A stretch of 64,000 nucleotides of DNA. Origin: a virus. The stretch's first letter is position 1. Each line of letters opens with the position of its first letter. The stretch lies in IMG/VR virus record IMGVR_UViG_3300050821_002963, positions 67,525 to 131,524 of that record; one strand, written 5' to 3'. Below, one piece after another: positions 1 to 64,000 of this stretch. The notes beneath the pieces are model-generated. The model did no database searches and was not told where the DNA came from. It saw only the letters and a list, made by a program, of their open reading frames with translations. Position numbers and translations under genes: made by a program.

Positions 1-80
1 AACACTTTGCTAGGAACGAGACAAAGGCTGTACTGGACGAGTGGATTCGGATTCTCAAAGAAGATGGTGAGCTGAGACTG

Positions 81-458
81 GTGCTACCGAATCTGGAGTG
101 GGCGGCTCAGCATGTGATGAACAAGGAGATAGACACGGATGTAATGAATGTGTTCTATGGAGCGCAGAGCTACAATGAGAATTTTCACAAGACTGGGTTT
201 ACGCCACAGATCATCGAGCAGCTACTGGCAGAGCGGGGGTTTAAGAAGTTCGTATGGGACTTCCACAATTACCACATGTTTGTCAGAGCGTGGAAGATTG
301 AGCCGGCGGAATCCATAGCAGCTATGCAAGTGAATCCAATAGTCAGACAGAAGACGGAGTTCGAGAAGTTGGGCGAACCGATGTTGGAGAAAGTTCAGGA
401 AATAAAAACAGAGAACACCAATCAGCCTTTGGAAATAGAGGTTCCAGCAGGAGACTAA
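81..458 (+). CDS. C-terminal part of a probable SAM-dependent methyltransferase (5' end outside the window)
   Basis: Frame is open from the window start: 'LDEWIRILKEDGELRLVLPNLEW...FHKTGFT' resembles the class I methyltransferase 'E..RILKPGG.L...VP' segment. Confidence 0.6.
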   Translation: MLPNLEWAAQHVMNKEIDTDVMNVFYGAQSYNENFHKTGFTPQIIEQLLAERGFKKFVWDFHNYHMFVRAWKIEPAESIAAMQVNPIVRQKTEFEKLGEPMLEKVQEIKTENTNQPLEIEVPAGD

Positions 459-1538
459 ATGCTTTTATTTTGCGATAGCTTTAGCCACTACACGACACTT
501 TTACAGAAGTGGGACAATATTAACAGCGCTTCGCCAGTAATTTCTGCTACTGCGGCTCGAACACAAGCGGCCGGGCTACTGTTTAATGCTATTAGTGGAC
601 AGTGTGCCGTGCTAAAGAATTTTTCGGTTTCAAGAACGGTGATTTTGGGTTTTGCTTACCAAGTAAAAGTTTCTCCGTCCGCTGGAAATAATTGGGTGTT
701 GTGTGCGTTCAATGATATAACAGGCGTTTCTCATGTATTTGTAAGGCTGAGTCCTTCCGGCACATTTCAATTTGTGCGGTCAACGGCAGCAAACAATACA
801 ACTGGTGTTGGGGCAAACATAGGGCCAGTATCATCTCTTGCGATAGGTGGTGGTTGGCACTATATAGAAATAACTATAACAATAGACCCGGTTGTTGGAG
901 CGGTGGAGATGCGGTTGGATGGGAACGTAATCATTACAGCACAGAATGTAAACACAAAGAATGCAGCCAATAATCCCAACAGCACCACTCAGCAGCTTGC
1001 TATAGGAAATTTATTATCAAATGATGCTGCTGTCGGGACACATTACTATGCAGATTTGTACTTGAACGATACGAACGGTAACCAGTGCAACAGCTATCTG
1101 GGAGATGTGACAGTAGAAGCTCAGTTGCCTTCTGGTAATGGTACGGAGAATGACTTTACTCGTGGTGGCTCAGTTATCAATGCACAGAATTGGATGCAGG
1201 TGGACGAAGTTCCACCAGATGACGATACGACATATAACTTTGATTCAGTTGTCGGGCATATGGAGCGCTATACTTATCCAGCCTTGGTAGCAGCGTCGAC
1301 GACAATCTATGCATTAGCAACTTGGCCCAGAGCGGAGAAGACTTCGGCTGGGGCAAGAAACTTTCGGCACATAGTAGCTTCGCAGGGAGTGGTGGTAGAC
1401 AATGGAGTAGATATCGGATTGGCGGTTGGGTATACCTATCCTGGTATGGCGGCTTTTTATACAGACCCAGCTACAGGGCAGCTTTGGACACAAGCCGGGA
1501 TCAATGCAGCGGAAACGGGATTTGAAATTACTCTATGA
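459..1538 (+). CDS. Putative virion structural/tail protein, beta-rich (concanavalin-like)
   Basis: 359 aa, GGAG RBS, 'GWHYIEITITID...VEMRLDG' beta-sandwich pattern; heads the structural block. Confidence 0.5.
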   Translation: MLLFCDSFSHYTTLLQKWDNINSASPVISATAARTQAAGLLFNAISGQCAVLKNFSVSRTVILGFAYQVKVSPSAGNNWVLCAFNDITGVSHVFVRLSPSGTFQFVRSTAANNTTGVGANIGPVSSLAIGGGWHYIEITITIDPVVGAVEMRLDGNVIITAQNVNTKNAANNPNSTTQQLAIGNLLSNDAAVGTHYYADLYLNDTNGNQCNSYLGDVTVEAQLPSGNGTENDFTRGGSVINAQNWMQVDEVPPDDDTTYNFDSVVGHMERYTYPALVAASTTIYALATWPRAEKTSAGARNFRHIVASQGVVVDNGVDIGLAVGYTYPGMAAFYTDPATGQLWTQAGINAAETGFEITL

Positions 1539-3610
1539 GTCAGGCTTTACTACTACAGTTTGCTGAAACGCTAAGCACAAACCAGCAAGACGGTTTCGCT
1601 CTAGTCAATCGGCCTGTTCAAGCAGAACTCTTTGACAGACTAATTCAGAATGATAAGTTCAGTTCGTTTCCTGGTCTATTTATAGTCGAGCAGTTGGTTC
1701 AGTCTGATGCCGTGAACTTTGTTAAAACGGCCGCTGGAGCTGGAACAGTAATTCAGATTTTGATTTCCCAGACAATGGTCCAGAGTGATGCGATTGTGGT
1801 AGCGATGCCAATAGCTCGCCTTACTCAGATGACCAGAGAGGTGGTAAACAGGCCAATCAATTCAGTCACAAGACTGACACAGTTGGCAAGAGAAACTATT
1901 TATCAGCCTCAGACGGTGGTGGTAAGACTGACACAGTTAGCAAGAGAAGTAATCTTTCTTACTCCAGAAGCGTTTCTGGCCCAGGAAGATTATCTAATGA
2001 GCATTACAGATCAGTTGTTCCAGCAGGATACTTTGATTGGGCAGAACTCTGGTTTGTTCTTCTTGACTATCGGAGAAAGTAATCAGCCCGGTATGTTTGA
2101 TCAATCGGGACAGGACAATATAAAGGTCAAGAAGAATCAGGTAATCAAGGCTAATAATCTACAGACAGCAGACACTTCTCTGAATCACTGGCTGGATAGA
2201 TTTAGTTTCAATTTTACCCCAGGCTCTTTTTTCCAGAGTTTCTCGGATACGCTAACGCTTTCAGATGCTTTTACAGATAAGCTTCCAGTAGCGCTGACAG
2301 AGCAACTAAGTGATCAGACGCCCGGGCTTTCAGATGCTTATACGGCGTTGGCTCCTTTGATGCTATCTTTCATTCAGACATTAAACTTATGGCAGGAGTT
2401 TTTCGCCCAGCCCTATCTGGGAGTTTTTGCCGAGAGTAACGCAGACCAGTGGCAAGACAGTCTGGCTGGGCTTATGGCTTATTTCATGCCGCTGTCGGAT
2501 GTGATGGCTTTGACGGATTCGTTCACGTTACCGTTGTGGCAAGTATCTTCGGATACGTTGACGATGGCGGATGGTTTAGGGGTTGGTTACGGACAGGGAG
2601 TTGTGGAGGCTTTGAATCTTTCGGATTCCAATTTTCTCGGTTACGGAGATCAGATATCGGAGCAGTTGGTATTATCGGAGCAGTTGATATTGGGTTATGG
2701 CCAAGGCAACGTAGATTCCTTGACTTTGTTGGATGCTATGGGAGTCAGCTACGGAGATATAGTCTCCGACCAGTTGGTTGCTTCTGACAGTATAGCTTTG
2801 CTGGAAGGCTTAATAGAACTTCTATCGGATGATGAGGGACCGAACTGGGCGGATGCTTTTGCTTTTTCCGGTGGCGTAAACCCTTATTCAGATCAGTTGG
2901 TGCTGTCGGACAGCTTCACATTGGGTTATGGGAACTTCCTACCAGACCAGTTGATAATGTCGGACTCGGAGAAGTTGCTTTTCGGTATTGGTCTAAATGT
3001 TTTCGAGCAAGTGGTACTGAGCGACCAGCTTGGACAGTTTCCTGGACTGTTCATAGTAGAGCAGTTGCAGCAACAGGATGCAGTTCAGTTTCCAGTGTGG
3101 TTGGTTCTGGCAGACCAGTTGGCACAAGCGGATTCGGTAGGAGCGGGATATGGAAGCAAAGTAACGGATAGCACCAATCTGGCAGACTCTATGAATCTGG
3201 TGGAGTCGTTTGAGACCATGTTGGCGGATGCAACACCAACGATGTTGGAGAACTTGCAGCAGCTGTTCAATTATCTGCTGGCTATAGAAGACGGCCAGAC
3301 GATGGTTGAGCAGCTGAATCTGATGTATGGTTTGCTCATAGACGGGCAGTTCCTGGAATTCGACGATGAGATAAATGTAGTCGGAGTTGTTCTGCCCTTC
3401 TTGTCGGACGATATGAGTCAGAATTGGTTGGATGCAATCCTGACGGAGTTGGTATTTGCTCCTAGCGAGATAGTGGTAAGAGACTTTAAAGTACTGGCTC
3501 AGATACTGGCTAGTGTATTGGACACGGTGCAGGAACAGCAAGCGGATAGTTTCAAGTCGCAGGGAGAGCAACAAGCAACGTTCGATGTATTGCTGGATGG
3601 GGAAGTATAA
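1535..3610 (+). CDS. Acidic ~18-aa repeat protein, putative fibre/structural protein (paralog 1)
   Basis: Tandem GYGxxxxDxLxLSD repeats; C-terminus similar to that of 4013..6487. Confidence 0.6.
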   Translation: MSQALLLQFAETLSTNQQDGFALVNRPVQAELFDRLIQNDKFSSFPGLFIVEQLVQSDAVNFVKTAAGAGTVIQILISQTMVQSDAIVVAMPIARLTQMTREVVNRPINSVTRLTQLARETIYQPQTVVVRLTQLAREVIFLTPEAFLAQEDYLMSITDQLFQQDTLIGQNSGLFFLTIGESNQPGMFDQSGQDNIKVKKNQVIKANNLQTADTSLNHWLDRFSFNFTPGSFFQSFSDTLTLSDAFTDKLPVALTEQLSDQTPGLSDAYTALAPLMLSFIQTLNLWQEFFAQPYLGVFAESNADQWQDSLAGLMAYFMPLSDVMALTDSFTLPLWQVSSDTLTMADGLGVGYGQGVVEALNLSDSNFLGYGDQISEQLVLSEQLILGYGQGNVDSLTLLDAMGVSYGDIVSDQLVASDSIALLEGLIELLSDDEGPNWADAFAFSGGVNPYSDQLVLSDSFTLGYGNFLPDQLIMSDSEKLLFGIGLNVFEQVVLSDQLGQFPGLFIVEQLQQQDAVQFPVWLVLADQLAQADSVGAGYGSKVTDSTNLADSMNLVESFETMLADATPTMLENLQQLFNYLLAIEDGQTMVEQLNLMYGLLIDGQFLEFDDEINVVGVVLPFLSDDMSQNWLDAILTELVFAPSEIVVRDFKVLAQILASVLDTVQEQQADSFKSQGEQQATFDVLLDGEV

Positions 3611-4062
3611 TGACTGGACTGGAATTAAAAGGTTTGGTAACGGTGAAAGATGGGATTGCGTATATAGACCAGAATCCACTGGTACAAGCTTTGGAACAGT
3701 TCAACGGAAGATATGTAGAGCTGAAGTTCCAGTTTCCGGAAGATGTGAAGTGGGAGATGGATGAAGGCATCAAGCCATTGGTTACTGCTTTGCAGGGTAT
3801 TGGGCTTACGACTTTAAGCAGTTGCGAAGGGTCGGAAGAATATCCTTACTCCTACGTGTCGTTAATCCGGGATAACGCTGGTAAGTATATGACTGAGTAC
3901 TGGCAGCAGACATTACTCGAGTTTGGAAAGAAAAGAGGTTGGAGTCTGGCGCATTATTCGGGAAAAGTTTGGCAGCTGCGGGCAAACGTAAAGAAGACGA
4001 GAGAAGAGATACTTGAGTTCGCAAATAAAATTCGAAAAACTTTCTCAGTTACAGCCAGGTAG
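3610..4062 (+). CDS. Hypothetical protein with a Tyw3-like N-terminal motif
   Basis: 'MDEGIKPLVTALQGIGLTTLSSCEG' resembles the D..I..L...LN.....T.SSC.G motif. Confidence 0.4.
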   Translation: MTGLELKGLVTVKDGIAYIDQNPLVQALEQFNGRYVELKFQFPEDVKWEMDEGIKPLVTALQGIGLTTLSSCEGSEEYPYSYVSLIRDNAGKYMTEYWQQTLLEFGKKRGWSLAHYSGKVWQLRANVKKTREEILEFANKIRKTFSVTAR

Positions 4063-6487
4063 GCCGGGTGGGTTAACTCCTAAGGAGTTTCTACAGCTCT
4101 GTCTGAAAGAGCTTGGACAGTTGGAGTTTGCTTCGACTGTGGCTTTGACTAAAGCTTTATCGGACAGTGAGACGGCAAATTGGAATACGGCCGCTACTGT
4201 AGTTCTCGGCATAGTAGAAAAGTTATCAGATACTTTGACATTATCAGATGCTGTGGCGTTCACTCTGGTAATTCCAAAAACTCTTTCAGACAACGAAGGA
4301 GCAAACTGGGCGGATATAACTGCTAGTTTGCTAAGCATAGCTCTAGTTCTTTCAGACAACGAAGGTGCAAATTGGTTAGATGCTCTGGTCATTGGCTATG
4401 GCCAAGGTCAGGTAGATGCTCTGAGTTTTTCAGATAGTAGCTCATTGGGATTCGGCGACCAGATTACAGATTCGTTGAGTCAGAGTGATAGTGAAGCAGC
4501 AGTTTTGGGATTGCTAGAAACATTCTCAGACCAGTTGGTGTTGAGCGATGCGGAAGTCAATTTGTTTGGAATGACTGAAGCATTGTCGGATACGATTGTT
4601 TTTTCTGACAGTCTGGCTACCGGCTATGGCAACGCCACAGTAGACCAGTTAACATTCTTAGACAGTAGCAGTATGGGCTACGGAGACATCATCTCCGAGA
4701 CTTTAGTCTTTTCGGATTCACTGGGTGTGGGCTATGGCAACGTAGAAGCAGATAGTTTGGTTCTTTCGGATAGCGCAACTGATATCCTTGGAATGTTGCT
4801 GGGCCTTTCGGATTCTCTGAACAACTGGCAGGATGCAGTACAGTCTCCGGTTGTTCCAAGTATCCCTTTGCTTTTGCTTGACCTAATCCAGCTGGTAGAT
4901 GGAATTCCTGTCAACTACGTCGGGGACAATATCTACAACACCAGCTTAAGTCAGCCTGGCCACATATTTCCTTTGCTGGTGGTTCCGGGTGCTGGCTATA
5001 GCCCTTACTTTGGTCAGCAGAAGGCTTCTTCCATTTACTGGCAAGACTTTCTCTTGTTAGCTTTAGACGGAAATATCTTTCTGCCACTAAAAGATGCAAT
5101 GCCGGTGCTGGCTCTGCAAGCTGTGCAGACAACAGCTAATTTTCCAGCACTTAACTTTGGATTTGGTTCGCCGGTATTCATGCAGGAGGCGGAGAGTAGT
5201 CAGCTCCTAGTTCCGCAAGTAGAAAGTCTGAGTGACCAGCTGGTGTTCTCGGATAGCGAGACGCTTGGATATGGAAACGCTACCGTAGATAGCCTGGCCT
5301 TCCTCGATGCGAACGCGGTTGGTTACGGAGACTTGATAGCTGATACGTTGAGCATGAGTGATTCTCTGGCCAGCTTGTTCTCTATAGCGGAAGCTTTCTC
5401 AGATACTTTAGTATTGACGGACACGGATGCGGTTGGTTACGGCAACGTGGTAAAAGACCAGTTGGTGTTAAGCGATTCAGAAGTAATCGGCTATGGTCAG
5501 GGAACAGTTGATTCGTTGACTTTCTCGGATACGAACGCAGTCGGGTACGGAGACCTGATATCGGATTCGTTTACGCTGACAGATAGTTTTGCTTTCAACA
5601 GCGGAGCGGCTTTAATCTCTGAACAGTTTTCAGACACGTTGAGTCTGACAGATTCCGACACCATCGGCTACGGACAAGGGCAAGTAGATAGCCTGACGTT
5701 CAGTGATAGTGCTGCGACCGGATACGGGAACGTTATCACAGATACGGTAACGTTCTCGGATTCGGAAGCCAATGCACTGGGAATGTTGTCAACATTCTCA
5801 GACCAGTTGGCAATGCCGGACAGCTACGTAGACTTGCTGGCTGGTGCTGTGGCTTTATCGGATACGCTGACGATAGCGGATTCTTTGGCCATTGGGTACG
5901 GTCAAAGCTTAGTGGACCATTGCATTCTATCTAGTTTAGAAACACTTTCTCTGGCTATTTTCATTACGGACCCGGAAGAAGATTCTCTGAACAGTTGGCT
6001 AGATCAATTCCAGTTTTCGACAGGGCAGCCTTCGATATCGTTGCAGTTCTCGGACCAGATAGCTTTGTCGGAAGCTTTGGGTGCTGGCTATGGCAATCAG
6101 ACGAGCGAACAGAATGTGATGAGCGATGTAATGAGTCTGATGGAATCGTTTGAGGTGCTACTGGCAGAAGCCACGCCAGCAATGGTGGATGCTTTGGCGG
6201 CCTTTATGACGCAGGCAATGGCTGCGGAAGACACGATAGCCTTCCTCAACGATACGTATTCGGCTATCGGTTCTTACCTGGCTGGGTTGTCAGATGTGAA
6301 TGCACTGACGGACCAGTTCAGGGATACGTTTGCTGCTCAGTTGAGTTTGCTATTACAGGATGCGGAAGGGGCGGAATGGTTGGATGCGGTGCTGGCTGAG
6401 TTCGTGTTTGCTCCGGGTGTAATAAGAATGCAGGCTTTGGTTATACTGCAAGAGCTGGTGGGAGAGATTAAGGTCGGAGGTCAGTAG
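4013..6487 (+). CDS. Acidic ~18-aa repeat protein, putative fibre/structural protein (paralog 2); start uncertain
   Basis: 824 aa, many GYG...DxLxFSDS repeats, very few Lys/Arg. Confidence 0.6.
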   Translation: MSSQIKFEKLSQLQPGRPGGLTPKEFLQLCLKELGQLEFASTVALTKALSDSETANWNTAATVVLGIVEKLSDTLTLSDAVAFTLVIPKTLSDNEGANWADITASLLSIALVLSDNEGANWLDALVIGYGQGQVDALSFSDSSSLGFGDQITDSLSQSDSEAAVLGLLETFSDQLVLSDAEVNLFGMTEALSDTIVFSDSLATGYGNATVDQLTFLDSSSMGYGDIISETLVFSDSLGVGYGNVEADSLVLSDSATDILGMLLGLSDSLNNWQDAVQSPVVPSIPLLLLDLIQLVDGIPVNYVGDNIYNTSLSQPGHIFPLLVVPGAGYSPYFGQQKASSIYWQDFLLLALDGNIFLPLKDAMPVLALQAVQTTANFPALNFGFGSPVFMQEAESSQLLVPQVESLSDQLVFSDSETLGYGNATVDSLAFLDANAVGYGDLIADTLSMSDSLASLFSIAEAFSDTLVLTDTDAVGYGNVVKDQLVLSDSEVIGYGQGTVDSLTFSDTNAVGYGDLISDSFTLTDSFAFNSGAALISEQFSDTLSLTDSDTIGYGQGQVDSLTFSDSAATGYGNVITDTVTFSDSEANALGMLSTFSDQLAMPDSYVDLLAGAVALSDTLTIADSLAIGYGQSLVDHCILSSLETLSLAIFITDPEEDSLNSWLDQFQFSTGQPSISLQFSDQIALSEALGAGYGNQTSEQNVMSDVMSLMESFEVLLAEATPAMVDALAAFMTQAMAAEDTIAFLNDTYSAIGSYLAGLSDVNALTDQFRDTFAAQLSLLLQDAEGAEWLDAVLAEFVFAPGVIRMQALVILQELVGEIKVGGQ

Positions 6488-6489
6488 AG

Positions 6490-6816
6490 ATGGCGGTACA
6501 GAAGACTTACTATCTCAATCCACTGAACACGCAGGTGATTCAAGCCTTCGGTTTGCAGGACGTGGTCACGGGAAGTTTCCTCAATTCAGCTACGGTCACG
6601 GCTACGTTGCTAAATGACAGGGGTGTAGCAGACGGAGTGTTACAGGGTATAGTGCTTGGGTATATGGCGGCGACGGATGGGAATTATCAGGGAACGGTGC
6701 CTGCAACTTTCAACGCTCCACTGGGCGGAGGATACATTCTCCAGATACTGGTGGAGCAGGGTGGCGTGCAGTCTCTCTTTTCTCTACAGACTATCGTGGA
6801 GTTGAGAAGAACATAA
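6490..6816 (+). CDS. Small beta-sandwich virion protein (putative)
   Basis: 108 aa, 'ATVTATL...DGNYQG...GGYILQI' Ig-like strand pattern, follows the repeat proteins. Confidence 0.45.
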   Translation: MAVQKTYYLNPLNTQVIQAFGLQDVVTGSFLNSATVTATLLNDRGVADGVLQGIVLGYMAATDGNYQGTVPATFNAPLGGGYILQILVEQGGVQSLFSLQTIVELRRT

Positions 6817-6830
6817 AAGGAGAAATAGGG

Positions 6831-7169
6831 ATGGGAATGGAAAACAGAAGTGCGGTTGGTATTAGCAAGGCTAGAATTGGGGTTAGCACACTTAGTAATG
6901 TAGCGACTCAGTCGGAGAAACCAGCCTCCCAGATTGAGCAAGAGTTGAGCAATATGGAAGCAGTGTTGGGAGACATCTATCATTTGGCGGTGTCTTTGGA
7001 AAAAGCTCTTAGTCCTGTGTTGACAAGCTGTGCTCCAGATGGGGAAAGCCAAGCGGGTGAGTTGGCGCCAGGGCGGGCACCACTGGCAGACAAGTTGTGG
7101 GAACAATACCGGAAAGCGGCACAGACGAGAGACAGATTGCAGGATATGCTGCAAAGGGTTGCTCTCTAG
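6831..7169 (+). CDS. Hypothetical coiled-coil protein
   Basis: AGGAG RBS, helical 112-aa ORF. Confidence 0.55.
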   Translation: MGMENRSAVGISKARIGVSTLSNVATQSEKPASQIEQELSNMEAVLGDIYHLAVSLEKALSPVLTSCAPDGESQAGELAPGRAPLADKLWEQYRKAAQTRDRLQDMLQRVAL

Positions 7170-7180
7170 AAGGAAGGGCA

Positions 7181-7801
7181 ATGATTACGCTGGCGGAGCT
7201 AGGGGAGTTGTACTTTGGCGGGCCGGGGTCTGGTTGCAACGGACCTCACTGCGGTCGCCCTCGTACTGCTCAGGGAAAGGTCCGCCAGCGAGTCAAACGG
7301 GGATTAAAAAGATACGCCAAGAAGTTTGATGTGCATCCGGTTCGGAAGGGTAAGCTACAGCCAGGCATACTGAGAAGAGGCGGCAAGGATATTATTCCAG
7401 TTAAGGCTCCGTGGGCTGGCAAAGTAAAAGTCAAGATGAAAGGCGCGAACGGAGAAGACATAGTTGTACTGAAGCAAGCCAAGACGTATGAGAAGCGTGG
7501 CAACGACTGGTTGAGGAAGCCGGACAAGTTCAAAGGTCAGTATCTGGTAGACCTTCCGGCACAGAAGACGTACGACGACCCAAAGGAGATAAATCACTTC
7601 TTCATTCACCAGGCGTCACCGACGGAAGCAAGGTCGGTAGAGGTTCATAGAAATCTGGGCAAGCTGGGAGTCAACGTAATCGAAAGAGACTTGGGACAGT
7701 ACCACGCGATAGAAAGACACAGAGAAATTTCATTCAACAACGTTGGCAGAGCTTCAGGTTTTTTGAATAAGCGGTATGGGATAACTTTTCGACTCAAATG
7801 A
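7181..7801 (+). CDS. Basic protein with leader + GGPGSGC motif
   Basis: ATG at 7181 after AAGGAAGGG; MITLAELGELYFGGPGSGCNGPHCGRP. Confidence 0.65.
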   Translation: MITLAELGELYFGGPGSGCNGPHCGRPRTAQGKVRQRVKRGLKRYAKKFDVHPVRKGKLQPGILRRGGKDIIPVKAPWAGKVKVKMKGANGEDIVVLKQAKTYEKRGNDWLRKPDKFKGQYLVDLPAQKTYDDPKEINHFFIHQASPTEARSVEVHRNLGKLGVNVIERDLGQYHAIERHREISFNNVGRASGFLNKRYGITFRLK

Positions 7802-8508
7802 GACTAGCCGCGACATTGGAACTATATGCTGGTGGGGTAGGGTCTGGATGCCGCGGCCCACATTGCGGTCGTCCGCAGACTATGTATCACGGTACGGTTT
7901 TGGATTCAGCTAGAGATATTGTTGCTAAAGGTCTGAAGCCGAATCAAGATAGGCAGTTTGCTGTGGATGCCATTCCGATGGAGAAAGGATACGTATATGC
8001 TACGACGTCTCTCGAGACAGCGATAATGTTTGCGAATTTCCGGGCTGCGTATGAGAAGGCGGCACCAGGAAGCACCTTCCGTTTTGAGGATAGGTATGGG
8101 AATGCGAACATAGCGCATAAAGCTTTTACAGGTCCGGAAGATATGAATTACATGCTGCGGGATAACCCTGAGTTAGCGAAGGGGGCTTTTACTCCAGCTA
8201 TCGTGACTTTGAATTTACCGGCAGAGGAAGTAAACAAGATGGAGGGGGATCCGGATTTTGGTACTGATAAAGAACCGGACGATCCGGACCAAGTAGCTTT
8301 TAGAAAGCAGGGAATCTTTCCAGCCAAGTACATAGCTAACGTATTGGTAAGAGGGAAGGATGGAGATTGGCACGGGTATAGTCCGAAAGAGATTAAGAAC
8401 TTAAAAGCTAAGGCTTTCAGACAGGTGCACTTTGTGTACTTCGGTCCGGTGGATGAATTGAGAGAACACCTAAGGATGGGAGGGCAAGTTGACGATAACG
8501 GAAGTTAG
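7798..8508 (+). CDS. ADP-ribosyltransferase-fold protein with leader + GGxGSGC motif
   Basis: 'TMYHGT...IVAKGLKP...GYVYATTS' matches the H-G-T / Y-x-T signature of the ART fold. Confidence 0.55.
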   Translation: MRLAATLELYAGGVGSGCRGPHCGRPQTMYHGTVLDSARDIVAKGLKPNQDRQFAVDAIPMEKGYVYATTSLETAIMFANFRAAYEKAAPGSTFRFEDRYGNANIAHKAFTGPEDMNYMLRDNPELAKGAFTPAIVTLNLPAEEVNKMEGDPDFGTDKEPDDPDQVAFRKQGIFPAKYIANVLVRGKDGDWHGYSPKEIKNLKAKAFRQVHFVYFGPVDELREHLRMGGQVDDNGS

Positions 8509-8648
8509 AAAGTTGTTGACCAAGAAGGAACTGGATACAGTCACGGAGAAGGCCTTCGAACATGGCTCATTCACGGTCGAGAACGTCAGGAAAGAAAACG
8601 GCAAAAAAGAAGTCAGCATCAGATATCCGGATACAGGAGAAAGAGAAG

Positions 8649-8834
8649 ATGTATCTGTGTAGCGGTGGTTGCGGTTACGAGTTTGCGTTGCTAAAGGCTT
8701 TGGGCTACAAACCAAAAGGTCAGATGTTCTGCCTAACGTGTACGAAACAGAAAGAACGGGACGAGAAAATCAAGAGTAGAATCAAGCCACTTGGCAACAG
8801 TTGGGTGGAATATCAGATGGGGAGGACAATGTAA
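8649..8834 (+). CDS. Small zinc-ribbon protein
   Basis: CSGGC...CLTC; ATG at 8649. Confidence 0.4.
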   Translation: MYLCSGGCGYEFALLKALGYKPKGQMFCLTCTKQKERDEKIKSRIKPLGNSWVEYQMGRTM

Positions 8835-9595
8835 TGCCAGATTTTTCTGGACACAAGTTAGGGAAGTTGGCACCAAAAACGGATGAGAAACGGCTGAAGC
8901 TTGGAAAATATCTCAAGCCAGAATTGGCTGCTCCCCCAGTCGAGCTGAATTGGGGTGACGGTGTTACGGATTGGGGAATGCTTGGTAATGACACGCTGGG
9001 CGATTGTACGATTGCAGGGGTGGGGCATGCGGTACAGTCAGCTATGCATGCGGTTGGGATTGCTTGGGACTCATCTGTGGAAACAGATGAAGTCATCAAG
9101 TACTATGAGTTCTGGTGCGGATACAATCCAGCGGACCCAACGACGGACCAAGGCGGAGTGGAAGTAGATGTCTTGAACAACTGGAGGAAGCTTCGTTACG
9201 CGGGTCACCAGTTGGTTGCTTATGCAGACCCTGAAATCGCAGATACGTTACATATCAAGCAGTCGATAGCTTTGTTCGGGGGAGTGTATATTGGTCTGGC
9301 TTTACCACTATCGGCTCAGAACCAGGATGTGTGGCAAGTAGTGGGTGATGGTCAGACGGGAGCATCGGCACCGGGAAGCTGGGGTGGTCATGCGGTGTAC
9401 GTGGTTGGCTATAGTCCAGAGTTTCTGACTTGCATTACTTGGGGTCAGGAATTGCAAATGTCTTGGGACTTCTTCCGGGCTTACGCGGATGAAGCACATA
9501 CTTTGTTTCTGGGGATGTGGGTGGAGAACAAGACGGCTCCTTCGGGGTTCGACTGGGCTCAGTTGGAAACAGACTTAACAGCGATTGTGGGGTAA
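8834..9595 (+). CDS. Papain-like (C1-type) cysteine peptidase
   Basis: 'NDTLGDCTIAG' (Cys), 'WGGHAVYVVGY' (His), 'ITWG'; GGAGG RBS. Confidence 0.7.
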   Translation: MPDFSGHKLGKLAPKTDEKRLKLGKYLKPELAAPPVELNWGDGVTDWGMLGNDTLGDCTIAGVGHAVQSAMHAVGIAWDSSVETDEVIKYYEFWCGYNPADPTTDQGGVEVDVLNNWRKLRYAGHQLVAYADPEIADTLHIKQSIALFGGVYIGLALPLSAQNQDVWQVVGDGQTGASAPGSWGGHAVYVVGYSPEFLTCITWGQELQMSWDFFRAYADEAHTLFLGMWVENKTAPSGFDWAQLETDLTAIVG

Positions 9596-9602
9596 AGGAA
9601 GA

Positions 9603-10034
9603 ATGGCGACACGAGCAACGGAAACAGTAGAAGTAAATATAGAGACGACGGACAGGGCAAAAGCATTTGCTCAGGCCATAGCTCATCAAGAGGGATTCTA
9701 CGTGTTTGGTTCTATCCCTCACAGGGCGAACAATCCGGGCGACTTGGTTATACCGGGTTGGACTGGACTCTCTTTAGGTAGAGAAAGAATCAGTGTGTTG
9801 AAGTCGGACTCCATTGAAGAACCCTTTCCACCAGATGGTGGATGGTTCAGACTCTTGCACGAGTTGTGGCTGATAGAGTCGGGCCGGTCACACGTTTATA
9901 CTTTGGACATGACGATTCTAGAGATGGCGCATAAATGGACGGATACTCAGCAAGACGATTGGGCTAGGAACGTAGCGGGGCAGTTGGGCGTTCCGCCAGA
10001 GACAACATTAAGACAAGTTTTAGTGGGAGACTAA
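9603..10034 (+). CDS. Lysozyme-like protein
   Basis: 'AIAHQEG...RANNPGDL' (Glu plus NNPG motif of lysozyme-like families). Confidence 0.55.
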   Translation: MATRATETVEVNIETTDRAKAFAQAIAHQEGFYVFGSIPHRANNPGDLVIPGWTGLSLGRERISVLKSDSIEEPFPPDGGWFRLLHELWLIESGRSHVYTLDMTILEMAHKWTDTQQDDWARNVAGQLGVPPETTLRQVLVGD

Positions 10035-10036
10035 CG

Positions 10037-10633
10037 ATGAGAGTACTGGAAGCAGCGGCGCTGGTTTCTCTCCGGGAAAGCTATCAGCCAAGAACCATCG
10101 ACCAGAAGAAGACTGGGCGAGAGTTGGCTGTGGAACTGTTTGCGGAGGCAGAAGCCAGAGAAGAGCCGTTTATCTACCACACGCCGGAGACGTGGAGGCG
10201 GAAATGGCTGCCGTCACGGGAATTCCGATTGATGCGGATTCCCTTGAATGCTGCTGCTCTGCCTTGTGAACCGAAGGGACGGAATCTGGTACTAAAAAAG
10301 ATTCACGCCCGCGAAGATGGACCAATTCTGGTTGAGTACAACAAGAACAGAATTGGTGGAAGCATCTACGGGTTCACGCCGGAAGTGATTGTGATAGACG
10401 GGAAGCATAGATACCAGGCAGCGGTACTCCGAGGCGATACGCATATCATGGCATTCGTCGGAGAGCTAGCAGCGGAAGTAATGGCAGTTGGTAGTGGGGG
10501 AGGGGGCCCGGCACCTGAAAGGACGACAGGGGCACCGGGCGCCTCTCTCATAGCAAGGATGAAAAAAGTAAAAGCGGCTGGTTCGAAACGGCTGAAGGAA
10601 CTGGACGTAAAGAAAGGTAAGGAGGCGAAGTAG
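10037..10633 (+). CDS. ParB/Srx-like domain protein
   Basis: 'VIVIDGKHRYQAAVLRG'. Confidence 0.65.
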   Translation: MRVLEAAALVSLRESYQPRTIDQKKTGRELAVELFAEAEAREEPFIYHTPETWRRKWLPSREFRLMRIPLNAAALPCEPKGRNLVLKKIHAREDGPILVEYNKNRIGGSIYGFTPEVIVIDGKHRYQAAVLRGDTHIMAFVGELAAEVMAVGSGGGGPAPERTTGAPGASLIARMKKVKAAGSKRLKELDVKKGKEAK

Positions 10634-11416
10634 ATGTCTACGACAACGATTCGAGATTTGTTCGGCGCGGCTCAGTTGAGATTGGAAGCGGGCGTTCCGC
10701 CGGTCAACCAGCAGGGTCCAGCTAGTGGTGGTGGGACGGGTGGTGGCGGTGGGATGCAAGACGACGGAACTGGTATGGGGCCACAGATGCCACCGGAAGT
10801 GGCGAGTGCTCCCTATATCAAGCTGCTGACAAAGCTGGGCTACGAGTATCAGGGTGGAGACGAAGACATGGATGGAAACAGTTTCGGCCAGAGCTTTACC
10901 GGGTCGGACGGAGATTCCATTACGGTCAAGCCGGATGGTTCTTGGTCACGGACCGGGCCGGGTGCTACGAGGGCGCAGGGTAAATCGGTGCAAGACTTGG
11001 GTCAGGCACTGGTAAAGGATACTCTGCAACAGGGAGACGACCAGAATCACCATTACGCTCTGAGACAGGCCGGCTACAACAAAGTCCACACGGATGCGAA
11101 AGGCACGAGCTACTACAAACATCCTCAGACGGGCAAGACGGTACACGTTACGAAGGACGGCAATTGGGGTTCCAGTATCGGAACTGGGCGTGGTGCTTCG
11201 AAGTTGCGTGACTTCCTCGGCAACGAGCAATTGGAAGACACGGACCCGGTCATGCAGCAGAATAAGCTGAAGCAGGGCCAGATGAAGCAGCAGGCCCAGC
11301 AACAGAAGCAGCAGCAGCGATTCGGGAAGTTGACTCCCGGCACAAGGGGTACGACAGGGACACGTGGACCAGCTGGCGGTGGTGCCGGCGGTGGTATGAG
11401 TCGCGGAGGTTTCTAA
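10634..11416 (+). CDS. Gly/Gln-rich protein with a duplicated ~55-aa domain
   Basis: GGAGG RBS; two 'L..GY...G.....V..DG.W' modules. Confidence 0.6.
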   Translation: MSTTTIRDLFGAAQLRLEAGVPPVNQQGPASGGGTGGGGGMQDDGTGMGPQMPPEVASAPYIKLLTKLGYEYQGGDEDMDGNSFGQSFTGSDGDSITVKPDGSWSRTGPGATRAQGKSVQDLGQALVKDTLQQGDDQNHHYALRQAGYNKVHTDAKGTSYYKHPQTGKTVHVTKDGNWGSSIGTGRGASKLRDFLGNEQLEDTDPVMQQNKLKQGQMKQQAQQQKQQQRFGKLTPGTRGTTGTRGPAGGGAGGGMSRGGF

Positions 11417-12004
11417 ATGGACTTGGCAGCTTCTATGGGGTTGCTGGCTAGTCGTGCTAAGGTAAGCGACGGCGAGCGCCCAATTCTTAAAGGTCATGTC
11501 GGTAAGGATGGTTACTTTGAATGTCCTACTGAATTCACGACCAAAGATGAAGTTCGTTGGGCTAAGAATAGAATGCGCTCAGCGCGCATTGCACAGTATG
11601 CCGACGAATCCTGTGGACTGCCAAATACTTATGACAAAGATGGAGCGTATTTATGCGGGGGTAGGGCGGATGGAGGCAGCGAGCCATGTAACATGTTGGT
11701 TGGCTCGGAGTGCCTCATCCGAATAGAGCTATTGCCTACTCCCCATGCCACTAGTTGTATGTGGTGGGAGAAACCAAACGCAGGAGACCCAGAAGGTCGT
11801 CTGTGTCCAAAGGGAAAACTTAGCGATGATAGGTTGGACTATGGGCCGACGAAGAACCCCAAAGGCTTTGGTTGCATACGTTGCGAATATGGGCAGGGAT
11901 TGCTACCGCGACCGGACAGCGAAGGTCGAAAAAGATGGTGTAAGGTAAAGGACCATTCTGTTTCGAACAATTCGTGTTGCGCTGACAATGACCCGGAAAA
12001 ATAA
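11417..12004 (+). CDS. Cys-rich metal-binding protein with leader
   Basis: MDLAASMGLLAS; many Cys incl. CIRC...C...CC. Confidence 0.55.
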   Translation: MDLAASMGLLASRAKVSDGERPILKGHVGKDGYFECPTEFTTKDEVRWAKNRMRSARIAQYADESCGLPNTYDKDGAYLCGGRADGGSEPCNMLVGSECLIRIELLPTPHATSCMWWEKPNAGDPEGRLCPKGKLSDDRLDYGPTKNPKGFGCIRCEYGQGLLPRPDSEGRKRWCKVKDHSVSNNSCCADNDPEK

Positions 12005-12019
12005 ACGTGGAGGTTTCTA

Positions 12020-12229
12020 ATGGCAATGTTCTTTGACGCGGGTTCGAATCAATGGGTGAGTGCGGCGACTGGCAATTACGTGTACAAGCCAGCACCGCAT
12101 CCACCCACGACGTTTCCGGTCTTCGATCCGAGCATCAACGGTTGGACGAGTTCGGGAGACTACGGAACACAGCCTGCTCCAACGAAGCCGTACTTCTCTT
12201 TTCTATCAAACAGTTGGGTCACGAGCTAA
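12020..12229 (+). CDS. Small protein with three internal repeats
   Basis: GGAGG RBS; FFDAGSNQWVS / VFDPSINGWTS / YFSFLSNSWVTS. Confidence 0.65.
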   Translation: MAMFFDAGSNQWVSAATGNYVYKPAPHPPTTFPVFDPSINGWTSSGDYGTQPAPTKPYFSFLSNSWVTS

Positions 12230-12238
12230 GGAGGGCAG

Positions 12239-12526
12239 ATGAGTTTGAGTATCAGGAGTATGATGGCGGCTGGTGAGTTGGCGATACAGGCTACTTACCA
12301 GCCACCAAAGAAGAAATGTAATTGCGGTTGCGGTCATTGCAAAGGAGAAAACAAGATGTCCAAGGAAATCAAGGCAGAGAGACAGAGTCCGAATTCGGTT
12401 TCTACTCCTGCGAAGAAGCAGGAACCGACGGCGGAAATCTGGAAGAAGGGTGGAGCGAAGTCCCCGGATGAGGCCCTCAGTACGGACAAGAACTCCGTCC
12501 GGCAACCTGTTAAGTGTGGTAAGTAG
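12239..12526 (+). CDS. Hypothetical protein
   Basis: AAGGAGG RBS; CNCGCGHC cluster. Confidence 0.55.
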   Translation: MSLSIRSMMAAGELAIQATYQPPKKKCNCGCGHCKGENKMSKEIKAERQSPNSVSTPAKKQEPTAEIWKKGGAKSPDEALSTDKNSVRQPVKCGK

Positions 12527-12587
12527 GGCTATTAAAGTGGGAAATAATCGCTCAGTAAAGCGTTCTGGAGGACGTTCGTAGGGGCCT

Positions 12588-13037
12588 ATGTCATACACTA
12601 AGACCGTCCTCAAAGAAACGCCAAGCGGACCAATCGAGATATCCTTCGATGGGGTCATGACGCGGGTGGAATTCAACTGCAAATGTATAGACGCGGTAGA
12701 GATGTGTCGTGGTATGTGCTGCAGAATGCGGACTGGTTTCTCGGTCGAATTGGAACAGGATGAGCTGGAGAAGTTCAAGCATAGACCTCATCCTTCCAAG
12801 CCCGGCGTTACTCTACTGGCAGCTACGGAAGATGGGATGCAGTGTACGTACTTGAAAGAGCCGGGGCTTTGTTCGGTACATTTGGATAAACCAAAGATGT
12901 GTCGGCAGTGGGGTTGCTCACCGGGAACGGAATGGGAAGACTACACGATACCGGTCAGAGACGCGGGTTGGATGCTATTCCCAGTACGAAGGGAGGAAGC
13001 AGCGTTTATTCAAATCCAGATGGCAAAGAAAGAATAA
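12588..13037 (+). CDS. YkgJ-like cysteine cluster protein
   Basis: C...CRGMCC, CTYL...LCSVH..KPKMCRQW. Confidence 0.7.
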   Translation: MSYTKTVLKETPSGPIEISFDGVMTRVEFNCKCIDAVEMCRGMCCRMRTGFSVELEQDELEKFKHRPHPSKPGVTLLAATEDGMQCTYLKEPGLCSVHLDKPKMCRQWGCSPGTEWEDYTIPVRDAGWMLFPVRREEAAFIQIQMAKKE

Positions 13038-13232
13038 ATGACTCAGCTTTGGAGCTTCATTCAGGCTCATCCGTTTGGCACTTTCTTCGTGGCGGCGATT
13101 TTGGTGGAGCAGTTGCCGCCACCGACAGAAGAGTCGTCGGAGTTTTACAAGTACATCTATTCAGTCTTGCAGGCATTGGTGGCGAACTGGAGAAGAACAA
13201 AGGATGCGTATAAATTAATCGGGAGCAAATAA
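13038..13232 (+). CDS. Small membrane-associated protein
   Basis: Two short hydrophobic helices; abuts the upstream gene. Confidence 0.45.
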   Translation: MTQLWSFIQAHPFGTFFVAAILVEQLPPPTEESSEFYKYIYSVLQALVANWRRTKDAYKLIGSK

Positions 13233-13385
13233 GAATGAACTGTGGACTTTGCGAGAAGGAAGCGAAGTGGAGAATCAACGACCAGGAAGGCGGCATCATC
13301 AGATACTGTTGCGACGAACATTTGGTAACGCTGGTGGCAAAGTTGAGGGTGTTCGTAGGGAGCAGAGTAGTCAAGGAACAACAGC

Positions 13386-13850
13386 ATGAGCATATTGAAA
13401 CCAACGCCAGGTGAGCTGATAGACAGGGCAACGATCCTTTCCCTGAAGATAGTGTTCGGACATGTCAAGGGGATGGACGTAAGCCATTTTAAGAAAGAAG
13501 AAGATGAAGTATGGGAAAGACTCAAAGAAGAAGGGTATGCGGTTATAGAGCAGTTGGACCCACATACGGATTACGCAGTGTGGGAAGATGAGACCAAGAA
13601 GATAATCGCAGAGCTACAGACGGTGAACGGCATCCTCTGGGGACTGGAAGATATGGTCAGGAAGACGGCTAAGCACGAGTTCATGGAGTTGGGGAAACTC
13701 TGTGTAGGGATTGCGGCTTCCAATGATACGAGGAGTGAACTGATTCAGAAAGCCAACAAGCACTATTTTCTGGAGACGAAGCCAGAGAAAGTCTACGACA
13801 AACCAAAGAAGAATTTCGTTTCAGATATTGACTTGGGAGATGCTGGGTGA
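13386..13850 (+). CDS. Hypothetical helical protein of a type often found near glycosyltransferases
   Basis: 'PGELIDRATILSLK...VNGILWGLED..R...NDTR' pattern. Confidence 0.6.
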   Translation: MSILKPTPGELIDRATILSLKIVFGHVKGMDVSHFKKEEDEVWERLKEEGYAVIEQLDPHTDYAVWEDETKKIIAELQTVNGILWGLEDMVRKTAKHEFMELGKLCVGIAASNDTRSELIQKANKHYFLETKPEKVYDKPKKNFVSDIDLGDAG

Positions 13851-14269
13851 TACTGGCTGCGGCAATAGAGTTGTGGTGTGGTGGGCCGGGTTCTGGATGT
13901 CACGGTGAGAACTGTGGCCGCCATAAGGTTGTGGAAGACTTGTTGAAGCATCATGATTCTATTGTCGAGGACCCTAGACGGATGAACGTTGAGTCGGTCT
14001 TTACCGGGAAGCAGAGAGCGGCTTTAGAGTGGCAAGGCAAAGCACTAAAAGGTTTGATGGATGACATTACAGACCGTGTCGGCCATCCGGATGCAAGGGA
14101 ATACGTAAGGAAGGCGGCTAGTCGTTTGGATACAGCGGACGAAAAGATGGCTGCGGAACAGTACTCGGCAGCAATGCTACATCAAGAGGAAGCTTTAATG
14201 GATTTGCATGAGGCAATCAGAATCACGGATAGGTATCCATCTTCGATAAGGCAGGTGGCACACGCGTAA
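13847..14269 (+). CDS. Helical protein with leader + GGPGSGC motif
   Basis: MILAAAIELWCGGPGSGCHGENCGR. Confidence 0.65.
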   Translation: MILAAAIELWCGGPGSGCHGENCGRHKVVEDLLKHHDSIVEDPRRMNVESVFTGKQRAALEWQGKALKGLMDDITDRVGHPDAREYVRKAASRLDTADEKMAAEQYSAAMLHQEEALMDLHEAIRITDRYPSSIRQVAHA

Positions 14270-14580
14270 TGGATAAGGGATTGGGAGATACGATTAGACG
14301 GGTTACGACCAGACTTGGGGTAAGGACTTGTGGTAGCTGTCAGAAAAGGGCGGCGGTACTGAACAGATACTTTCCTTACTACCACGGTGAGCCGACGAGG
14401 ACGGTGGAACGGGAAAGTGAGGACGGCAAAGTAAAGCTGGTTCATCTATCCAGTGGGTACCTGGTGGTGGAATACCCGGAATCATTAACTGGTAACGTTA
14501 TTCAAGTTCCTTTCCACGAAAGGCATAGAGAGCACGTAGAGAAGTTCTTCGACGCGGTAATCAAAGGAAGAAAAGAATGA
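14269..14580 (+). CDS. Hypothetical phage protein
   Basis: 'GLGDTI...CGSCQKRAAVLNRYFPY' motif; TAATG coupling. Confidence 0.6.
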   Translation: MDKGLGDTIRRVTTRLGVRTCGSCQKRAAVLNRYFPYYHGEPTRTVERESEDGKVKLVHLSSGYLVVEYPESLTGNVIQVPFHERHREHVEKFFDAVIKGRKE

Positions 14581-15872
14581 AAATCACGGAAAGAAAAACC
14601 TGCCGGGCTTGCCAGATGGATTTACCGGAAGAGAATGTGTTGAGTCTAGGCAGCCACGAAGTGGTGGACTTCGTTCAGTTGCTGGATGAGGGACGGGGAC
14701 AGGCTCCATTGGACCTGGTCGTTTGTCGGAACAGCCATTGCAACCTTCTTCAGCTCAGGCATACGGTTGACGCCGACACGTTGTTCAGGAAATTTTGGTA
14801 CAGGTCGGGCATCAACGAGCAAATGAAAGTTGCGTTAAAAGATGTTGTGGATTCTGTACAACATTATGTGACGCTACAGGGCCACGATGTGGTGGGCGAC
14901 ATCGGGTCGAACGACGGGACTACGTTGGGCTTCTTTGGCAAGGAACTGAGAAGGGTCGGTTTTGAACCAGCGACGGAGTTGGCGCGAGAGTCACAGAAGC
15001 CTGGAACAAAAATAGTCAACGATTATTTTTCGGCCTTCGAAGCGCTGAAAGCTTCTCATGGTAGGAAGTACAAGTGCCTTTTGGCTTTGGCTATGTTCTA
15101 TGACTTGGACCATCCGGAACAATTTTTACGGGACGTGGCCCAGGTGTTGCATCCGGAAGGTGTCTTCGTAGTGCAGATGAATTACTTGGGGCTGATGCTG
15201 AGGAACTTAACGTTCGACAACATCGGGCACGAACATCTTTGCTACTACAGCTTGAGTTCATTGCAACCGCTGTTCTCCAGAGTCGGGCTTAGAATAGTGG
15301 ATGTGGAAATCAACGACGTGAACGGAGGCAGCTTCCGGGTCTACGCTAAGCCGGGTCATCATCCAGTCGAGCCTACGGTGGCTACGTTGCTGGCAGAAGA
15401 AGCAGAAGCGGTAAACCTGGACGCGATACTCAGATTCGGTAAACGGGTGGAACAGACTATAGGAGAGTTGCGGATATTCATAGAGAAGTTGAACAAGCAG
15501 GGCAAGAAAGTTTACGCGTATGGGGCTTCGACTAGAGGGTCAACGTTGCTACAAGCAATGTTTCCGGATGGTAAGGCACATGACTATATCGCGGGAGTTG
15601 CTGAGAGAGACGAAAGAAAAGTTGGCAGAAGAACGGCTGGCACTTATCTGCCTATTGTTTCGGAACAAGCTGCAAGGGAAGATGCGGATTTTTTCCTAAT
15701 TTTGGTTTACCACTTCTGGCACTCCATCAGTCAGAGGGAAAGGTCGTGGATGCTAACGGGTGGTCGGTGCATCATTCCTTTGCCGAGACCGAAGGTGGTG
15801 GCATTGGAGGAAGTAGGGCTTGGTGGGAAGTTCTTTCCAGTGGCAATGGATTTGCCACAGGTAGTAGCGTAG
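14577..15872 (+). CDS. NDP-hexose C-methyltransferase
   Basis: N-terminal Zn site CRAC...C..HC.LLQL, DIGSNDG SAM motif, HEHLCYYS, C-terminal YGASTRGSTLL. Confidence 0.85.
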   Translation: MKITERKTCRACQMDLPEENVLSLGSHEVVDFVQLLDEGRGQAPLDLVVCRNSHCNLLQLRHTVDADTLFRKFWYRSGINEQMKVALKDVVDSVQHYVTLQGHDVVGDIGSNDGTTLGFFGKELRRVGFEPATELARESQKPGTKIVNDYFSAFEALKASHGRKYKCLLALAMFYDLDHPEQFLRDVAQVLHPEGVFVVQMNYLGLMLRNLTFDNIGHEHLCYYSLSSLQPLFSRVGLRIVDVEINDVNGGSFRVYAKPGHHPVEPTVATLLAEEAEAVNLDAILRFGKRVEQTIGELRIFIEKLNKQGKKVYAYGASTRGSTLLQAMFPDGKAHDYIAGVAERDERKVGRRTAGTYLPIVSEQAAREDADFFLILVYHFWHSISQRERSWMLTGGRCIIPLPRPKVVALEEVGLGGKFFPVAMDLPQVVA

Positions 15873-15881
15873 GAGCAAAGA

Positions 15882-16874
15882 ATGACGAAAGCAATGGTTA
15901 TTGGAGCAAACGGTCAGATTGGCAGCTACCTGTGTGAGCTGCTAAAAGAAAAAGGCTATGAGGTGGCTAGGGAGACTTCTTTCTCTCTGCCTTTGAGCAC
16001 GAAGTATCTCAAGCAGGAATTCAGGGCAGAGTTGGCTCGTCATATGCCGGACGAGATTTACAACATGGCGGCAATGAACTACGCACCAGATTCGTGGAAC
16101 CTTCCGCTAACGTATGTGCAGGTAAACGGAATGGCACCATTGGTCATGTTGAGTGTCCTGGATGAACCTGGACACAGGCACATCAAATTTTTTCAGGCTG
16201 GTTCGGCGGAAGTGTTCGAGAAGGCTTCGGTTATGCAATCAGAGGATACGAACAGGTTGCCGGAGAATCCATATGGGTTATCGAAGATGCTGGCTATGGA
16301 GGCAGTTAGAATTTATAGAGAACGCGGTCTATTTGCGTGCACTGGAATATTTTTTAACGCGGAATCTCCGAGACGGAAAGATACTTTCTTTGCTCGGAAG
16401 GTAGCGAAGGAAGCGGTGAGGCTGAAGAGAGAGATGGAAGCTACCAGTGAAGAGAGAATGAGACATCCAGTTATGCCTATCGTTCTTGGCAAGCTGGAAG
16501 CGAGAAGAGATTGGGGTTGGGCACCTGAGTATGCGGAAGTGGCATGGAAAATGCTACAACATTCAATACCAATTGATTTGGTCATTGGCACGGGTGAGTC
16601 GAGGACTTGTAGAGAGTTCGTTTTGGAATGTCTAAAGGCAGCTAAGCTTCCAGATCCAGAAGTGCACTTCGATTACTACGTCAAGTATGAGAAAGTAAAA
16701 GAGTATACGGCAAGAGATACGATGAGAGCGTGTCCAGAACTAGCGAGGAAGGTGTTGGGATGGCAAGCACAGTACAAGTTCAGCGACGTAGCGAGGATGT
16801 TGGTGGAAGAGGAATCAAGGAAGTCCCAGCCAAGGGAAGAGTCTATAGCTGGATTGACCAGAACTATAGAATGA
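15882..16874 (+). CDS. GDP-mannose 4,6-dehydratase-like SDR (paralog 1)
   Basis: GANGQIG, PYGLSK, FNAESPRR, RDWGWA. Confidence 0.8.
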   Translation: MTKAMVIGANGQIGSYLCELLKEKGYEVARETSFSLPLSTKYLKQEFRAELARHMPDEIYNMAAMNYAPDSWNLPLTYVQVNGMAPLVMLSVLDEPGHRHIKFFQAGSAEVFEKASVMQSEDTNRLPENPYGLSKMLAMEAVRIYRERGLFACTGIFFNAESPRRKDTFFARKVAKEAVRLKREMEATSEERMRHPVMPIVLGKLEARRDWGWAPEYAEVAWKMLQHSIPIDLVIGTGESRTCREFVLECLKAAKLPDPEVHFDYYVKYEKVKEYTARDTMRACPELARKVLGWQAQYKFSDVARMLVEEESRKSQPREESIAGLTRTIE

Positions 16875-16929
16875 TAATGCTGGGTTGTATGCTGGTGGAA
16901 CTTCTGATGATTGGATGGCTCTGCATAAA

Positions 16930-17919
16930 ATGAGAATAGCACTGGTAACAAATTGGGATGAACATTGTGCGGTGGCTGAGTACGCCAGGAACTTGACGGA
17001 CTATTGTACAAGGGTGGATGAAGAAGTCTCATTCAAGGTGGTGACTAGACCTTTAACGTACGAAGCAATCTGGGAACGGGTAAAGGATGTGGACGTAATC
17101 CACTTTAACTATTGTGCCCATGCTTTCTCTCAGATGGACCCATCGGCGTGGAAGAACTTTCAGACCATCAAGCCGGTGGTGATGACGGTGCACGAGTCTA
17201 CGGATTGGATGGTTAGGAGACTGGCTAAGACGGAGATTGCGGATAAGTTCGTGATGCACGACAAGTTTAGGGATGGGATGCCTGCACCTGAGAACGTGGT
17301 TACGATTCCTTATGGCGTGCCGGAAGTGGATATATCGGATGTAAAAGTGGAAAGAAAGGTTGGTACATTCGGATGCGCGTTCCCTTGGAAGGGCTTACTG
17401 CCACTAGCATACGCGTGTGGACAGTTAGAGATACCACTGGATATGTATTTGTCGGAGCCGGATTCGGACAAAGGTCAGATGGATTGGCGGAGATTAATTA
17501 CCGAGCTGGAGGAAGTCGGGGGACAGATAGGGATTTGGAAAGACTGGCAGATGCAAAAAGAAATCATCAGGAAGCTTGCATCCTGCGCCGTAATAGCTTT
17601 ACCATTCGATCCTTGTTCACCGATTACCGGTATCAGTGCTTCGGTGAGATTGGCATTAGCCGCGAAGAGACCTTTGGTACTGACTAAGTTCTTTCACTTT
17701 GCGGACTTGTTTGACTTTGATGAAGACACTAATGACATTTGGTGGGTAGAAGGCAACTTAGAAAAGCAGTTGCAATCTGTTATGAGACTTTTCGATCATG
17801 GTTGTGGCCTAAGTATTAGTGATCATCTTTATAACGATATGAAGTGGTCGGTGGCGGCACAGAAGTATGTAGAGCTTTACAAAACAGTACGAACAAAGGA
17901 GGCAGTACATGCCGGATAA
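16930..17919 (+). CDS. GT-B (GT4-like) glycosyltransferase
   Basis: 'CAVAEYARNL', TVHE, IPYGVP, FPWKG, 'SASVRLALAAKRPLVLT'. Confidence 0.75.
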   Translation: MRIALVTNWDEHCAVAEYARNLTDYCTRVDEEVSFKVVTRPLTYEAIWERVKDVDVIHFNYCAHAFSQMDPSAWKNFQTIKPVVMTVHESTDWMVRRLAKTEIADKFVMHDKFRDGMPAPENVVTIPYGVPEVDISDVKVERKVGTFGCAFPWKGLLPLAYACGQLEIPLDMYLSEPDSDKGQMDWRRLITELEEVGGQIGIWKDWQMQKEIIRKLASCAVIALPFDPCSPITGISASVRLALAAKRPLVLTKFFHFADLFDFDEDTNDIWWVEGNLEKQLQSVMRLFDHGCGLSISDHLYNDMKWSVAAQKYVELYKTVRTKEAVHAG

Positions 17920-18118
17920 GTTGACAGAGTTGTTCAATACTTGGTCGGTTGATAATCCAGCGGGAGACTTGTTTCAAGCTTTTCAAGGTGGGCTTTCAGC
18001 CGGGTCGTTCAGTACTAGAATGAGAGCTGTGGCGATTGTGCAGAAGGCTCAGATAAGCAACGATGAGAAGAACGAGTTGCTGACTGCAATCGGCACGCTG
18101 TCGGATATTCCAGAATAA
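17909..18118 (+). CDS. Hypothetical protein
   Basis: AAGGAGG RBS; coupled to both neighbours. Confidence 0.55.
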   Translation: MPDKLTELFNTWSVDNPAGDLFQAFQGGLSAGSFSTRMRAVAIVQKAQISNDEKNELLTAIGTLSDIPE

Positions 18119-19560
18119 TGGCTAAAGTCCTACTACTCGATAGCCCAAGCTGGCGGTTGTTTAACCCAAAATTGCATTGCCATCTTGGTATCCTTTATCT
18201 GGCTGGAAGCTTGAGAGAAGCGGGACACGATGTGCGAGTTCTGGATTGTCACAGAGTCACAGGATGGGATGGCGAGAACCTGATTTTGCATAAGGAGCTG
18301 ATGGAGCCTTGTGACATTCTTGGTATCTCAGCGACTACTGCCAACGTGAATTGGGGAATTGAAATGGCCAGAGATTGGCCAGCAAAAGTAAAAGTACTTG
18401 GCGGAACGCACGTTACGCATATCATGGAAGGGTCGCACGAGAAGTTCAAGAAGGCAAAGTATTTTCCAGTTTTTGACTACTTGTTTGGTGGCGAGTGTGA
18501 AGAAATTTTTCCAATTTTTTGCACGCATTGGGAAAAAGGTTGGTTGGATAGCTGGAAGCAAAGATATATCCACGGTGTTGTGCACAAGTTGGGCGATTCT
18601 TTATTTTGGCACGGACCATTCCGAGAACCTGACGTTACTAAATTACCTGGACCGGCGTTCGACTTGTGGGAGGCAGGTTTTGAAAAAGGAGCCTTGAGCT
18701 CGACATCGGCTAAAGGTAAGGAACTAGATGCGAACAGCATGATGACGGCAAGTCTTTACACAGCAAGAGGATGTCCATACGGTTGCACGTTCTGTGCGGA
18801 TGCGAGGACGAAACTTCGTGAAGAGACCTTTGAGCAAATCGAGAAAGAAGCAAAGCAGTTGGCAGAACTTGGGGTACAGGCCGTACGGTTACAAGATGAT
18901 ACATTCACCATCAAAGAAGATAGATGCAGAAGAATCTCTGACATCCTGTACAACTACGGATTCAAATGGCGTGCTTGCACCAGAGTTAACCTTAAGAATG
19001 AAAAACTATTTGAGTACATGGCAGAACACGGATGCACAGAACTTGGATTCGGAGTCGAACACGGCTCAGCAAGAATGCTAAAGGCGATGAACAAGGGTAC
19101 AACACCACAAGCTAACGAGTTGGGAATAAAGATGTGTCAGGATGCGGGCATGTTTGCGAGAGCGTTTCTGATGTTGGGTTTCCCAGGGGAGACTGAGGAA
19201 TCCATTGAGGAGATGGAAAAATGGATTTTGAAAGTCCGCCCGTCGGCTGTGACACTATCCCTTTTTCAGCCATTTCCTGGCTCGGATGTTTGGAACCATC
19301 CGGAGAAATATGGTGTAGAGATTCCGGACGGGGCTTTCGACAAGTTCTGGCAATTGGGTGGAGACTCAGACCCGGACATGATGGTCTTAAGTCTATCGAC
19401 GATATCGAAGCAGTCTTTATATGCACACAGGCAGCGTCTGATTAAGGTGTTCGAGGCTGAGATTGGAAAGCTGGACCGGACGCAGGTGCATGGCAACGTG
19501 GGGACATTTGGACCTATGGTAAAAGACGCTGGGTTCAATTCGGATTGTGTGACGGCATGA
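18118..19560 (+). CDS. B12-binding radical SAM protein
   Basis: 'LGILYLAGSL..AGHDV', 'GGTHVT', CPYGCTFC, 'GFPGET'. Confidence 0.9.
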   Translation: MAKVLLLDSPSWRLFNPKLHCHLGILYLAGSLREAGHDVRVLDCHRVTGWDGENLILHKELMEPCDILGISATTANVNWGIEMARDWPAKVKVLGGTHVTHIMEGSHEKFKKAKYFPVFDYLFGGECEEIFPIFCTHWEKGWLDSWKQRYIHGVVHKLGDSLFWHGPFREPDVTKLPGPAFDLWEAGFEKGALSSTSAKGKELDANSMMTASLYTARGCPYGCTFCADARTKLREETFEQIEKEAKQLAELGVQAVRLQDDTFTIKEDRCRRISDILYNYGFKWRACTRVNLKNEKLFEYMAEHGCTELGFGVEHGSARMLKAMNKGTTPQANELGIKMCQDAGMFARAFLMLGFPGETEESIEEMEKWILKVRPSAVTLSLFQPFPGSDVWNHPEKYGVEIPDGAFDKFWQLGGDSDPDMMVLSLSTISKQSLYAHRQRLIKVFEAEIGKLDRTQVHGNVGTFGPMVKDAGFNSDCVTA

Positions 19561-19767
19561 GACTACATCCGGCGCCAGAGTTGAAAGACGTGGACTACCG
19601 TTGGTATGCATCTAGATTGGAAGCAATGATAAGGGCTGGTGAGCCTAGTAACTTGTACACTAAGGAAGAAGGTTGGTTGGAAGAAGCTAAGATTTGCTTC
19701 AAGTTTCTGACTACAGTGCCGACGCACGAACTCGGCTTTAAGATTCTCAGATGGAAAGGTCTAAAGA

Positions 19768-20451
19768 ATGAAACTCGGGATAGTTCTACCCAGCTACCTG
19801 TACAACGAGGAAAGGAAGAGATTAGCGGGGAACGCCTTCGTATCCCTAGCGAGAACGGACTCGTTACCGCAGACTTCCACGTTGCTGCTTCTGGTGAGGC
19901 GCGGGACTTCTCAGTCCTACACGGTGCCGATGGAGATGCTGCAAAAGAAATTCCATGTGATACTAAAGACGGACGAGGGGCTGGAAGGGACGGAACAAAC
20001 CCTCGCGTTCGGAACTACTTGGTTATTTGAGAATAGAGATGTGGACTATGTGACTTGGATGGGAGACGACGCTCTGTTTAACCCTCTTTGGTTGTGGAGA
20101 TTGGATGGGTTGATAAAGAGGCATCCGAAGGCGGTGAGTTGGTCGGTGTATCGTTCGGCTTTCGAGTTCGTGCACAGGACCATACAGGAGACAGAAGAAG
20201 ATGTAATGGTTCGGTCTATTTGCGGTCATGGGTTGACATTCTCAAAGAAAGAATGGACGGAGTGGGGAATAGATTGGACAAAGAGAGGTTGGAATTGCCA
20301 TCAAGGAGATACTTTGGATTTGGTTCACTCGGAGGAAAGGTCGGGTGAGAGATGGGTAACGAAACAGAGTTATGTGAATCACATGGGCAAAGTCGGCGTA
20401 CATTGCACTCCGGATATCCCTGAGTACGCGAAAGATTTCCAGCCCGCTTAG
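19768..20451 (+). CDS. GT-A (GT2-like) glycosyltransferase
   Basis: 'IVLPSY', 'DYVTWMGDDALF', C-terminal 'YVNHMG'. Confidence 0.6.
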   Translation: MKLGIVLPSYLYNEERKRLAGNAFVSLARTDSLPQTSTLLLLVRRGTSQSYTVPMEMLQKKFHVILKTDEGLEGTEQTLAFGTTWLFENRDVDYVTWMGDDALFNPLWLWRLDGLIKRHPKAVSWSVYRSAFEFVHRTIQETEEDVMVRSICGHGLTFSKKEWTEWGIDWTKRGWNCHQGDTLDLVHSEERSGERWVTKQSYVNHMGKVGVHCTPDIPEYAKDFQPA

Positions 20452-20465
20452 AAAAAGGAGACTTC

Positions 20466-20717
20466 ATGGGAATTTTTATCAGTTTTTTGCTACTGCTTTT
20501 GAACTTGGTTATCATCGGTGTTTTGTATTGGGGTATAACTGAAATTCTAGCAGTCATACCTTTTATTCCACAGCCAATCAAAAATGTACTGCTTACGATT
20601 CTTAAAGTGATTGTGGTTATCATCGCCGTAATCTGGGTAGCTAATTGGGTGATGGTAGTGCTGGCTAACGGAGCGGGCTTCGGTGTGCCAGTATTTATTC
20701 CGTACCATAGGCATTGA
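20466..20717 (+). CDS. Small two-helix membrane protein
   Basis: AAGGAG RBS; two long hydrophobic segments. Confidence 0.65.
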   Translation: MGIFISFLLLLLNLVIIGVLYWGITEILAVIPFIPQPIKNVLLTILKVIVVIIAVIWVANWVMVVLANGAGFGVPVFIPYHRH

Positions 20718-20995
20718 GAACCAAGGATGTGAAAATGATTAGAGGAGAACGAAGAGAAACACTACGGACCACGGATAGGAGGACAGTGGTCCGTACTCCA
20801 GGCAAGTTGAAAAAGATTTTGGATATTACGTATGCGACTATAAGGAGACAGAACGATGAGAGACGAGAAGGCGATAGTGGAAAAGAAAGAAGAGATTCTT
20901 GAGCTGGTTAGAAAAATGGGGACGGAAGAGGATGGGCACGATTACGTACAATCAGTAGCTATGGCTGGCGCAGAATTAGTGGAATTGGAGAAGCA

Positions 20996-21928
20996 ATGAA
21001 GGTTGGACTGATATCGAATTGGGATGTGCAGTGTGGCAATGCTGAGTATGGACGGGCTCTTTGTCATGAGCTGAGGAAAGAGTTTGAGGTAGTGGAACTG
21101 CCACCTGATACCGGTCTGGCGCGGAAAGAAATTTCCCTCGACAAGGATATACGGTTGGTTATAATTAACTGGCACGGTGGAAGGGTCCAAGTCAGAAAAG
21201 AAGATACAGGGCAGATGCAGGATAAGGGTGTGAAAGTTATCGTCATTGACCAGAATTGTACTGGAGGTGCTGGGGCAGTGGGTTTTGGTGCGGATGGTTA
21301 CGTGGCACATGAGCCGGCAAAAAATATAAGGTACAGTTTCATTCCGCACGGGATTCCAGAAGTGGAGACAAGCAAGGTCTTGTCCAAAGTGGCAATGGTT
21401 GGTACGGCCGGGTTTCCTTTTCCATGGAAGCGATACGATGTGGTGGCGGAGGTAGCAAAGAAGTTCAACATAATGGCTTTGATGATTGCTCCGAAGTCGG
21501 ATCAGATGAACACGGATGTGTTTATGGATGGCATCAAAGGTCACATTCCTGGTTTGGCTTTGATTCACAGGGAGTGGTTACCGACTGCGGAAGTAGTAAG
21601 AATGCTTTCGGAATGTGTCTTGAACATCTTTTGGTTCCAGTCTATGGACTCATCGGATGAGTTGGGACAGTCGGGTTCGGTACGGTTGGGCATAGCAGCG
21701 AAGAGGCCAACGATTATCTCGACCCACAGGAAGTTGAAGACACTGTGGAAGTACGACGATGAGTTGTACATCTGTCCAAAGGAAGAGGATGTGTACAAGG
21801 CGGTAGAAGAAATTCTCTTGGCACCACATCTGGCTAAGATACCAGACAAGATTTTGAAAGAGCAGGGTTGGTCGGTGACAGGGAAGCAGTACAGAGAATT
21901 GGTAAAGGAGTTGGATTGCAATTCTTAA
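20996..21928 (+). CDS. GT-B (GT4-like) glycosyltransferase, paralog of 16930
   Basis: 'SNWDVQCGNAEY', IPHGIP, FPWKR, 'SGSVRLGIAAKRPTII'. Confidence 0.75.
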   Translation: MKVGLISNWDVQCGNAEYGRALCHELRKEFEVVELPPDTGLARKEISLDKDIRLVIINWHGGRVQVRKEDTGQMQDKGVKVIVIDQNCTGGAGAVGFGADGYVAHEPAKNIRYSFIPHGIPEVETSKVLSKVAMVGTAGFPFPWKRYDVVAEVAKKFNIMALMIAPKSDQMNTDVFMDGIKGHIPGLALIHREWLPTAEVVRMLSECVLNIFWFQSMDSSDELGQSGSVRLGIAAKRPTIISTHRKLKTLWKYDDELYICPKEEDVYKAVEEILLAPHLAKIPDKILKEQGWSVTGKQYRELVKELDCNS

Positions 21929-22650
21929 CAGCCAACACGCCATTCGGTATGTTCAAGTACGTCTCGACAGACGACATTGGACAAAGAATTGCCTCGAACA
22001 AGTTCTGGGATGAGCACCTTCGTTCAGCAATGGATAGGGTGGAGCCTGGAAAAGTTATGGTGGACATCGGGGCTAACTTGGGATTCTTTGTTGTGTACTT
22101 GGCTAGGAAGGGAGTAAAGGTGCATGCCTTCGAGCCGTGCAATGGGGTGTTTGAGATGTTGGCTGACAACGTGGCTCTGAATGGTGTAGAGGATATGGTT
22201 ACTCTACACAAGACAGCTCTTTACTCTAGAGAGACGGACTTGCACAAGAATACGGAGTGTGGTTGGACGTATCCTGCGACAAGTAATGGTGAGTTGGACT
22301 TCGAGCGTATAGTTAACTCCGGCCAGCTGTGTCTAAAACCAGGATTTGGCGGAGTCTACGCTATGCAGGGGAAAACTTTGGATAGCTACAAGTTGGAGGA
22401 CGTAGCGTTAATAAAATCGGATGCACAGGGATGTGACCTACAGGCTTTGAGAGGGGCACGGGAAACAATAGATAGATGCAAGCCGATACTGTGTTTCGAG
22501 TTTGAGAGGATTCCATCTTTGGTGCATGGAGACACAAAAGCTTCTTACGAAGGGTTTGTGGAAGAGATTGGATATAGGATTGAGATGGCTTTCAATCCGG
22601 ACCCATGTAGACATGACGACTACTCGGATTACGTGGCGGTGCCTAAATGA
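21916..22650 (+). CDS. FkbM-family methyltransferase
   Basis: DIGANLG, HAFEP, 'IKSDAQG', 'KPILCFE'; TTG start after AAGGAG. Confidence 0.85.
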   Translation: MQFLTANTPFGMFKYVSTDDIGQRIASNKFWDEHLRSAMDRVEPGKVMVDIGANLGFFVVYLARKGVKVHAFEPCNGVFEMLADNVALNGVEDMVTLHKTALYSRETDLHKNTECGWTYPATSNGELDFERIVNSGQLCLKPGFGGVYAMQGKTLDSYKLEDVALIKSDAQGCDLQALRGARETIDRCKPILCFEFERIPSLVHGDTKASYEGFVEEIGYRIEMAFNPDPCRHDDYSDYVAVPK

Positions 22651-23369
22651 TTTTCTCCAGAACGATGAGGCTGGACGACTACAACTATTTGACAGAGGAA
22701 AGCTTGTTGATGCAGCAGATAGTCAACGCTATCCAGATGTGGTATCCAGCTCAGCATCAGCATAGGAGATGGGAATACGCGCTGGCATTAAAAGCTTTCA
22801 AGCAAGTGTTTGGAGAACAGAAAGGTTTAACGGTTACTGACCACGGATGCGGAGCTGGATTCCTTAGTCCAATGATGTACTGGTTGGGACAGAACGTTTG
22901 GATGTACGAGTGCTGGACGATGGGAAGTGCTGAGCAGTACATGATGGAGCAGATGAGGCGGGTGGGAGTTCACCGTGGGCAGGATGCTGGAACGTATGAG
23001 ATGCGGACTAGGCCATTGGGTGAGTTGGTCGAGGCGGATGGTGGGGTCGACGCGGCCTTTTGCATATCGACACTTGAGCACATTGGAGAGTATCAAAAAG
23101 CTTTTCGGGATTTATTGAACACGGTTAAGCCCGGTGGATTGCTTGGGCTTACGACGGATTTCGCAGAGCACGAGTTGGATGACTATCAATACGCCGGCCT
23201 TAGGGCCGGCAAGATGTTTACTGAGAAAACGTATTTGGAATTGGAAGCTATAGGTGAAGAGAATGGATTTGAACTTTTAGGTGGCGCGGCCGATTGGGGT
23301 TGGTCGGAAGAGAATCGTTTGGTTAATAACTATGGCTTTGCAGCTTTATTCATGGTGAGGCATGAATGA
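22647..23369 (+). CDS. Class I SAM-dependent methyltransferase
   Basis: 'RRWEY', DHGCGAG, 'CISTLEHI', 'VKPGGLL..TTD'. Confidence 0.8.
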   Translation: MIFSRTMRLDDYNYLTEESLLMQQIVNAIQMWYPAQHQHRRWEYALALKAFKQVFGEQKGLTVTDHGCGAGFLSPMMYWLGQNVWMYECWTMGSAEQYMMEQMRRVGVHRGQDAGTYEMRTRPLGELVEADGGVDAAFCISTLEHIGEYQKAFRDLLNTVKPGGLLGLTTDFAEHELDDYQYAGLRAGKMFTEKTYLELEAIGEENGFELLGGAADWGWSEENRLVNNYGFAALFMVRHE

Positions 23370-23869
23370 AAGAACGATGGAAGCCTGTTTTTGGGGGCAT
23401 ATACGCTGTATCGGATAGAGGTAGAGTTAGAAGGGAAGCTCCAGGAATTAATACTTTCCCTGGAAAGATTTTGAGACCTTGCCCAGTTCCAGATTGGTAT
23501 GTAGTTGGCGTGGCTGTGGTTAATGGAAAAAGAATTTCGTACAACGTCCACGTTTTAGTTGCAGAGGCTTTTCTAGGACCTAGACCTAGAGGAAAGCAAG
23601 TGAATCATAAGGATGGAGATAAACACAATAACGTTTGGAAGAACTTGGAGTACAAGACACCTAAGCAAAACCAACAGCATTCTTCTAAGCTAGGATTAAT
23701 AGCGTATGGGGAAAGAAACGGTAACTCCAAGTTGACTGAGAAAAAAGTTGCTGAAATGCGGGAAAAGTTTGCGATAAGTAAGCCTAGTTACGTTCAGTTA
23801 GGTAGACAGTTTGGTGTTACAAAAGAAATGGCAAGTCTGATTATAAGAAGGAAGAATTGGGTTAGATAA
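23366..23869 (+). CDS. NUMOD4-HNH homing endonuclease
   Basis: 'WKPV..Y.VSDRGRVR' (NUMOD4), 'VHVLVAEAF...VNHKDGDKHNN...NLEY' (HNH). Confidence 0.9.
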   Translation: MKERWKPVFGGIYAVSDRGRVRREAPGINTFPGKILRPCPVPDWYVVGVAVVNGKRISYNVHVLVAEAFLGPRPRGKQVNHKDGDKHNNVWKNLEYKTPKQNQQHSSKLGLIAYGERNGNSKLTEKKVAEMREKFAISKPSYVQLGRQFGVTKEMASLIIRRKNWVR

Positions 23870-23912
23870 GAACGAAGGAAAGGAATTCAAATGCGGAACA
23901 GACGGAACAAGA

Positions 23913-24965
23913 ATGAAAACGGCTTTGGTTACAGGAGCATTGGGGCAGGACGGTACTTACCTAACAGAACATCTGTTGGGATTGGGTTACAGAGTAGTTG
24001 GTTTAATCAGGAGAACTCCTTGGTCCAGTAAGCAGGCAGTGAACTGGGCGTTGAAGCAAAGTTGGGCAGACAACGTGGAGTTCGTTTACGGGGATGTGAG
24101 AGACGAAGCTTCGCTCAGAAGTGCCATCAAGAAAGCATGGCCGGACGAGATTTACAATCTAGCGGGACAGGTGTATGTGCCACTTTCTTGGGAACAAGCG
24201 GAACATACGTTCGATGTGAACGTTGGGGGCTTGGCTAGGATTCTGAGAATCGTGGAACAGGTGAAAGCGGATACGAAAGTCTACCAGGCTTCCAGTTCAG
24301 AGATGTATGGGAATCATGCGGGTGAATGTGATGACAAAACAGAGATGTGGCCAGAGTCCCCCTACGGAATCTCGAAATTGGCGGCTCATAGATTGGTTGC
24401 CTTATACCGTAGTCGGGGTTTGTTCTGTGTTGCTGGAATTTTATTTAATCACGAAAGCCCTCGTCGTGGTCACGAAATGGTTACAAGAAAGATTGCTAGG
24501 GCAGTAGCAGAGTGGTCTATGGGTTCGGATGAGATTCTTTCTTTGGGCAATATGGACTCGAGAAGGGATTGGGGCTTCGCTGGAGAATATGTAAAGGCAA
24601 TGCACAAGATGTTGCAGCAGCCGGAAGCGGATGACTACGTGGTCGGTACGGGCGTATCACATTCGGTGCAGGAGTTTCTCAGTACGGCTTGTGAAGTGTT
24701 GGGAGTTGAGAAGCAGTTTGCAAACGAGCATACAAAGATAGATGAGAGATTTGTCAGGAAGCAAGAGATATTCGATATGAGGGCGGACAACAAAAAGATA
24801 AGAGAAAAGCTTGGATGGGAACCTAGAATCTCCTTTCGGCAACTTGTACAATGTATGTGTCAGGCCGAGGTGGATAAGATAAGGAACAGAGAGCAGTTTG
24901 GAGAACTAGAGGAGGCCCAGTCCAATGTCAATGAGCCAGGAGTTGTTCGCGCAGTTAGCGATTGA
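23913..24965 (+). CDS. gmd: GDP-mannose 4,6-dehydratase
   Basis: TGALGQDGTYL, YQASSSEMYG, SPYGISK, FNHESPRRG, RDWG. Confidence 0.9.
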   Translation: MKTALVTGALGQDGTYLTEHLLGLGYRVVGLIRRTPWSSKQAVNWALKQSWADNVEFVYGDVRDEASLRSAIKKAWPDEIYNLAGQVYVPLSWEQAEHTFDVNVGGLARILRIVEQVKADTKVYQASSSEMYGNHAGECDDKTEMWPESPYGISKLAAHRLVALYRSRGLFCVAGILFNHESPRRGHEMVTRKIARAVAEWSMGSDEILSLGNMDSRRDWGFAGEYVKAMHKMLQQPEADDYVVGTGVSHSVQEFLSTACEVLGVEKQFANEHTKIDERFVRKQEIFDMRADNKKIREKLGWEPRISFRQLVQCMCQAEVDKIRNREQFGELEEAQSNVNEPGVVRAVSD

Positions 24966-25458
24966 GTACAGGCCAAAAATTCTTCGTGCGGCATTAAAGA
25001 TGATGCATCATAAAGAAGATGCAGAAGATGTGGTTCAGATGGCTATGCTGCAAGCTTTCAAGCATAAGGATGACTTTAGCTATAGGTCTTCCTTTGGTAC
25101 TTGGTTACATCGCATCATGTTAAATGAGTTGCGGATGTTCTACCGCGCTAGGAAGTGTGGTAGATGGAATGCTTCTCTGGAGAAGCCAATAGATTTGGTA
25201 GAGTACAACAAGTTAGTGGAGGATGAGAACCTTAGACCGGATATCTTATTCGCGAACAAAGCTATCCGGTTGGCTTTCGAAGATGCTTTGGATAGGCTCC
25301 CACCGTCTCAGAAAGATGTGGCTTTGCTAAGATTCGGTTTGGGTATGACATTGAAAGAGATGGCACAGAATCTGAACAAGACGGAAGTGGCTGTGAAGGC
25401 TGCTTTGCACGTTGCAAGAGCCAAGCTAAAAGTACAGTTGGTGGGAGTCGAGACATGA
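24925..25458 (+). CDS. ECF-type RNA polymerase sigma factor
   Basis: 'DAEDVVQ...F.TWLHRI..N' (region 2); 'ALDRLPP...GMTLKEMA...VKAALHVAR' (region 4). Confidence 0.85.
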   Translation: MSMSQELFAQLAIEYRPKILRAALKMMHHKEDAEDVVQMAMLQAFKHKDDFSYRSSFGTWLHRIMLNELRMFYRARKCGRWNASLEKPIDLVEYNKLVEDENLRPDILFANKAIRLAFEDALDRLPPSQKDVALLRFGLGMTLKEMAQNLNKTEVAVKAALHVARAKLKVQLVGVET

Positions 25459-25889
25459 ATATAGAAACTTTAATCAGGAACATGAAGGCTTACGGTACAC
25501 CAGAAGGGGTCAAGTTGGCGTGGGAAAGTAGACCACGAGCTCTGGGTAGGCCTAGACCACAGCTACTTGAGTCCAGGTACCTGTCTTTGGAATTAAGGAA
25601 CTCACCCCTTCCGCACGTGTTTGAGAACTCGGACAAGACGAGTTGGCACTGGTCTTCGGACAAATCTAATCTAGTGGTGGAGACGGTGGAAGAGCCAAAC
25701 ACAGAAGACAGACCAAACGCCTTGGGTATGGAAATCAAAACGACGTACACTATTCCAGTAAGGAATATTACCTATTGGGGGCCGGAGCAGGAGTCTCCGA
25801 TCTACTTAAAAAGAAAAGGCATGGAACCATCCAGCCAATACAAGACGGGATTCATGATGGGGATGAAAGGCAAGAAGAGGGTCAATTGA
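25455..25889 (+). CDS. Hypothetical protein with leader-like N-terminus
   Basis: 'MKAYGTPEGVKLAWESR' resembles 'IYAFGTAEGAVKGWDTR' of 30452. Confidence 0.6.
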   Translation: MNIETLIRNMKAYGTPEGVKLAWESRPRALGRPRPQLLESRYLSLELRNSPLPHVFENSDKTSWHWSSDKSNLVVETVEEPNTEDRPNALGMEIKTTYTIPVRNITYWGPEQESPIYLKRKGMEPSSQYKTGFMMGMKGKKRVN

Positions 25890-26872
25890 ATCTGGCTAAT
25901 GCAATCAAGCTGAAGAGTCTGGACGGAGCGGCGGCCGGAACACAGGCTACGGTCCCAGACTCTCGTTCGGCGGACGACTGGATTAAGAAGTTCCTGGACG
26001 ACAAGAATAAGCGGTTGAATGCTCTGCGCAGAGAATTGAATCATCTTATCGGCCCTGAGAAGGGGGAATGGCACGCAGCGGTCAGAGAAGACAAGAAGTC
26101 AGCCTTTCCTCAGTCTCCTGGAAAAACGGCACAAGGTGGACGGTGGGCTGTAGTATCACCAGAAGATGAAATCATTTCCACTTGGCCCAGCAAAGAAGAA
26201 GCGTATCGAGCCGCGTTTCCCTATTGGCGAGGATTACTTCCCTCAGCAACGGGGCCAACTGGTGGGGCGAGAGTTAAAAGAGTTCGGGATGTGAGGGCTG
26301 GTGGGCCAGGTAGTGGGTGTCAGGGTGAGAACTGTGGAAGACCAAAAACTGTTAGTGAGGTTTTCCCACTAGAGCTCAGCAAGACTCTTATGGATGATGA
26401 TTTGCGTGAGAGGTCTTTCGACGCTCAGTCAAAGTCGTCTGGAATGCGGCAGACGATTGACATTAACAAGTTAGTGGCTACGCAAGATAAGTTGTATCCT
26501 GAGGTGCTTGAGCAATACTATAGGACAGGAGCTATCAAAGATGCTCAGGGCGAGCTTCCAGTTTTGATAAAGGATGGAGAGAAGTACTACATTGAGGATG
26601 GGCATCATCGTATGGTTGCACAGAAGTTGATTGGTTTAAAAAAGGTGCGAGCTTTGGTGTACGATGCTTCACCAAAAGAAGTTCAGGCGGCAGACATCTT
26701 TGAAGACCCTGACCACGGAGACAGAACGAGGGCTAAATTTCTAAAGCACGCGAAACCTAAAGTCGTACAGGATGCGGACCAACTAAGAATGGCGGACAAA
26801 AGGCCCAGCTCACATGGGCAAGGAGCTGCTGGCACGGGTGGTGCGGCAGGACCGAGTGGGGGAGGAACGTAG
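25886..26872 (+). CDS. Multidomain protein: leader, internal GGPGSGC motif, ParB/Srx-like domain
   Basis: TTG start overlapping the upstream TGA (MNLANAIKL); VRAGGPGSGCQGENCGRP; YYIEDGHHR. Confidence 0.7.
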   Translation: MNLANAIKLKSLDGAAAGTQATVPDSRSADDWIKKFLDDKNKRLNALRRELNHLIGPEKGEWHAAVREDKKSAFPQSPGKTAQGGRWAVVSPEDEIISTWPSKEEAYRAAFPYWRGLLPSATGPTGGARVKRVRDVRAGGPGSGCQGENCGRPKTVSEVFPLELSKTLMDDDLRERSFDAQSKSSGMRQTIDINKLVATQDKLYPEVLEQYYRTGAIKDAQGELPVLIKDGEKYYIEDGHHRMVAQKLIGLKKVRALVYDASPKEVQAADIFEDPDHGDRTRAKFLKHAKPKVVQDADQLRMADKRPSSHGQGAAGTGGAAGPSGGGT

Positions 26873-26888
26873 GAGAAAGAAAGGTCCC

Positions 26889-27923
26889 ATGGCTTTGAAC
26901 AAATTTACGCATCACGCGACTTGCAAGTGCACGGAATGTATAGACCATCCTAGTCAGGCGAAGATAGGGATTCACGTACTACCGAACAGGTTGTACGTAG
27001 TAACGATGTTGGAGAATCCGCTTAGATGGAGGAAGAGATACGAAAACTACTGGGCGTTTGAGCAGCATATAGAAAAGTCTGGCGGGATTCTGTACACGGC
27101 GGAAGTAGCTTTTGGTGAAAGGCACTTTGAGATAACAGACCAGGATAATCCCAGACACCTGCAGTTGTATACCGATTCAGATAACTGGAACTATGAGATT
27201 TGGCATAAAGAAAATGTGCTGAACCTTTTGATTAACCGGTTACCAGCCGATGCAAAGTATATAGCCTGGATTGATTCGGATGTGAGATTCGCAAAGCCTG
27301 ATTGGTGTCAGGAGACAATGCATCTGTTGCAGCACTATCAGGTGTTGCAGATGTTTTCGCATACTTTGGATTTGGGTCCAGAAGACGAGCCGGTTGGTAA
27401 TAGCATAGGCTACGTCTATAAGAAGATAACGGACCCGGACTACCCTTCGGACGGGTACTACTATGGAGGCAAGAAAGGGTTGTGGGTTCATCCTGGATTT
27501 GCTTGGGCGGCGAGACGAGATGCGTTGAATCATTTAGGTGGTTTGGTGGATTGGTGCATCCTTGGTTCGGGTGATTGGACAATGGGCGCGGCTCTATTCG
27601 GAGAAGTTGAGAAGTCGCTGAACCCGGGCTATTCGGAGACGTACAAACGGTGGGCGAGGCAATGGCAGGAACGGGCAGAGAAGTACATACGTAGAAACGT
27701 TGGTTACATGCCTGGCTTGGTACACCACAGATGGCACGGGAAGAAGATGAACCGGAATTACGATACGCGTTGGAGACTTCTGATTGAGACTGGCTACGAC
27801 CCAGAACTGGACTTGAAGCGTGACGTTCAGGGATTGTGGCAGTTGACGGACAGGTCGATAGCACTACGGGATGGCATCAGAAGATATGCCAAGCTTCGTA
27901 ATGAAGATGGAACAGAGGTATAG
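26889..27923 (+). CDS. GT-A-like glycosyltransferase
   Basis: 'IWHKENVLN', 'YIAWIDSDVRF' (DxD), 'HPGFAWA', 'H.WHG'. Confidence 0.7.
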   Translation: MALNKFTHHATCKCTECIDHPSQAKIGIHVLPNRLYVVTMLENPLRWRKRYENYWAFEQHIEKSGGILYTAEVAFGERHFEITDQDNPRHLQLYTDSDNWNYEIWHKENVLNLLINRLPADAKYIAWIDSDVRFAKPDWCQETMHLLQHYQVLQMFSHTLDLGPEDEPVGNSIGYVYKKITDPDYPSDGYYYGGKKGLWVHPGFAWAARRDALNHLGGLVDWCILGSGDWTMGAALFGEVEKSLNPGYSETYKRWARQWQERAEKYIRRNVGYMPGLVHHRWHGKKMNRNYDTRWRLLIETGYDPELDLKRDVQGLWQLTDRSIALRDGIRRYAKLRNEDGTEV

Positions 27924-27926
27924 GTT

Positions 27927-28208
27927 ATGATAACAATATTGGAAGCTCAGTTGGATTTTACGACTAGCAGTCTTTCGACAGTGGTTGTGCCGGTAGATTC
28001 GGAGATAGTGGCGGCAAGGTTGCTGCAGAAGGCGGAGGATGAAGTATTCATGCTATGGTTATTGGCCGACGAGACTTCGCCTTTGGTGCACGATAGGAAG
28101 TTTGCTCTACTCATTACAGGACAGCCTCTGCCGGGCAATTTGAAAAAGTACATCGGCACATTCTTAATGGGGACGCAGTACAAGCATGTGGTGGAACTGG
28201 AGATGTGA
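27927..28208 (+). CDS. Hypothetical phage protein
   Basis: 'TGQPLP...YIGTF....HV' motif. Confidence 0.55.
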   Translation: MITILEAQLDFTTSSLSTVVVPVDSEIVAARLLQKAEDEVFMLWLLADETSPLVHDRKFALLITGQPLPGNLKKYIGTFLMGTQYKHVVELEM

Positions 28209-28525
28209 TGGCGACAGAAAAAATAATGATAGCGATTGGCGTTACCTTCGCGATGGCATACGTCGTGTTGGTAATAGCGGTGAACAAAGAAGCACTAAAG
28301 AACGTGGGCGAGTGGTTCAGAATTAGGTAAGAGGTGGGCAATGCCTTTGCATGTAGCTCCAACAATTAGGGAAATGGAACAGTGCCGGGAAGGTCTGGGT
28401 AATATCCAGAATTTGGATTCGACAGCTTATACAGAGACAGTAGCTGCGGAAGGTGTGACGCGGCCTACGCCTCACGTTTCGTGGGGTAATTTCTGGCTGT
28501 TGAATCAGAAGACGACACCAGCGCT

Positions 28526-28768
28526 ATGAAACTCGCGGCAGCAGTAGAGTTGTACGAAAAGACGACAGTGCATTGTTTCATTCGTAAGGAAGGGGACAAG
28601 CACTGCGTGAAAAGCCATAGCGGTAAGAACTTGGGCTGCTATGGCACAGCTGGTGGGGCCAAGAAAAGGCTGAAGCAGGTGGAGTACTTCAAGCACGTCA
28701 AGGCCTCAGAAACCTACTATGGGCCGAATACAGATTTAGGTCCGGCAAAGGGATTAGAGCCTGAATGA
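28526..28768 (+). CDS. Small protein with leader
   Basis: MKLAAAVELY; 'GKNLGCY.T..GAKKRLKQVEYFKH'. Confidence 0.65.
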   Translation: MKLAAAVELYEKTTVHCFIRKEGDKHCVKSHSGKNLGCYGTAGGAKKRLKQVEYFKHVKASETYYGPNTDLGPAKGLEPE

Positions 28769-29154
28769 ACTTGATGGCTTCCATTTCGGTAGGAGTCGGA
28801 CATGAATTGCACCACAATCCGGTCCATCGTTGGACGGTGTGCGTGGATTTTGATGGCGTGCTGTGTGACAGTGCCGGACCTTATCACAGAAATCATTTCG
28901 GGCCACCCATCAAGCAGGGAATGCAGTTGCTCAGATTGCTACAGGCGCGGGGTTGGACGGTGGTCATTCTTACAGCGAGGAAGGAAACAGATTCGGTAGA
29001 GAAGTATCTATCAGCTCAGGGGTTTCCCAATCTACTGGTAACGAACGAGAAGGTACCTGCTCAGGCGTACATAGACGATAGGGCGGTACACGCGCACGAA
29101 GGGTACAAGGCTTTGGACTTGATTAGAGAGTTGGAGCGGAGACCACGTAAGTGA
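28765..29154 (+). CDS. HAD-family phosphatase
   Basis: DFDGVL motif I, 'ILTAR', 'YIDDRA'. Confidence 0.8.
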   Translation: MNLMASISVGVGHELHHNPVHRWTVCVDFDGVLCDSAGPYHRNHFGPPIKQGMQLLRLLQARGWTVVILTARKETDSVEKYLSAQGFPNLLVTNEKVPAQAYIDDRAVHAHEGYKALDLIRELERRPRK

Positions 29155-29882
29155 ATCTAGCAGCTAACATCGAACTCTACGCGAATAGGAGACTTCACAA
29201 GCGCCTAAAGTTTCAGGGTTTGGATATCTCTGTCGAGAACGCGGCGGGGACGACACGTAGAGGTTCGTCACCGCATTGGGGCCCTTGGGAAACTCACATG
29301 AAGTTCGATTACGGATATGTAAAAGGTTCCAAGGGAATGGATGGTGGTGGCGTGGATTGCTTTATTGGTCCGAATGAAAAGGCCAAGATGGCCTACGTGG
29401 TTCACATCTTGAAGCTACCGGACTTTAAGAAGTACGACGAGGACAAGTGCATGCTTGGTTTCAGTTCCAAGAAGGAAGCCAAGGAAGCCTTCATGAAGCA
29501 CTACGATTCAAAGAAATTTTTCGGTGGCATGGATGCTATTCCAATGGAGGCTTTCAAACAGAAGGTTCTGGCTACGGCAAAGAAAGGTCCGCACAAGATA
29601 CAGGCATGGGGTGAGCCTCAGGTGTACGATGGCGGGTACCAGCACATAGCGGACACACAGATAATGTATGGACCGCCTTCACTCAAGAACAGGAAACCAA
29701 TTCCAGTTGACGACCCAATGGAAAAAGACAATAGGTTCTTAGATGTTACGAAGCGGATGGAAAGGGCTACGAAGGCTTTCAGAAACAGATTGACTAGACA
29801 ACACACGGACCAGAATATGAAGCCTTTGAATAGTACTTTGGTCTCAGGGTTTCCGCAGGGAACGATTGGAGGTTTCGGATGA
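29151..29882 (+). CDS. Inorganic pyrophosphatase-like (InPase) domain protein with leader
   Basis: 'GLDISVEN..G..RRG...W..HM..DYGYV.G..G.DG..VDCFIGP...DEDKCMLGF'. Confidence 0.75.
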   Translation: MNLAANIELYANRRLHKRLKFQGLDISVENAAGTTRRGSSPHWGPWETHMKFDYGYVKGSKGMDGGGVDCFIGPNEKAKMAYVVHILKLPDFKKYDEDKCMLGFSSKKEAKEAFMKHYDSKKFFGGMDAIPMEAFKQKVLATAKKGPHKIQAWGEPQVYDGGYQHIADTQIMYGPPSLKNRKPIPVDDPMEKDNRFLDVTKRMERATKAFRNRLTRQHTDQNMKPLNSTLVSGFPQGTIGGFG

Positions 29883-30202
29883 GTTCTAAAGATGAGAAAG
29901 GTCAGAAGGAAAAAGCTAAGGAAGAGACCTTCACCTTTTTGGCTGGGTCACTTGATATCTCTGCGGAAGATATAGATAGAATGTTTGCTGAGGTGGATGC
30001 AACAGTTTGCCCGTCGGGTACACCAAAGTTGGATGCGGACTTTGCTGGGTACATGGAACTGGAAGGTGCAGAGAAAGATGGAGATTGTAAGATAGTCAAC
30101 GTCGAGGGTGGCATAAGTAAAGAGTTGGGATGCTGCAATCTATTTCACAAGATAGCTGGGGCAAAGAAATTCAGTTGTGGCAATTGCAAGTACGAGGATT
30201 GA
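29879..30202 (+). CDS. Cys-rich small protein
   Basis: DCKIV..GGIS..GCCNLF...CGNC. Confidence 0.55.
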   Translation: MSSKDEKGQKEKAKEETFTFLAGSLDISAEDIDRMFAEVDATVCPSGTPKLDADFAGYMELEGAEKDGDCKIVNVEGGISKELGCCNLFHKIAGAKKFSCGNCKYED

Positions 30203-30203
30203 G

Positions 30204-30455
30204 ATGAAGGTTATTATCTGGACAACAGATGAGGACGGTAACAAGGAGAAAGCTGGTACGATCTATCTGAATGATGGGAAGGTTGTCCAGAAGATAGTGC
30301 CTGGAAATGAACGTGTGATGAGGATGGTTTGGTCAGAGCCAGTACTGACATCAGCCGGAGACGAGATAGACAGGGAACAGGATTCCGAGAAGTGGTTGAA
30401 GGCATTGCCTTTGAACTACATGGGACACAGATTGAGTGCGGAGCCGGTTGAATGA
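30204..30455 (+). CDS. Hypothetical protein
   Basis: GAGG RBS; coupled to neighbours. Confidence 0.5.
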   Translation: MKVIIWTTDEDGNKEKAGTIYLNDGKVVQKIVPGNERVMRMVWSEPVLTSAGDEIDREQDSEKWLKALPLNYMGHRLSAEPVE

Positions 30456-31609
30456 ACTTAGCTTCTGCTATTTCCATCTACGCCTTTGGCACGGCCGAAG
30501 GGGCTGTGAAGGGATGGGATACAAGAGGGCGTGGCCGTGCACCTAGACCACCAGCAAAGCCTCGTCCTTTCAAAACGGCACCTGGCAAAGCTGGTGGATA
30601 CTTTAAGCCTGGAAGTATTGCTGCTAGACTGTATGAGGATTTGGCAGTGAATCCGGGCAGATGGTTCTCTAGAAAAGAGTTGAGGGAAAAATACCAGGTT
30701 GGTGGCTTGCTACAAGCCTTGATGCAGTTGCAGAGGGCTGGGGTAGAAAAAGGAAAATGGGATATAGAATTCAGGCGGAACAACGGGTTCGTTAGGCTGG
30801 TTCCTAGAATAGAACATAGGCAGGGAGAAGATTCTCCGATTCAGTCTCCAAAGGATAAAAGTCAGGCAGAGTACAATCTTTTTCACATGGCTATTGTGAA
30901 AAAGGATGAGCTGGGTGGCGGCGTAACACCTTCGTACAAAGTTAAGTTGGAAGATGGCAGCGTAGCTGTAATGAAGTATCCCTACAACGGTGTATTCGGT
31001 CCGGCGAGAGATAATATTCCTTTGAAGGGAGAACCGGAGAGGGAAGCGGGAGCCTGGCAAGTAGCGAAGGTAGTGGGCATGCAGGATTTGGTTCCGCCGA
31101 CTGTAGTTAGAGAGGTAGACGGAAAAGCAGCTTCTCTACAGCTATGGACTGGTGGTAGACAGGCAGAAGCTGCGGGCAATCCGTTTGATGGGATGCAAGA
31201 TAGAGCTAGAGTGGCGGCCTTCGATTACGTAATTGGCAATGAGGATAGGCACAAAGGCAACTGGTTGGTTGATAATGAAGGAAAGATACATCTTATTGAC
31301 CATGGTCTATCTTTTCCGCAAGGACAGTGGAACGCGAAATTCAACTCCAAGTTCGTAAGAAGGATGGCAGAGCAGGAAGATATATCGGAGCAGTATAAAC
31401 CAAAAGTACAGGGGCAAGTATTCTCCGAGAATCAAGAAAAGATAGTCTCAGCCCTAAAAGGTGTTGGCTTGGGACAAGATGAGATACGTGGAGTAAAGGA
31501 AAGAATTGCTAATATGGCAGCCGCGAAAGAGTGGGACGACCTTCCAGAACTAAAGCGGAGAGGAATTGGGAGAGGACAGGGTAGGCCTTGGGCTAAGGGT
31601 GGCGACTAG
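30452..31609 (+). CDS. HipA/PI3-PI4-kinase-like protein kinase with leader and winged-helix-like domain
   Basis: 'GGGVT', 'AVMK', 'EREAGAW', 'FDYVIGNEDRHKGNWL', 'LIDHGLSF'. Confidence 0.8.
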   Translation: MNLASAISIYAFGTAEGAVKGWDTRGRGRAPRPPAKPRPFKTAPGKAGGYFKPGSIAARLYEDLAVNPGRWFSRKELREKYQVGGLLQALMQLQRAGVEKGKWDIEFRRNNGFVRLVPRIEHRQGEDSPIQSPKDKSQAEYNLFHMAIVKKDELGGGVTPSYKVKLEDGSVAVMKYPYNGVFGPARDNIPLKGEPEREAGAWQVAKVVGMQDLVPPTVVREVDGKAASLQLWTGGRQAEAAGNPFDGMQDRARVAAFDYVIGNEDRHKGNWLVDNEGKIHLIDHGLSFPQGQWNAKFNSKFVRRMAEQEDISEQYKPKVQGQVFSENQEKIVSALKGVGLGQDEIRGVKERIANMAAAKEWDDLPELKRRGIGRGQGRPWAKGGD

Positions 31610-32316
31610 TGATTTCGCAAACAGACATTGTGCTTCCGGTTCACGACGCTCTGGATTACACACAAGCTTGTGTGGATTCGGTGTTCAAGCATACGCCCGC
31701 ATTGAACAGGCTGATAATCGTGGACGACCACAGCGACATAGTAACGACAGCGTATCTGCTGAGTGTGTTGGTGAATCATCCTTCGACACTGTATATCAGG
31801 ACAGGGACTCAGCGTTGGTTTACGAGAGCTAGTAACTTGGGTTTGCGGTTAGTGCGGACACAGAGATGCGTATTACTCAATTCAGATTGTGTGGTGGACC
31901 GTGACTGGCTCGAAGAAATGTATGCCGTTTGGGATGAATACAGTACAACGAGACCTGAAAGAAAAGTTGGTCTCGTTGGGTCGCACCAATCTGGTGAAGA
32001 GCCCCGTAGGTGGGGCGAATACCAGGAACCTGGATACGTCACTGGGCATGCTTTACTTCTTGATGTTCCGGTGCTTTCAGAAATGTCAGAGCGACGCGGA
32101 ATGTGCGGATGGTATCTAGATGAAGTGAACACCAATGCGATACACATTAATTCAGATAGGTTTCTTAGCTACGAATTGAATAGGGCTGGCTACGCAACGA
32201 TAGCTTCTTTCAAAGCGGCAGTCGGCCATCATGGCGGGAAGAGTTGGGGGCATAATCTGGGTAGAATAGCCTCGTTAAGAATAACGGACCAGTTGAAGGG
32301 TGAAGTTGTTGGATGA
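31609..32316 (+). CDS. GT2 glycosyltransferase
   Basis: 'DIVLPVHD', 'IIVDDHS', 'FTRASNLG', 'LLNSDC'. Confidence 0.85.
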   Translation: MISQTDIVLPVHDALDYTQACVDSVFKHTPALNRLIIVDDHSDIVTTAYLLSVLVNHPSTLYIRTGTQRWFTRASNLGLRLVRTQRCVLLNSDCVVDRDWLEEMYAVWDEYSTTRPERKVGLVGSHQSGEEPRRWGEYQEPGYVTGHALLLDVPVLSEMSERRGMCGWYLDEVNTNAIHINSDRFLSYELNRAGYATIASFKAAVGHHGGKSWGHNLGRIASLRITDQLKGEVVG

Positions 32317-32345
32317 TTCTTGTATAATAAGCATGGAGGGAAGAG

Positions 32346-32780
32346 ATGGCGGTATACGAAAGAACGTACGAGCTTACCAGTTGTCATTTTAACGGCGAAT
32401 CAGTCTACAAAGACTACTACGAAGCTCAAGAAGCAGCCAAGGCAGGGGACTTCACGAAAGCATATGCCCTGTTGCTAGCTGTCCTACCAGCAAGTCACGG
32501 ACACAATTTCAAAGTAAAGATAACGGCAACTGGTTTGATAGACATCAAGACGGGCTACGTTATTGACGATTACGAATTGGAGAAGATGATTCGTAAGTAC
32601 GATAATGTAAATCTGTCAACGTTGGAAGAGTTTGGTGGGGCTGGTGTCAGGGCCACGACAGAAAATCTAGCTGTAACGTTCTGGCACATGATAAAAGAAT
32701 GTTTTCCAAAGTGCCGAGTGCAAGTGGATGTATGGGAGACAGAGCAAATCTGTGCCAGATATGGAGATTCAGTCGAATGA
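32346..32780 (+). CDS. Divergent QueD/PTPS-family protein
   Basis: 'SCHF', 'HGHNFKV', 'GYVID', 'TTENLA', 'VWETE'; GGAGG RBS and TATAAT at 32323-32328. Confidence 0.75.
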   Translation: MAVYERTYELTSCHFNGESVYKDYYEAQEAAKAGDFTKAYALLLAVLPASHGHNFKVKITATGLIDIKTGYVIDDYELEKMIRKYDNVNLSTLEEFGGAGVRATTENLAVTFWHMIKECFPKCRVQVDVWETEQICARYGDSVE

Positions 32781-33625
32781 AAATAGACTTGACAGCGATG
32801 CCATCGGGGGAACGGTACGAAGACAGGTACGGAGCGTACATGGCTATCTTTAAGCAGATAACCGAGTGCAACGATGAGTTGGTGTACGTGAAGAACCCCC
32901 CGGCTTCCTGGATTCCGTTGTTGAAGTATTTGAACTGTACAGTCTATGGCGTCCAGTTCTATTTCGAGCATGACGATATGGTTTCGCTCGTGAGGGGGTA
33001 CCCCCACGACAGGACAGCAGTAGAAGTTCTTTGCGGATTCCGGCCGGAGACGGTAGACGCTCTTTGGAAAGTGGATACGCAATGGGAAGTGGCTCCAAAC
33101 AGAAGAAAGAAATCGGAAGGGAAGAAAGAGTTCATCGTCACGAACAATGGCAGTTTCCACAGACAGGAAGTAATAGACTTTATAGGAAACCAGCTGGCTG
33201 AATACAAGCCAAAGAAAAAGAAAGTGGTCTTGGTTCCTTGTGCTGCGGATAAGCCTTATCCTTCCAGAATGCACAAAGCAGTACTTGACAGGATGCCGGA
33301 GGACTACTATCTTGCAAACGCGACGGGAGTGCTGGGGTTGGTGCCGCAAGACCTATGGCCGGTAATGCCGCATTATGATTCGGGGCTCCCGAACGAGTGG
33401 CGGTTACAGCAGCTAGTAAAGAAATATTTCGAGAAATATCGCCACGAGAAGGTAGTGGTCTATTTGGATTACTACTCCAAAGCTGTTAAGCTGGGTTTGG
33501 AACGGGCTGGGTACAAAGAAGAGCAGATGGTGTTTGTGAATCCGGTAATCTTCTATTTCGATTACTTGCCTTTGCACGAAGACGAATACTTGAAGAAACT
33601 GGAAGAAGCTTTCAAGGAGAGTTAG
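32777..33625 (+). CDS. ArcS-like (DUF5591-type) protein
   Basis: 'LVPCAADKPYPSRMH' approximates the archaeosine synthase PCx3KPYx2Sx2H motif; 'LGLVP.DL.....HYD'. Confidence 0.7.
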   Translation: MKIDLTAMPSGERYEDRYGAYMAIFKQITECNDELVYVKNPPASWIPLLKYLNCTVYGVQFYFEHDDMVSLVRGYPHDRTAVEVLCGFRPETVDALWKVDTQWEVAPNRRKKSEGKKEFIVTNNGSFHRQEVIDFIGNQLAEYKPKKKKVVLVPCAADKPYPSRMHKAVLDRMPEDYYLANATGVLGLVPQDLWPVMPHYDSGLPNEWRLQQLVKKYFEKYRHEKVVVYLDYYSKAVKLGLERAGYKEEQMVFVNPVIFYFDYLPLHEDEYLKKLEEAFKES

Positions 33626-33626
33626 G

Positions 33627-34307
33627 ATGAAGCCAACAGCAGTGGTCTTGCTCAGCGGTGGAATGGATTCAGCGGTACTTCTCTGGCATGTGAAAGCAAG
33701 CGGAAAGGTTCCTTTCGCTCTATCCTTTGACTACGGTCAGAGACACGTCTGCGAACTGGAGAGGGCGGCGGAGTTGGCGGAGATTGCGGAAGTGTCATGG
33801 GTGGCAGCAAACTTGCAGCCTATTCAGCCATTGATTTCGAAGGGCTCCCAGACGGGTGTGGATCTTCCACCGGATGGACATTACACAGAGATGTCGATGA
33901 AGACGACTATCGTTCCGAATAGAAACGCCATCATGCTCTCGATAGCGGTTGGGTTTGCCATCGCGCATGAGATGGAGCATGTGTACTACGCTGCGCATGG
34001 GGGAGACCATACGATCTATCCGGATTGTCGGCCAGAGTTCTTCGATGCTTTCAGTCGGGCAATGATATTGGGGAATGGCTGGGACCTAATTAATCTGCAC
34101 GCTCCTTTCATCCACAGGACCAAAGAAGGGTTGGTAAGGCTTGGGACGGAGCTGGGCGTTCCTTTCGAGAAGACGTGGTCTTGCTATAAGGGCAGTGGGC
34201 AGAACCACTGTGGTACTTGTGGAACATGCGTCGAGAGGCGGGAGGCATTCCAATTGGCGAAGGTTCCGGACCCGACTCAGTACGAAGCCGAGTTCGTGAA
34301 AAAATAG
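33627..34307 (+). CDS. queC: 7-cyano-7-deazaguanine synthase
   Basis: SGGMDS, FDYGQRH, VPNRN, YPDCRPEF, TWSCY...CGTCGTC. Confidence 0.95.
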   Translation: MKPTAVVLLSGGMDSAVLLWHVKASGKVPFALSFDYGQRHVCELERAAELAEIAEVSWVAANLQPIQPLISKGSQTGVDLPPDGHYTEMSMKTTIVPNRNAIMLSIAVGFAIAHEMEHVYYAAHGGDHTIYPDCRPEFFDAFSRAMILGNGWDLINLHAPFIHRTKEGLVRLGTELGVPFEKTWSCYKGSGQNHCGTCGTCVERREAFQLAKVPDPTQYEAEFVKK

Positions 34308-34308
34308 T

Positions 34309-34338
34309 TTGCGAATGTGAGACGTGTTCCTGTATAAT
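34309..34338 (+). promoter_or_regulatory. sigma70-type promoter at the head of the RNA island
   Basis: TTGCGA (34309-14), 18 nt, TATAAT (34333-38), 24 nt before the first Y-like RNA. Confidence 0.6.
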
Positions 34339-34361
34339 ATGGATGCGAATCACTCTCAAGA

Positions 34362-34434
34362 ACTCGGTGGGCCGGATGGTTAGCGTTATCCTTCAAAGAT
34401 AAAAATGCTGGCCAGTAGTCTTTGTCTACCGAGT
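34362..34434 (+). ncRNA. Y RNA-like unit 1 (short; anticodon-loop mimic CUUCAAA)
   Basis: ACTCGGTGGGC(C)GGA pairs with TTTGTCTACCGAGT leaving a bulged C; inner stem; TTATC-CTTCAAA-GATAA hairpin. Confidence 0.75.
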
Positions 34435-34445
34435 AAGATTTTGTG

Positions 34446-34603
34446 GCGTGGGGCCGGATGTGAATCGTTATCAGAGGAACTGCTGCCCGCAAGGGCGTGG
34501 GGGTTCGAGTCCCTTCCCTCCCGACGAATTGACGGGAGGTGGCGGAAAGGTAGACGCGGCAGTAAGCCGAAAGGCATATCGGTTCCAAAAATTAGTCTCA
34601 CGC
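34446..34603 (+). ncRNA. Y RNA-like unit 2 (YrlA-type; permuted class II tRNA-like domain)
   Basis: GCGTGGGGCCGGA / AGTCTCACGC stem; variable arm GCCCGCAAGGGC, T arm GGTTCGAGTCC, loop-closed acceptor stem CTCCCG/CGGGAG, then D arm GGCGGAAAGGTAGACGC. Confidence 0.8.
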
Positions 34604-34624
34604 TTTTAATTCAAGGAGGACGTC

Positions 34625-34936
34625 ATGGATTTTTGCATCTGTAAGGCAAGTAAGGTTTGGTTGCTGAAGAAAGATGGTTGAATCTTCCGGGTGTCTTTCA
34701 GTCGGGCAGTTATCGACTTACTGAGGCGGAAGGTCGGAACGAAGTATCAAATCCAGCGCGGCAAGTTGGTGGTTGGAAAGAAATTGGAAGAGAAAGAAGA
34801 ATCTAGTTCTGGATTGTACGTTGTGGCCAGCACGAAGGATGGTAAGCCATTGAGGGTCGCAACGGATAGGCGGGTTGCGGAAGTGTTGGTGGATGGGCAT
34901 TACAGATATTTGGCAGAGGGCTTTCTACTCCGGTAG
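34625..34936 (+). CDS. 103-codon ORF with in-frame TGA at 34679 (readthrough candidate or pseudogene)
   Basis: AAGGAGGA RBS before ATG 34625; MDFCICKASKVWLLKKDG*IFRVSFSR... continues in frame into ORF 34691..34936. Confidence 0.55.
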
Positions 34937-35002
34937 CTCAACTGGTAGAGCAGTGGCCTTCAAAGCCGACGGGTGCGGGTTCAAGTCCCGCCCGGAGTAC
35001 CA
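34927..35002 (+). tRNA. tRNA with anticodon TCA (opal suppressor-type)
   Basis: 76 nt; acceptor ACTCCGG/CCGGAGT, D arm, loop CTTCAAA, T arm GCGGGTTCAAGTCCCGC, encoded CCA; short variable loop; imperfect top of anticodon stem. Confidence 0.85.
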
Positions 35003-35022
35003 AAAACTTTAAGGAGAACGAA

Positions 35023-35104
35023 CATGGCAAACCTTATAGCGAACACTACTGGAAAGGCCCTTGTGCCTCAGTAGGTACGCTAAACAGAAAGGAGTTTTGC
35101 CATG
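35023..35104 (+). promoter_or_regulatory. Leader hairpin covering the RBS/ATG of 35102, with a 16-codon uORF (35024-35074)
   Basis: CATGGCAAA/TTTGCCATG, TAGCG/CGCTA, CTACTG/CAGTAG pairings; uORF has its own AAGGAG. Confidence 0.6.
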
Positions 35105-35791
35105 CGCCCAGATATGGGGCGGTTGATTATTGAGGATGGAAGAAGGGGAGACGGAGGGCCAAAGACCTGTTACGATAAGATTCGGAGAGTGGGAGAAGAC
35201 TACGAAAATCTCCCCAGCTTCGAATCCACGAGTCGCCACAGAAAACAGGACAGCAACTCACAAGGCGACAGGCTTAACCCTTTGAAGAGGTATTTGGAAT
35301 CACAAGTTGGTCGGCCTTGGTCGGAAGTATTTTCTGAAATCTGTGCGGTGAACGATAAGCGGACGATTCGCGGTTATCATTTGCTAACGCACCTATTTCA
35401 GGATGTAATGGTGGATGGGGTTCAGCGCGGAGACATCGGCGGCTATCAGGATTTTAAAGTTGGACCGGACGGGGTTCTAAGGAAACACGATTGGCGGAAA
35501 ACTCGTCGGTATAGCCGGCCTGAGAAGAAAAAGCAGCCGAAAGTTTTCAAGCTCGGTAATGGATGGGAGTATCAGAAGCTGGAAGGTCTCTGGTTTCGGG
35601 TTCACTATCGGACGGACGAAACGGTGATTCCAGGACACTTCACAGAACGGACTTTCAGCTACGGGAAGAAAGCGGAGTTGAAGTATCGGTATTGGATTAA
35701 CACCCAGGTAAGAACAGATGTGGTCATGGATGTGAAAGTTTCTTGTGGCCAGAAGGACTTGAAAGAGATTAGAAAACTTCTGGCTAAGTAA
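35102..35791 (+). CDS. Basic hypothetical protein in the Ro60/Y RNA island
   Basis: AAGGAG RBS; 229 aa; 'LNPLKRYLESQVGRPWSEVFSEIC'. Confidence 0.75.
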   Translation: MRPDMGRLIIEDGRRGDGGPKTCYDKIRRVGEDYENLPSFESTSRHRKQDSNSQGDRLNPLKRYLESQVGRPWSEVFSEICAVNDKRTIRGYHLLTHLFQDVMVDGVQRGDIGGYQDFKVGPDGVLRKHDWRKTRRYSRPEKKKQPKVFKLGNGWEYQKLEGLWFRVHYRTDETVIPGHFTERTFSYGKKAELKYRYWINTQVRTDVVMDVKVSCGQKDLKEIRKLLAK

Positions 35792-35797
35792 AGGTTA

Positions 35798-35938
35798 AGA
35801 CGCGGGCCGGATGTGGTTGGTTATCGCAAACCAAAGATGTACTTGCGGGTAGCTCAGTTGGCAGAGCCCCCTACGTAGTAGGGTTGACGTGGGTTCGATT
35901 CCCACCCTAAACACCGACTGCGAGATTTGTCTGCGTCT
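35798..35938 (+). ncRNA. Y RNA-like unit 3 (normal-order tRNA-like domain, collapsed anticodon loop)
   Basis: AGACGCGGGCCGGA / TTTGTCTGCGTCT; D arm TAGCTCAGTTGGCAGAGC, CCCTAC-GTA-GTAGGG, T arm GTGGGTTCGATTCCCAC. Confidence 0.8.
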
Positions 35939-35945
35939 AAGTTTT

Positions 35946-36022
35946 GCTCTCGTAACTCAGCGGATTAGAGTGTCAGCCTTCTAAGCTGAAAGTCGTGAGT
36001 TCGAATCTCACCGAGAGCACCA
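35946..36022 (+). tRNA. tRNA-Arg(TCT)
   Basis: GCTCTCG/CGAGAGC acceptor, TCAGC-CTTCTAA-GCTGA, T arm, ACCA. Confidence 0.95.
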
Positions 36023-36111
36023 GCTGTAGTAAGGAGGGCCGGCGGTGTTGAAAGGACACGACAGCGACACCCTCCGTTACAAAGGCTGCTGGTAGTTGAC
36101 GCAGAAGAACA

Positions 36112-36372
36112 ATGAAACTAACAAAAGGACCATTAGCGGGCTACAAAGTTGAGATGGCGGAGGGCGAAAAGACTCGGCAGTATCAGGAAGACGTGGATAA
36201 GCTGGTCAACCTGATGGGTTACGAGTGGGCGTTGGTCACGGACTTGAGTAGAATAGGCGACTTCTACACGGATGAGACAGATGTGGAGATGCTGTCTCTC
36301 AAGTTGGGATTTCCGGTAACACGGAAAGACTATATGTGGGAAGTGGCCATGAGAACGAGGAAAAGTAATTAA
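36112..36372 (+). CDS. Hypothetical protein
   Basis: 86-aa ORF between RNA genes; 'ALVTDLSRIGDF'. Confidence 0.6.
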   Translation: MKLTKGPLAGYKVEMAEGEKTRQYQEDVDKLVNLMGYEWALVTDLSRIGDFYTDETDVEMLSLKLGFPVTRKDYMWEVAMRTRKSN

Positions 36373-36379
36373 AAGTTTC

Positions 36380-36515
36380 TGCTGGGGCCGGACTGAATCG
36401 GTTATCACAGGTTCGAATCCTGTCTCTCAGCTCGAAAGAGTCTATGAGAGACAAGGCTACAGTCGGTGGCAACATCGAAGGGTAGCGTTTCCGATTCGAA
36501 GTATTTGTCTCAGCA
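36380..36515 (+). ncRNA. Y RNA-like unit 4 (T arm plus divergent domain)
   Basis: TGCTGGGGCCGGA / TTTGTCTCAGCA; GAATCGG/CCGATTC; ACAGGTTCGAATCCTGT; CTCTCA/TGAGAG. Confidence 0.75.
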
Positions 36516-36522
36516 TAAGAGA

Positions 36523-36733
36523 TTGCATAGGCCGGAGTTGTGCGTTACCTCAATACATAGAAGGTAGCCGGCTCTTAAGTTGGCTACACACTGGGTTCTG
36601 CCGGCAGTTATTCCGGTGGGCAGGGATAGCCTCCTGTAATTGGCTAGCAAGAGCCAACATCAAAAGTGGAAACCCTTGCGGTCGGCCTCTTATCGGAGAC
36701 TGGCTTTTCGCACAGCAATATTTGTCTATGCAA
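36523..36733 (+). ncRNA. Y RNA-like unit 5 (long, non-tRNA cargo)
   Basis: TTGCATAGGCCGGA / TTTGTCTATGCAA; GTTGTGCG/CGCACAGC; GTTACC variant of the box; several internal hairpins. Confidence 0.7.
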
Positions 36734-36740
36734 ATGAGTT

Positions 36741-36826
36741 GGGTGCCCATTAGGGTTAGCGTAGCCTGGTTTACGCGCTGGGACGCCAGAGACGTTGGTT
36801 CAAATCCAACACCCTGATGGGCATCC
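36741..36826 (+). ncRNA. tRNA-like RNA without an anticodon loop, 16-bp terminal stem
   Basis: GGGTGCCCATTAGGGT/ACCCTGATGGGCATCC; D arm; CTGG-GACG-CCAG; T arm GTTGGTTCAAATCCAAC; no CCA. Confidence 0.7.
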
Positions 36827-36835
36827 TTTAGTTTC

Positions 36836-36961
36836 AGAACGGGCCGGATGAGTTGGGTTATCTACCGAATAGATACGTGGGTTCGAATCCCACCGCCGTG
36901 GTTCCAAGACGGCGTGGCAGAGTGGCTAATGCGCCCCAGCTTGGTTTCTTTTGTCCGTTCT
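36836..36961 (+). ncRNA. Y RNA-like unit 6 (YrlA-type permuted tRNA domain)
   Basis: AGAACGGGCCGGA / TTTGTCCGTTCT; T arm GTGGGTTCGAATCCCAC, CGCCGT/ACGGCG closed acceptor, D arm TGGCAGAGTGGCTAATGC. Confidence 0.8.
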
Positions 36962-36970
36962 AAAAAGTTT

Positions 36971-37115
36971 GAGTGGGCCGGATGTGAATCGTTATCTTGT
37001 AATCTGCGGGTCGGTGGTTCGAATCCATCTAACGTGAATAAAGTAACGTTATAGCTCAGTTGGCAGAGCAGCAGAACCCCGAAAGGGGATTTCGGTTCCA
37101 AATATATGTCCACTC
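36971..37115 (+). ncRNA. Y RNA-like unit 7 (permuted tRNA-Thr(TGT)-like domain)
   Basis: GAGTGGGCCGGA / TGTCCACTC; CTTGTAA-TCTGC, T arm, TAACGT/ACGTTA, D arm TAGCTCAGTTGGCAGAGC, GCAGA. Confidence 0.8.
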
Positions 37116-37128
37116 TTAAGGAAAGGAA

Positions 37129-37200
37129 TCTGGCGGGCCGGTTAGCTACCGTTATCCTCAGGCGATAAAAATGGTGGCGATGTAGTTTATGTCTGCCAGG
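37129..37200 (+). ncRNA. Y RNA-like unit 8 (short; anticodon-loop mimic CUCAGGC)
   Basis: TCTGGCGGGCCGG / TGTCTGCCAGG; GCTACCGT/ATGGTGGC; TTATC-CTCAGGC-GATAA. Confidence 0.75.
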
Positions 37201-37206
37201 TAAATT

Positions 37207-37275
37207 TGGTTGGGGCCGGAGTGGGTTGATTATCCTGAAAAGATAAAAGTCGACCTACGTTATATGTCTAAGCCA
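37207..37275 (+). ncRNA. Y RNA-like unit 9 (short; anticodon-loop mimic CUGAAAA)
   Basis: TGGTTGGGGCCGGA / TGTCTAAGCCA; GTGGGTTGAT/GTCGACCTAC; TTATC-CTGAAAA-GATAA. Confidence 0.75.
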
Positions 37276-37282
37276 TGAAGTT

Positions 37283-37372
37283 TCAGTGGGGCCGGAGCTG
37301 GTTGGTTATCCCATCAAATGAGAAGCGGACTACAATCCGCTTATTATCGACTAGCATTATTTGTCTCACTGA
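37283..37372 (+). ncRNA. Y RNA-like unit 10
   Basis: TCAGTGGGGCCGGA / TTTGTCTCACTGA; GCTGGTTG/CGACTAGC; hairpin AAGCGGA-CTACAA-TCCGCTT. Confidence 0.75.
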
Positions 37373-37399
37373 TTAAAAAGAAAGAATGGAGAAAAGAAA

Positions 37400-39007
37400 A
37401 TGACGTCTTACTTGAACACAGCAGCAAAGAGAGCTGGAGTAGGGCCGGCGCAGTCGGAACCTTTGAATGAAAGACAAGTTCAGAACTCGGCTGGAGGTTA
37501 TTCCTTCCCAGTCGATATGTGGGTGCAGTTGGACAGGTTCTTGATTCTCGGTACGGAAGGCGGGTCGTACTACGCCAGCGAGAAAAAGCTCACGGACAAG
37601 AACGTTAAGTCCATAAGGGACTGCATCAAGACAGACGGGTTGCGAACAGTAGCCCGCGTAGTTGAGATTTCGGATGCCGGTAGGGCACCAAAGAACGACC
37701 CGGCACTCTTCGTCTTGGCACTTTGCTCCAAGGCGGATGACCAGAAGACAAGAGCTGCGGCTCTGGATGCGCTACCAAAGGTGGCAAGAATTGGTACGCA
37801 CCTTTTCCACTTCGCAGAGTTCAGAACTCAGCTCGGCGGTGGCTGGGGTAAGGGCATGAAGCGGGCCATCTCGAACTGGTATCTGGATAGAAGTCCGATG
37901 TCCCTCCAGAACCAGTTGGTCAAGTACCAGTCGAGAGATGGCTGGAGCCATAAGGACCTGCTCAAGTTGGGGCATGTGAATCCTTCGGAAGTGGCACCGG
38001 AGAAGCGGGTGGCCTTGGCGTGGGCTGCGGATAAGGCCCCACTGGAATTGTCTCAAGTACCTTTGATTGAGGCGTTCGAACGGGCCAAGACTCTGAAAGA
38101 AAAGTCTCAGGAGAAAGAGCTCATTCAGTTGATTACCCAGTATGAATTGACGAGAGAGATGGTTCCGACAGAAGCTTTGAACTCTGCTGCTGTGTGGGAA
38201 GCTCTTTTGGTCAAGATGCCGATTACGGCTTTGATTCGTAACTTGGGGAACATGACCAAGAACGAATTGCTCAAGCCAATGTCGGATGCGTGCAAGACGG
38301 TGGTCAATAACCTTACCAGCAAGGAAGTTCTGAAAGCTGGTAGAGTGCATCCAATCCAGTTGCTTGTGGCACTGAGAACTTATGCGTCCGGGCACGGGAT
38401 GAAGAGTCGTGGAGAAGGTTGGAAGCCTGTCTCAAAGGTGGTGGATGCTTTGGATGAGTCTTACTATCTGGCTTTCGCCAACGTCGAACCTACGGGCAAG
38501 AGATGGTACTTGGGCCTGGACGTTTCCGGTTCCATGTCTGGCGGAAGCATTGCTGGAAGTCCACTGACTCCCTGCGAAGGGGCAGCCGCGATGAGCATGG
38601 TTACGGCCAAGCTGGAAGAAGACTATGAAATCATGGCCTTCGACCAAGGCATCAGGAAGCTTCCTATCACGCCGAAGATGCGTTTGGACGATATCATGAA
38701 GCACACCAAAGACATCAACGGTGGCGGAACAGACTGTGCTTTGCCAATGATAGAAGCGGCGAAGAGAAAAATTCCGGTGGACATGTTTGTGGTCTACACG
38801 GATAGCGAGACGTGGGCTGGGCACATTCATCCGCCCAAGGCGTTGGAGCAGTATAGACAGAAGATGGGCATTCCAGCCAAGTTGGTAGTTTGTGGAATGC
38901 TCGGCAATAACTTTTCCATTGCAGACCCCAATGATGCGGGCATGTTGGACGTGGTAGGTTTTGATACCAACGTGCCCTTGTTGTTGGCGGACTTTGCAAA
39001 GAATTGA
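37400..39007 (+). CDS. rsr: Ro60/Rsr TROVE-domain RNA-binding protein with C-terminal vWA domain
   Basis: 'QVQNSAGGYSF', 'RFLILGTEGGSYY', 'KYQSRDGWSHKDLLKLGH', 'ALIRNLG', MIDAS 'DVSGSM', 'GGTDCALP', 'YTDSET', 'MLDVVGFD'. Confidence 0.95.
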   Translation: MTSYLNTAAKRAGVGPAQSEPLNERQVQNSAGGYSFPVDMWVQLDRFLILGTEGGSYYASEKKLTDKNVKSIRDCIKTDGLRTVARVVEISDAGRAPKNDPALFVLALCSKADDQKTRAAALDALPKVARIGTHLFHFAEFRTQLGGGWGKGMKRAISNWYLDRSPMSLQNQLVKYQSRDGWSHKDLLKLGHVNPSEVAPEKRVALAWAADKAPLELSQVPLIEAFERAKTLKEKSQEKELIQLITQYELTREMVPTEALNSAAVWEALLVKMPITALIRNLGNMTKNELLKPMSDACKTVVNNLTSKEVLKAGRVHPIQLLVALRTYASGHGMKSRGEGWKPVSKVVDALDESYYLAFANVEPTGKRWYLGLDVSGSMSGGSIAGSPLTPCEGAAAMSMVTAKLEEDYEIMAFDQGIRKLPITPKMRLDDIMKHTKDINGGGTDCALPMIEAAKRKIPVDMFVVYTDSETWAGHIHPPKALEQYRQKMGIPAKLVVCGMLGNNFSIADPNDAGMLDVVGFDTNVPLLLADFAKN

Positions 39008-39014
39008 ATTCGGC

Positions 39015-39089
39015 ACCTGAGTAGCTCAGTGGTAGAGCAGCGGGCTCATAATCCGTTGGTCGATGGTTCGAATCCATCCTCAGGTACCA
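39015..39089 (+). tRNA. tRNA(CAT), Met or Ile2
   Basis: ACCTGAG/CTCAGGT acceptor, loop CTCATAA, T arm, ACCA. Confidence 0.9.
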
Positions 39090-39102
39090 AAAAATTTCTG
39101 TT

Positions 39103-39177
39103 GTGACGGAAGCCAAACGGTGCGGCGGTTGCCTGTGGAGCAATCTCTAGTGGGTTCAACTCCCATCCGTCACCCCA
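39103..39177 (+). tRNA. tRNA-His(GTG)
   Basis: GTGACGG/CCGTCAC acceptor, loop CTGTGGA, C73 discriminator, CCA. Confidence 0.85.
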
Positions 39178-39178
39178 G

Positions 39179-39252
39179 CGGAGCGTAAGTGGACGGTCGA
39201 CGGCGTGCTTTGGGAGCACGAGCATGGGGTTCAATTCCCTACGCTCCGACCA
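39179..39252 (+). tRNA. tRNA-Pro(TGG)
   Basis: CGGAGCG/CGCTCCG acceptor, CGTGC-TTTGGGA-GCACG, ACCA; weak D arm. Confidence 0.85.
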
Positions 39253-39585
39253 AGTCGTGCACGGTGCTTAGGTATGCGCACTGAGACATACCCCTAGCGG
39301 GTGAAAGGCCCGCCCAAGCTTGGTTGAGAAAAGCTGACGTTCAGGTTGTGGCAGTTAGCCTGAGTACCTGCGACGACTTCGTGGAGGACGTTACAGGGAA
39401 AAAACGTGCCATAGGAATGCGGAATGGAAACGTTCCGAAGTCGGTGATGCTAAAACGTGCGAGCGCCCATGTCAGACTCAGAGATGAGTGAGGCTGAAGG
39501 TCTGGATAAAAGAACTTGACCTCGCTAATGGCCCAGACGCGGATAGCAAAGTCGACGGGGGTTGCGGCTGAACCTTCGACCATAA
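39253..39585 (+). ncRNA. Unassigned structured RNA candidate
   Basis: ~20-bp stem 39252-39272/39359-39379 enclosing hairpins, further hairpins downstream, no credible ORF, flanked by tRNAs. Confidence 0.5.
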
Positions 39586-39593
39586 TTTTCTAC

Positions 39594-39667
39594 TCGGTAG
39601 TGGGGTAATGGTAGCCCGACTGACTTTGGCTCAGTAGATATTGGTTCGAGTCCAGTCTACCGAGCCA
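39594..39667 (+). tRNA. tRNA-Gln(TTG)
   Basis: TCGGTAG/CTACCGA acceptor, ACTGA-CTTTGGC-TCAGT, GCCA. Confidence 0.9.
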
Positions 39668-39671
39668 ATGT

Positions 39672-39747
39672 TCCCCGATGGTGCAACTGGTAGCATAGCG
39701 GGCTCTGAACTCGCAGATACTTGGTTCGAATCCAGTTCGGGGAACCA
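39672..39747 (+). tRNA. tRNA-Gln(CTG)
   Basis: TCCCCGA/TCGGGGA acceptor, GCGGG-CTCTGAA-CTCGC, ACCA. Confidence 0.9.
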
Positions 39748-39893
39748 AAAGTTGAGTCGACGGTTTCACCGGCCGCTGGTAGTCTAGTAGAGAAGAGTAC
39801 GAACAGCGGGTTATAACCGCCGAGAAGAGCGTGGAATATTCGGCTCTAATTTTAAGAACGAAGGGAGGTGTTTAGAAAGTCACTGGAGAGTTT

Positions 39894-40529
39894 ATGGAAC
39901 TTGTCACAAGACGTAGTTTCCTCAAGCAGTCTTTTGTATTGGTGGCTCTTGCATCAGCTGGCAGATTCATGGCAGCTTGTGTTGGGGCGGCAGCACTTCC
40001 TTTCATCACGATGGGATTGAACCTGATTGGAACAATCCTTCCCACGATTCCAAGTATCATCGCAGCAATATCTTCTCTGACAGGTCATACCATTTCAGCA
40101 GCTTCTGTAGCTAAGCTAACGCAGGTGCTGTCTGGTGTGCAGGACTTGTTCTCTCAGGCTCAGTCTGCTCTGATTGCCTATCAGCAAAACGCCGACCCTA
40201 CGCTCATAGCGAAGATTCAGGATTTGCTTGGTCAGGTTAAGACCAGAATGCAGGCAATCCTGACAGACGTGCAGATTACGGATCAGGCCACAGTGGCGAA
40301 GATTCTTTCGATTGCTAATTCCTTTATCGACTTGGCAAACAACATTCTGGTGATTCTACCATCGGTAGCGAATGGGAAAGTACAAGCAAAGAGAGTATCA
40401 AAGGCGCAGTTGGCTCAGGTTTCTTCGAATGCGTGGGCGGCGAAATTCAATGCTGCGGTTAAGGTCAAGACAAGTAATCCAGAAGTTGAGAAGGCGTTTG
40501 CAAACGTGGTGGCCGTACCGAAGAACTAA
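39894..40529 (+). CDS. Predicted Tat-exported lipoprotein/membrane protein
   Basis: TRRSFLK twin-arginine motif, hydrophobic stretch, MAAC lipobox-like site. Confidence 0.65.
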   Translation: MELVTRRSFLKQSFVLVALASAGRFMAACVGAAALPFITMGLNLIGTILPTIPSIIAAISSLTGHTISAASVAKLTQVLSGVQDLFSQAQSALIAYQQNADPTLIAKIQDLLGQVKTRMQAILTDVQITDQATVAKILSIANSFIDLANNILVILPSVANGKVQAKRVSKAQLAQVSSNAWAAKFNAAVKVKTSNPEVEKAFANVVAVPKN

Positions 40530-40530
40530 G

Positions 40531-40890
40531 ATGGCGGAACAAGATAACAGCTACCATGGTCTGAGACATCGGACCATTATAGAGATGGCGAAAGAAGTAG
40601 GGACTGGGAAGCTGTCTGCGGAAGCAGCAGCACAAGGACACGATGCTTACTTTCCAGTCCCTGTAGCTGTGCAGAACGAACAGGGTAAAACAGTTATACG
40701 TGGCCAGGCAAGAAAACCAGTGGTGAGTCAACGTGGTAAAATCTTTGTCTTTCTACCGACCAGAGAAAAGGTAACGATACTGAGAACGAAGGTTGGTGAG
40801 GCTTACGACGGAACGGCTATCCACGAAGTCGCTACGAGGGAAGGAAAGAAATTCCTATCGTCTCAGAAACAGCTGAAGGAATCTGTATAA
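40531..40890 (+). CDS. Hypothetical protein
   Basis: ATG right after the upstream stop; TAATG coupling downstream. Confidence 0.5.
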   Translation: MAEQDNSYHGLRHRTIIEMAKEVGTGKLSAEAAAQGHDAYFPVPVAVQNEQGKTVIRGQARKPVVSQRGKIFVFLPTREKVTILRTKVGEAYDGTAIHEVATREGKKFLSSQKQLKESV

Positions 40891-41084
40891 TGCTTTGGTG
40901 CGAAAAGTGTGACGAAGAAATTATCTCGGATGAGTTCCTTCCAGAAGAAGTAACTTGTCAGAGTTGCAAGACGGTCTACGTAACGGATTGGGATTGCGAC
41001 TGGGATAATTACTACGTTTGGATAACGGGGGAAAAGCGAGATGGGCAAGTACAGTGCGAAAGCGAACAAGGGAAAGAGGTATAG
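40890..41084 (+). CDS. Small zinc-ribbon protein
   Basis: CEKC...CQSC. Confidence 0.5.
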   Translation: MLWCEKCDEEIISDEFLPEEVTCQSCKTVYVTDWDCDWDNYYVWITGEKRDGQVQCESEQGKEV

Positions 41085-41263
41085 TGTCTGGCGGTCTAGT
41101 GCTGTAGCGGTATCGAAGATGACAAGACAAAGGAAAAGGAAGTTGGTACGGGATGCGACTTGGGAGAAGATGAGTGGACCAAACGCTTTGAGAAATGACA
41201 ATGGAATAATCCCTCGTAGAGTTCGTAGAGATATGGCTAGGATGAAAGCAAAGCGAGGATAGC

Positions 41264-41764
41264 ATGGAGCTAAGGAAGACGTTTCGGTTTGAGGCTTCTC
41301 ACATTCTCCCAAAGCATAAAGGGAAGTGTTCGCGGTTGCATGGGCACTCTTGGGTGTTGCATGTGTTTGTAAAAGGTCAGGTCAGTAGAGAGACGGGCTT
41401 CGTTATGGATTATGCAGACATCTCTGGGGTAGTCAAGCCGTTGGTAGATAGCTTGGACCATCGGCACTTGGGGGCTTGGACGGATTTGTTTTATAGGCCA
41501 ATGTCGGATTGGCACAGAAACAACATGGTTGAGAACATGCCTGAGGACTTTTATCCCAGCTCAGAGAATCTATTGGTTTGGATTGCTGGTCAGCTGTCAG
41601 GAAGAGACTATCCGTTGCTATGGAGTAAGTTATCTTTGGAAGAGACTTGTACAAGTTACGCCGAGATTACCTACAGCGAGTGGCTCAGTCTTCGTGGGGC
41701 GTCGAAAGCAACAGGAGCGATGGATGGGTGTAAATTCCATGCGGCATTAGGAGAAACATTATGA
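41264..41764 (+). CDS. queD: 6-carboxy-5,6,7,8-tetrahydropterin synthase
   Basis: FEASH, KCSRLHGHSW, GFVMDY, LDHRHL, PSSENL, LEET. Confidence 0.92.
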   Translation: MELRKTFRFEASHILPKHKGKCSRLHGHSWVLHVFVKGQVSRETGFVMDYADISGVVKPLVDSLDHRHLGAWTDLFYRPMSDWHRNNMVENMPEDFYPSSENLLVWIAGQLSGRDYPLLWSKLSLEETCTSYAEITYSEWLSLRGASKATGAMDGCKFHAALGETL

Positions 41765-42078
41765 AAACGGCGAGATGGTTGGCGGCAAAGGTCGGCAATG
41801 GAATTGATCCAAAGTTCTTTAATCAGGTAGCACAGTTTGCCCACTTCGGAATGATGTTTACGGTTACAACTGTTGTGGCCAACGTATTGACAAGATTAGG
41901 CCATGATAGGATTGGGCTGGTGGTAGGATTTGTGATGTGCTTGGTCTATGCTTCGTGGCACGAATTCCTTTGGGACCCAACGCATGAGAATGCGGCTACC
42001 AGAGGTTCTGATTTGGAAGACTTTGTATTTCTGGTAGCTGGTTCATTTAGTGGGTTGTTGGCCTTCTGGATTAGATAA
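41761..42078 (+). CDS. Membrane protein
   Basis: Three hydrophobic segments with H/E/D residues. Confidence 0.55.
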   Translation: MKTARWLAAKVGNGIDPKFFNQVAQFAHFGMMFTVTTVVANVLTRLGHDRIGLVVGFVMCLVYASWHEFLWDPTHENAATRGSDLEDFVFLVAGSFSGLLAFWIR

Positions 42079-42620
42079 TGAGAAAAGGTGGCGGCCATTC
42101 GAAAGGTTCAGAATTCGAGAGGAAGATTGCGAAAGACATTGTAAAGGCTTTTAAGTCTTTCGGAGTGAAGCAAAGGGAGTGTTGGCGGTCGGTGCTCTCT
42201 GGTGGTCATGCAATAGCGTGTGGGGACTTGGAGATGTCGGAGCGGTTACTCCAATTGTTCCCATACGCTATTGAGTGCAAGTTCTATAAGAAGATTCGGT
42301 GGGAGAATTTTCTGTTGAACAACTGGACTTCTAAAGAAATGAAGTGGCTGTTGCAGGCTAAGGCTGGCGCAGACAAGGCATCTAAAGAAGGGTACTCGTT
42401 ACAGGCGCTACTGGTCATGAAAGCAAACCATACACCCATCTATGTGATGAATCCTTCGAGTAGAAATATTTTGGTTCCGTGGACGAAGTTTTTGAAGAAT
42501 GCCGTAGAGGATGCTAATTCAATGAACGGCAAACCACGTGAATCCAAAAGTCGCGTTTCTTCCAGCAGGTTTGGACGCCTGCGCCCTATTCCGCATGTTC
42601 CTGACCCATCTACACTATGA
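42078..42620 (+). CDS. Hjc-like Holliday junction resolvase (PD-(D/E)XK)
   Basis: 'SKGSEFERKIAK', 'SGG...GDL', 'IECK'. Confidence 0.75.
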   Translation: MRKGGGHSKGSEFERKIAKDIVKAFKSFGVKQRECWRSVLSGGHAIACGDLEMSERLLQLFPYAIECKFYKKIRWENFLLNNWTSKEMKWLLQAKAGADKASKEGYSLQALLVMKANHTPIYVMNPSSRNILVPWTKFLKNAVEDANSMNGKPRESKSRVSSSRFGRLRPIPHVPDPSTL

Positions 42621-43560
42621 GGAGTCTGTGTTTATTTTCAATCCGAACGGGTTGCCAGCAGAGCTTTTCAAGGATTGCCATGTGGCGATGGTGCAGAGAC
42701 TGTCCTCGCAAGAGAACTACAAAGCCATCCAGCTGTTCAAGCAGCTGAAAATGAAAATCATTTATGACCTGGATGACGATTTGTGGTCGGTGCCAATCTA
42801 CAATCCAGCGTACAAGCTGATGAAGACCTGGCTTCCAGGTTTCGAGATTTGTGCGAATCTCTCAGATGCGATTACGGTTTCGACTGCCCACCTGAAAGTA
42901 ATGGTCGCTAGAACTCTTGGTAAGAAGGCTCCGCCTATCTACGTGGTTGAGAATGCGATAGACACAAGGCTGTATAGACCACTGGCACAATCCCTACGGA
43001 AGAATAAAAAAGGGAAAGTAATTGTCGGATGGGCCGGGACGAACACCCATTCCGGTGATGTGAAGAAAGTGTTCGCTATCATTCCGCAGTTGCTGGATGA
43101 GTTGCCAGAAATGGAATTCGAGCTGGTTGGGGAAAAGATGCCGGAGGACTGGCAAAGATTTGGGAACCGGGTCAGGCAGCGGGACTTTGTGCCGGTGTCG
43201 GAGTTCCCGGTTAGCTGGGCATCTTGGCAGTGGGATTTGTCTTTGGCCCCTTTGGAATCCAATGCTTTCAATCTATCCAAGTCCAATCTAAAAGCTCTGG
43301 AGGCTGCGGCGGTAAAGATTCCCTGTGTCATGTCAGACATAGGCGAGTACGGGAAGTTCTGTTCAGAATCTCCATTGCTAAGAAAGAATGTGCTGGCTGA
43401 TAAGCCAAACAGTTGGAAGCAGAAGATAACTAGCTTGGTAAAGGATGCGGAATTGAGGAGGCAAGTTGGGGAAGAGATGTATAGAGTGGCCGTAGAGAAG
43501 TATGAAATTAAGGGCAGGATGAAACAATGGACTGAGATTTTTCGAGAGGTGGCGGCATGA
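42538..43560 (+). CDS. GT-B glycosyltransferase
   Basis: 'IIYDLDDDLW', 'ITVST..L', 'VGWAGT.TH..D', 'LAPL..N.FN.SKSNLK.LE'. Confidence 0.85.
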   Translation: MNPKVAFLPAGLDACALFRMFLTHLHYEESVFIFNPNGLPAELFKDCHVAMVQRLSSQENYKAIQLFKQLKMKIIYDLDDDLWSVPIYNPAYKLMKTWLPGFEICANLSDAITVSTAHLKVMVARTLGKKAPPIYVVENAIDTRLYRPLAQSLRKNKKGKVIVGWAGTNTHSGDVKKVFAIIPQLLDELPEMEFELVGEKMPEDWQRFGNRVRQRDFVPVSEFPVSWASWQWDLSLAPLESNAFNLSKSNLKALEAAAVKIPCVMSDIGEYGKFCSESPLLRKNVLADKPNSWKQKITSLVKDAELRRQVGEEMYRVAVEKYEIKGRMKQWTEIFREVAA

Positions 43561-43811
43561 GTCCGGCAGAGATTTCGAATGTAGTTAGGTGGGCAGCGGG
43601 TGGGTTGCTCGTATCTGCTATCGGGTACGGAGTGGCGATTACGTTTAAGGCGTGGGCGGAAGTGAAGTCGGCACCTAGAGAGCCTATGCTCTTTTGTGCA
43701 AAGCATGGGCCTATTAGGGAACAGTATACGATAGACTTTATGGGGACAAAGAATTGCTCTATCTGTTTCCATGAGAGGATGAAATCGGCGGAGGCTGGTA
43801 AACTTGTCTGA
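43557..43811 (+). CDS. Membrane-anchored zinc-finger protein
   Basis: TM helix, CAKHG...CSIC. Confidence 0.55.
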   Translation: MSPAEISNVVRWAAGGLLVSAIGYGVAITFKAWAEVKSAPREPMLFCAKHGPIREQYTIDFMGTKNCSICFHERMKSAEAGKLV

Positions 43812-44583
43812 GAAACTTCTTTTCGTTCTGCCAGAATACTGGGAAGAAACATTGCACGCTATCTCCGTGATAATGCAATATTTGGAGACGAGGGTAGTCG
43901 TCGGTCGTACGATGGAGAAGGTAACGATTAAGTGCCCAGACCAGTTGCAGAGTTTCGTAAAAGCCTGCTGGTGGCCAGCAGAAGTGGTAACGGAGCTGAC
44001 GGAAGAACATAAGGATGCGGACTTGGTGGTGGACTTCGATACGGATGTGGCCTACGAACTGGCAGTAGCTCAAAAGAAATATTTGTCGGATGTGTATGCT
44101 ATCCAGCTGGGTGTGGGATTGCTGAGGATACTGCCACCAATTGCAGTTGAGAACTATAAAGAGGAATCTGGCTACGTATTAGTGGTGGAGCGAAACAAAC
44201 ACGATAGGCCTTTAATCGGGGCTGAGTGGATGGCACAAAGAGAAAAGTTCATAGAGATTGGCCAAGAGAATGATATTCAGATGGGCTATCTGGATGGCGG
44301 AGCTTACTGGAAAGAAACCCTATCAGCGGTTGGACGGGCTTCGGTTGTGGTGGGGATTCGTGGAACGGCTACGATGGTAGCAGCATCGGCAGGGAAGATT
44401 GTATTGGAGCTTGCTTCATCAAGTTGGGAACATCAGAATTGGATGGGGAAGTGGCACAACAGAAACTTTAGCATGGCGTACGGTAAGATAGAAGACATGT
44501 CGCCAGAGATGCTTTGGGAAAAACTTAGAACGATGGTAGAGAAGGGAACAAGGTTCAATCGTCCTGAGGTGGTAAATGTATGA
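43804..44583 (+). CDS. GT9 (heptosyltransferase-like) protein, divergent
   Basis: 'ASVVVGIRGTATMVAASAGKIVLEL' resembles the GT9 C-terminal segment. Confidence 0.5.
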   Translation: MSEKLLFVLPEYWEETLHAISVIMQYLETRVVVGRTMEKVTIKCPDQLQSFVKACWWPAEVVTELTEEHKDADLVVDFDTDVAYELAVAQKKYLSDVYAIQLGVGLLRILPPIAVENYKEESGYVLVVERNKHDRPLIGAEWMAQREKFIEIGQENDIQMGYLDGGAYWKETLSAVGRASVVVGIRGTATMVAASAGKIVLELASSSWEHQNWMGKWHNRNFSMAYGKIEDMSPEMLWEKLRTMVEKGTRFNRPEVVNV

Positions 44584-44992
44584 TCCGCGGCTTGGCTATG
44601 ACCCTGTAACATTTGGATATGGAACAAGCAGAAGGGTTAGATCAGACGGCACGGTGCAGATCACCTGTAGCGTATGCACGAAGCCTATCATTTCTCAGCA
44701 GTACAGGGGATTCTCTACTGCTATCTGTGCTGTGTGTCAGGGAGAGATTGAGGCTGGCAGAAGACCAGAGGACTTAATCGGGCAACAGCTAAAAGTTGAG
44801 AATGAACAGAAGATAGACTTGTATAATGATTTGAAACACGGTTTCAAGGTCAGTGGAATCGTGAAGAGGGCCAAAGAAGTTGTGGAGGAGGTTAGAAAAG
44901 CAGCGAGCAAGAGAAGACGGGCACCATTGTTTGCGCGTAAGGACGAGGAAGCGGTTAAGACGGTGAAGGAGAAAAAACAGGATGACGACTAA
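44576..44992 (+). CDS. Zinc-finger hypothetical protein
   Basis: CSVC...CAVC. Confidence 0.55.
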   Translation: MYDPRLGYDPVTFGYGTSRRVRSDGTVQITCSVCTKPIISQQYRGFSTAICAVCQGEIEAGRRPEDLIGQQLKVENEQKIDLYNDLKHGFKVSGIVKRAKEVVEEVRKAASKRRRAPLFARKDEEAVKTVKEKKQDDD

Positions 44993-45704
44993 GAAATTTC
45001 CCATCGCAGAAATGTTTGACTCGGTACAAGGAGAAGGGTTGTATCAGGGAACGCGGATGTTCTTTGTTCGGTTCGCTGGGTGCTCGGTCGGGAAAAGAAT
45101 GACGGCAGAAGAGAGGGAAAAGTTCGGTGGTTCGGATTTTCCGGTTTACAGGGAGACGTGTACTCTATACTCCGGGAAAAAGTTCGCCTGCGATACGAAC
45201 TTCCAGACAGCACAGGCTCTAACGATGGAAGAGATTATGGAACAGGTGCCGAAGGGAGTCGAAAGGATTTGTTTCACTGGTGGGGAGCCATTGAATCAGC
45301 CTCTGGATGCTTTCATAAGCTACATCGGCGGCACGAACTACAAGTTGCATTTAGAAACATCGGGAACAATTAACTTCGACGATGTGTACACGGATTATAA
45401 TTGGCAGGATAATTCGGGTGAAGAAGAGAATGGCAGCTGGATCTGGATTTCGGTCAGCCCAAAGTGGGGAGCTTTGCCGGAGATGATGGGGATAGCAAAC
45501 GAGATTAAGTTGTTGGTGGACGAGGAGTTCGATATCAAACGAGTTCCAGTAGACGTTATGGACCATCGCTTGGTATGGCTGCAACCAGTTAACGATGAGT
45601 TTGCAATCAGGAAAGAGAACGTAGAACGTTGCTTAGCTTTGATGAAGGAGTACCCGAACTTTCGTTTGAGTACGCAGTTACATAAAATATGGGGAGTACG
45701 ATAG
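44982..45704 (+). CDS. queE: 7-carboxy-7-deazaguanine synthase (radical SAM)
   Basis: EMFDSVQGEG, FVRFAGC, CDT, FTGGEP, LETSG, SVSPK, WLQP, RLSTQLHK. Confidence 0.9.
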   Translation: MTTKKFPIAEMFDSVQGEGLYQGTRMFFVRFAGCSVGKRMTAEEREKFGGSDFPVYRETCTLYSGKKFACDTNFQTAQALTMEEIMEQVPKGVERICFTGGEPLNQPLDAFISYIGGTNYKLHLETSGTINFDDVYTDYNWQDNSGEEENGSWIWISVSPKWGALPEMMGIANEIKLLVDEEFDIKRVPVDVMDHRLVWLQPVNDEFAIRKENVERCLALMKEYPNFRLSTQLHKIWGVR

Positions 45705-46307
45705 ATGGACACAAAAGAACAGTTGAAAGATTTAATTCTGAAGTTGCATAACGAACTGGGAGTGGTGGTGGAGCCAACGTACCCGAGAATTCTGGTACGA
45801 GAACTTCCGAAAGAGCAGATAGTCGGCGGTATCTACTTACCAGATTGGCAGAAGCACCAGCAGAACAAGCCGGCATCGGAAGGCGTGGTCATAAAAACCT
45901 ACAAGCCTCTATTCGTTCCTGTTTCCAAAGTCGGTCGGATGGAAATAGATGAGATGGGAAATATGGCTGCGGTCAAGAGACAGTTTATTGACGATGACGG
46001 GAAAACTCTTGGCTATTGGTTGGAGTCCAAGTTGCAGGCGGGAGACCACATCTTGTACCCGCATATGGAATTTGGCATAGTTCCGGTGGAGCCTTTGGAC
46101 GAAGGCAAGGGAGATTACAAGATGGTGCCAGAGGGAATCATCGTTAGCAGGTTGCATTACGAACAAGAGAAGACCAAGGATTGGTTGGAGCAATGGTTTA
46201 GAAAAAATACTTATGAAGATTGGCCACAAGAAGTGGCAGATGATTTATTGCAGAACGCGGACGTGATTCGGAAGGATGTTGTAGCAAAGACACTTTCGGG
46301 AAGGTAA
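45705..46307 (+). CDS. GroES/Cpn10-like co-chaperonin with insertion and C-terminal extension
   Basis: 'EPTYPRILVR', 'GGIYLPD', 'EGVVI', 'LQAGDHILY'. Confidence 0.65.
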   Translation: MDTKEQLKDLILKLHNELGVVVEPTYPRILVRELPKEQIVGGIYLPDWQKHQQNKPASEGVVIKTYKPLFVPVSKVGRMEIDEMGNMAAVKRQFIDDDGKTLGYWLESKLQAGDHILYPHMEFGIVPVEPLDEGKGDYKMVPEGIIVSRLHYEQEKTKDWLEQWFRKNTYEDWPQEVADDLLQNADVIRKDVVAKTLSGR

Positions 46308-46310
46308 CAG

Positions 46311-48089
46311 TTGCCGGTAACAGCGTTCGCCCCAAAGAACAAGTTCATCTCCGCGTTCGACCCGGCAATCGCCAGAGCCCAGTTGCAAGCTTTACAAACT
46401 TTGGAGAAAGCATGGGGACGGTCAAAGATTTGTGAACAGTATATGATGATTCTCTCCAAAAAAGAGTATCGTCTGAAAACTGGTTCGACACGGCTGATAC
46501 CTTTCCGGCTTTCCTCAATTCAAGAAGATTTACAGAACACAGCAGCGCCAAGAAATATCACGGTCAAGCCCAGACAGATTGGGTCCACGACTTGGCACAT
46601 CATATGTCGGTTGTTCCTGGCTTCGATTCTGGAGCCGGGGACATCCGGCCTATTAATTTCCCAGACGAAAGGATATGGCGCTCAGCACTTTAGAATTTTC
46701 CTTCGCGCACTAAAGAACTTCGGAAGAACTCCCGCCTTTATCGGGCAAGTTGGTTCTAAGCTGATGAATCAATTCGCAGACGACCTCCAGCATCATTTAT
46801 TGCACACACAGTATTCGGCTCGGCATGAGATTCTGTTTGATTTCCTGGATTCAAAAGTTTTGGTGGACACGGCTGAGAATCCGGATGCGGGCACTGGTCT
46901 GACCATCAATCATCTTGTTGCGACGGAGGTTGCATATTGGAAACGAGATCCGGAAACTCTTTTAGCGCAGGCCAAGGAAGCCATCCCATCGACCGGAACC
47001 ATGGATTTGGAATCAACACCGAACGGGATGGGCGGATACTTTTTTGAGGAATGGCAGAGGGCACAGGAACCATTGGCTGAGTTCAGGTCGCACTTCTATC
47101 CGTGGTGGCAGCAGAAGGAATATCAAGCGGAACATCTCAGGGAAGAAAAATATCAAGCCGGAAACATCGTTGTAGATTTTGAGGACAAGCCGGTAACGGA
47201 CGCAGAGCTAAAAATGGCGAAGGAATTTGCTTGGACCATGAAGCAGATTGCCTGGAAGCGCGGCAAGGTTATTTCCCTGAGAAAGCGGTTCGAGGAAAAG
47301 TATCCTGAAAATTCCAGCACTTGTTTCCTCACGACGGGCGACCTGTACTTCGATAAGGATACGCTCAGAGATATCAAGATGCGGATAATGAAAGAGAAGC
47401 CCATAGAAACTTTCCACGAAGGGACGCTGAAGATTTACAAGCGCAGAATTCCTGGTAGGAGATACATCATCGGCGCGGACTGTGCAGAGGGGAGACTTAT
47501 TTCCACGGATAATCCGGACCGGAACGCGGCGGTGGTTTTGGAGATGGAAACGGGAGAGGAATGTGCTGCGTACAGCTCGGTGCTTCCGCCAGAAGATTTT
47601 GCTCAGGATTTGGTGGACCTTGCGGAAATGTACAATCGGGCCCAGATTGCTCCTGAGAGAAACGGCCCGGGGCAGACTGTGATTCTGGCAATCACGCGCC
47701 AGCTTTTATATGGCAACATTTATATGCACAAGGAATGGCACAAGGAAAAGAAAACCGTTATTCCAATTGCCGGCTTTCCAACGACACCACGCACCAGGCC
47801 AATTGCCTGTAACAGGCTGGGGGCCATGCTGAGGGAAGCCCCTGAATTTTGGCACGATGAGGAAGCGATAAATGAGTGCCTAACTTTTGTGTGGATGGCC
47901 ACAAATAAAACCCAATTCGGCGGCAAGAGAACTCCGCAGGGAGCTCAGGGTTGCAAAGACGACCGCGTGGCAGCGAGATGGGTTGCTGCATATTGTCGGC
48001 TCGTTGGGCTTGGGTATTTGGACCCCATCGAAGTCCCATCCGAGCGGTATGGGGATTACGAAGGCTGGGAAGAGGAAGATGCGGCATAG
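46311..48089 (+). CDS. terL: Terminase large subunit
   Basis: KPRQIGST (Walker A), LVATEVAYW (Walker B variant), ESTPNG, YIIGAD..EG, ERNGPG, DDRV. Confidence 0.9.
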   Translation: MPVTAFAPKNKFISAFDPAIARAQLQALQTLEKAWGRSKICEQYMMILSKKEYRLKTGSTRLIPFRLSSIQEDLQNTAAPRNITVKPRQIGSTTWHIICRLFLASILEPGTSGLLISQTKGYGAQHFRIFLRALKNFGRTPAFIGQVGSKLMNQFADDLQHHLLHTQYSARHEILFDFLDSKVLVDTAENPDAGTGLTINHLVATEVAYWKRDPETLLAQAKEAIPSTGTMDLESTPNGMGGYFFEEWQRAQEPLAEFRSHFYPWWQQKEYQAEHLREEKYQAGNIVVDFEDKPVTDAELKMAKEFAWTMKQIAWKRGKVISLRKRFEEKYPENSSTCFLTTGDLYFDKDTLRDIKMRIMKEKPIETFHEGTLKIYKRRIPGRRYIIGADCAEGRLISTDNPDRNAAVVLEMETGEECAAYSSVLPPEDFAQDLVDLAEMYNRAQIAPERNGPGQTVILAITRQLLYGNIYMHKEWHKEKKTVIPIAGFPTTPRTRPIACNRLGAMLREAPEFWHDEEAINECLTFVWMATNKTQFGGKRTPQGAQGCKDDRVAARWVAAYCRLVGLGYLDPIEVPSERYGDYEGWEEEDAA

Positions 48090-48116
48090 TCCCTATAGTC
48101 GCTGCGTATATGGGTA

Positions 48117-48145
48117 TTGACATTAGATACGAAATAACCTATACT
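48117..48145 (+). promoter_or_regulatory. sigma70-type promoter P1
   Basis: TTGACA-17 nt-TATACT. Confidence 0.85.
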
Positions 48146-48396
48146 TTTGTTGTGGGGGATCTCGGAAAATAGCCCACACTTTACGGTACAAAGTTGAGAT
48201 GGCTCCCTCGTTGGGAGCCGTTTCCATTTCTGGAGGCGATTATGGCAAAACTGGATTCACAGAGCATTGGCTACTACGTTTACACCCTGAGCGCAGTGCG
48301 GGCTCGGCTACGTCGCGGGGCAAAAGCGGTTCAGCTTTTTGAACCGAACACGGGCAGACTTATTAATGTCACGAAAAAGAGTTCTCAGGAGGCGTT

Positions 48397-48699
48397 ATGA
48401 AAATGGCAAAGCAACATCTTGTGAGGAAAACGAAGCGGGAAAAAGCACAGCTGCAAGAAGTGAAGCCAAAATTCAAGCCGGTAAAAGTTGTGCTGAAGCA
48501 CGAAGGGGAAACGGTGAACGGCCCAATCGGCCCACTTTTCTTCGAGGGCCCTAAGGGCTTTCGCCAGACGTCACCTGTGTTCCTGGATTTGAGTCAGCCG
48601 TCCGAGATGCACAAGGCCGGATATTTCCCAGCTTGGTTTAATTACCGCCAAGCGACTCGTATAGCCAAGAAACTTCGTCTTCCGATTGAGATTTTTTGA
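48397..48699 (+). CDS. Hypothetical protein
   Basis: AGGAGG RBS. Confidence 0.6.
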   Translation: MKMAKQHLVRKTKREKAQLQEVKPKFKPVKVVLKHEGETVNGPIGPLFFEGPKGFRQTSPVFLDLSQPSEMHKAGYFPAWFNYRQATRIAKKLRLPIEIF

Positions 48700-48931
48700 T
48701 TAGCAGTAAAATTTGTCTCGCTTCGGCGGGGCCGGAAAAGAGAAAAAGCATGACGAACGTAACAGTGAACGGAAAGCCGGTGGAGCAGTATCTGAAAAAA
48801 GAACGCGACAATGAGGTTGAACAATTTGTACAATTTGAGTTTAGGGCTGCGTCTCGGTTCGGCCGTGGGCTCAATTCTCAGCCAGTGAATATCCTCAGCC
48901 GACCAAAAGCTGTTGGGCAGAAGGAGGTGAA

Positions 48932-49123
48932 GTGATGGAAACGTCTCTAAGGAAAGATGACCTGCTGGTCATCCGGGAACACGGTGGCCAGCAAACGATC
49001 GTATCTGTACATCCTTGGGATCATGGGAAGGGTACGATGCTGGCGGTAGAGGAAGCCGCGGAACTCTTTGCCCATTCCGGCATCAAGCACGTGGTGGCGG
49101 AAGTTAAATTGGTGTACCGATGA
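48932..49123 (+). CDS. Hypothetical protein
   Basis: AAGGAGGTG RBS. Confidence 0.55.
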   Translation: MMETSLRKDDLLVIREHGGQQTIVSVHPWDHGKGTMLAVEEAAELFAHSGIKHVVAEVKLVYR

Positions 49124-49308
49124 TGAAACCAAAAGTCAAGCTCGTCGGAACGAACGGCAACATCTTTAATACGCTTGCGATTTGCTCCAAGGCCCTGAAG
49201 GCCTCCGGGCAGCCGGAGAAGGCTCAGGAACTCCAAGAGAAAGTGTTCTCGGCACACAGCTACGATGAGGCTTTGGCAGCTTGCCTCACCTACGTGGAGG
49301 CGTCATGA
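49120..49308 (+). CDS. Conserved small phage protein
   Basis: 'KLVGTNGNIFN...SYDEAL' motif. Confidence 0.65.
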   Translation: MMKPKVKLVGTNGNIFNTLAICSKALKASGQPEKAQELQEKVFSAHSYDEALAACLTYVEAS

Positions 49309-49855
49309 CAGTCGATGAAAAGTTTCCTTGGGTGAAACACACGGGAGCGCGGGGCGGGTACACGGCTGAGGCTTCGTTGTTGGAATACAATCATCAGTCG
49401 TCCTGCCCGGTTTGCGGCTTAGAAGTTTTCAGGCAGCGGGCCTTGCCTACGAAACCACGTGAGCTTGGGGCAATCTTCGACACGGATGGAGACATCCAAT
49501 GCTGGGAAGGGAAGTGCAGTTGCGGGACGGACCTTATCATCTTTAACGATTGAGCCTTGGAGGAGGCGAACATGAGAGAACTTATATTGGTGTATCTGGA
49601 AGAGCAGAGAGCGTTGCAGAAGAGAATTCTGGAGCCGGTGGACAAACACGACACATACGCCCGTGGTTACCAGGACGGGGCTCTGGAAACTCTCCAGCAG
49701 TTGAAGTTGTGGGCCGAGCAGTTGGATGAAGTGGCAGCGTAATTCAAATCTAGCACGAAGGGAGAAATGGAAATGGCATCTTATATATTACGGACCTTGC
49801 CGGGCTGGTTGTTTCGGGTTTACCTGAGACTCCGGTACCCGGCTCGGCCAGAAAT

Positions 49856-50197
49856 GTGGATACTCTAATGGCCAGGCAATCTCAGAGGGTGCTTGAGGCC
49901 CAACGTAGAGAGGCTGAGTTCCAGCGGAAGAAGGCCTTGGTTCGGTTCGAGTGCGACGAGGACCGGCTGAGGAATTTCTTCGAGCCTGATGAAGAGGGTC
50001 GCGACGTGGACGACTTTATTCGCGACTACCTATTAACCGAGCAGCAGCGATACGAGCTGTTCAAACGGAAGTGCACGGTCAACGAAATCATGAACGGCCG
50101 TGTTGAGCAAAGAGACGGAGACGGCTACGATGAGTTCGAGGCCGGGCTCTTTGCAGATTGGAACGAGAAGCTGGGTCAGAAGTGCTTTGGATTTTGA
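49856..50197 (+). CDS. Hypothetical protein
   Basis: 113-aa ORF in a gene-dense run; start uncertain. Confidence 0.5.
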   Translation: MDTLMARQSQRVLEAQRREAEFQRKKALVRFECDEDRLRNFFEPDEEGRDVDDFIRDYLLTEQQRYELFKRKCTVNEIMNGRVEQRDGDGYDEFEAGLFADWNEKLGQKCFGF

Positions 50198-50214
50198 ACG
50201 AAGGGAGAAAAAGA

Positions 50215-50886
50215 ATGAGCATGGCAGCAGCGCAAGCGTACTTCGAAGTGGACCACGCGTTAATCAAGAAGTGCCGGGGCTGTAGTGAGGAAATCTTTCT
50301 TCACCAGTCGCGGAGAAATGGGCAGTGGTATTCGACCAGCGTTTTAACCCGACAGGACGGAGCCGGGAATACCATAAAGGTCACGAGCCGTACGAACTTC
50401 CATCATTGCGACCCTGTCGCGAAAGCGAGGTACCAAACACAGCAGCAAGCCAAGCAACAGAACCTGTTCCAGCCAAAATTAAACGTGGCCGGGATTCAGG
50501 CTCTCTTCGACAAGGCCATGCTGCATCTGAAGAATCCTAAAATCTGGTTGCAGACCAAAAGCGGGAAGCCGGTACGGCTGCATCGGGCTGGGGCCATGTC
50601 GAGGTACAAGGGCCAGCTGATGGTGACGGACGGAGAAGATTTCGGGCAGAACATATTCTATGGTCGCATTGACCAGGCCGGAGTCTTCGATGAGCGGGAT
50701 GAGTCGACGCAGGAAGTGCGGGAGGTGCTCCAGGAACTCAGCAACGATCCAGCGGGCACAGCATCGAAATACGGGAAGCTCACCGGCAACTGCTGCTTCT
50801 GCCACAGGAAGTTGGAAGACGAGCGGTCCACGGCCGTTGGTTACGGCCCAATCTGTGCAGACCATTACCAGCTCCCGTGGGGGTGA
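50215..50886 (+). CDS. Zn-binding protein with DUF6011-like C-terminus
   Basis: 'CCFCHRKLEDERSTAVGYGPICA'; GGGAG RBS. Confidence 0.7.
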   Translation: MSMAAAQAYFEVDHALIKKCRGCSEEIFLHQSRRNGQWYSTSVLTRQDGAGNTIKVTSRTNFHHCDPVAKARYQTQQQAKQQNLFQPKLNVAGIQALFDKAMLHLKNPKIWLQTKSGKPVRLHRAGAMSRYKGQLMVTDGEDFGQNIFYGRIDQAGVFDERDESTQEVREVLQELSNDPAGTASKYGKLTGNCCFCHRKLEDERSTAVGYGPICADHYQLPWG

Positions 50887-51282
50887 GCTAACGATGAGTG
50901 ATAATTGGGAGCATTTAACTCGGAAGGAACGGGCAGCAATCGTGGAGAAGCGTTCTCCAAAAAAGCCTGGCTCGGTTTGTGCCAGGTGTGGTCGAACGGT
51001 AACAGAAGAGGAGTACTCCAGCGGTGAACCTGTTTGCTGCGGAGATTTCGTCATAGCAGAGGAGGATTATAAATAGATGAGACTAATCCTATGGCCCTTA
51101 GTCTTTGCGTTGTACGTCCTGGAGGCTCTGGACGAGTTACGGTGGCGTATGTGGCTGGCGATGTGGGTTACCGCGAACTACGTACTTGGCACAAAGCCTC
51201 ACCTGGAACTGGCCTGCATTATGCTGAGACGGAAAGCGGCTCAGCAACGTCTCAGGGTTTCACGAACTATATGGAGGAGAAA

Positions 51283-51555
51283 ATGAAACTCGACTTCGAA
51301 CAACGACAGAGAGCCAATGCCCTTGTGGCTGAGGTTCAAGACGACGTGGATTTGGCAGCGGAGGAGATAATCGGCCTTCGAGATTTGTTGGAGAAGTTAT
51401 ACAGGGCTTCCTCTGGCTTTGCTATTATGCGGGAAGACCAAGCGTCCCCGGACGAGCTGGTAGTTGGGCACATTCGGGGAACAATAATTCATGCTGGTGA
51501 GCTCAGACAGTTGAATGAGGCTTTGAGGGCAGTGGAAGAAGCGAAGGAGGATTAA
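51283..51555 (+). CDS. Hypothetical protein
   Basis: GGAGGAG RBS. Confidence 0.55.
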   Translation: MKLDFEQRQRANALVAEVQDDVDLAAEEIIGLRDLLEKLYRASSGFAIMREDQASPDELVVGHIRGTIIHAGELRQLNEALRAVEEAKED

Positions 51556-51559
51556 CTTC

Positions 51560-51588
51560 TGGACATTAGATAAAGAAAATTCTATACT
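51560..51588 (+). promoter_or_regulatory. sigma70-type promoter P2
   Basis: TGGACA-17 nt-TATACT; spacer begins TTAGATA as in P1. Confidence 0.75.
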
Positions 51589-51629
51589 TTTCCGATGGAG
51601 AATCTCAGCTTAAAGAACAGGAGAATAGC

Positions 51630-52664
51630 ATGGCGAACGAAAAGAAGTTCGAAGTTGCGGGAAATGTTTCCATCGCCCACTCTGGCAAGACGACGGTGAT
51701 GGAGAAGGAGGAATTTGAAAAAGCGGTCGATACCGTTTCGGCAGGAGCTGGACAATCCCTGACGGAAATGTACGACCGCTACTCACGATTGCTCTACGTC
51801 ATCGACGCGTCTGGTTCGATGGGCGACGGGCTGCTCTCGGAAGATACCATCAGGCAGTTCAAGTGGACGCCCGAGATTCTGGAAGCCTTCCGGAAGCAGA
51901 TGGACAAGGACGGGTACTTCACAAAGATGGCAGCCAAGAAAAGCGTGGCGGACATAGACGAAGAGGATGAATTCGACGAGGACGACGAGGAAGATTTTGA
52001 GGAAGAAGAGCCGGAGTTTACATCGGCATACGACCTCAGCGACGACCAGCTGAAGTGGGAAATTGTTTCTAACAATCTCCAATATGAGTATGATGTGAAC
52101 CTTCCGACGGATTATCAATTCCGGAGGAAAGGACGTTCCAAGATGATGGCTGTGAAAGACGCGGCCAAGGGATTCGTCGGGGAGCGTTTCAAAAAGTTCT
52201 CGGATGCAAAAGTCGGCGTCTTCAAGTTCGAGGACAATCCGGAGCTGATGGTTTCTCCGGGTGCTTCCGAACAGGAAGTCATAAACGCAATCAATCGGCT
52301 GCCGGATGGCGGCGGTGGCGGAACAAATATATACAGGGCTGTGGACCGGGCTGTGAACGAGTTGCAAAAGCGCGGCTCGGAACTGAAGCTGAACCATATC
52401 GTCCTCGTCTCGGACGGGGCAGACCACGGGGCTATCAATATCAAAAACCTCGTTCCCAACATGAAGGCGAACGGCATCGTTTTCGACTTCATCTATATCA
52501 AAGGGCCGGGGCAGGACCCCACAGCGGAGGCGGTCGGGGAAGTTCTCAAAGGCGTCTGTGAAGCCACGGGCGGAGAATATACGGTCGTCACTACGGAGAA
52601 GGACTTCGAGGTGAAATTCCTTGCGGTCTCGAACCGGCCTTTGCTTCCGCCGGCAAGAAGTTGA
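51630..52664 (+). CDS. vWA domain protein with acidic insertion
   Basis: MIDAS DASGSM, GGGTNI, LVSDG. Confidence 0.85.
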   Translation: MANEKKFEVAGNVSIAHSGKTTVMEKEEFEKAVDTVSAGAGQSLTEMYDRYSRLLYVIDASGSMGDGLLSEDTIRQFKWTPEILEAFRKQMDKDGYFTKMAAKKSVADIDEEDEFDEDDEEDFEEEEPEFTSAYDLSDDQLKWEIVSNNLQYEYDVNLPTDYQFRRKGRSKMMAVKDAAKGFVGERFKKFSDAKVGVFKFEDNPELMVSPGASEQEVINAINRLPDGGGGGTNIYRAVDRAVNELQKRGSELKLNHIVLVSDGADHGAINIKNLVPNMKANGIVFDFIYIKGPGQDPTAEAVGEVLKGVCEATGGEYTVVTTEKDFEVKFLAVSNRPLLPPARS

Positions 52665-52972
52665 GAATTCGGCCAAGCGGAACTGTACAATATAGATTGG
52701 AGGACGGTATGCCGGGAATTGTGATAAATGTCCGGAAGTCGGACATCAGACATATCCGTATCAGCTGCCGCTGTGGGAGACAGACGATTGCAGAAATCCC
52801 ACAGCAGGTGGCTGCGGCTATGAACCTTCACGTTTGCGGATGCGGTGCTGGATACGGAATACAGCAGCAGGCATCCGGGCAGTGGGAAATCAAACGCATG
52901 GTGGATTCGGTTTCGGATATGGCTGTGATGGATGCGGAGCAAGCGGCAGAGAAAAAAGATTGGAAGATGTAA
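52661..52972 (+). CDS. Zinc-ribbon hypothetical protein
   Basis: CRCG...CGCG. Confidence 0.5.
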   Translation: MRIRPSGTVQYRLEDGMPGIVINVRKSDIRHIRISCRCGRQTIAEIPQQVAAAMNLHVCGCGAGYGIQQQASGQWEIKRMVDSVSDMAVMDAEQAAEKKDWKM

Positions 52973-54145
52973 ATGGCTCGGATTTGGTTCAGCTATGGTG
53001 GGCAGTGGCTTAATTTAGGCACAGCCCACTCGTTTACGTTTACTGTCAAAACACAGAAAGGAAAAGGCATGCCAAGAGGGAGACACAGAGTACCAAGAAC
53101 GCCGAAAGTAAAAGTCCCAAAGCCGGCGAAGATACCACGGCCAAAGACCAAGGACCTGCGTATGGTTCTGAAGGGGCTGGTAACAGTTTCCATTCAGAAT
53201 CGTATCGCGTCATTGTCCTACGCTTTGCAGTGGTACGATGGGGCCCTTCACTATCTCATTACGAAGGGGCTTATCACTCCGGCCTTGACCAAGACGTTGG
53301 AGATAGCGGTGAAGTGCCGGAAGCAGGGCATCGGCACGAACATAGACCATGAGAAGGAAGCGGCTTTCCTCATGGCTATCAGACAGTATGAGAAAGCAGC
53401 GGCTTCACTGAAGCCCCCTTCGGTGGATTCGTTCGTAAAACTGTTTCAGGCCAAAAAAGCGGAGATGGAACTGAAGCAGCAGAAACTTCTAGCGAAGTTC
53501 GGGAACATCATCGAGATGCTCCAGAAGTCCATCGGCAACAGAGTCAAGTTGGAAGTGGCCGATGCTCCGAAGGAGGTGCAGTACAATCCGGCTATGACTT
53601 CGCTCAGCTATAATCGCGACGCAGCTAAGAATCTGGCCCTCAAGTTTCGAGCAGAGGGCCTCTTGGCCGTGTTCGTGGACCAGCTGGATGTGTTAGCCAA
53701 GCACGCGGCTCTACAATCGGATGGGAAAGGCGGTTGGGAATACAGCGTGGACCGGCACCTGGAAGTGGAACGGGCCATGCTCCTATCCTTTATCGAGTTC
53801 GCGAAAACGGGGGATGCTCCGGGCAAATTGGTACGCTCTGGTAACTTTGCACCCAAGACCCCAAGACAGCCCGGCTCAGGGGCTCCTAGAGTCTTCCATA
53901 AGGGTCCTAAAGTCGCTGGGCTCTACGTTCAGGGCTCTGCCGGGGCCACGGTCTACGAGCGACTCATAGATGGGAAGCCGTGGAAGTTCGTGGATCTCTT
54001 TAACGGCATCAGCTTCGCGAACCCAGTTTGGCTCGTGCGGAGAATGGTCCGGCACGGGAAGACGACCGGAGTGTGGGAAGTTGTGGCCGATGAGAAAAAG
54101 GGCACGGCCCACATGACCAAGCTCCCAGCGGGGGTGCAGCCGTGA
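52973..54145 (+). CDS. Hypothetical protein with C-terminal winged-helix-like domain (start may be 53069)
   Basis: 390-aa ORF; C-terminal domain aligns by eye with domains in 30452 and 60449. Confidence 0.7.
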   Translation: MARIWFSYGGQWLNLGTAHSFTFTVKTQKGKGMPRGRHRVPRTPKVKVPKPAKIPRPKTKDLRMVLKGLVTVSIQNRIASLSYALQWYDGALHYLITKGLITPALTKTLEIAVKCRKQGIGTNIDHEKEAAFLMAIRQYEKAAASLKPPSVDSFVKLFQAKKAEMELKQQKLLAKFGNIIEMLQKSIGNRVKLEVADAPKEVQYNPAMTSLSYNRDAAKNLALKFRAEGLLAVFVDQLDVLAKHAALQSDGKGGWEYSVDRHLEVERAMLLSFIEFAKTGDAPGKLVRSGNFAPKTPRQPGSGAPRVFHKGPKVAGLYVQGSAGATVYERLIDGKPWKFVDLFNGISFANPVWLVRRMVRHGKTTGVWEVVADEKKGTAHMTKLPAGVQP

Positions 54146-54361
54146 AATTCTTAGTCACCGTTACACGAATCTATGGCAAAGAAATTGAGGCCAAGGATGA
54201 GACAGAAGCCTGCAAGTTGGCCGGCGAATGGAAACCAACAGATGAAGACATGGACGAGGAGACGATAGAGGTGGAGCAATGATGAACCTACTGAACTGGG
54301 TGTCGGCCAATCCTTGGATGACTGGCATCATTCTCGTGCTCTTCTTTGGTGGCATTGAGGA

Positions 54362-54739
54362 GTGTATTCGGGCTGCCAGAGGGAAGCGGTCATGAGGCTC
54401 TTTCGCGTATTCAACAGAGCACGTGCTGGTCGTTGGTTCTTTGCGGAGTCTGAGGCTAGGGCCAGAGTCTTGGCTCTAGCTGATGGCTTCGTCCGGAAGC
54501 CGGAGAATATCACAGCCGTGAAGGACCAGACGGATTTCTTTCGGACTGAGAACCCAACCGACGTGGATGCTGTGAAGGTGGAAGGTACAGCCTGCGTCTT
54601 GGTTCAAGGGCCAACAAACGGGGCTGAAGTCATAAAACTTATTCTAGCTGGGAAGAAGCCTGAATACTCCCGGTCGTGGTGCGTGTACGACCCAATCCAG
54701 AAGAAAACGGTGCGGGACTTGTCAAAAGGAATTTCGTAG
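54362..54739 (+). CDS. Hypothetical protein
   Basis: ORF in the + strand run; start uncertain. Confidence 0.5.
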   Translation: MYSGCQREAVMRLFRVFNRARAGRWFFAESEARARVLALADGFVRKPENITAVKDQTDFFRTENPTDVDAVKVEGTACVLVQGPTNGAEVIKLILAGKKPEYSRSWCVYDPIQKKTVRDLSKGIS

Positions 54740-54754
54740 AAAGGAATTGAGCTC

Positions 54755-55240
54755 ATGGACCCAAGCTCGATTGCGGCACTGGAACGGAACCTGAAGACGA
54801 TGGGAGGGAAACCTGTTGGGGAAGATGCCGAGAATATCATCTGGCAGCTCCCTAATGGGATGCGCTGGCCGGTAGAGAAAATGGACAAGGGTTTGGTCTT
54901 GTCCAAGGAACAAGCGACGGGCAAGAAACCATTGCCACCAAAGCAGCTCCTGGCCCTGCCGGAGCCCACCCATAGTGTTGCCTTGGTTAAGGCTCCAGTG
55001 CCGGAGCGAGAAGAGCCTATGGTTCAGAAAGAAGTTACGGCATCCAGCCTTCTGAACCAGATGGTTCCTATCAATCGGCGGAGAGGAGATTGCAAGAGAA
55101 GGGCGGATTGCAAGACGCAGAAAGGCCACAGTCTTTCTCCCGAGTTCGTGAGGGAAGCGGACCGGATTTTCAAAGAGAAGGGTAGGGCTGCGGCCCAGGA
55201 GTTCATCAGAAGTAAACGGGACCTCTGGAGTGCGAGATAA
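54755..55240 (+). CDS. Hypothetical protein
   Basis: 161-aa ORF with AAGGA RBS. Confidence 0.55.
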   Translation: MDPSSIAALERNLKTMGGKPVGEDAENIIWQLPNGMRWPVEKMDKGLVLSKEQATGKKPLPPKQLLALPEPTHSVALVKAPVPEREEPMVQKEVTASSLLNQMVPINRRRGDCKRRADCKTQKGHSLSPEFVREADRIFKEKGRAAAQEFIRSKRDLWSAR

Positions 55241-55257
55241 GGATAGAAGGAGATGAA

Positions 55258-56112
55258 ATGGCAAAACCTGTGTTGAAGGAAGGTACCAAGACAACGATTC
55301 CACTGGACAGCATCAGAGAGGAACTGTTCGTGAGGAAAGGGGGGTTGGACCAGGACCATGTGATTCAGTTGATGCTTATTTATGACGCTGGCGGCAAGCT
55401 GCCACCAATTCAAGTTACGCCGGATTGGGTTTTGGTGGATGGCCGGCACAGATTGGAAGCGATGCGAGCAGCAGACATGAAAGAAGCCGAAGTGGAAGTG
55501 ATGTCCACCAAAGGCTTGGATAAAAACGGTCTGCTTCTGAAAGCCTTCGAAGCCAATCTTGGCGGCTCTCTGCCACCGAAAACGGAAGATATCAAATACA
55601 CCATCAAGCAGCTTCTTCTGCACGGCTGGTCGGAGCGGAAGATTGAGGGAGAGCTTCCCTACCCAAAGAGCGTGGCACACAGATACGTCAGGGACGCGGC
55701 TCTGGAGCGGAACAGGGATCAGAGAATCGTGGCCATCCAGTTGCTGGCGAAGGGCCATACTCTGGCCATGGCTGCGAAGGAGTCCGGCGTAACGGAAGGG
55801 GAGCTGAAGGCGGCTCTGGATGGGGCCAGGAAAAAGCAAGTGAACATGGCTTCCAGAAAAGGGGCTATAGCTACCCAGTTCAGAAACCTGAACATGGGCT
55901 TGGGAAAAATGTTCACGCAGATGATGGAGGATTTCGGGACTGGCAATCTGCGGGAAGAAACAGTTTGGGAACACTTGAACCACGCGTTGCGTCTGGCCGA
56001 AGGAACGGTGAGGCAAATCGTGGACAAGAAAAAGAGATTCGAGACGGAGATAGAGCAAAGAAATTCTCTGTCCACCGGCTCGAAAGCTGTACACGAACTG
56101 GCACAGCAGTAG
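55258..56112 (+). CDS. ParB N-terminal domain protein with HTH
   Basis: 'LPPIQV...LVDGRHRLEA', 'GWSERKI'; AAGGAG RBS. Confidence 0.8.
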   Translation: MAKPVLKEGTKTTIPLDSIREELFVRKGGLDQDHVIQLMLIYDAGGKLPPIQVTPDWVLVDGRHRLEAMRAADMKEAEVEVMSTKGLDKNGLLLKAFEANLGGSLPPKTEDIKYTIKQLLLHGWSERKIEGELPYPKSVAHRYVRDAALERNRDQRIVAIQLLAKGHTLAMAAKESGVTEGELKAALDGARKKQVNMASRKGAIATQFRNLNMGLGKMFTQMMEDFGTGNLREETVWEHLNHALRLAEGTVRQIVDKKKRFETEIEQRNSLSTGSKAVHELAQQ

Positions 56113-56152
56113 AAATAAAATAGTAAATTAAAAAGGACGAAGGGAGAAACAA

Positions 56153-56557
56153 ATGAAGAGTATTACTCAAGCAATCCGAGACGTACGAGAGCAGTACGAA
56201 GAAGCTATGGAAGAGTCACTCCGAGCTCAGCAAAAAGCAGCTTCTTTGGCTGAGGCTCTGGAAATGCTGAATGGTTTGCCAGCACTGGTCAATGGCACAG
56301 GCAAAGTAGGTCGTAAGGTGTCTGTGGCAAAGCAGGTGGCGACTCCAATATCTCTCAATAAGCCGGGAACGAAGTTTTGGCCGGCTGTGTACCAGCAGCT
56401 GCTCTCCGGTTCCAAAGAGTACACGGTAAAGGAACTCGTAACGGCTGCGTCACAGCGACGCTCAGGAGATCGTAAGGCGGCGTATGGCGGGTTTTCCTAC
56501 TTGCTGAGGATAGGGGTCATCAAGCGGGAAGGAGATAAGGTTATCTGGAACAAATGA
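56153..56557 (+). CDS. Coiled-coil + winged-helix protein
   Basis: 'EYTVKEL...YLLRIGVIKREGD' wHTH pattern. Confidence 0.6.
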   Translation: MKSITQAIRDVREQYEEAMEESLRAQQKAASLAEALEMLNGLPALVNGTGKVGRKVSVAKQVATPISLNKPGTKFWPAVYQQLLSGSKEYTVKELVTAASQRRSGDRKAAYGGFSYLLRIGVIKREGDKVIWNK

Positions 56558-57390
56558 AAAGAGCGCTCTTCACTTCGAAGAACCTAATCGGTGACGCGCT
56601 GTACATCCAGCCGGCACTGAAGGCGTGGTCGCAGCAGCATCCGGGGTGGGCAATAGACTTGCTCACCCTGGACGACCACATAGCCTGTCTCTACGAGGGC
56701 ATGGGGATTCCTAATCTGCGAGTCGTCTACAACGACCCAAAAAATCTGGAGCAAGGCCACATTCGTTTGGACTATCAAGACGAATACGATTTCCAGCACA
56801 CGTTCAATGTGAATGCGGCCTTCACTCTGGGCCACGAAAAGAAACTTCATATCTCCCAAGCGTACATGTCCCTATTGGGTCTGGAAGTCCCTGAGGGGCT
56901 ACCCAAAGTCGCCTACACACCGCCGCAGGGCGACGCGGAATCGGACCTTATACTTGTTTCCATGTTCTCAAAGTCGTGCGCCTCTAGGAGCGGCAAAGCC
57001 CCTAACAAAATGCTGGGGTGGGGGCATTGGCTTTCCATCATTTCCATATTGCGGCAACTGGGCCCAGTTCGGTTCCTAGGAGGGCCGGGCGATGAGGCTC
57101 CATTACCTATCCTCAAAGAGGAGTACGTAACGGGTCGGCCACTGCCGTGGGTGGCTCGGACCATGAAGCGGGCAAAACTACTCGTCAGTATAGATAATGG
57201 CATGGGCCATCTGGCAGCAACGCAGGGATTGCCGACGATACTTTTCTATCCCAAGTGCCTGAACATTAACTGGATCGTTCCAGCGAACAACAAGATGATG
57301 CTTCTACATATGGATCCAACACAGATGACGATTCCGGATGCGGTCACATTCGTTCGGAAAGGGTTGCAGAGACTTTGGAGGGAGGAATGA
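56554..57390 (+). CDS. GT9 (heptosyltransferase-like) glycosyltransferase
   Basis: 'IGDALYIQPALKA', 'AKLLVSIDNGMGHLAA.QGLPTILFY'. Confidence 0.8.
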   Translation: MKRALFTSKNLIGDALYIQPALKAWSQQHPGWAIDLLTLDDHIACLYEGMGIPNLRVVYNDPKNLEQGHIRLDYQDEYDFQHTFNVNAAFTLGHEKKLHISQAYMSLLGLEVPEGLPKVAYTPPQGDAESDLILVSMFSKSCASRSGKAPNKMLGWGHWLSIISILRQLGPVRFLGGPGDEAPLPILKEEYVTGRPLPWVARTMKRAKLLVSIDNGMGHLAATQGLPTILFYPKCLNINWIVPANNKMMLLHMDPTQMTIPDAVTFVRKGLQRLWREE

Positions 57391-57564
57391 GAAACGGGAA
57401 TCACCACACAAAAGCATACAGATTAGATAAGCAGGTTCCAATACGAGTGCTTGGTGGTGGAGAGGTGAGACTTCCGCTGAGTTCTGGTTTCAAAAAACAG
57501 TTGAAGAAATGCCATCATAAAAAGCAGCGGGCTTGGGACAAGAAGGTGGCGAATGGAGAACAGC

Positions 57565-57894
57565 ATGGCGAAAAGTAAAAAGACAGTTGCAAAGAAAGGC
57601 AAGCCAAAGAAAAAAGAAAAGGTAGTTCTGGCGGTGATGGCTGAGGAAAGACCATTCCGATTGGATATGGAGGTAGCAACTCATAACCAGACGGACGGGA
57701 CCACCAGCTACTCTTTGGTTCCGAGAATGTGGGGTGGAGAAGATAAACTGAAAGAGGCAGCGGAGGGGTTCAAGAAAATCGGAGTCGGTGGAAGGTTGGT
57801 TCACCAGGACGGAACTCCGGATGGGACTATCATCGAGGAGTGGTTTGGTGTGGACCGGCTGGCGGAAGCAAAGGCCAAGGAAGCAGTGAACTAA
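57565..57894 (+). CDS. Hypothetical protein
   Basis: GGAG RBS; Lys-rich N-terminus. Confidence 0.55.
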   Translation: MAKSKKTVAKKGKPKKKEKVVLAVMAEERPFRLDMEVATHNQTDGTTSYSLVPRMWGGEDKLKEAAEGFKKIGVGGRLVHQDGTPDGTIIEEWFGVDRLAEAKAKEAVN

Positions 57895-57922
57895 AAAGCA
57901 CGTAGATAAAATCGAGAGGAGA

Positions 57923-58378
57923 ATGAAGATGAGCACAAAGAAAAGCTGTGCGTTACCGAAGTCGGTATTCCCACTGAAGTTCGAAGTGAAATCTCCAAGC
58001 TATGCTTTGGAATTAGCTCAGCAGTTGATTCGGCCTTTTTCTCATTGGGTGCAAGATGATTTTGCTGTTGACAAAGATGGTGCGGGGGTTCCTGAAAAAT
58101 CTGCGAGGGCAGAAGCCTTCTGTGCTCTTGGGGCCCTTCGAAGGGTCAATACAAAGCATGCTAAAAAAGCAACAAAGTTTTTGGCGCAAGCTGCTTTGAT
58201 TGCAGAATATGGGAACCCGGATCAAGGGCAGTTAAAAAGTGCAGATGATCTCGATATCACCGGTTTCAACGACGACACTCTGCTTCCCCCAAAACAGAAA
58301 CACAAATTGGTTTTGAAAATGTTCACGACAGCTATCAGATTGGCGCGGAAATGGGAGGCCAGCAGAGCTGGACATTAG
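57923..58378 (+). CDS. Hypothetical phage protein
   Basis: GAGGAG RBS; 'WVQDDFA...FCALGAL...FNDD' motif. Confidence 0.6.
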   Translation: MKMSTKKSCALPKSVFPLKFEVKSPSYALELAQQLIRPFSHWVQDDFAVDKDGAGVPEKSARAEAFCALGALRRVNTKHAKKATKFLAQAALIAEYGNPDQGQLKSADDLDITGFNDDTLLPPKQKHKLVLKMFTTAIRLARKWEASRAGH

Positions 58379-58397
58379 ATACAAAAAACACTATACT
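58369..58397 (+). promoter_or_regulatory. sigma70-type promoter P3
   Basis: TGGACA-17 nt-TATACT; spacer begins TTAGATA. Confidence 0.75.
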
Positions 58398-58619
58398 TTT
58401 CTGGTGGGGGATTCCGGCTAACGGAGTCCCCATTGGGGCGTATATGAGAACACTCAACAAAGAAGGCAAAGAAATTTTATTCGGGCTGATATCCAACAAA
58501 GGCTGGGGAGGCACTCCGAACTGCATTCGACGGGCACTTAACTTTCTGAACAAGCATGGCTGGGATAAGAAGTGGATAGTTTCCTGAGTAAAATTTTAAG
58601 AATGAAGGGAGAAAATAAA

Positions 58620-59012
58620 ATGAGTGATTACAAATATATAAGTCAGAAACTTGTGACCCGCTATGCGGTTCGTAAGGCTCTTGCCAATAGGTTAAAGGAT
58701 TGGCTGAAGAAAAGGAGGTTGGAAATTCTCGACCTCTTTGCGCGTGGCTACCGTTGCCCGAGAAGCGGCCCCTACATCCTCGAGCTGGAGCCTCAGGGCG
58801 GCTCACCTGCGTACAAGCAAATCTTTTTGGCTTATCTAACAGAGGAGCTTCTTCCTCAGTATGGAGAAGACCTGGCTGTAGCTCAGGCAATGGCTGAGAA
58901 AGAGCTACAGAAGATAGTGGCGGCCTTCGGCACAAAAGAAGTGGTGCATCTGGAGGCGAAGCAGAATCCTCTTTACAAAGAGGGAGCCAACATCAAAAGA
59001 GCGGTGGCGTAA
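58620..59012 (+). CDS. Hypothetical protein
   Basis: GAAGGGAGA RBS. Confidence 0.6.
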   Translation: MSDYKYISQKLVTRYAVRKALANRLKDWLKKRRLEILDLFARGYRCPRSGPYILELEPQGGSPAYKQIFLAYLTEELLPQYGEDLAVAQAMAEKELQKIVAAFGTKEVVHLEAKQNPLYKEGANIKRAVA

Positions 59013-59297
59013 TGGATTGGGAACATTGGGTACTGGCGGCTATGATTGTGGGGGCTCTAATTTTAGTTCTCTATGGAGCCATCGGATTGGATAAGGAGTT
59101 CAGAGGGAAGAAATGAACTGGCGGAAGGCATCTCCGAGTGAGTGCACGGGCAAGATGAGACACAAGTCCAAAGGGGCGGCGGAAGCTGCCCTACGGGCCT
59201 TCGAGAGAGCCTTCCCGGCACAGGTTGGGAAAAAGCACGCGTACAGATGTGGCACTTGTTTGAAGTGGCACTTCGGGCGGAAGAGAGGAGCATAGTT

Positions 59298-60371
59298 ATG
59301 GGGTTCTACCAAAAGATGGCGGACGAGCGAACGAAGAAAAGATTGGGAGTGTATCAGGTACTCGAGTCGGACATGATTAAGGGTACGGACCGGGAACGGG
59401 CCTCAACGATTGCCTCTTTGGTTTCTACCGGAGAGGAGGCTTACAAACTGGCGGGGCACGATGGGTTTTCCTATCGCGACTTGGACCTGCGTCGGAGATG
59501 TGGTGTGGTACTTTATAAGGGCATGGAAGTTCTGCTTCTTTTCAAGCGGTCCATACTGGAGCGCGAGCCGGGTCCAGGCGACCCGGTACCGGAAAAAGTT
59601 TTGACTGAGCCCAAAGATGCGTGGGTTCAGGTGAACCTATTGGATGTGGCTGCGGCTGCGACCACGTCAGACAAAAGCGTGGTTAGAAATCTACAGGCCC
59701 AGGTGCAGAGGCTGCAACAGTGCTGGCAGGCGGAAGAGGCACATAGAAAACTTCTGGAGGAACAAATCGCGGGCTGGAAGAAAGAAAAGGAAGACTTGAA
59801 AGCGTTGCGGGAGAGGACCCCATTGTTGGAGCGCGCGAACAAGCTCCTGGCTACAGAGTTGGAAGGACTGAAGGCGGAAGTAAAGCTGGAGCAGGCGGCA
59901 CGGAAGGAGGACCGGCTGGGAATCATCAAGGAACTATTCCCGGTTTTCAATACAGCTTGGCTAGCTGGCTTGTATCGCGTGGAGGATACCCTCTATGACA
60001 TCCTCAAGAAGCAGTTGGTGGAAGCGCTGGGTAAAATAGGGGTCAAGCTGATTGAACCGAGAGTAGGGGCGGAGTTCAATCCGGCAATCCACAACGCTTT
60101 ACATGCCAGCCAATTCGAGAAAGGCTCCAAGGAAATCGGAGCGGTGGTCAACATTCACAGAGTCGGGATGATGCTCAAGGAGGGTCGGGTTATCGAGGCG
60201 GCAGAGGTCAGCGTCGGAGTGGAGAAACCGGAGGAGGAAAAGCATGAAGGAGCTGGTGACAATAAAGCACAAGACCCTGTACCAGATGCTGGAGCGAGTG
60301 GCACCGGATCTGCTGAAGAGTTGGGATCGGTGGGACTACCAGATACTGGCACCAGCGAGCCTGGACGATAG
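59298..60371 (+). CDS. Protein with coiled coil and C-terminal GrpE-like domain
   Basis: 'IIKELFPVFN...L.KIGVKLIEP.VGAEFNPAIHNAL...V..G....GRVIEAAEVSV'. Confidence 0.7.
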   Translation: MGFYQKMADERTKKRLGVYQVLESDMIKGTDRERASTIASLVSTGEEAYKLAGHDGFSYRDLDLRRRCGVVLYKGMEVLLLFKRSILEREPGPGDPVPEKVLTEPKDAWVQVNLLDVAAAATTSDKSVVRNLQAQVQRLQQCWQAEEAHRKLLEEQIAGWKKEKEDLKALRERTPLLERANKLLATELEGLKAEVKLEQAARKEDRLGIIKELFPVFNTAWLAGLYRVEDTLYDILKKQLVEALGKIGVKLIEPRVGAEFNPAIHNALHASQFEKGSKEIGAVVNIHRVGMMLKEGRVIEAAEVSVGVEKPEEEKHEGAGDNKAQDPVPDAGASGTGSAEELGSVGLPDTGTSEPGR

Positions 60372-60448
60372 GGCAGTGGTGAAGGTGGTGCTGTATGACA
60401 GGTTTGGCGGGGCTTACGGTTCGGTAGAATTTCCAATCGAGGTGGTGC

Positions 60449-61258
60449 ATGGCATTACTGACGTCTGAAGAGAGAAAGACACTAGCGGAGAAGGGCATGT
60501 ACGTAAAAGAGAAATGCGATAACTGTCTCAAGCCCATTCTCTCGCCGGTCAGCTTCACTCAGAAAGATAAAAAAGTTTGGTGTGCAGTCTGCGCCAAAGG
60601 CCAGGATATAACAGCAGCAAATATCAAACAGGAGGATGAGAGAATGGCAAAACAAAAGAAGCAAGCAAGCGGCGACAGTAAAAAGGAAGCACCGGAGAAA
60701 GTCTCCAAGAAGGTTGGTGGGTTTCTTCCGAACGGTTCCTCAATCGGGGACCTATATCTGCTCTTGGAGGACGAGAAGAAGCACTCGTTCAAAGAGGGCG
60801 AAGCGGTGGTCAAGAAACACAAAAAGGATTTGATGGGCCGGTTGGGTAACCTGTATCGGTCGGGCATCCGGAACAAGGCTTGGAGCTTAATCGTGGATAA
60901 GGAAGCGGAGACCATCCAGATGAAGCTCGGTAAGCCGACGGGTGACCCAATGGTAGTAAAGGCGGAGAAACCTGCTAAGGCAGCCAAGAAAAAGGATGAG
61001 GAAGATGAGCCGGCAAAGAAGCCTGCCAAGAAATCGGCTCCGGCATCAGCTTCCTCGAACGGGGACAAGGGTCTGAAAACGGTGCAGGCACTGGTCCGGA
61101 GGACATTGAAGGGAGGTAAAGACTGGACCAAGAACAAGCTGGCAGACCACCTACACGAAGAGCATGACATTGCCTCAGCTATTACGGCCTCAGCTATCGC
61201 TGCGGAAATAAAAGCCGGTGGGGTCAAGCTGGAAGACGGAGTTCTCGAGTTGGTATAG
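60449..61258 (+). CDS. Zn finger + winged-helix-like, Lys/Ala-rich DNA-binding protein (putative)
   Basis: CDNC...CAVC; central domain shared with 30452/52973; PAKK repeats. Confidence 0.6.
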   Translation: MALLTSEERKTLAEKGMYVKEKCDNCLKPILSPVSFTQKDKKVWCAVCAKGQDITAANIKQEDERMAKQKKQASGDSKKEAPEKVSKKVGGFLPNGSSIGDLYLLLEDEKKHSFKEGEAVVKKHKKDLMGRLGNLYRSGIRNKAWSLIVDKEAETIQMKLGKPTGDPMVVKAEKPAKAAKKKDEEDEPAKKPAKKSAPASASSNGDKGLKTVQALVRRTLKGGKDWTKNKLADHLHEEHDIASAITASAIAAEIKAGGVKLEDGVLELV

Positions 61259-61352
61259 TGTTCTATGCCCCTGCGCCGCAAGCGCGTCCTGCAGGATGGC
61301 TCGAATCAACGAGCGGGGGCACCAAAATTAAAATAAGAATGGAGAAAAAGAA

Positions 61353-61877
61353 ATGGGCGGAAATAAGTACGAGACGGAAGCGGTTAATCTTCCAGCAATC
61401 AACATGCCGGAGATTCGAAAGGTCTTGGCACATATCGAAGGGGATCTTCGGCGGTTGGAGATGAGGAAGTGGGGAATCACGAAAGGGTATGTAGCGAAAG
61501 TGATTCCGCTAGTCACGGCCAGAGTTGCTGGGGTTCCACCAGAAGAGGTTTCGGAAGTTGACGTTGAATACCTGAAAGTGTTGAAACGATTGGATGAGGC
61601 GGGCTGGGCACAGTGTGGTACGAGGGCTTGTTTCGCCGGCTGGCAGGTTCTTCTTTCCATTCCACGAGATGAATGGTTTAAGGTGATGACGGACGAGAGG
61701 GAGATGATGACCGAGGTGCGTGAACAGGCCGCAGAAGCTTTCGGTTTCACCCACGACGAGGGCTATGCAGTTTTCATGCCAAGCAATCAGAAGGAAACAC
61801 CAGAAGAACAGTTGGCTCTATTGAAGAAAACAATCAACGAGGTTTTGGAAGAAAGAGGAATGACGGAAAGAGTCTGA
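61353..61877 (+). CDS. Hypothetical protein
   Basis: 'CGTRACFAGW' motif; GGAG RBS. Confidence 0.6.
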   Translation: MGGNKYETEAVNLPAINMPEIRKVLAHIEGDLRRLEMRKWGITKGYVAKVIPLVTARVAGVPPEEVSEVDVEYLKVLKRLDEAGWAQCGTRACFAGWQVLLSIPRDEWFKVMTDEREMMTEVREQAAEAFGFTHDEGYAVFMPSNQKETPEEQLALLKKTINEVLEERGMTERV

Positions 61878-61901
61878 AAAAGTTTTCCGTAGAAAGGTTT
61901 T

Positions 61902-62240
61902 ATGGATAAAAGAAAAGCACAAAAGTCATCGGCGCGGTTGTCCAAGGAGGGTAAGCTCAGGCTTTCCTCGGACCTGGTACCAGTCGATGCAAAGCAGAGG
62001 GGCATAAAATTTATTTTTGTGCCCTCTCCTGAGAAGAGGCGTCTGGTGCTGCGAGTGCCCGGTAACGGTTCAGATAAGAACTATTTGATTCGTAGCGGGT
62101 TATTTTCCAACGCAGCATCCAGATGTCCTTTATTTTCGGTGAAGTCGATGTTGAAGTTTATGGCACTGCCTTTACCGAAGAAGTCAGTGCAATACAGGGT
62201 TCGGAAGAGACGTAACGGAGAGATGGAAATCCAATTCTAA
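61902..62240 (+). CDS. Hypothetical basic protein
   Basis: 112-aa ORF. Confidence 0.5.
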   Translation: MDKRKAQKSSARLSKEGKLRLSSDLVPVDAKQRGIKFIFVPSPEKRRLVLRVPGNGSDKNYLIRSGLFSNAASRCPLFSVKSMLKFMALPLPKKSVQYRVRKRRNGEMEIQF

Positions 62241-62250
62241 GGAGAGATAA

Positions 62251-62904
62251 ATGAGACTGACGATGTATTCACAGCATAAGTTTTTGTCGGTAGAGCCTGG
62301 ACCATTTCTAGTTACGAAGGTGGTGGTTCAGAATGTCTCGCGGTGGAGATTGCTACAGGCATTTTTCACGGGCATTCTTAAAGGCGCATGGCCCCCGACG
62401 AGAGTGTTGCTAATTCTGCTGATGCTTCCAGTGATGCTGTATGCTCAAGAGGAAGAAAAAGTTACTGTGCCAAAGAGGCTGTTGACTCAGCAACAGCTGG
62501 AGCAGATGAATGGCGGCAATCTTCGGCAGAATGTTTCGGCTTGGGCTGGTATTGGTAAGGAGGTTGGAGAAGCTGTAAATTCTTCGATGCAAGCTATCAC
62601 TACGCAGTCCAATAATTTCGCTCAGACAGGCGTCGGAAAGATGACGATGGCCATTGTGGTTTGGAAGATATTCGGTGACCAGCTAATTCATATCCTTGGT
62701 GGCGTTGTTGAGACAATTCTTTTTGTGCCTCTTTGGATATGGTCATTCAGGAAAACGTGCATCACTCGTTCGATTAGAACGGGCAAAGATACCTATGAAA
62801 AGATTGTGTACAATGCTAGCGGGGAGATGACTCCTAGAATAGCACACGCTTTAGCGGCAGCCGTATTTGCCATTGTTGTATTGACTACAGTGTTTTCCTA
62901 CTGA
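62251..62904 (+). CDS. Membrane protein
   Basis: AAGGAG RBS; several hydrophobic segments. Confidence 0.6.
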   Translation: MRLTMYSQHKFLSVEPGPFLVTKVVVQNVSRWRLLQAFFTGILKGAWPPTRVLLILLMLPVMLYAQEEEKVTVPKRLLTQQQLEQMNGGNLRQNVSAWAGIGKEVGEAVNSSMQAITTQSNNFAQTGVGKMTMAIVVWKIFGDQLIHILGGVVETILFVPLWIWSFRKTCITRSIRTGKDTYEKIVYNASGEMTPRIAHALAAAVFAIVVLTTVFSY

Positions 62905-63109
62905 GGTGGTCCAATGGACAGAACACCAGAACAAGAAATCATTTTTCAGGAAGGCCACTTACTTGGCTTGACGGAAGGGATGTGGAAGTGCCAGGAACTG
63001 ACGGCCGTGCTGAAAGAGCGGTTAGACATGCTTGAGAAAGAGAAAGAGGAAACGGATAAAATGATAGTGCGGTGTCGAGAGATTGTGGCTCAGATGTGAG
63101 GAGGCTGTG

Positions 63110-63328
63110 ATGGCCATCAAAGAAGTAAAATACACGGCAGTAATTATCGAGAGCGAGCGGGGCTGGGGTCAGCGGGTGGATGAAGTCAAGGAGTTCGACA
63201 CGGAAAAAGAAAGGGACGACTTCATTCGGGAGTTCAACAGCCATAACAATTTGCCATCAGCTCCGGATTGGTACATGATGGCTCAGACAGGGAAAGATAT
63301 CATCCGGGATGTGAAGGAGGTAAAGTGA
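63110..63328 (+). CDS. Small conserved phage protein
   Basis: 'IESERGWGQRVDE...APDWYM'; GAGGAGG RBS. Confidence 0.6.
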   Translation: MAIKEVKYTAVIIESERGWGQRVDEVKEFDTEKERDDFIREFNSHNNLPSAPDWYMMAQTGKDIIRDVKEVK

Positions 63329-63496
63329 AAGATTGCGACGACGTCAACGTTGAGCTCTGGCTCAAAATAAAAGTTGCAGTAGTTTTATTTCTGCTGGCGT
63401 TTTTGTTTGGTCTAGCGGCTTCCAGTTGGATGCAGAAAAGTTTCGCGCTCCCCAAGGCAATTACTTCCTCATTTCTCTCCCATCGGGATGTTTGGC

Positions 63497-63892
63497 ATGG
63501 ATAAGATTTGTGAAAACTCAGCCTGTGGAAAATTGATGAAGCATGTAAATGCTTCTAAAAAATATTGCAGTCGTTATTGCGCGCCTAGTTACATTAGAAA
63601 AATGCAGAACTTGCGGAAGCCAGCTGAGTTCTCTAATGCTACAAGAGGGGCGATATCTGAATGGGTTGTAGCCATAGATTTGCTTTTGAAAGGCTATGAA
63701 GTTTTTCACGCTATGTCTCCGGCCTCTTCTTGTGATTTGTTGGCTTTAAAGAATGGTACTGTTTTACGGATAGAAGTTCGTACTGGTCAGAAAACTAAGC
63801 GCGGCATCTCTTATAGCAAACGACGGTTTAAGGCTGACCAATGGGCGGTTGTTGTGGATAACCAGGTTTCCTATATTCCGCTTTTATCGTAG
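63497..63892 (+). CDS. PD-(D/E)XK endonuclease with N-terminal Zn finger
   Basis: C...CGK...KYCS..C; 'GAISE...L..GYEVF...DLLA...RIEVRT'. Confidence 0.7.
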   Translation: MDKICENSACGKLMKHVNASKKYCSRYCAPSYIRKMQNLRKPAEFSNATRGAISEWVVAIDLLLKGYEVFHAMSPASSCDLLALKNGTVLRIEVRTGQKTKRGISYSKRRFKADQWAVVVDNQVSYIPLLS

Positions 63893-64000
63893 GTTTTGTA
63901 TGGGGCCTTACCCAACCCCTAAGGCTGGTACGTTCACCGCTCTAAATCGTCCCTAATAGCTAATTTAGCCCTATTTTCGGCCCCTCCTATCCCGTCTCTG

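What the first reader, a model, noticed from the sequence alone, without database searches (positions are those of the whole stretch)
37129..37275. Short Y-like RNAs present anticodon stem-loop mimics (Leu CAG, Phe GAA; UCA in unit 1)
Seen in sequence: units 1, 8 and 9 (69-73 nt) end in the same 5-bp stem TTATC/GATAA with a 7-nt loop: CTTCAAA (34391-97), CTCAGGC (37157-63), CTGAAAA (37235-41). All three fit anticodon-loop rules (C32, U33, purine 37). The unit 1 loop is identical to that of the neighbouring tRNA(TCA). Inference: Ro60-protected decoys for host anticodon nucleases (PrrC/RloC, VapC, PARIS-type effectors), bait for tRNA-modifying or repair enzymes, or ribosome A-site ligands. Known YrlA RNAs mimic the tRNA elbow, not the anticodon loop.
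Basis: partly seen in the sequence, partly recalled or inferred. Interest (0 to 1): 0.9.

Follow-up and report, generated by a model that had tools for sequence, protein, structure and literature searches.

The report
Short Y RNAs displaying anticodon-like loops
Three small RNAs encoded beside a phage copy of the RNA-binding protein Ro60 end in a hairpin built like the anticodon arm of a transfer RNA, and the same design recurs in many bacteria and phages, which suggests these RNAs engage something that reads tRNA anticodon loops.

Summary
Units 1, 8 and 9 of a ten-unit Y-RNA-like array upstream of a Ro60 gene each end in TTATC/GATAA closing a 7-nt loop, at the stated coordinates.

- In 351 distinct units beside Ro60 genes from three collections, 115 carry a hairpin just after the conserved UUAYC box with a 7-nt loop, U33 and R37. 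Shuffles give about a quarter of that.
- Positions 32, 33, 37 and 38 are conserved. Positions 34-36 are the most variable columns among related units.
- The feature is not universal. About a third of units have it, and 8 of 19 homologues with the window's exact architecture deviate.

TTATC is not a dedicated anticodon stem. It is the conserved YUAY/UUAUC box of Y RNAs. Chen et al. 2014 call the hairpin after it 'V' without noting its anticodon-loop likeness.

The decoy function is untested. Hughes et al. 2020 already speculated that YrlA may competitively inhibit an anticodon nuclease.

Verdict: a real new variant of a known kind, interest 0.65. Earlier notes of this scan describe anticodon-loop RNAs beside Ro60-like genes in other phages (unchecked here).

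The parts
34362..34433 (+). Unit 1, a short Y-like RNA. It has a terminal Ro60-type stem, an upper stem, the UUAUC box (34386-34390), the 7-nt loop CUUCAAA (34391-34397) and GAUAA (34398-34402).
   Evidence: Fold -30.2 kcal/mol, z -4.87.
37129..37199 (+). Unit 8, a short Y-like RNA. UUAUC 37152-37156, loop CUCAGGC 37157-37163, GAUAA 37164-37168.
   Evidence: An exact contig of RNA-library run X2 covers 36942-37168 (this shows presence only).
37207..37275 (+). Unit 9, a short Y-like RNA. AUUAUC box with UUAUC at 37230-37234, loop CUGAAAA 37235-37241, GAUAA 37242-37246.
34446..37371 (+). The other seven units of the array, at about 34446-34603, 35799-35937, 36380-36515, 36524-36732, 36836-36961, 36967-37116 and 37284-37371. 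They are long units with tRNA-like parts. tRNA genes and two ORFs are interspersed among them.
   Evidence: Unit 7 scores 31.0 bits to Rfam YrlA (E 4.8e-4, below the gathering score of 69). Rfam tRNA hits lie at 35848-35907 and 36750-36818.
37400..39007 (+). Ro60 (TROVE + vWA) gene, 535 aa, the presumed protein partner of the units.
   Evidence: Pfam PF25045 1e-63 and PF05731 3.2e-42. The best non-self relative is 59% identical.
34309..34338 (+). Promoter-like site TTGCGA-18-TATAAT (10 of 12) just upstream of unit 1, a possible start of an array transcript.
   Evidence: The total number of promoter-like sites in the region is at shuffle level, so this is only a lead.
34927..35002 (+). tRNA with anticodon UCA, whose anticodon loop CUUCAAA equals the loop of unit 1.
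   Evidence: ARAGORN; Rfam tRNA, 67.5 bits, alignment shown.

Best explanation
Units 1, 8 and 9 are minimal Y RNAs. Each has a Ro60-binding handle made of three parts: a terminal stem with the GGCCGG motif, an upper stem, and the conserved UUAUC box. The handle is capped by a hairpin built like a tRNA anticodon arm, with 5 bp and a 7-nt loop of form C32-U33-NNN-R37-N38.

This anticodon-arm-like hairpin is a selected, recurrent effector module of one clade of bacterial and phage Y RNAs. In long units it sits exactly where a tRNA's anticodon arm sits, followed by a 4-6-nt variable loop and a T arm. In short units it is all that remains of the tRNA-like part.

Inferred mechanism: the Ro60-bound RNA presents the loop to a factor that recognises tRNA anticodon loops, and the variable triplet sets which one. 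My favoured sub-hypothesis is competition with, or sensing of, anticodon-directed RNases. I give that about 0.25 on its own. A tRNA-modifying or repair enzyme as the partner gets about 0.2.

Shown: the sequences, the predicted folds, the adjacency to Ro60, the family-wide enrichment and the conservation pattern. Inferred: Ro60 binding, U-turn geometry, and any partner or function.
For: 1. Anatomy and context.

2. Enrichment of hairpins (stem of 3 bp or more, 7-nt loop, U33 and R37, T-loops excluded) within about 20 nt after UUAYC:
- IMG/VR set: 30 of 105 units, against a shuffle mean of 8.0 (max 16 in 200 shuffles).
- Bacterial genomes: 57 of 150, against 11.5 (max 20).
- Metagenome replicate: 28 of 97, against 6.6 (max 13).
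- The stricter Y32-U33-A37 pattern: 19 vs 2.4, 41 vs 2.7 and 23 vs 1.6.
- The mirror control was at or near shuffle level in all three sets (6 vs 7.9, 18 vs 11.3, 8 vs 6.7). The shifted control, run in two sets, gave 10 vs 8.2 and 21 vs 11.8.
- Background 7-nt hairpins elsewhere in the loci: 12.6% U33+R37 and 3.5% Y32-U33-A37, of 33,497.

3. Strictly defined short units (n=68): a 7-nt loop is the modal best hairpin, 19 of 68, against a shuffle mean of 5.6 (max 12). 16 of 68 are anticodon-like, against 0.6 (max 4). Of the 19 loops, 15 have C32, 18 U33 and 17 R37; position 38 is A in 9 and C in 9.

4. Same architecture as the window (TTATC-loop-GAT..): rule-abiding 7-nt loops with different triplets occur in L053, L229, L247, L251, L254 (two), L269 and L304.

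5. Among 11 groups of related units, columns 34, 35 and 36 carry the most changes (11, 9, 9, against flank means of 2.6 and 3.9). Near-identical Verrucomicrobia units differ as UCA, CGA and GCA.

6. tRNA-like statistics over the 115 loops: A34 in only 10%, and G37 associated with G36 (odds ratio 18, p 4.7e-6).

7. In 13 of the 30 anticodon-like IMG/VR units (11 of them long or of unassigned length; the hits in W 36842 and the short unit L043 2231 are doubtful), a T-loop-type heptamer follows at +9 to +12 nt, as in a tRNA. Minimum-energy folds of L074 5437, L017 5758 and L055 5849 give this hairpin plus T arm, closed acceptor and D arm.

8. Hughes et al. 2020 (PMC7790460, passages) link rsr/Y RNA operons to anticodon-loop damage. 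They suggest YrlA could competitively inhibit the nuclease.
Against: - Only about a third of units (115 of 351) and about a quarter of strict short units (16 of 68) have the feature. Other short units have loops of 3-6 or 8-12 nt.
- Among the 19 homologues with the window's exact TTATC/GAT.. stem, 8 deviate: L001 CTTGGC (6 nt), L236 CTCCAA (6), L231 CTTGC (5), L032 CTGCTCA (C37), L116 TATGGGA (A33), L319 TTGGAAT (U37), L018 (11-13 nt) and L064.
- The shuffle controls ignore relatedness. Units were de-duplicated only at identical 70-mers.
- The flank-versus-loop comparison is biased, because groups were defined by flank identity and U33/R37 were selection criteria.
- Triplets include some that are unusual as bacterial anticodons (A34 forms), so a one-to-one mimic of cellular tRNAs is not shown.
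- The best fold of unit 8 closes C32-G37.
- There is no direct evidence for Ro60 binding, for a U-turn, for modification, or for any nuclease or enzyme partner.
- No RNA-repair gene was found in this record.
- The feature is common in bacterial chromosomes, so it is not specifically a phage counter-defence.
Confidence: 0.55

Rival explanations
1. Vestige. The hairpins are leftovers of the tRNA genes from which these Y RNAs were built (the 'V' stem-loop of Chen et al. 2014). The loop looks like an anticodon loop by descent only and has no anticodon-related function. The short units act merely as Ro60 gates or stabilisers.
For: Long units carry whole tRNA-like bodies, and some units embed complete tRNAs: L009 8023-8097 and L001 1830-1902 lie inside units, as does window unit 3. 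Normal-order tRNA-like genes with an inserted handle exist in L236. Many short units have lost the 7-nt loop.
Against: Positions 32, 33, 37 and 38 stay constant across Armatimonadota, Verrucomicrobia, Chloroflexota, Myxococcota and phages, while stems and triplets differ. Short units that lack every other tRNA part still keep the signature (16 of 68 against 0.6 expected). An unconstrained remnant should have decayed at this divergence.
Confidence: 0.15
2. RNA-RNA kissing loop. The YU-NNN-R U-turn loop presents its triplet for base pairing with another RNA. The target could be the complementary anticodon of a tRNA or a short mRNA site, so that Ro60 and its nuclease partner are guided to specific RNAs.
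For: This uses the same loop architecture and the same hypervariable triplet. It would explain why the triplet need not be a normal anticodon. The complement of unit 8's CAG is CUG, the anticodon of a phage tRNA-Gln at 39672-39747. That is 1 of 3 units, which is about chance level.
Against: Three base pairs are weak outside the ribosome. No complementary partner is enriched. The G36-G37 and low-A34 statistics are properties of tRNAs as protein and ribosome ligands, and are not needed for pairing.
Confidence: 0.15
3. Ordinary YrlB/Yrn2-type hairpin Y RNA. The loop content is irrelevant, and the resemblance of three paralogous loops to anticodon loops is chance plus shared ancestry.
For: Chen et al. 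2014 describe Y RNAs that are long hairpins with a small loop. The three window loops are paralogues that share CT after TTATC. 8 of 19 same-architecture homologues break the rules.
Against: Enrichment far beyond every one of 200 shuffles was seen in three independent collections, with control patterns at chance. The position-specific conservation points the same way.
Confidence: 0.05
4. Ribosomal A/P-site ligand. The Ro60-bound stem-loop enters the decoding centre and reads codons, for example UGA for unit 1.
For: The loop geometry fits. Unit 1 shares its loop with the neighbouring UGA-reading tRNA.
Against: No acceptor or elbow is present. A 60-kDa ring bound about 13 bp from the loop would probably clash in a 70S ribosome (inference). 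The same CUUCAAA loop occurs in bacteria with no tRNA(UCA) found in the locus scanned.
Confidence: 0.03

Closest known systems
YrlA (Rfam RF02553; Chen et al. 2014, PMC4201824; Wang et al. 2018, bioRxiv 10.1101/312249)
   Same: Encoded beside Ro60 on the same strand. It has a 5' GNCGAA-type motif in a stem formed by the two ends, a conserved YUAY box, and in many members a stem-loop ('V') between YUAY and the T arm. Window unit 7 matches the model weakly (31 bits).
   Different: The short units have no T arm, D arm or acceptor mimic, and give no Rfam YrlA hit. No YrlA hit reached the gathering score in 12 related loci either. YrlA is described as lacking the anticodon loop. Here the hairpin after YUAY has anticodon-loop features, which the sections and passages read do not mention.
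YrlB / Yrn2-type Y RNAs (Chen et al. 2014)
   Same: Second, shorter Ro60-bound RNAs encoded in the same locus. [quoted passage not shown]
   Different: Those loops are described as pyrimidine-rich, with no anticodon-like rule. The window loops are 7 nt, C-U-NNN-R-N, and not especially pyrimidine-rich.
D. radiodurans Yrn1 'anticodon arm' (Chen et al. 2014)
   Same: A Y RNA modelled with a 5-bp stem in the anticodon-arm position.
   Different: The Yrn1 loop has 6 nt and a different topology. It is a single species, and no conserved U33/R37 pattern is reported.
Nematode stem-bulge RNAs and vertebrate Y RNAs (Rfam RF01656; Kowalski and Krude 2015, PMC4726728)
   Same: Short stem-loop RNAs with a Ro60-type lower stem and a conserved UUAUC motif at the start of the loop domain. 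Three bacterial short units of this clade score above the RF01656 gathering score (46.9, 42.8 and 40.7 bits against 38).
   Different: These are eukaryotic RNAs with a proposed role in DNA replication. Window unit 6 reaches only 20.3 bits and the window's short units give no hit. Homology is not established; the review itself calls bacterial Y RNAs not homologous.
Phage tRNAs that counter tRNA-cleaving defences (for example the T5 tRNA versus PARIS, PMC11464382; search listing and abstract only)
   Same: A phage-encoded RNA with an anticodon loop acting in the conflict over host tRNA cleavage. This is the concept behind the decoy reading.
   Different: Those are complete, functional tRNAs that replace cleaved ones. 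The units here are 70-nt hairpins with a Ro60 handle and cannot decode.

Membership tests
Bacterial/phage Y RNA (Ro60 partner RNA) | Encoded within about 2 kb of a Ro60/Rsr gene, on the same strand | tested here: met
   Units 8 and 9 lie 125-270 nt upstream of the Ro60 start at 37400. Unit 1 lies 3 kb upstream, in the same array and on the same strand.
Bacterial/phage Y RNA (Ro60 partner RNA) | GNCGAAN0-1G-type Ro60-binding motif near the 5' end, in a helix formed with the 3' end | tested here: inconclusive
   The window units have GGCCGGA/GGCCGGU, that is G-N-C-G-G-A, one base off the published motif. Relatives have both GGCCGAAG and GGCCGGAG. Terminal stems form in the best folds. Binding itself is not testable here.
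Bacterial/phage Y RNA (Ro60 partner RNA) | Physical association with, and stabilisation by, Ro60 | not testable with these tools
   Needs immunoprecipitation or northern blots. Only exact contigs in RNA libraries over parts of the array are available.
YrlA (Rfam RF02553) | tRNA-like domain with conserved T arm, closed acceptor-like stem and D arm; score at or above the gathering score of 69 bits | tested here: not met
   No hit for units 1, 8 or 9 even at E up to 10. Their apical part is 19-20 nt and holds no T or D arm.
YrlA (Rfam RF02553) | Conserved YUAY after the stem that leads away from the Ro60 site | tested here: met
   UUAU(C) is invariant in 14 of 14 aligned short units. It is present in 9 of the 10 window units as TTATC and in 1 as TTACC. 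The feature is described in Chen et al. 2014.
tRNA anticodon stem-loop (as a structural mimic) | 5-bp stem closing a 7-nt loop | tested here: met
   UUAUC/GAUAA plus 7 nt in all three units. The best folds of units 1 and 9 keep the 7-nt loop; that of unit 8 adds a C-G pair inside it.
tRNA anticodon stem-loop (as a structural mimic) | Y32, U33, R37, with A or C at 38 and a variable 34-36 | tested here: met
   The window loops are CUUCAAA, CUCAGGC and CUGAAAA. Across the family's 115 loops: C32 72%, A37 83% and G37 17%, A38 63% and C38 23%, with 46 different triplets. U33 and R37 were selection criteria there. In the unselected 19 seven-nt loops of short units, U33 occurs in 18 and R37 in 17.
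tRNA anticodon stem-loop (as a structural mimic) | U-turn geometry and modification at position 37 | not testable with these tools
   Needs probing, structure determination or modification mapping.
Nematode sbRNA (Rfam RF01656) | Score at or above the gathering score of 38 bits | tested here: not met
   Only window unit 6 gives a weak hit (20.3 bits, E 0.8), and units 1, 8 and 9 give none. Three bacterial short units do pass.

The most novel reading that the evidence does not exclude
A widespread class of Ro60 particles in bacteria and phages carries minimal Y RNAs that display a 'programmable' anticodon arm. The scaffold is conserved (handle, UUAUC box, C32-U33 ... R37-N38) and the triplet is hypervariable. 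These RNAs would act as specific decoys, competitive inhibitors or damage sensors for anticodon-directed RNases such as toxin-antitoxin, colicin-type and phage-defence nucleases. A phage carrying several of them, as here (UCA, CAG, GAA), would hold a panel aimed at several such enzymes.
Probability: 0.2. Interest if true: 0.85.

Novelty: new variant of a known kind. Interest (0 to 1): 0.65.

Why it matters
What the tRNA-like part of bacterial Y RNAs is for has been open since 2014. The published picture is a tRNA mimic without an anticodon loop.

A conserved anticodon-arm look-alike on about a third of the Y RNAs in this clade, including 70-nt RNAs that carry nothing else, narrows the search for the partner to factors that read anticodon loops: anticodon nucleases, position-34 or position-37 modifying enzymes, repair enzymes, or the decoding site.

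It also ties in with the known link between rsr/Y RNA/rtcBA operons and anticodon-loop damage. And it gives simple, testable reagents: short RNAs with a swappable triplet, present in cultivable Gordonia and Mycobacterium phages.

Tried and rejected
- Rfam gave no family for the short units. The only entry over them at E up to 10 is a minus-strand noise hit (EBv-sisRNA-1, 14.5 bits, E 8).

After filtering for a closing upper stem, only one further distinct unit remained (L116 = L163). The scan is therefore incomplete and mostly returned chance matches.

- The idea that the mimic triplets copy neighbouring tRNA genes was checked on 20 loci with ARAGORN, and no correspondence was seen. Only the stored flanks were searched, not whole contigs.

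- RtcB and RNA-ligase Pfam families were sought in the window's own record and none was found. The record is 82% complete. Pfam scans of 28 window ORFs showed 7-deazaguanine, sugar and methyltransferase genes but no RNA-repair gene.

- MAFFT alignment A2 of 14 short units is not structure-consistent in its 3' half. RNAalifold recovered only 6 upper-stem pairs from it, so I did not run the count of structure pairs or build a covariance model. A model trained on selected units would also have been biased towards CU loops.

- RNA-library contigs gave no cover over unit 1 or unit 9, and none over unit 8 beyond 37168. Contigs cannot show absence, ends or strand. DNA can be present in RNA libraries, so transcription is not shown.

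- Two reviews by Sim and Wolin (PMC10870794, PMC6047535) are not held. They may discuss the 'V' stem-loop. Supplementary files of Chen et al. 2014 (alignments, Fig. S1, S4) are closed and may bear on whether the loop pattern was visible to the authors.

- The claim 'not in print' rests on searches and on the passages read. It does not cover subscription journals.

- No structure prediction, complex prediction or atlas search was run, because the question concerns RNA.
Full report
WHAT IS THERE

The window is part of a 131.5-kb IMG/VR virus record, 82% complete. Between 34362 and 37371, on the + strand, lie ten repeats of one RNA design. Each has four parts:
- a terminal stem formed by the two ends;
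- GGCCGG near the 5' end;
- an upper stem followed by the box (G/A)TTAYC;
- a 3' strand WTGTCY (TTAGTCT in unit 2) that pairs back.

The array ends 29 nt before a 535-aa Ro60 gene at 37400-39007 (Pfam vWA_Ro60 1e-63, TROVE 3.2e-42). tRNA genes are interspersed and follow the gene. These are therefore Y-RNA-like genes. Unit 7 gives a sub-threshold match to Rfam YrlA (31 bits, E 4.8e-4, gathering score 69).

Units 1, 8 and 9 are short, about 70 nt. The loops are CTTCAAA (34391-97), CTCAGGC (37157-63) and CTGAAAA (37235-41).

Their folds are better than shuffles: z -4.87, -2.41 and -2.67. The best fold of unit 8 adds a C32-G37 pair inside the loop. No ORF of 50 aa or more overlaps 37129-37275. 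The tRNA(TCA) at 34927-35002 has the same loop as unit 1.

RELATIVES

No cultured phage is close. 354 phage records hold a Ro60 homologue, all below 60% identity. The best protein relative is 59% identical.

I fetched Ro60 loci with flanks from three collections:
- IMG/VR: 245 relatives, best 80 kept, plus 3 from an earlier call;
- one genome per prokaryote species: 541 relatives, best 80 kept;
- metagenome contigs: 583 relatives, best 80 kept.

A simple expression for the handle and box (G[GC]CCG[GA], 6-17 nt, [GTA]TTAYC) finds 255 distinct + strand units in the first two sets. It finds only 35 on the strand opposite Ro60. It finds 97 further distinct units in the third set. The GGTTAYC box is present whatever follows it.

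For each unit I asked one question. Within about 20 nt after the box, is there a hairpin with a stem of 3 bp or more and a 7-nt loop carrying U at loop position 2 (U33) and a purine at position 6 (R37)? T-loops (TTCRANY) were excluded. I compared the count with 200 dinucleotide-preserving shuffles of the same segments.

| Set | Units | U33+R37 observed | Shuffle mean (max) | Y32-U33-A37 observed | Shuffle mean (max) |
|---|---|---|---|---|---|
| IMG/VR plus window | 105 | 30 | 8.0 (16) | 19 | 2.4 (7) |
| Bacterial genomes | 150 | 57 | 11.5 (20) | 41 | 2.7 (8) |
| Metagenome replicate | 97 | 28 | 6.6 (13) | 23 | 1.6 (7) |

Controls:
- The mirror pattern (purine at loop position 2, U at position 6) gave 6 vs 7.9, 18 vs 11.3 and 8 vs 6.7.
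- The pattern shifted by one position was run in two sets and gave 10 vs 8.2 and 21 vs 11.8.
- The A2/Y6 pattern was run in the IMG/VR set only and gave 8 vs 8.1.
- Of 33,497 seven-nt-loop hairpins elsewhere in the loci, 12.6% have U33+R37 and 3.5% have Y32-U33-A37.

For strictly defined short units (apical part of 45 nt or less, closing upper stem, 3' motif; n=68):
- The best hairpin most often has a 7-nt loop: 19 of 68, against a shuffle mean of 5.6 (max 12).
- Of those 19 loops, 15 have C32, 18 U33 and 17 R37. Position 38 is A in 9 and C in 9.
- Positions 34-36 use all four bases.
- 16 of 68 are anticodon-like, against 0.6 expected (max 4).

Over all three sets, 115 of 351 units qualify. 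C32 occurs in 72%, A37 in 83% and G37 in 17%, A38 in 63% and C38 in 23%. A34 occurs in only 10%, and there are 46 different triplets. G37 goes with G36 (10 of 15 against 10 of 100; odds ratio 18, p 4.7e-6). This last figure is not corrected for relatedness. The G36-G37 link is a known trait of bacterial tRNAs; I state that from my own recall, not from a call. Unit 8 (CAG-G) fits it.

Among 86 distinct hairpin contexts, 11 groups of relatives have 75% or more flank identity. Across these groups, columns 34, 35 and 36 carry the most changes of all 51 columns (11, 9 and 9, against flank means of 2.6 and 3.9). Two caveats apply. Flank similarity defined the groups, and U33/R37 were required.

Near-identical Verrucomicrobia units differ mainly in the triplet: UCA, CGA and GCA.

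SAME ARCHITECTURE AS THE WINDOW

I looked at units whose stem is the box itself (TTATC-loop-GAT..).

Eleven obey the rules:
- the three window units;
- L053 (CTTGTAA), L229 (CTTCTAC), L247 (CTGTTAA), L251 (CTTTTAA);
- L254 (CTGTCAC and TTAGGGA), L269 (CTCTCAC), L304 (CTGCGGA).

Eight do not:
- L001 CTTGGC (6 nt; the closest viral look-alike of unit 8);
- L236 CTCCAA (6 nt) and L231 CTTGC (5 nt);
- L032 CTGCTCA (C37), L116 TATGGGA (A33), L319 TTGGAAT (U37);
- L018 (11-13 nt) and L064 (2 nt between the box and GATAA, so no such hairpin).

U33 is kept in 16 of the 19. The rule is therefore a strong tendency, not an invariant.

WHAT THE HAIRPIN IS IN THE LONG UNITS

In 13 of the 30 anticodon-like IMG/VR units a T-loop-type heptamer follows at +9 to +12 nt. 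Eleven of these are long units or units of unassigned length. The other two hits, in W 36842 and the short unit L043 2231, are doubtful. The loop is thus followed by a 4-6-nt linker of the AGGUC type and a 5-bp T stem, the layout of a class I tRNA.

Minimum-energy folds of L074 5437, L017 5758 and L055 5849 give a five-way junction: upper stem, this hairpin, T arm, closed acceptor-like hairpin and D arm. A conserved CUAAA(A)C linker lies opposite GGUUAYC. Other long units fold differently in that call.

Chen et al. 2014 (sections and passages read) describe the conserved YUAY. [quoted passage not shown] They do not mention any likeness to an anticodon loop. Wang et al. 2018 (passages) state that YrlA lacks the anticodon loop.

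So the hairpin is known, but its anticodon-arm character is not in the text I could read. In the short units it is the only thing left on the handle.

Three further points:
- The box equals the UUAUC motif reported at the start of the loop domain of nematode sbRNAs and vertebrate Y RNAs (Kowalski and Krude 2015, passages).
- Three bacterial short units pass the Rfam gathering score of the nematode sbRNA family RF01656.
- No Rfam YrlA hit at or above the gathering score was found in 12 related loci.

FUNCTION

Nothing here tests function. These facts bear on it:
- The feature is at least as frequent beside chromosomal Ro60 genes of bacteria as in phages. A purely phage counter-defence reading is therefore not needed.
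- The loop of unit 1 equals that of the neighbouring tRNA(UCA). The same CUUCAAA loop tops short units in L241 and L283, and no tRNA(UCA) was found in the 9.5-9.6 kb of each locus scanned. No correspondence between mimic triplets and nearby tRNA genes was seen in 20 loci.
- No RtcB or RNA ligase was found in this record.
- Hughes et al. 2020 (passages) link rsr-yrlBA-rtcBA operons to anticodon-loop cleavage. They already suggest that the YrlA tRNA-like domain may competitively inhibit the nuclease. The decoy idea is thus in print for YrlA, though not for an anticodon-arm mimic.

I therefore commit to this reading. The short units are minimal Y RNAs whose effector module is an anticodon-arm mimic, presented from Ro60 to an anticodon-loop-reading factor. 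Confidence is 0.55. A nuclease decoy or sensor is the most likely version, at about 0.25.

The rivals are a vestige of tRNA ancestry (0.15), a U-turn kissing loop for RNA pairing (0.15), an ordinary hairpin Y RNA with a chance resemblance (0.05) and a ribosomal ligand (0.03).

EXPRESSION

A promoter-like site (TTGCGA-18-TATAAT, 10 of 12) lies at 34309-34338, just before unit 1. The total count of such sites in the region is at shuffle level.

Two soil metatranscriptome runs from different studies hold exact contigs over parts of the array:
- X2: 35960-36159, 36553-36815 and 36942-37168. The last spans unit 7 and the 5' half of unit 8 through its loop.
- X5: 36877-37113.

Contigs in RNA libraries show presence, not transcription.

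NOVELTY AND SCORE

Y RNAs beside phage Ro60 genes are known: Chen et al. 2014, and the Thermus phage phiLo study (PMC12135203, passages). Short hairpin Y RNAs and the V stem-loop are known too.

What I did not find in print is the conserved anticodon-arm signature of that hairpin, its presence as the sole module of about 70-nt Y RNAs, and the hypervariable triplet. This rests on searches. Two reviews were not held, and supplements were closed.

Earlier notes of this scan report anticodon-loop-displaying RNAs beside Ro60-like (DUF2828) genes with other handles in at least five other phage genomes. I did not check them. They are leads, not support.

I rate this a new variant of a known kind, interest 0.65.

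Noticed in passing
L236:3355-3475, 3613-3734, 3779-3883 (also long tRNA hits in L257, L210, L233, L217): Normal-order tRNA-like genes (Rfam tRNA 50.2, 50.1 and 44.3 bits over the whole model) in which 50-62 nt replace the anticodon-arm region. Read by eye, the insert is a Y-type handle closed by a small loop, followed by an anticodon-like hairpin (for example CCGA-CTTTTAA-TCGG). These look like tRNAs carrying a Ro60 handle, the circular permutation of the window's long units.
   Followed up: partly
L267:3120-3194; L210:3369-3438; L210:2534-2605; window 36835-36961: Bacterial short Y-like units score above the gathering score of Rfam RF01656, the nematode stem-bulge RNAs (46.9, 42.8 and 40.7 bits against 38). 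Window unit 6 gives 20.3 bits. Together with the shared UUAUC box, this hints at a deeper link between bacterial/phage and animal Y RNAs than the literature assumes.
   Followed up: partly
window 34927-35002 and 34625-34936: tRNA with anticodon UCA, which would read UGA (ARAGORN labels it SeC; Rfam tRNA 67.5 bits). I did not examine it.
   Followed up: no
window 36750-36818: tRNA-like gene between units 5 and 6 (Rfam tRNA 43 bits), with only 4 nt where the model's central 9 anticodon-arm positions lie. ARAGORN does not call it.
   Followed up: no
window 35848-35907 (inside unit 3, 35799-35937): Unit 3 holds a tRNA-like body in normal order: D arm, a palindromic hairpin in place of the anticodon arm, and a T arm (Rfam tRNA 31.8 bits). 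Relatives likewise embed whole tRNAs inside units: L009 8023-8097 tRNA-Ile(GAT) and L001 1830-1902 tRNA-Cys(GCA).
   Followed up: partly
window 36967-37116 (unit 7): The heptamer CTTGTAA directly follows TTAT in unit 7. The same loop caps local hairpins in L049 (a long unit) and L053 (a short unit). One anticodon-loop sequence thus appears in three different topologies.
   Followed up: partly
L370 about 2216-2440; L369 about 5191 and 5609; L368 about 2374: Cultured actinophages carry the same design. Gordonia phage BearBQ has a long unit TCTC-CTGCTAA-GAGA plus T arm, and a short unit ATCA-ATTTGGA-TGAT. Gordonia phage Sixama has CCTT-CTGCTAA-AAGG plus T arm. Mycobacterium phage I3 has a short unit just upstream of its Ro gene. 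None of these units is annotated in the records.
   Followed up: partly
window 30452-34307 and 41264-41764: A 7-deazaguanine gene set lies next to the array: QueC 4.3e-57 and a DUF5591 (ArcS-like) protein. A PI3/PI4-kinase-like ORF (30452-31609, 8e-10) and a family 2 glycosyltransferase are also there.
   Followed up: no
L011:9438-12556; L369:4510-4931: Related phages place a tmRNA gene and large tRNA clusters directly downstream of the Ro60/Y-RNA array. L011 has a tmRNA plus 14 tRNAs. Sixama has a tmRNA at 88.1 bits.
   Followed up: no
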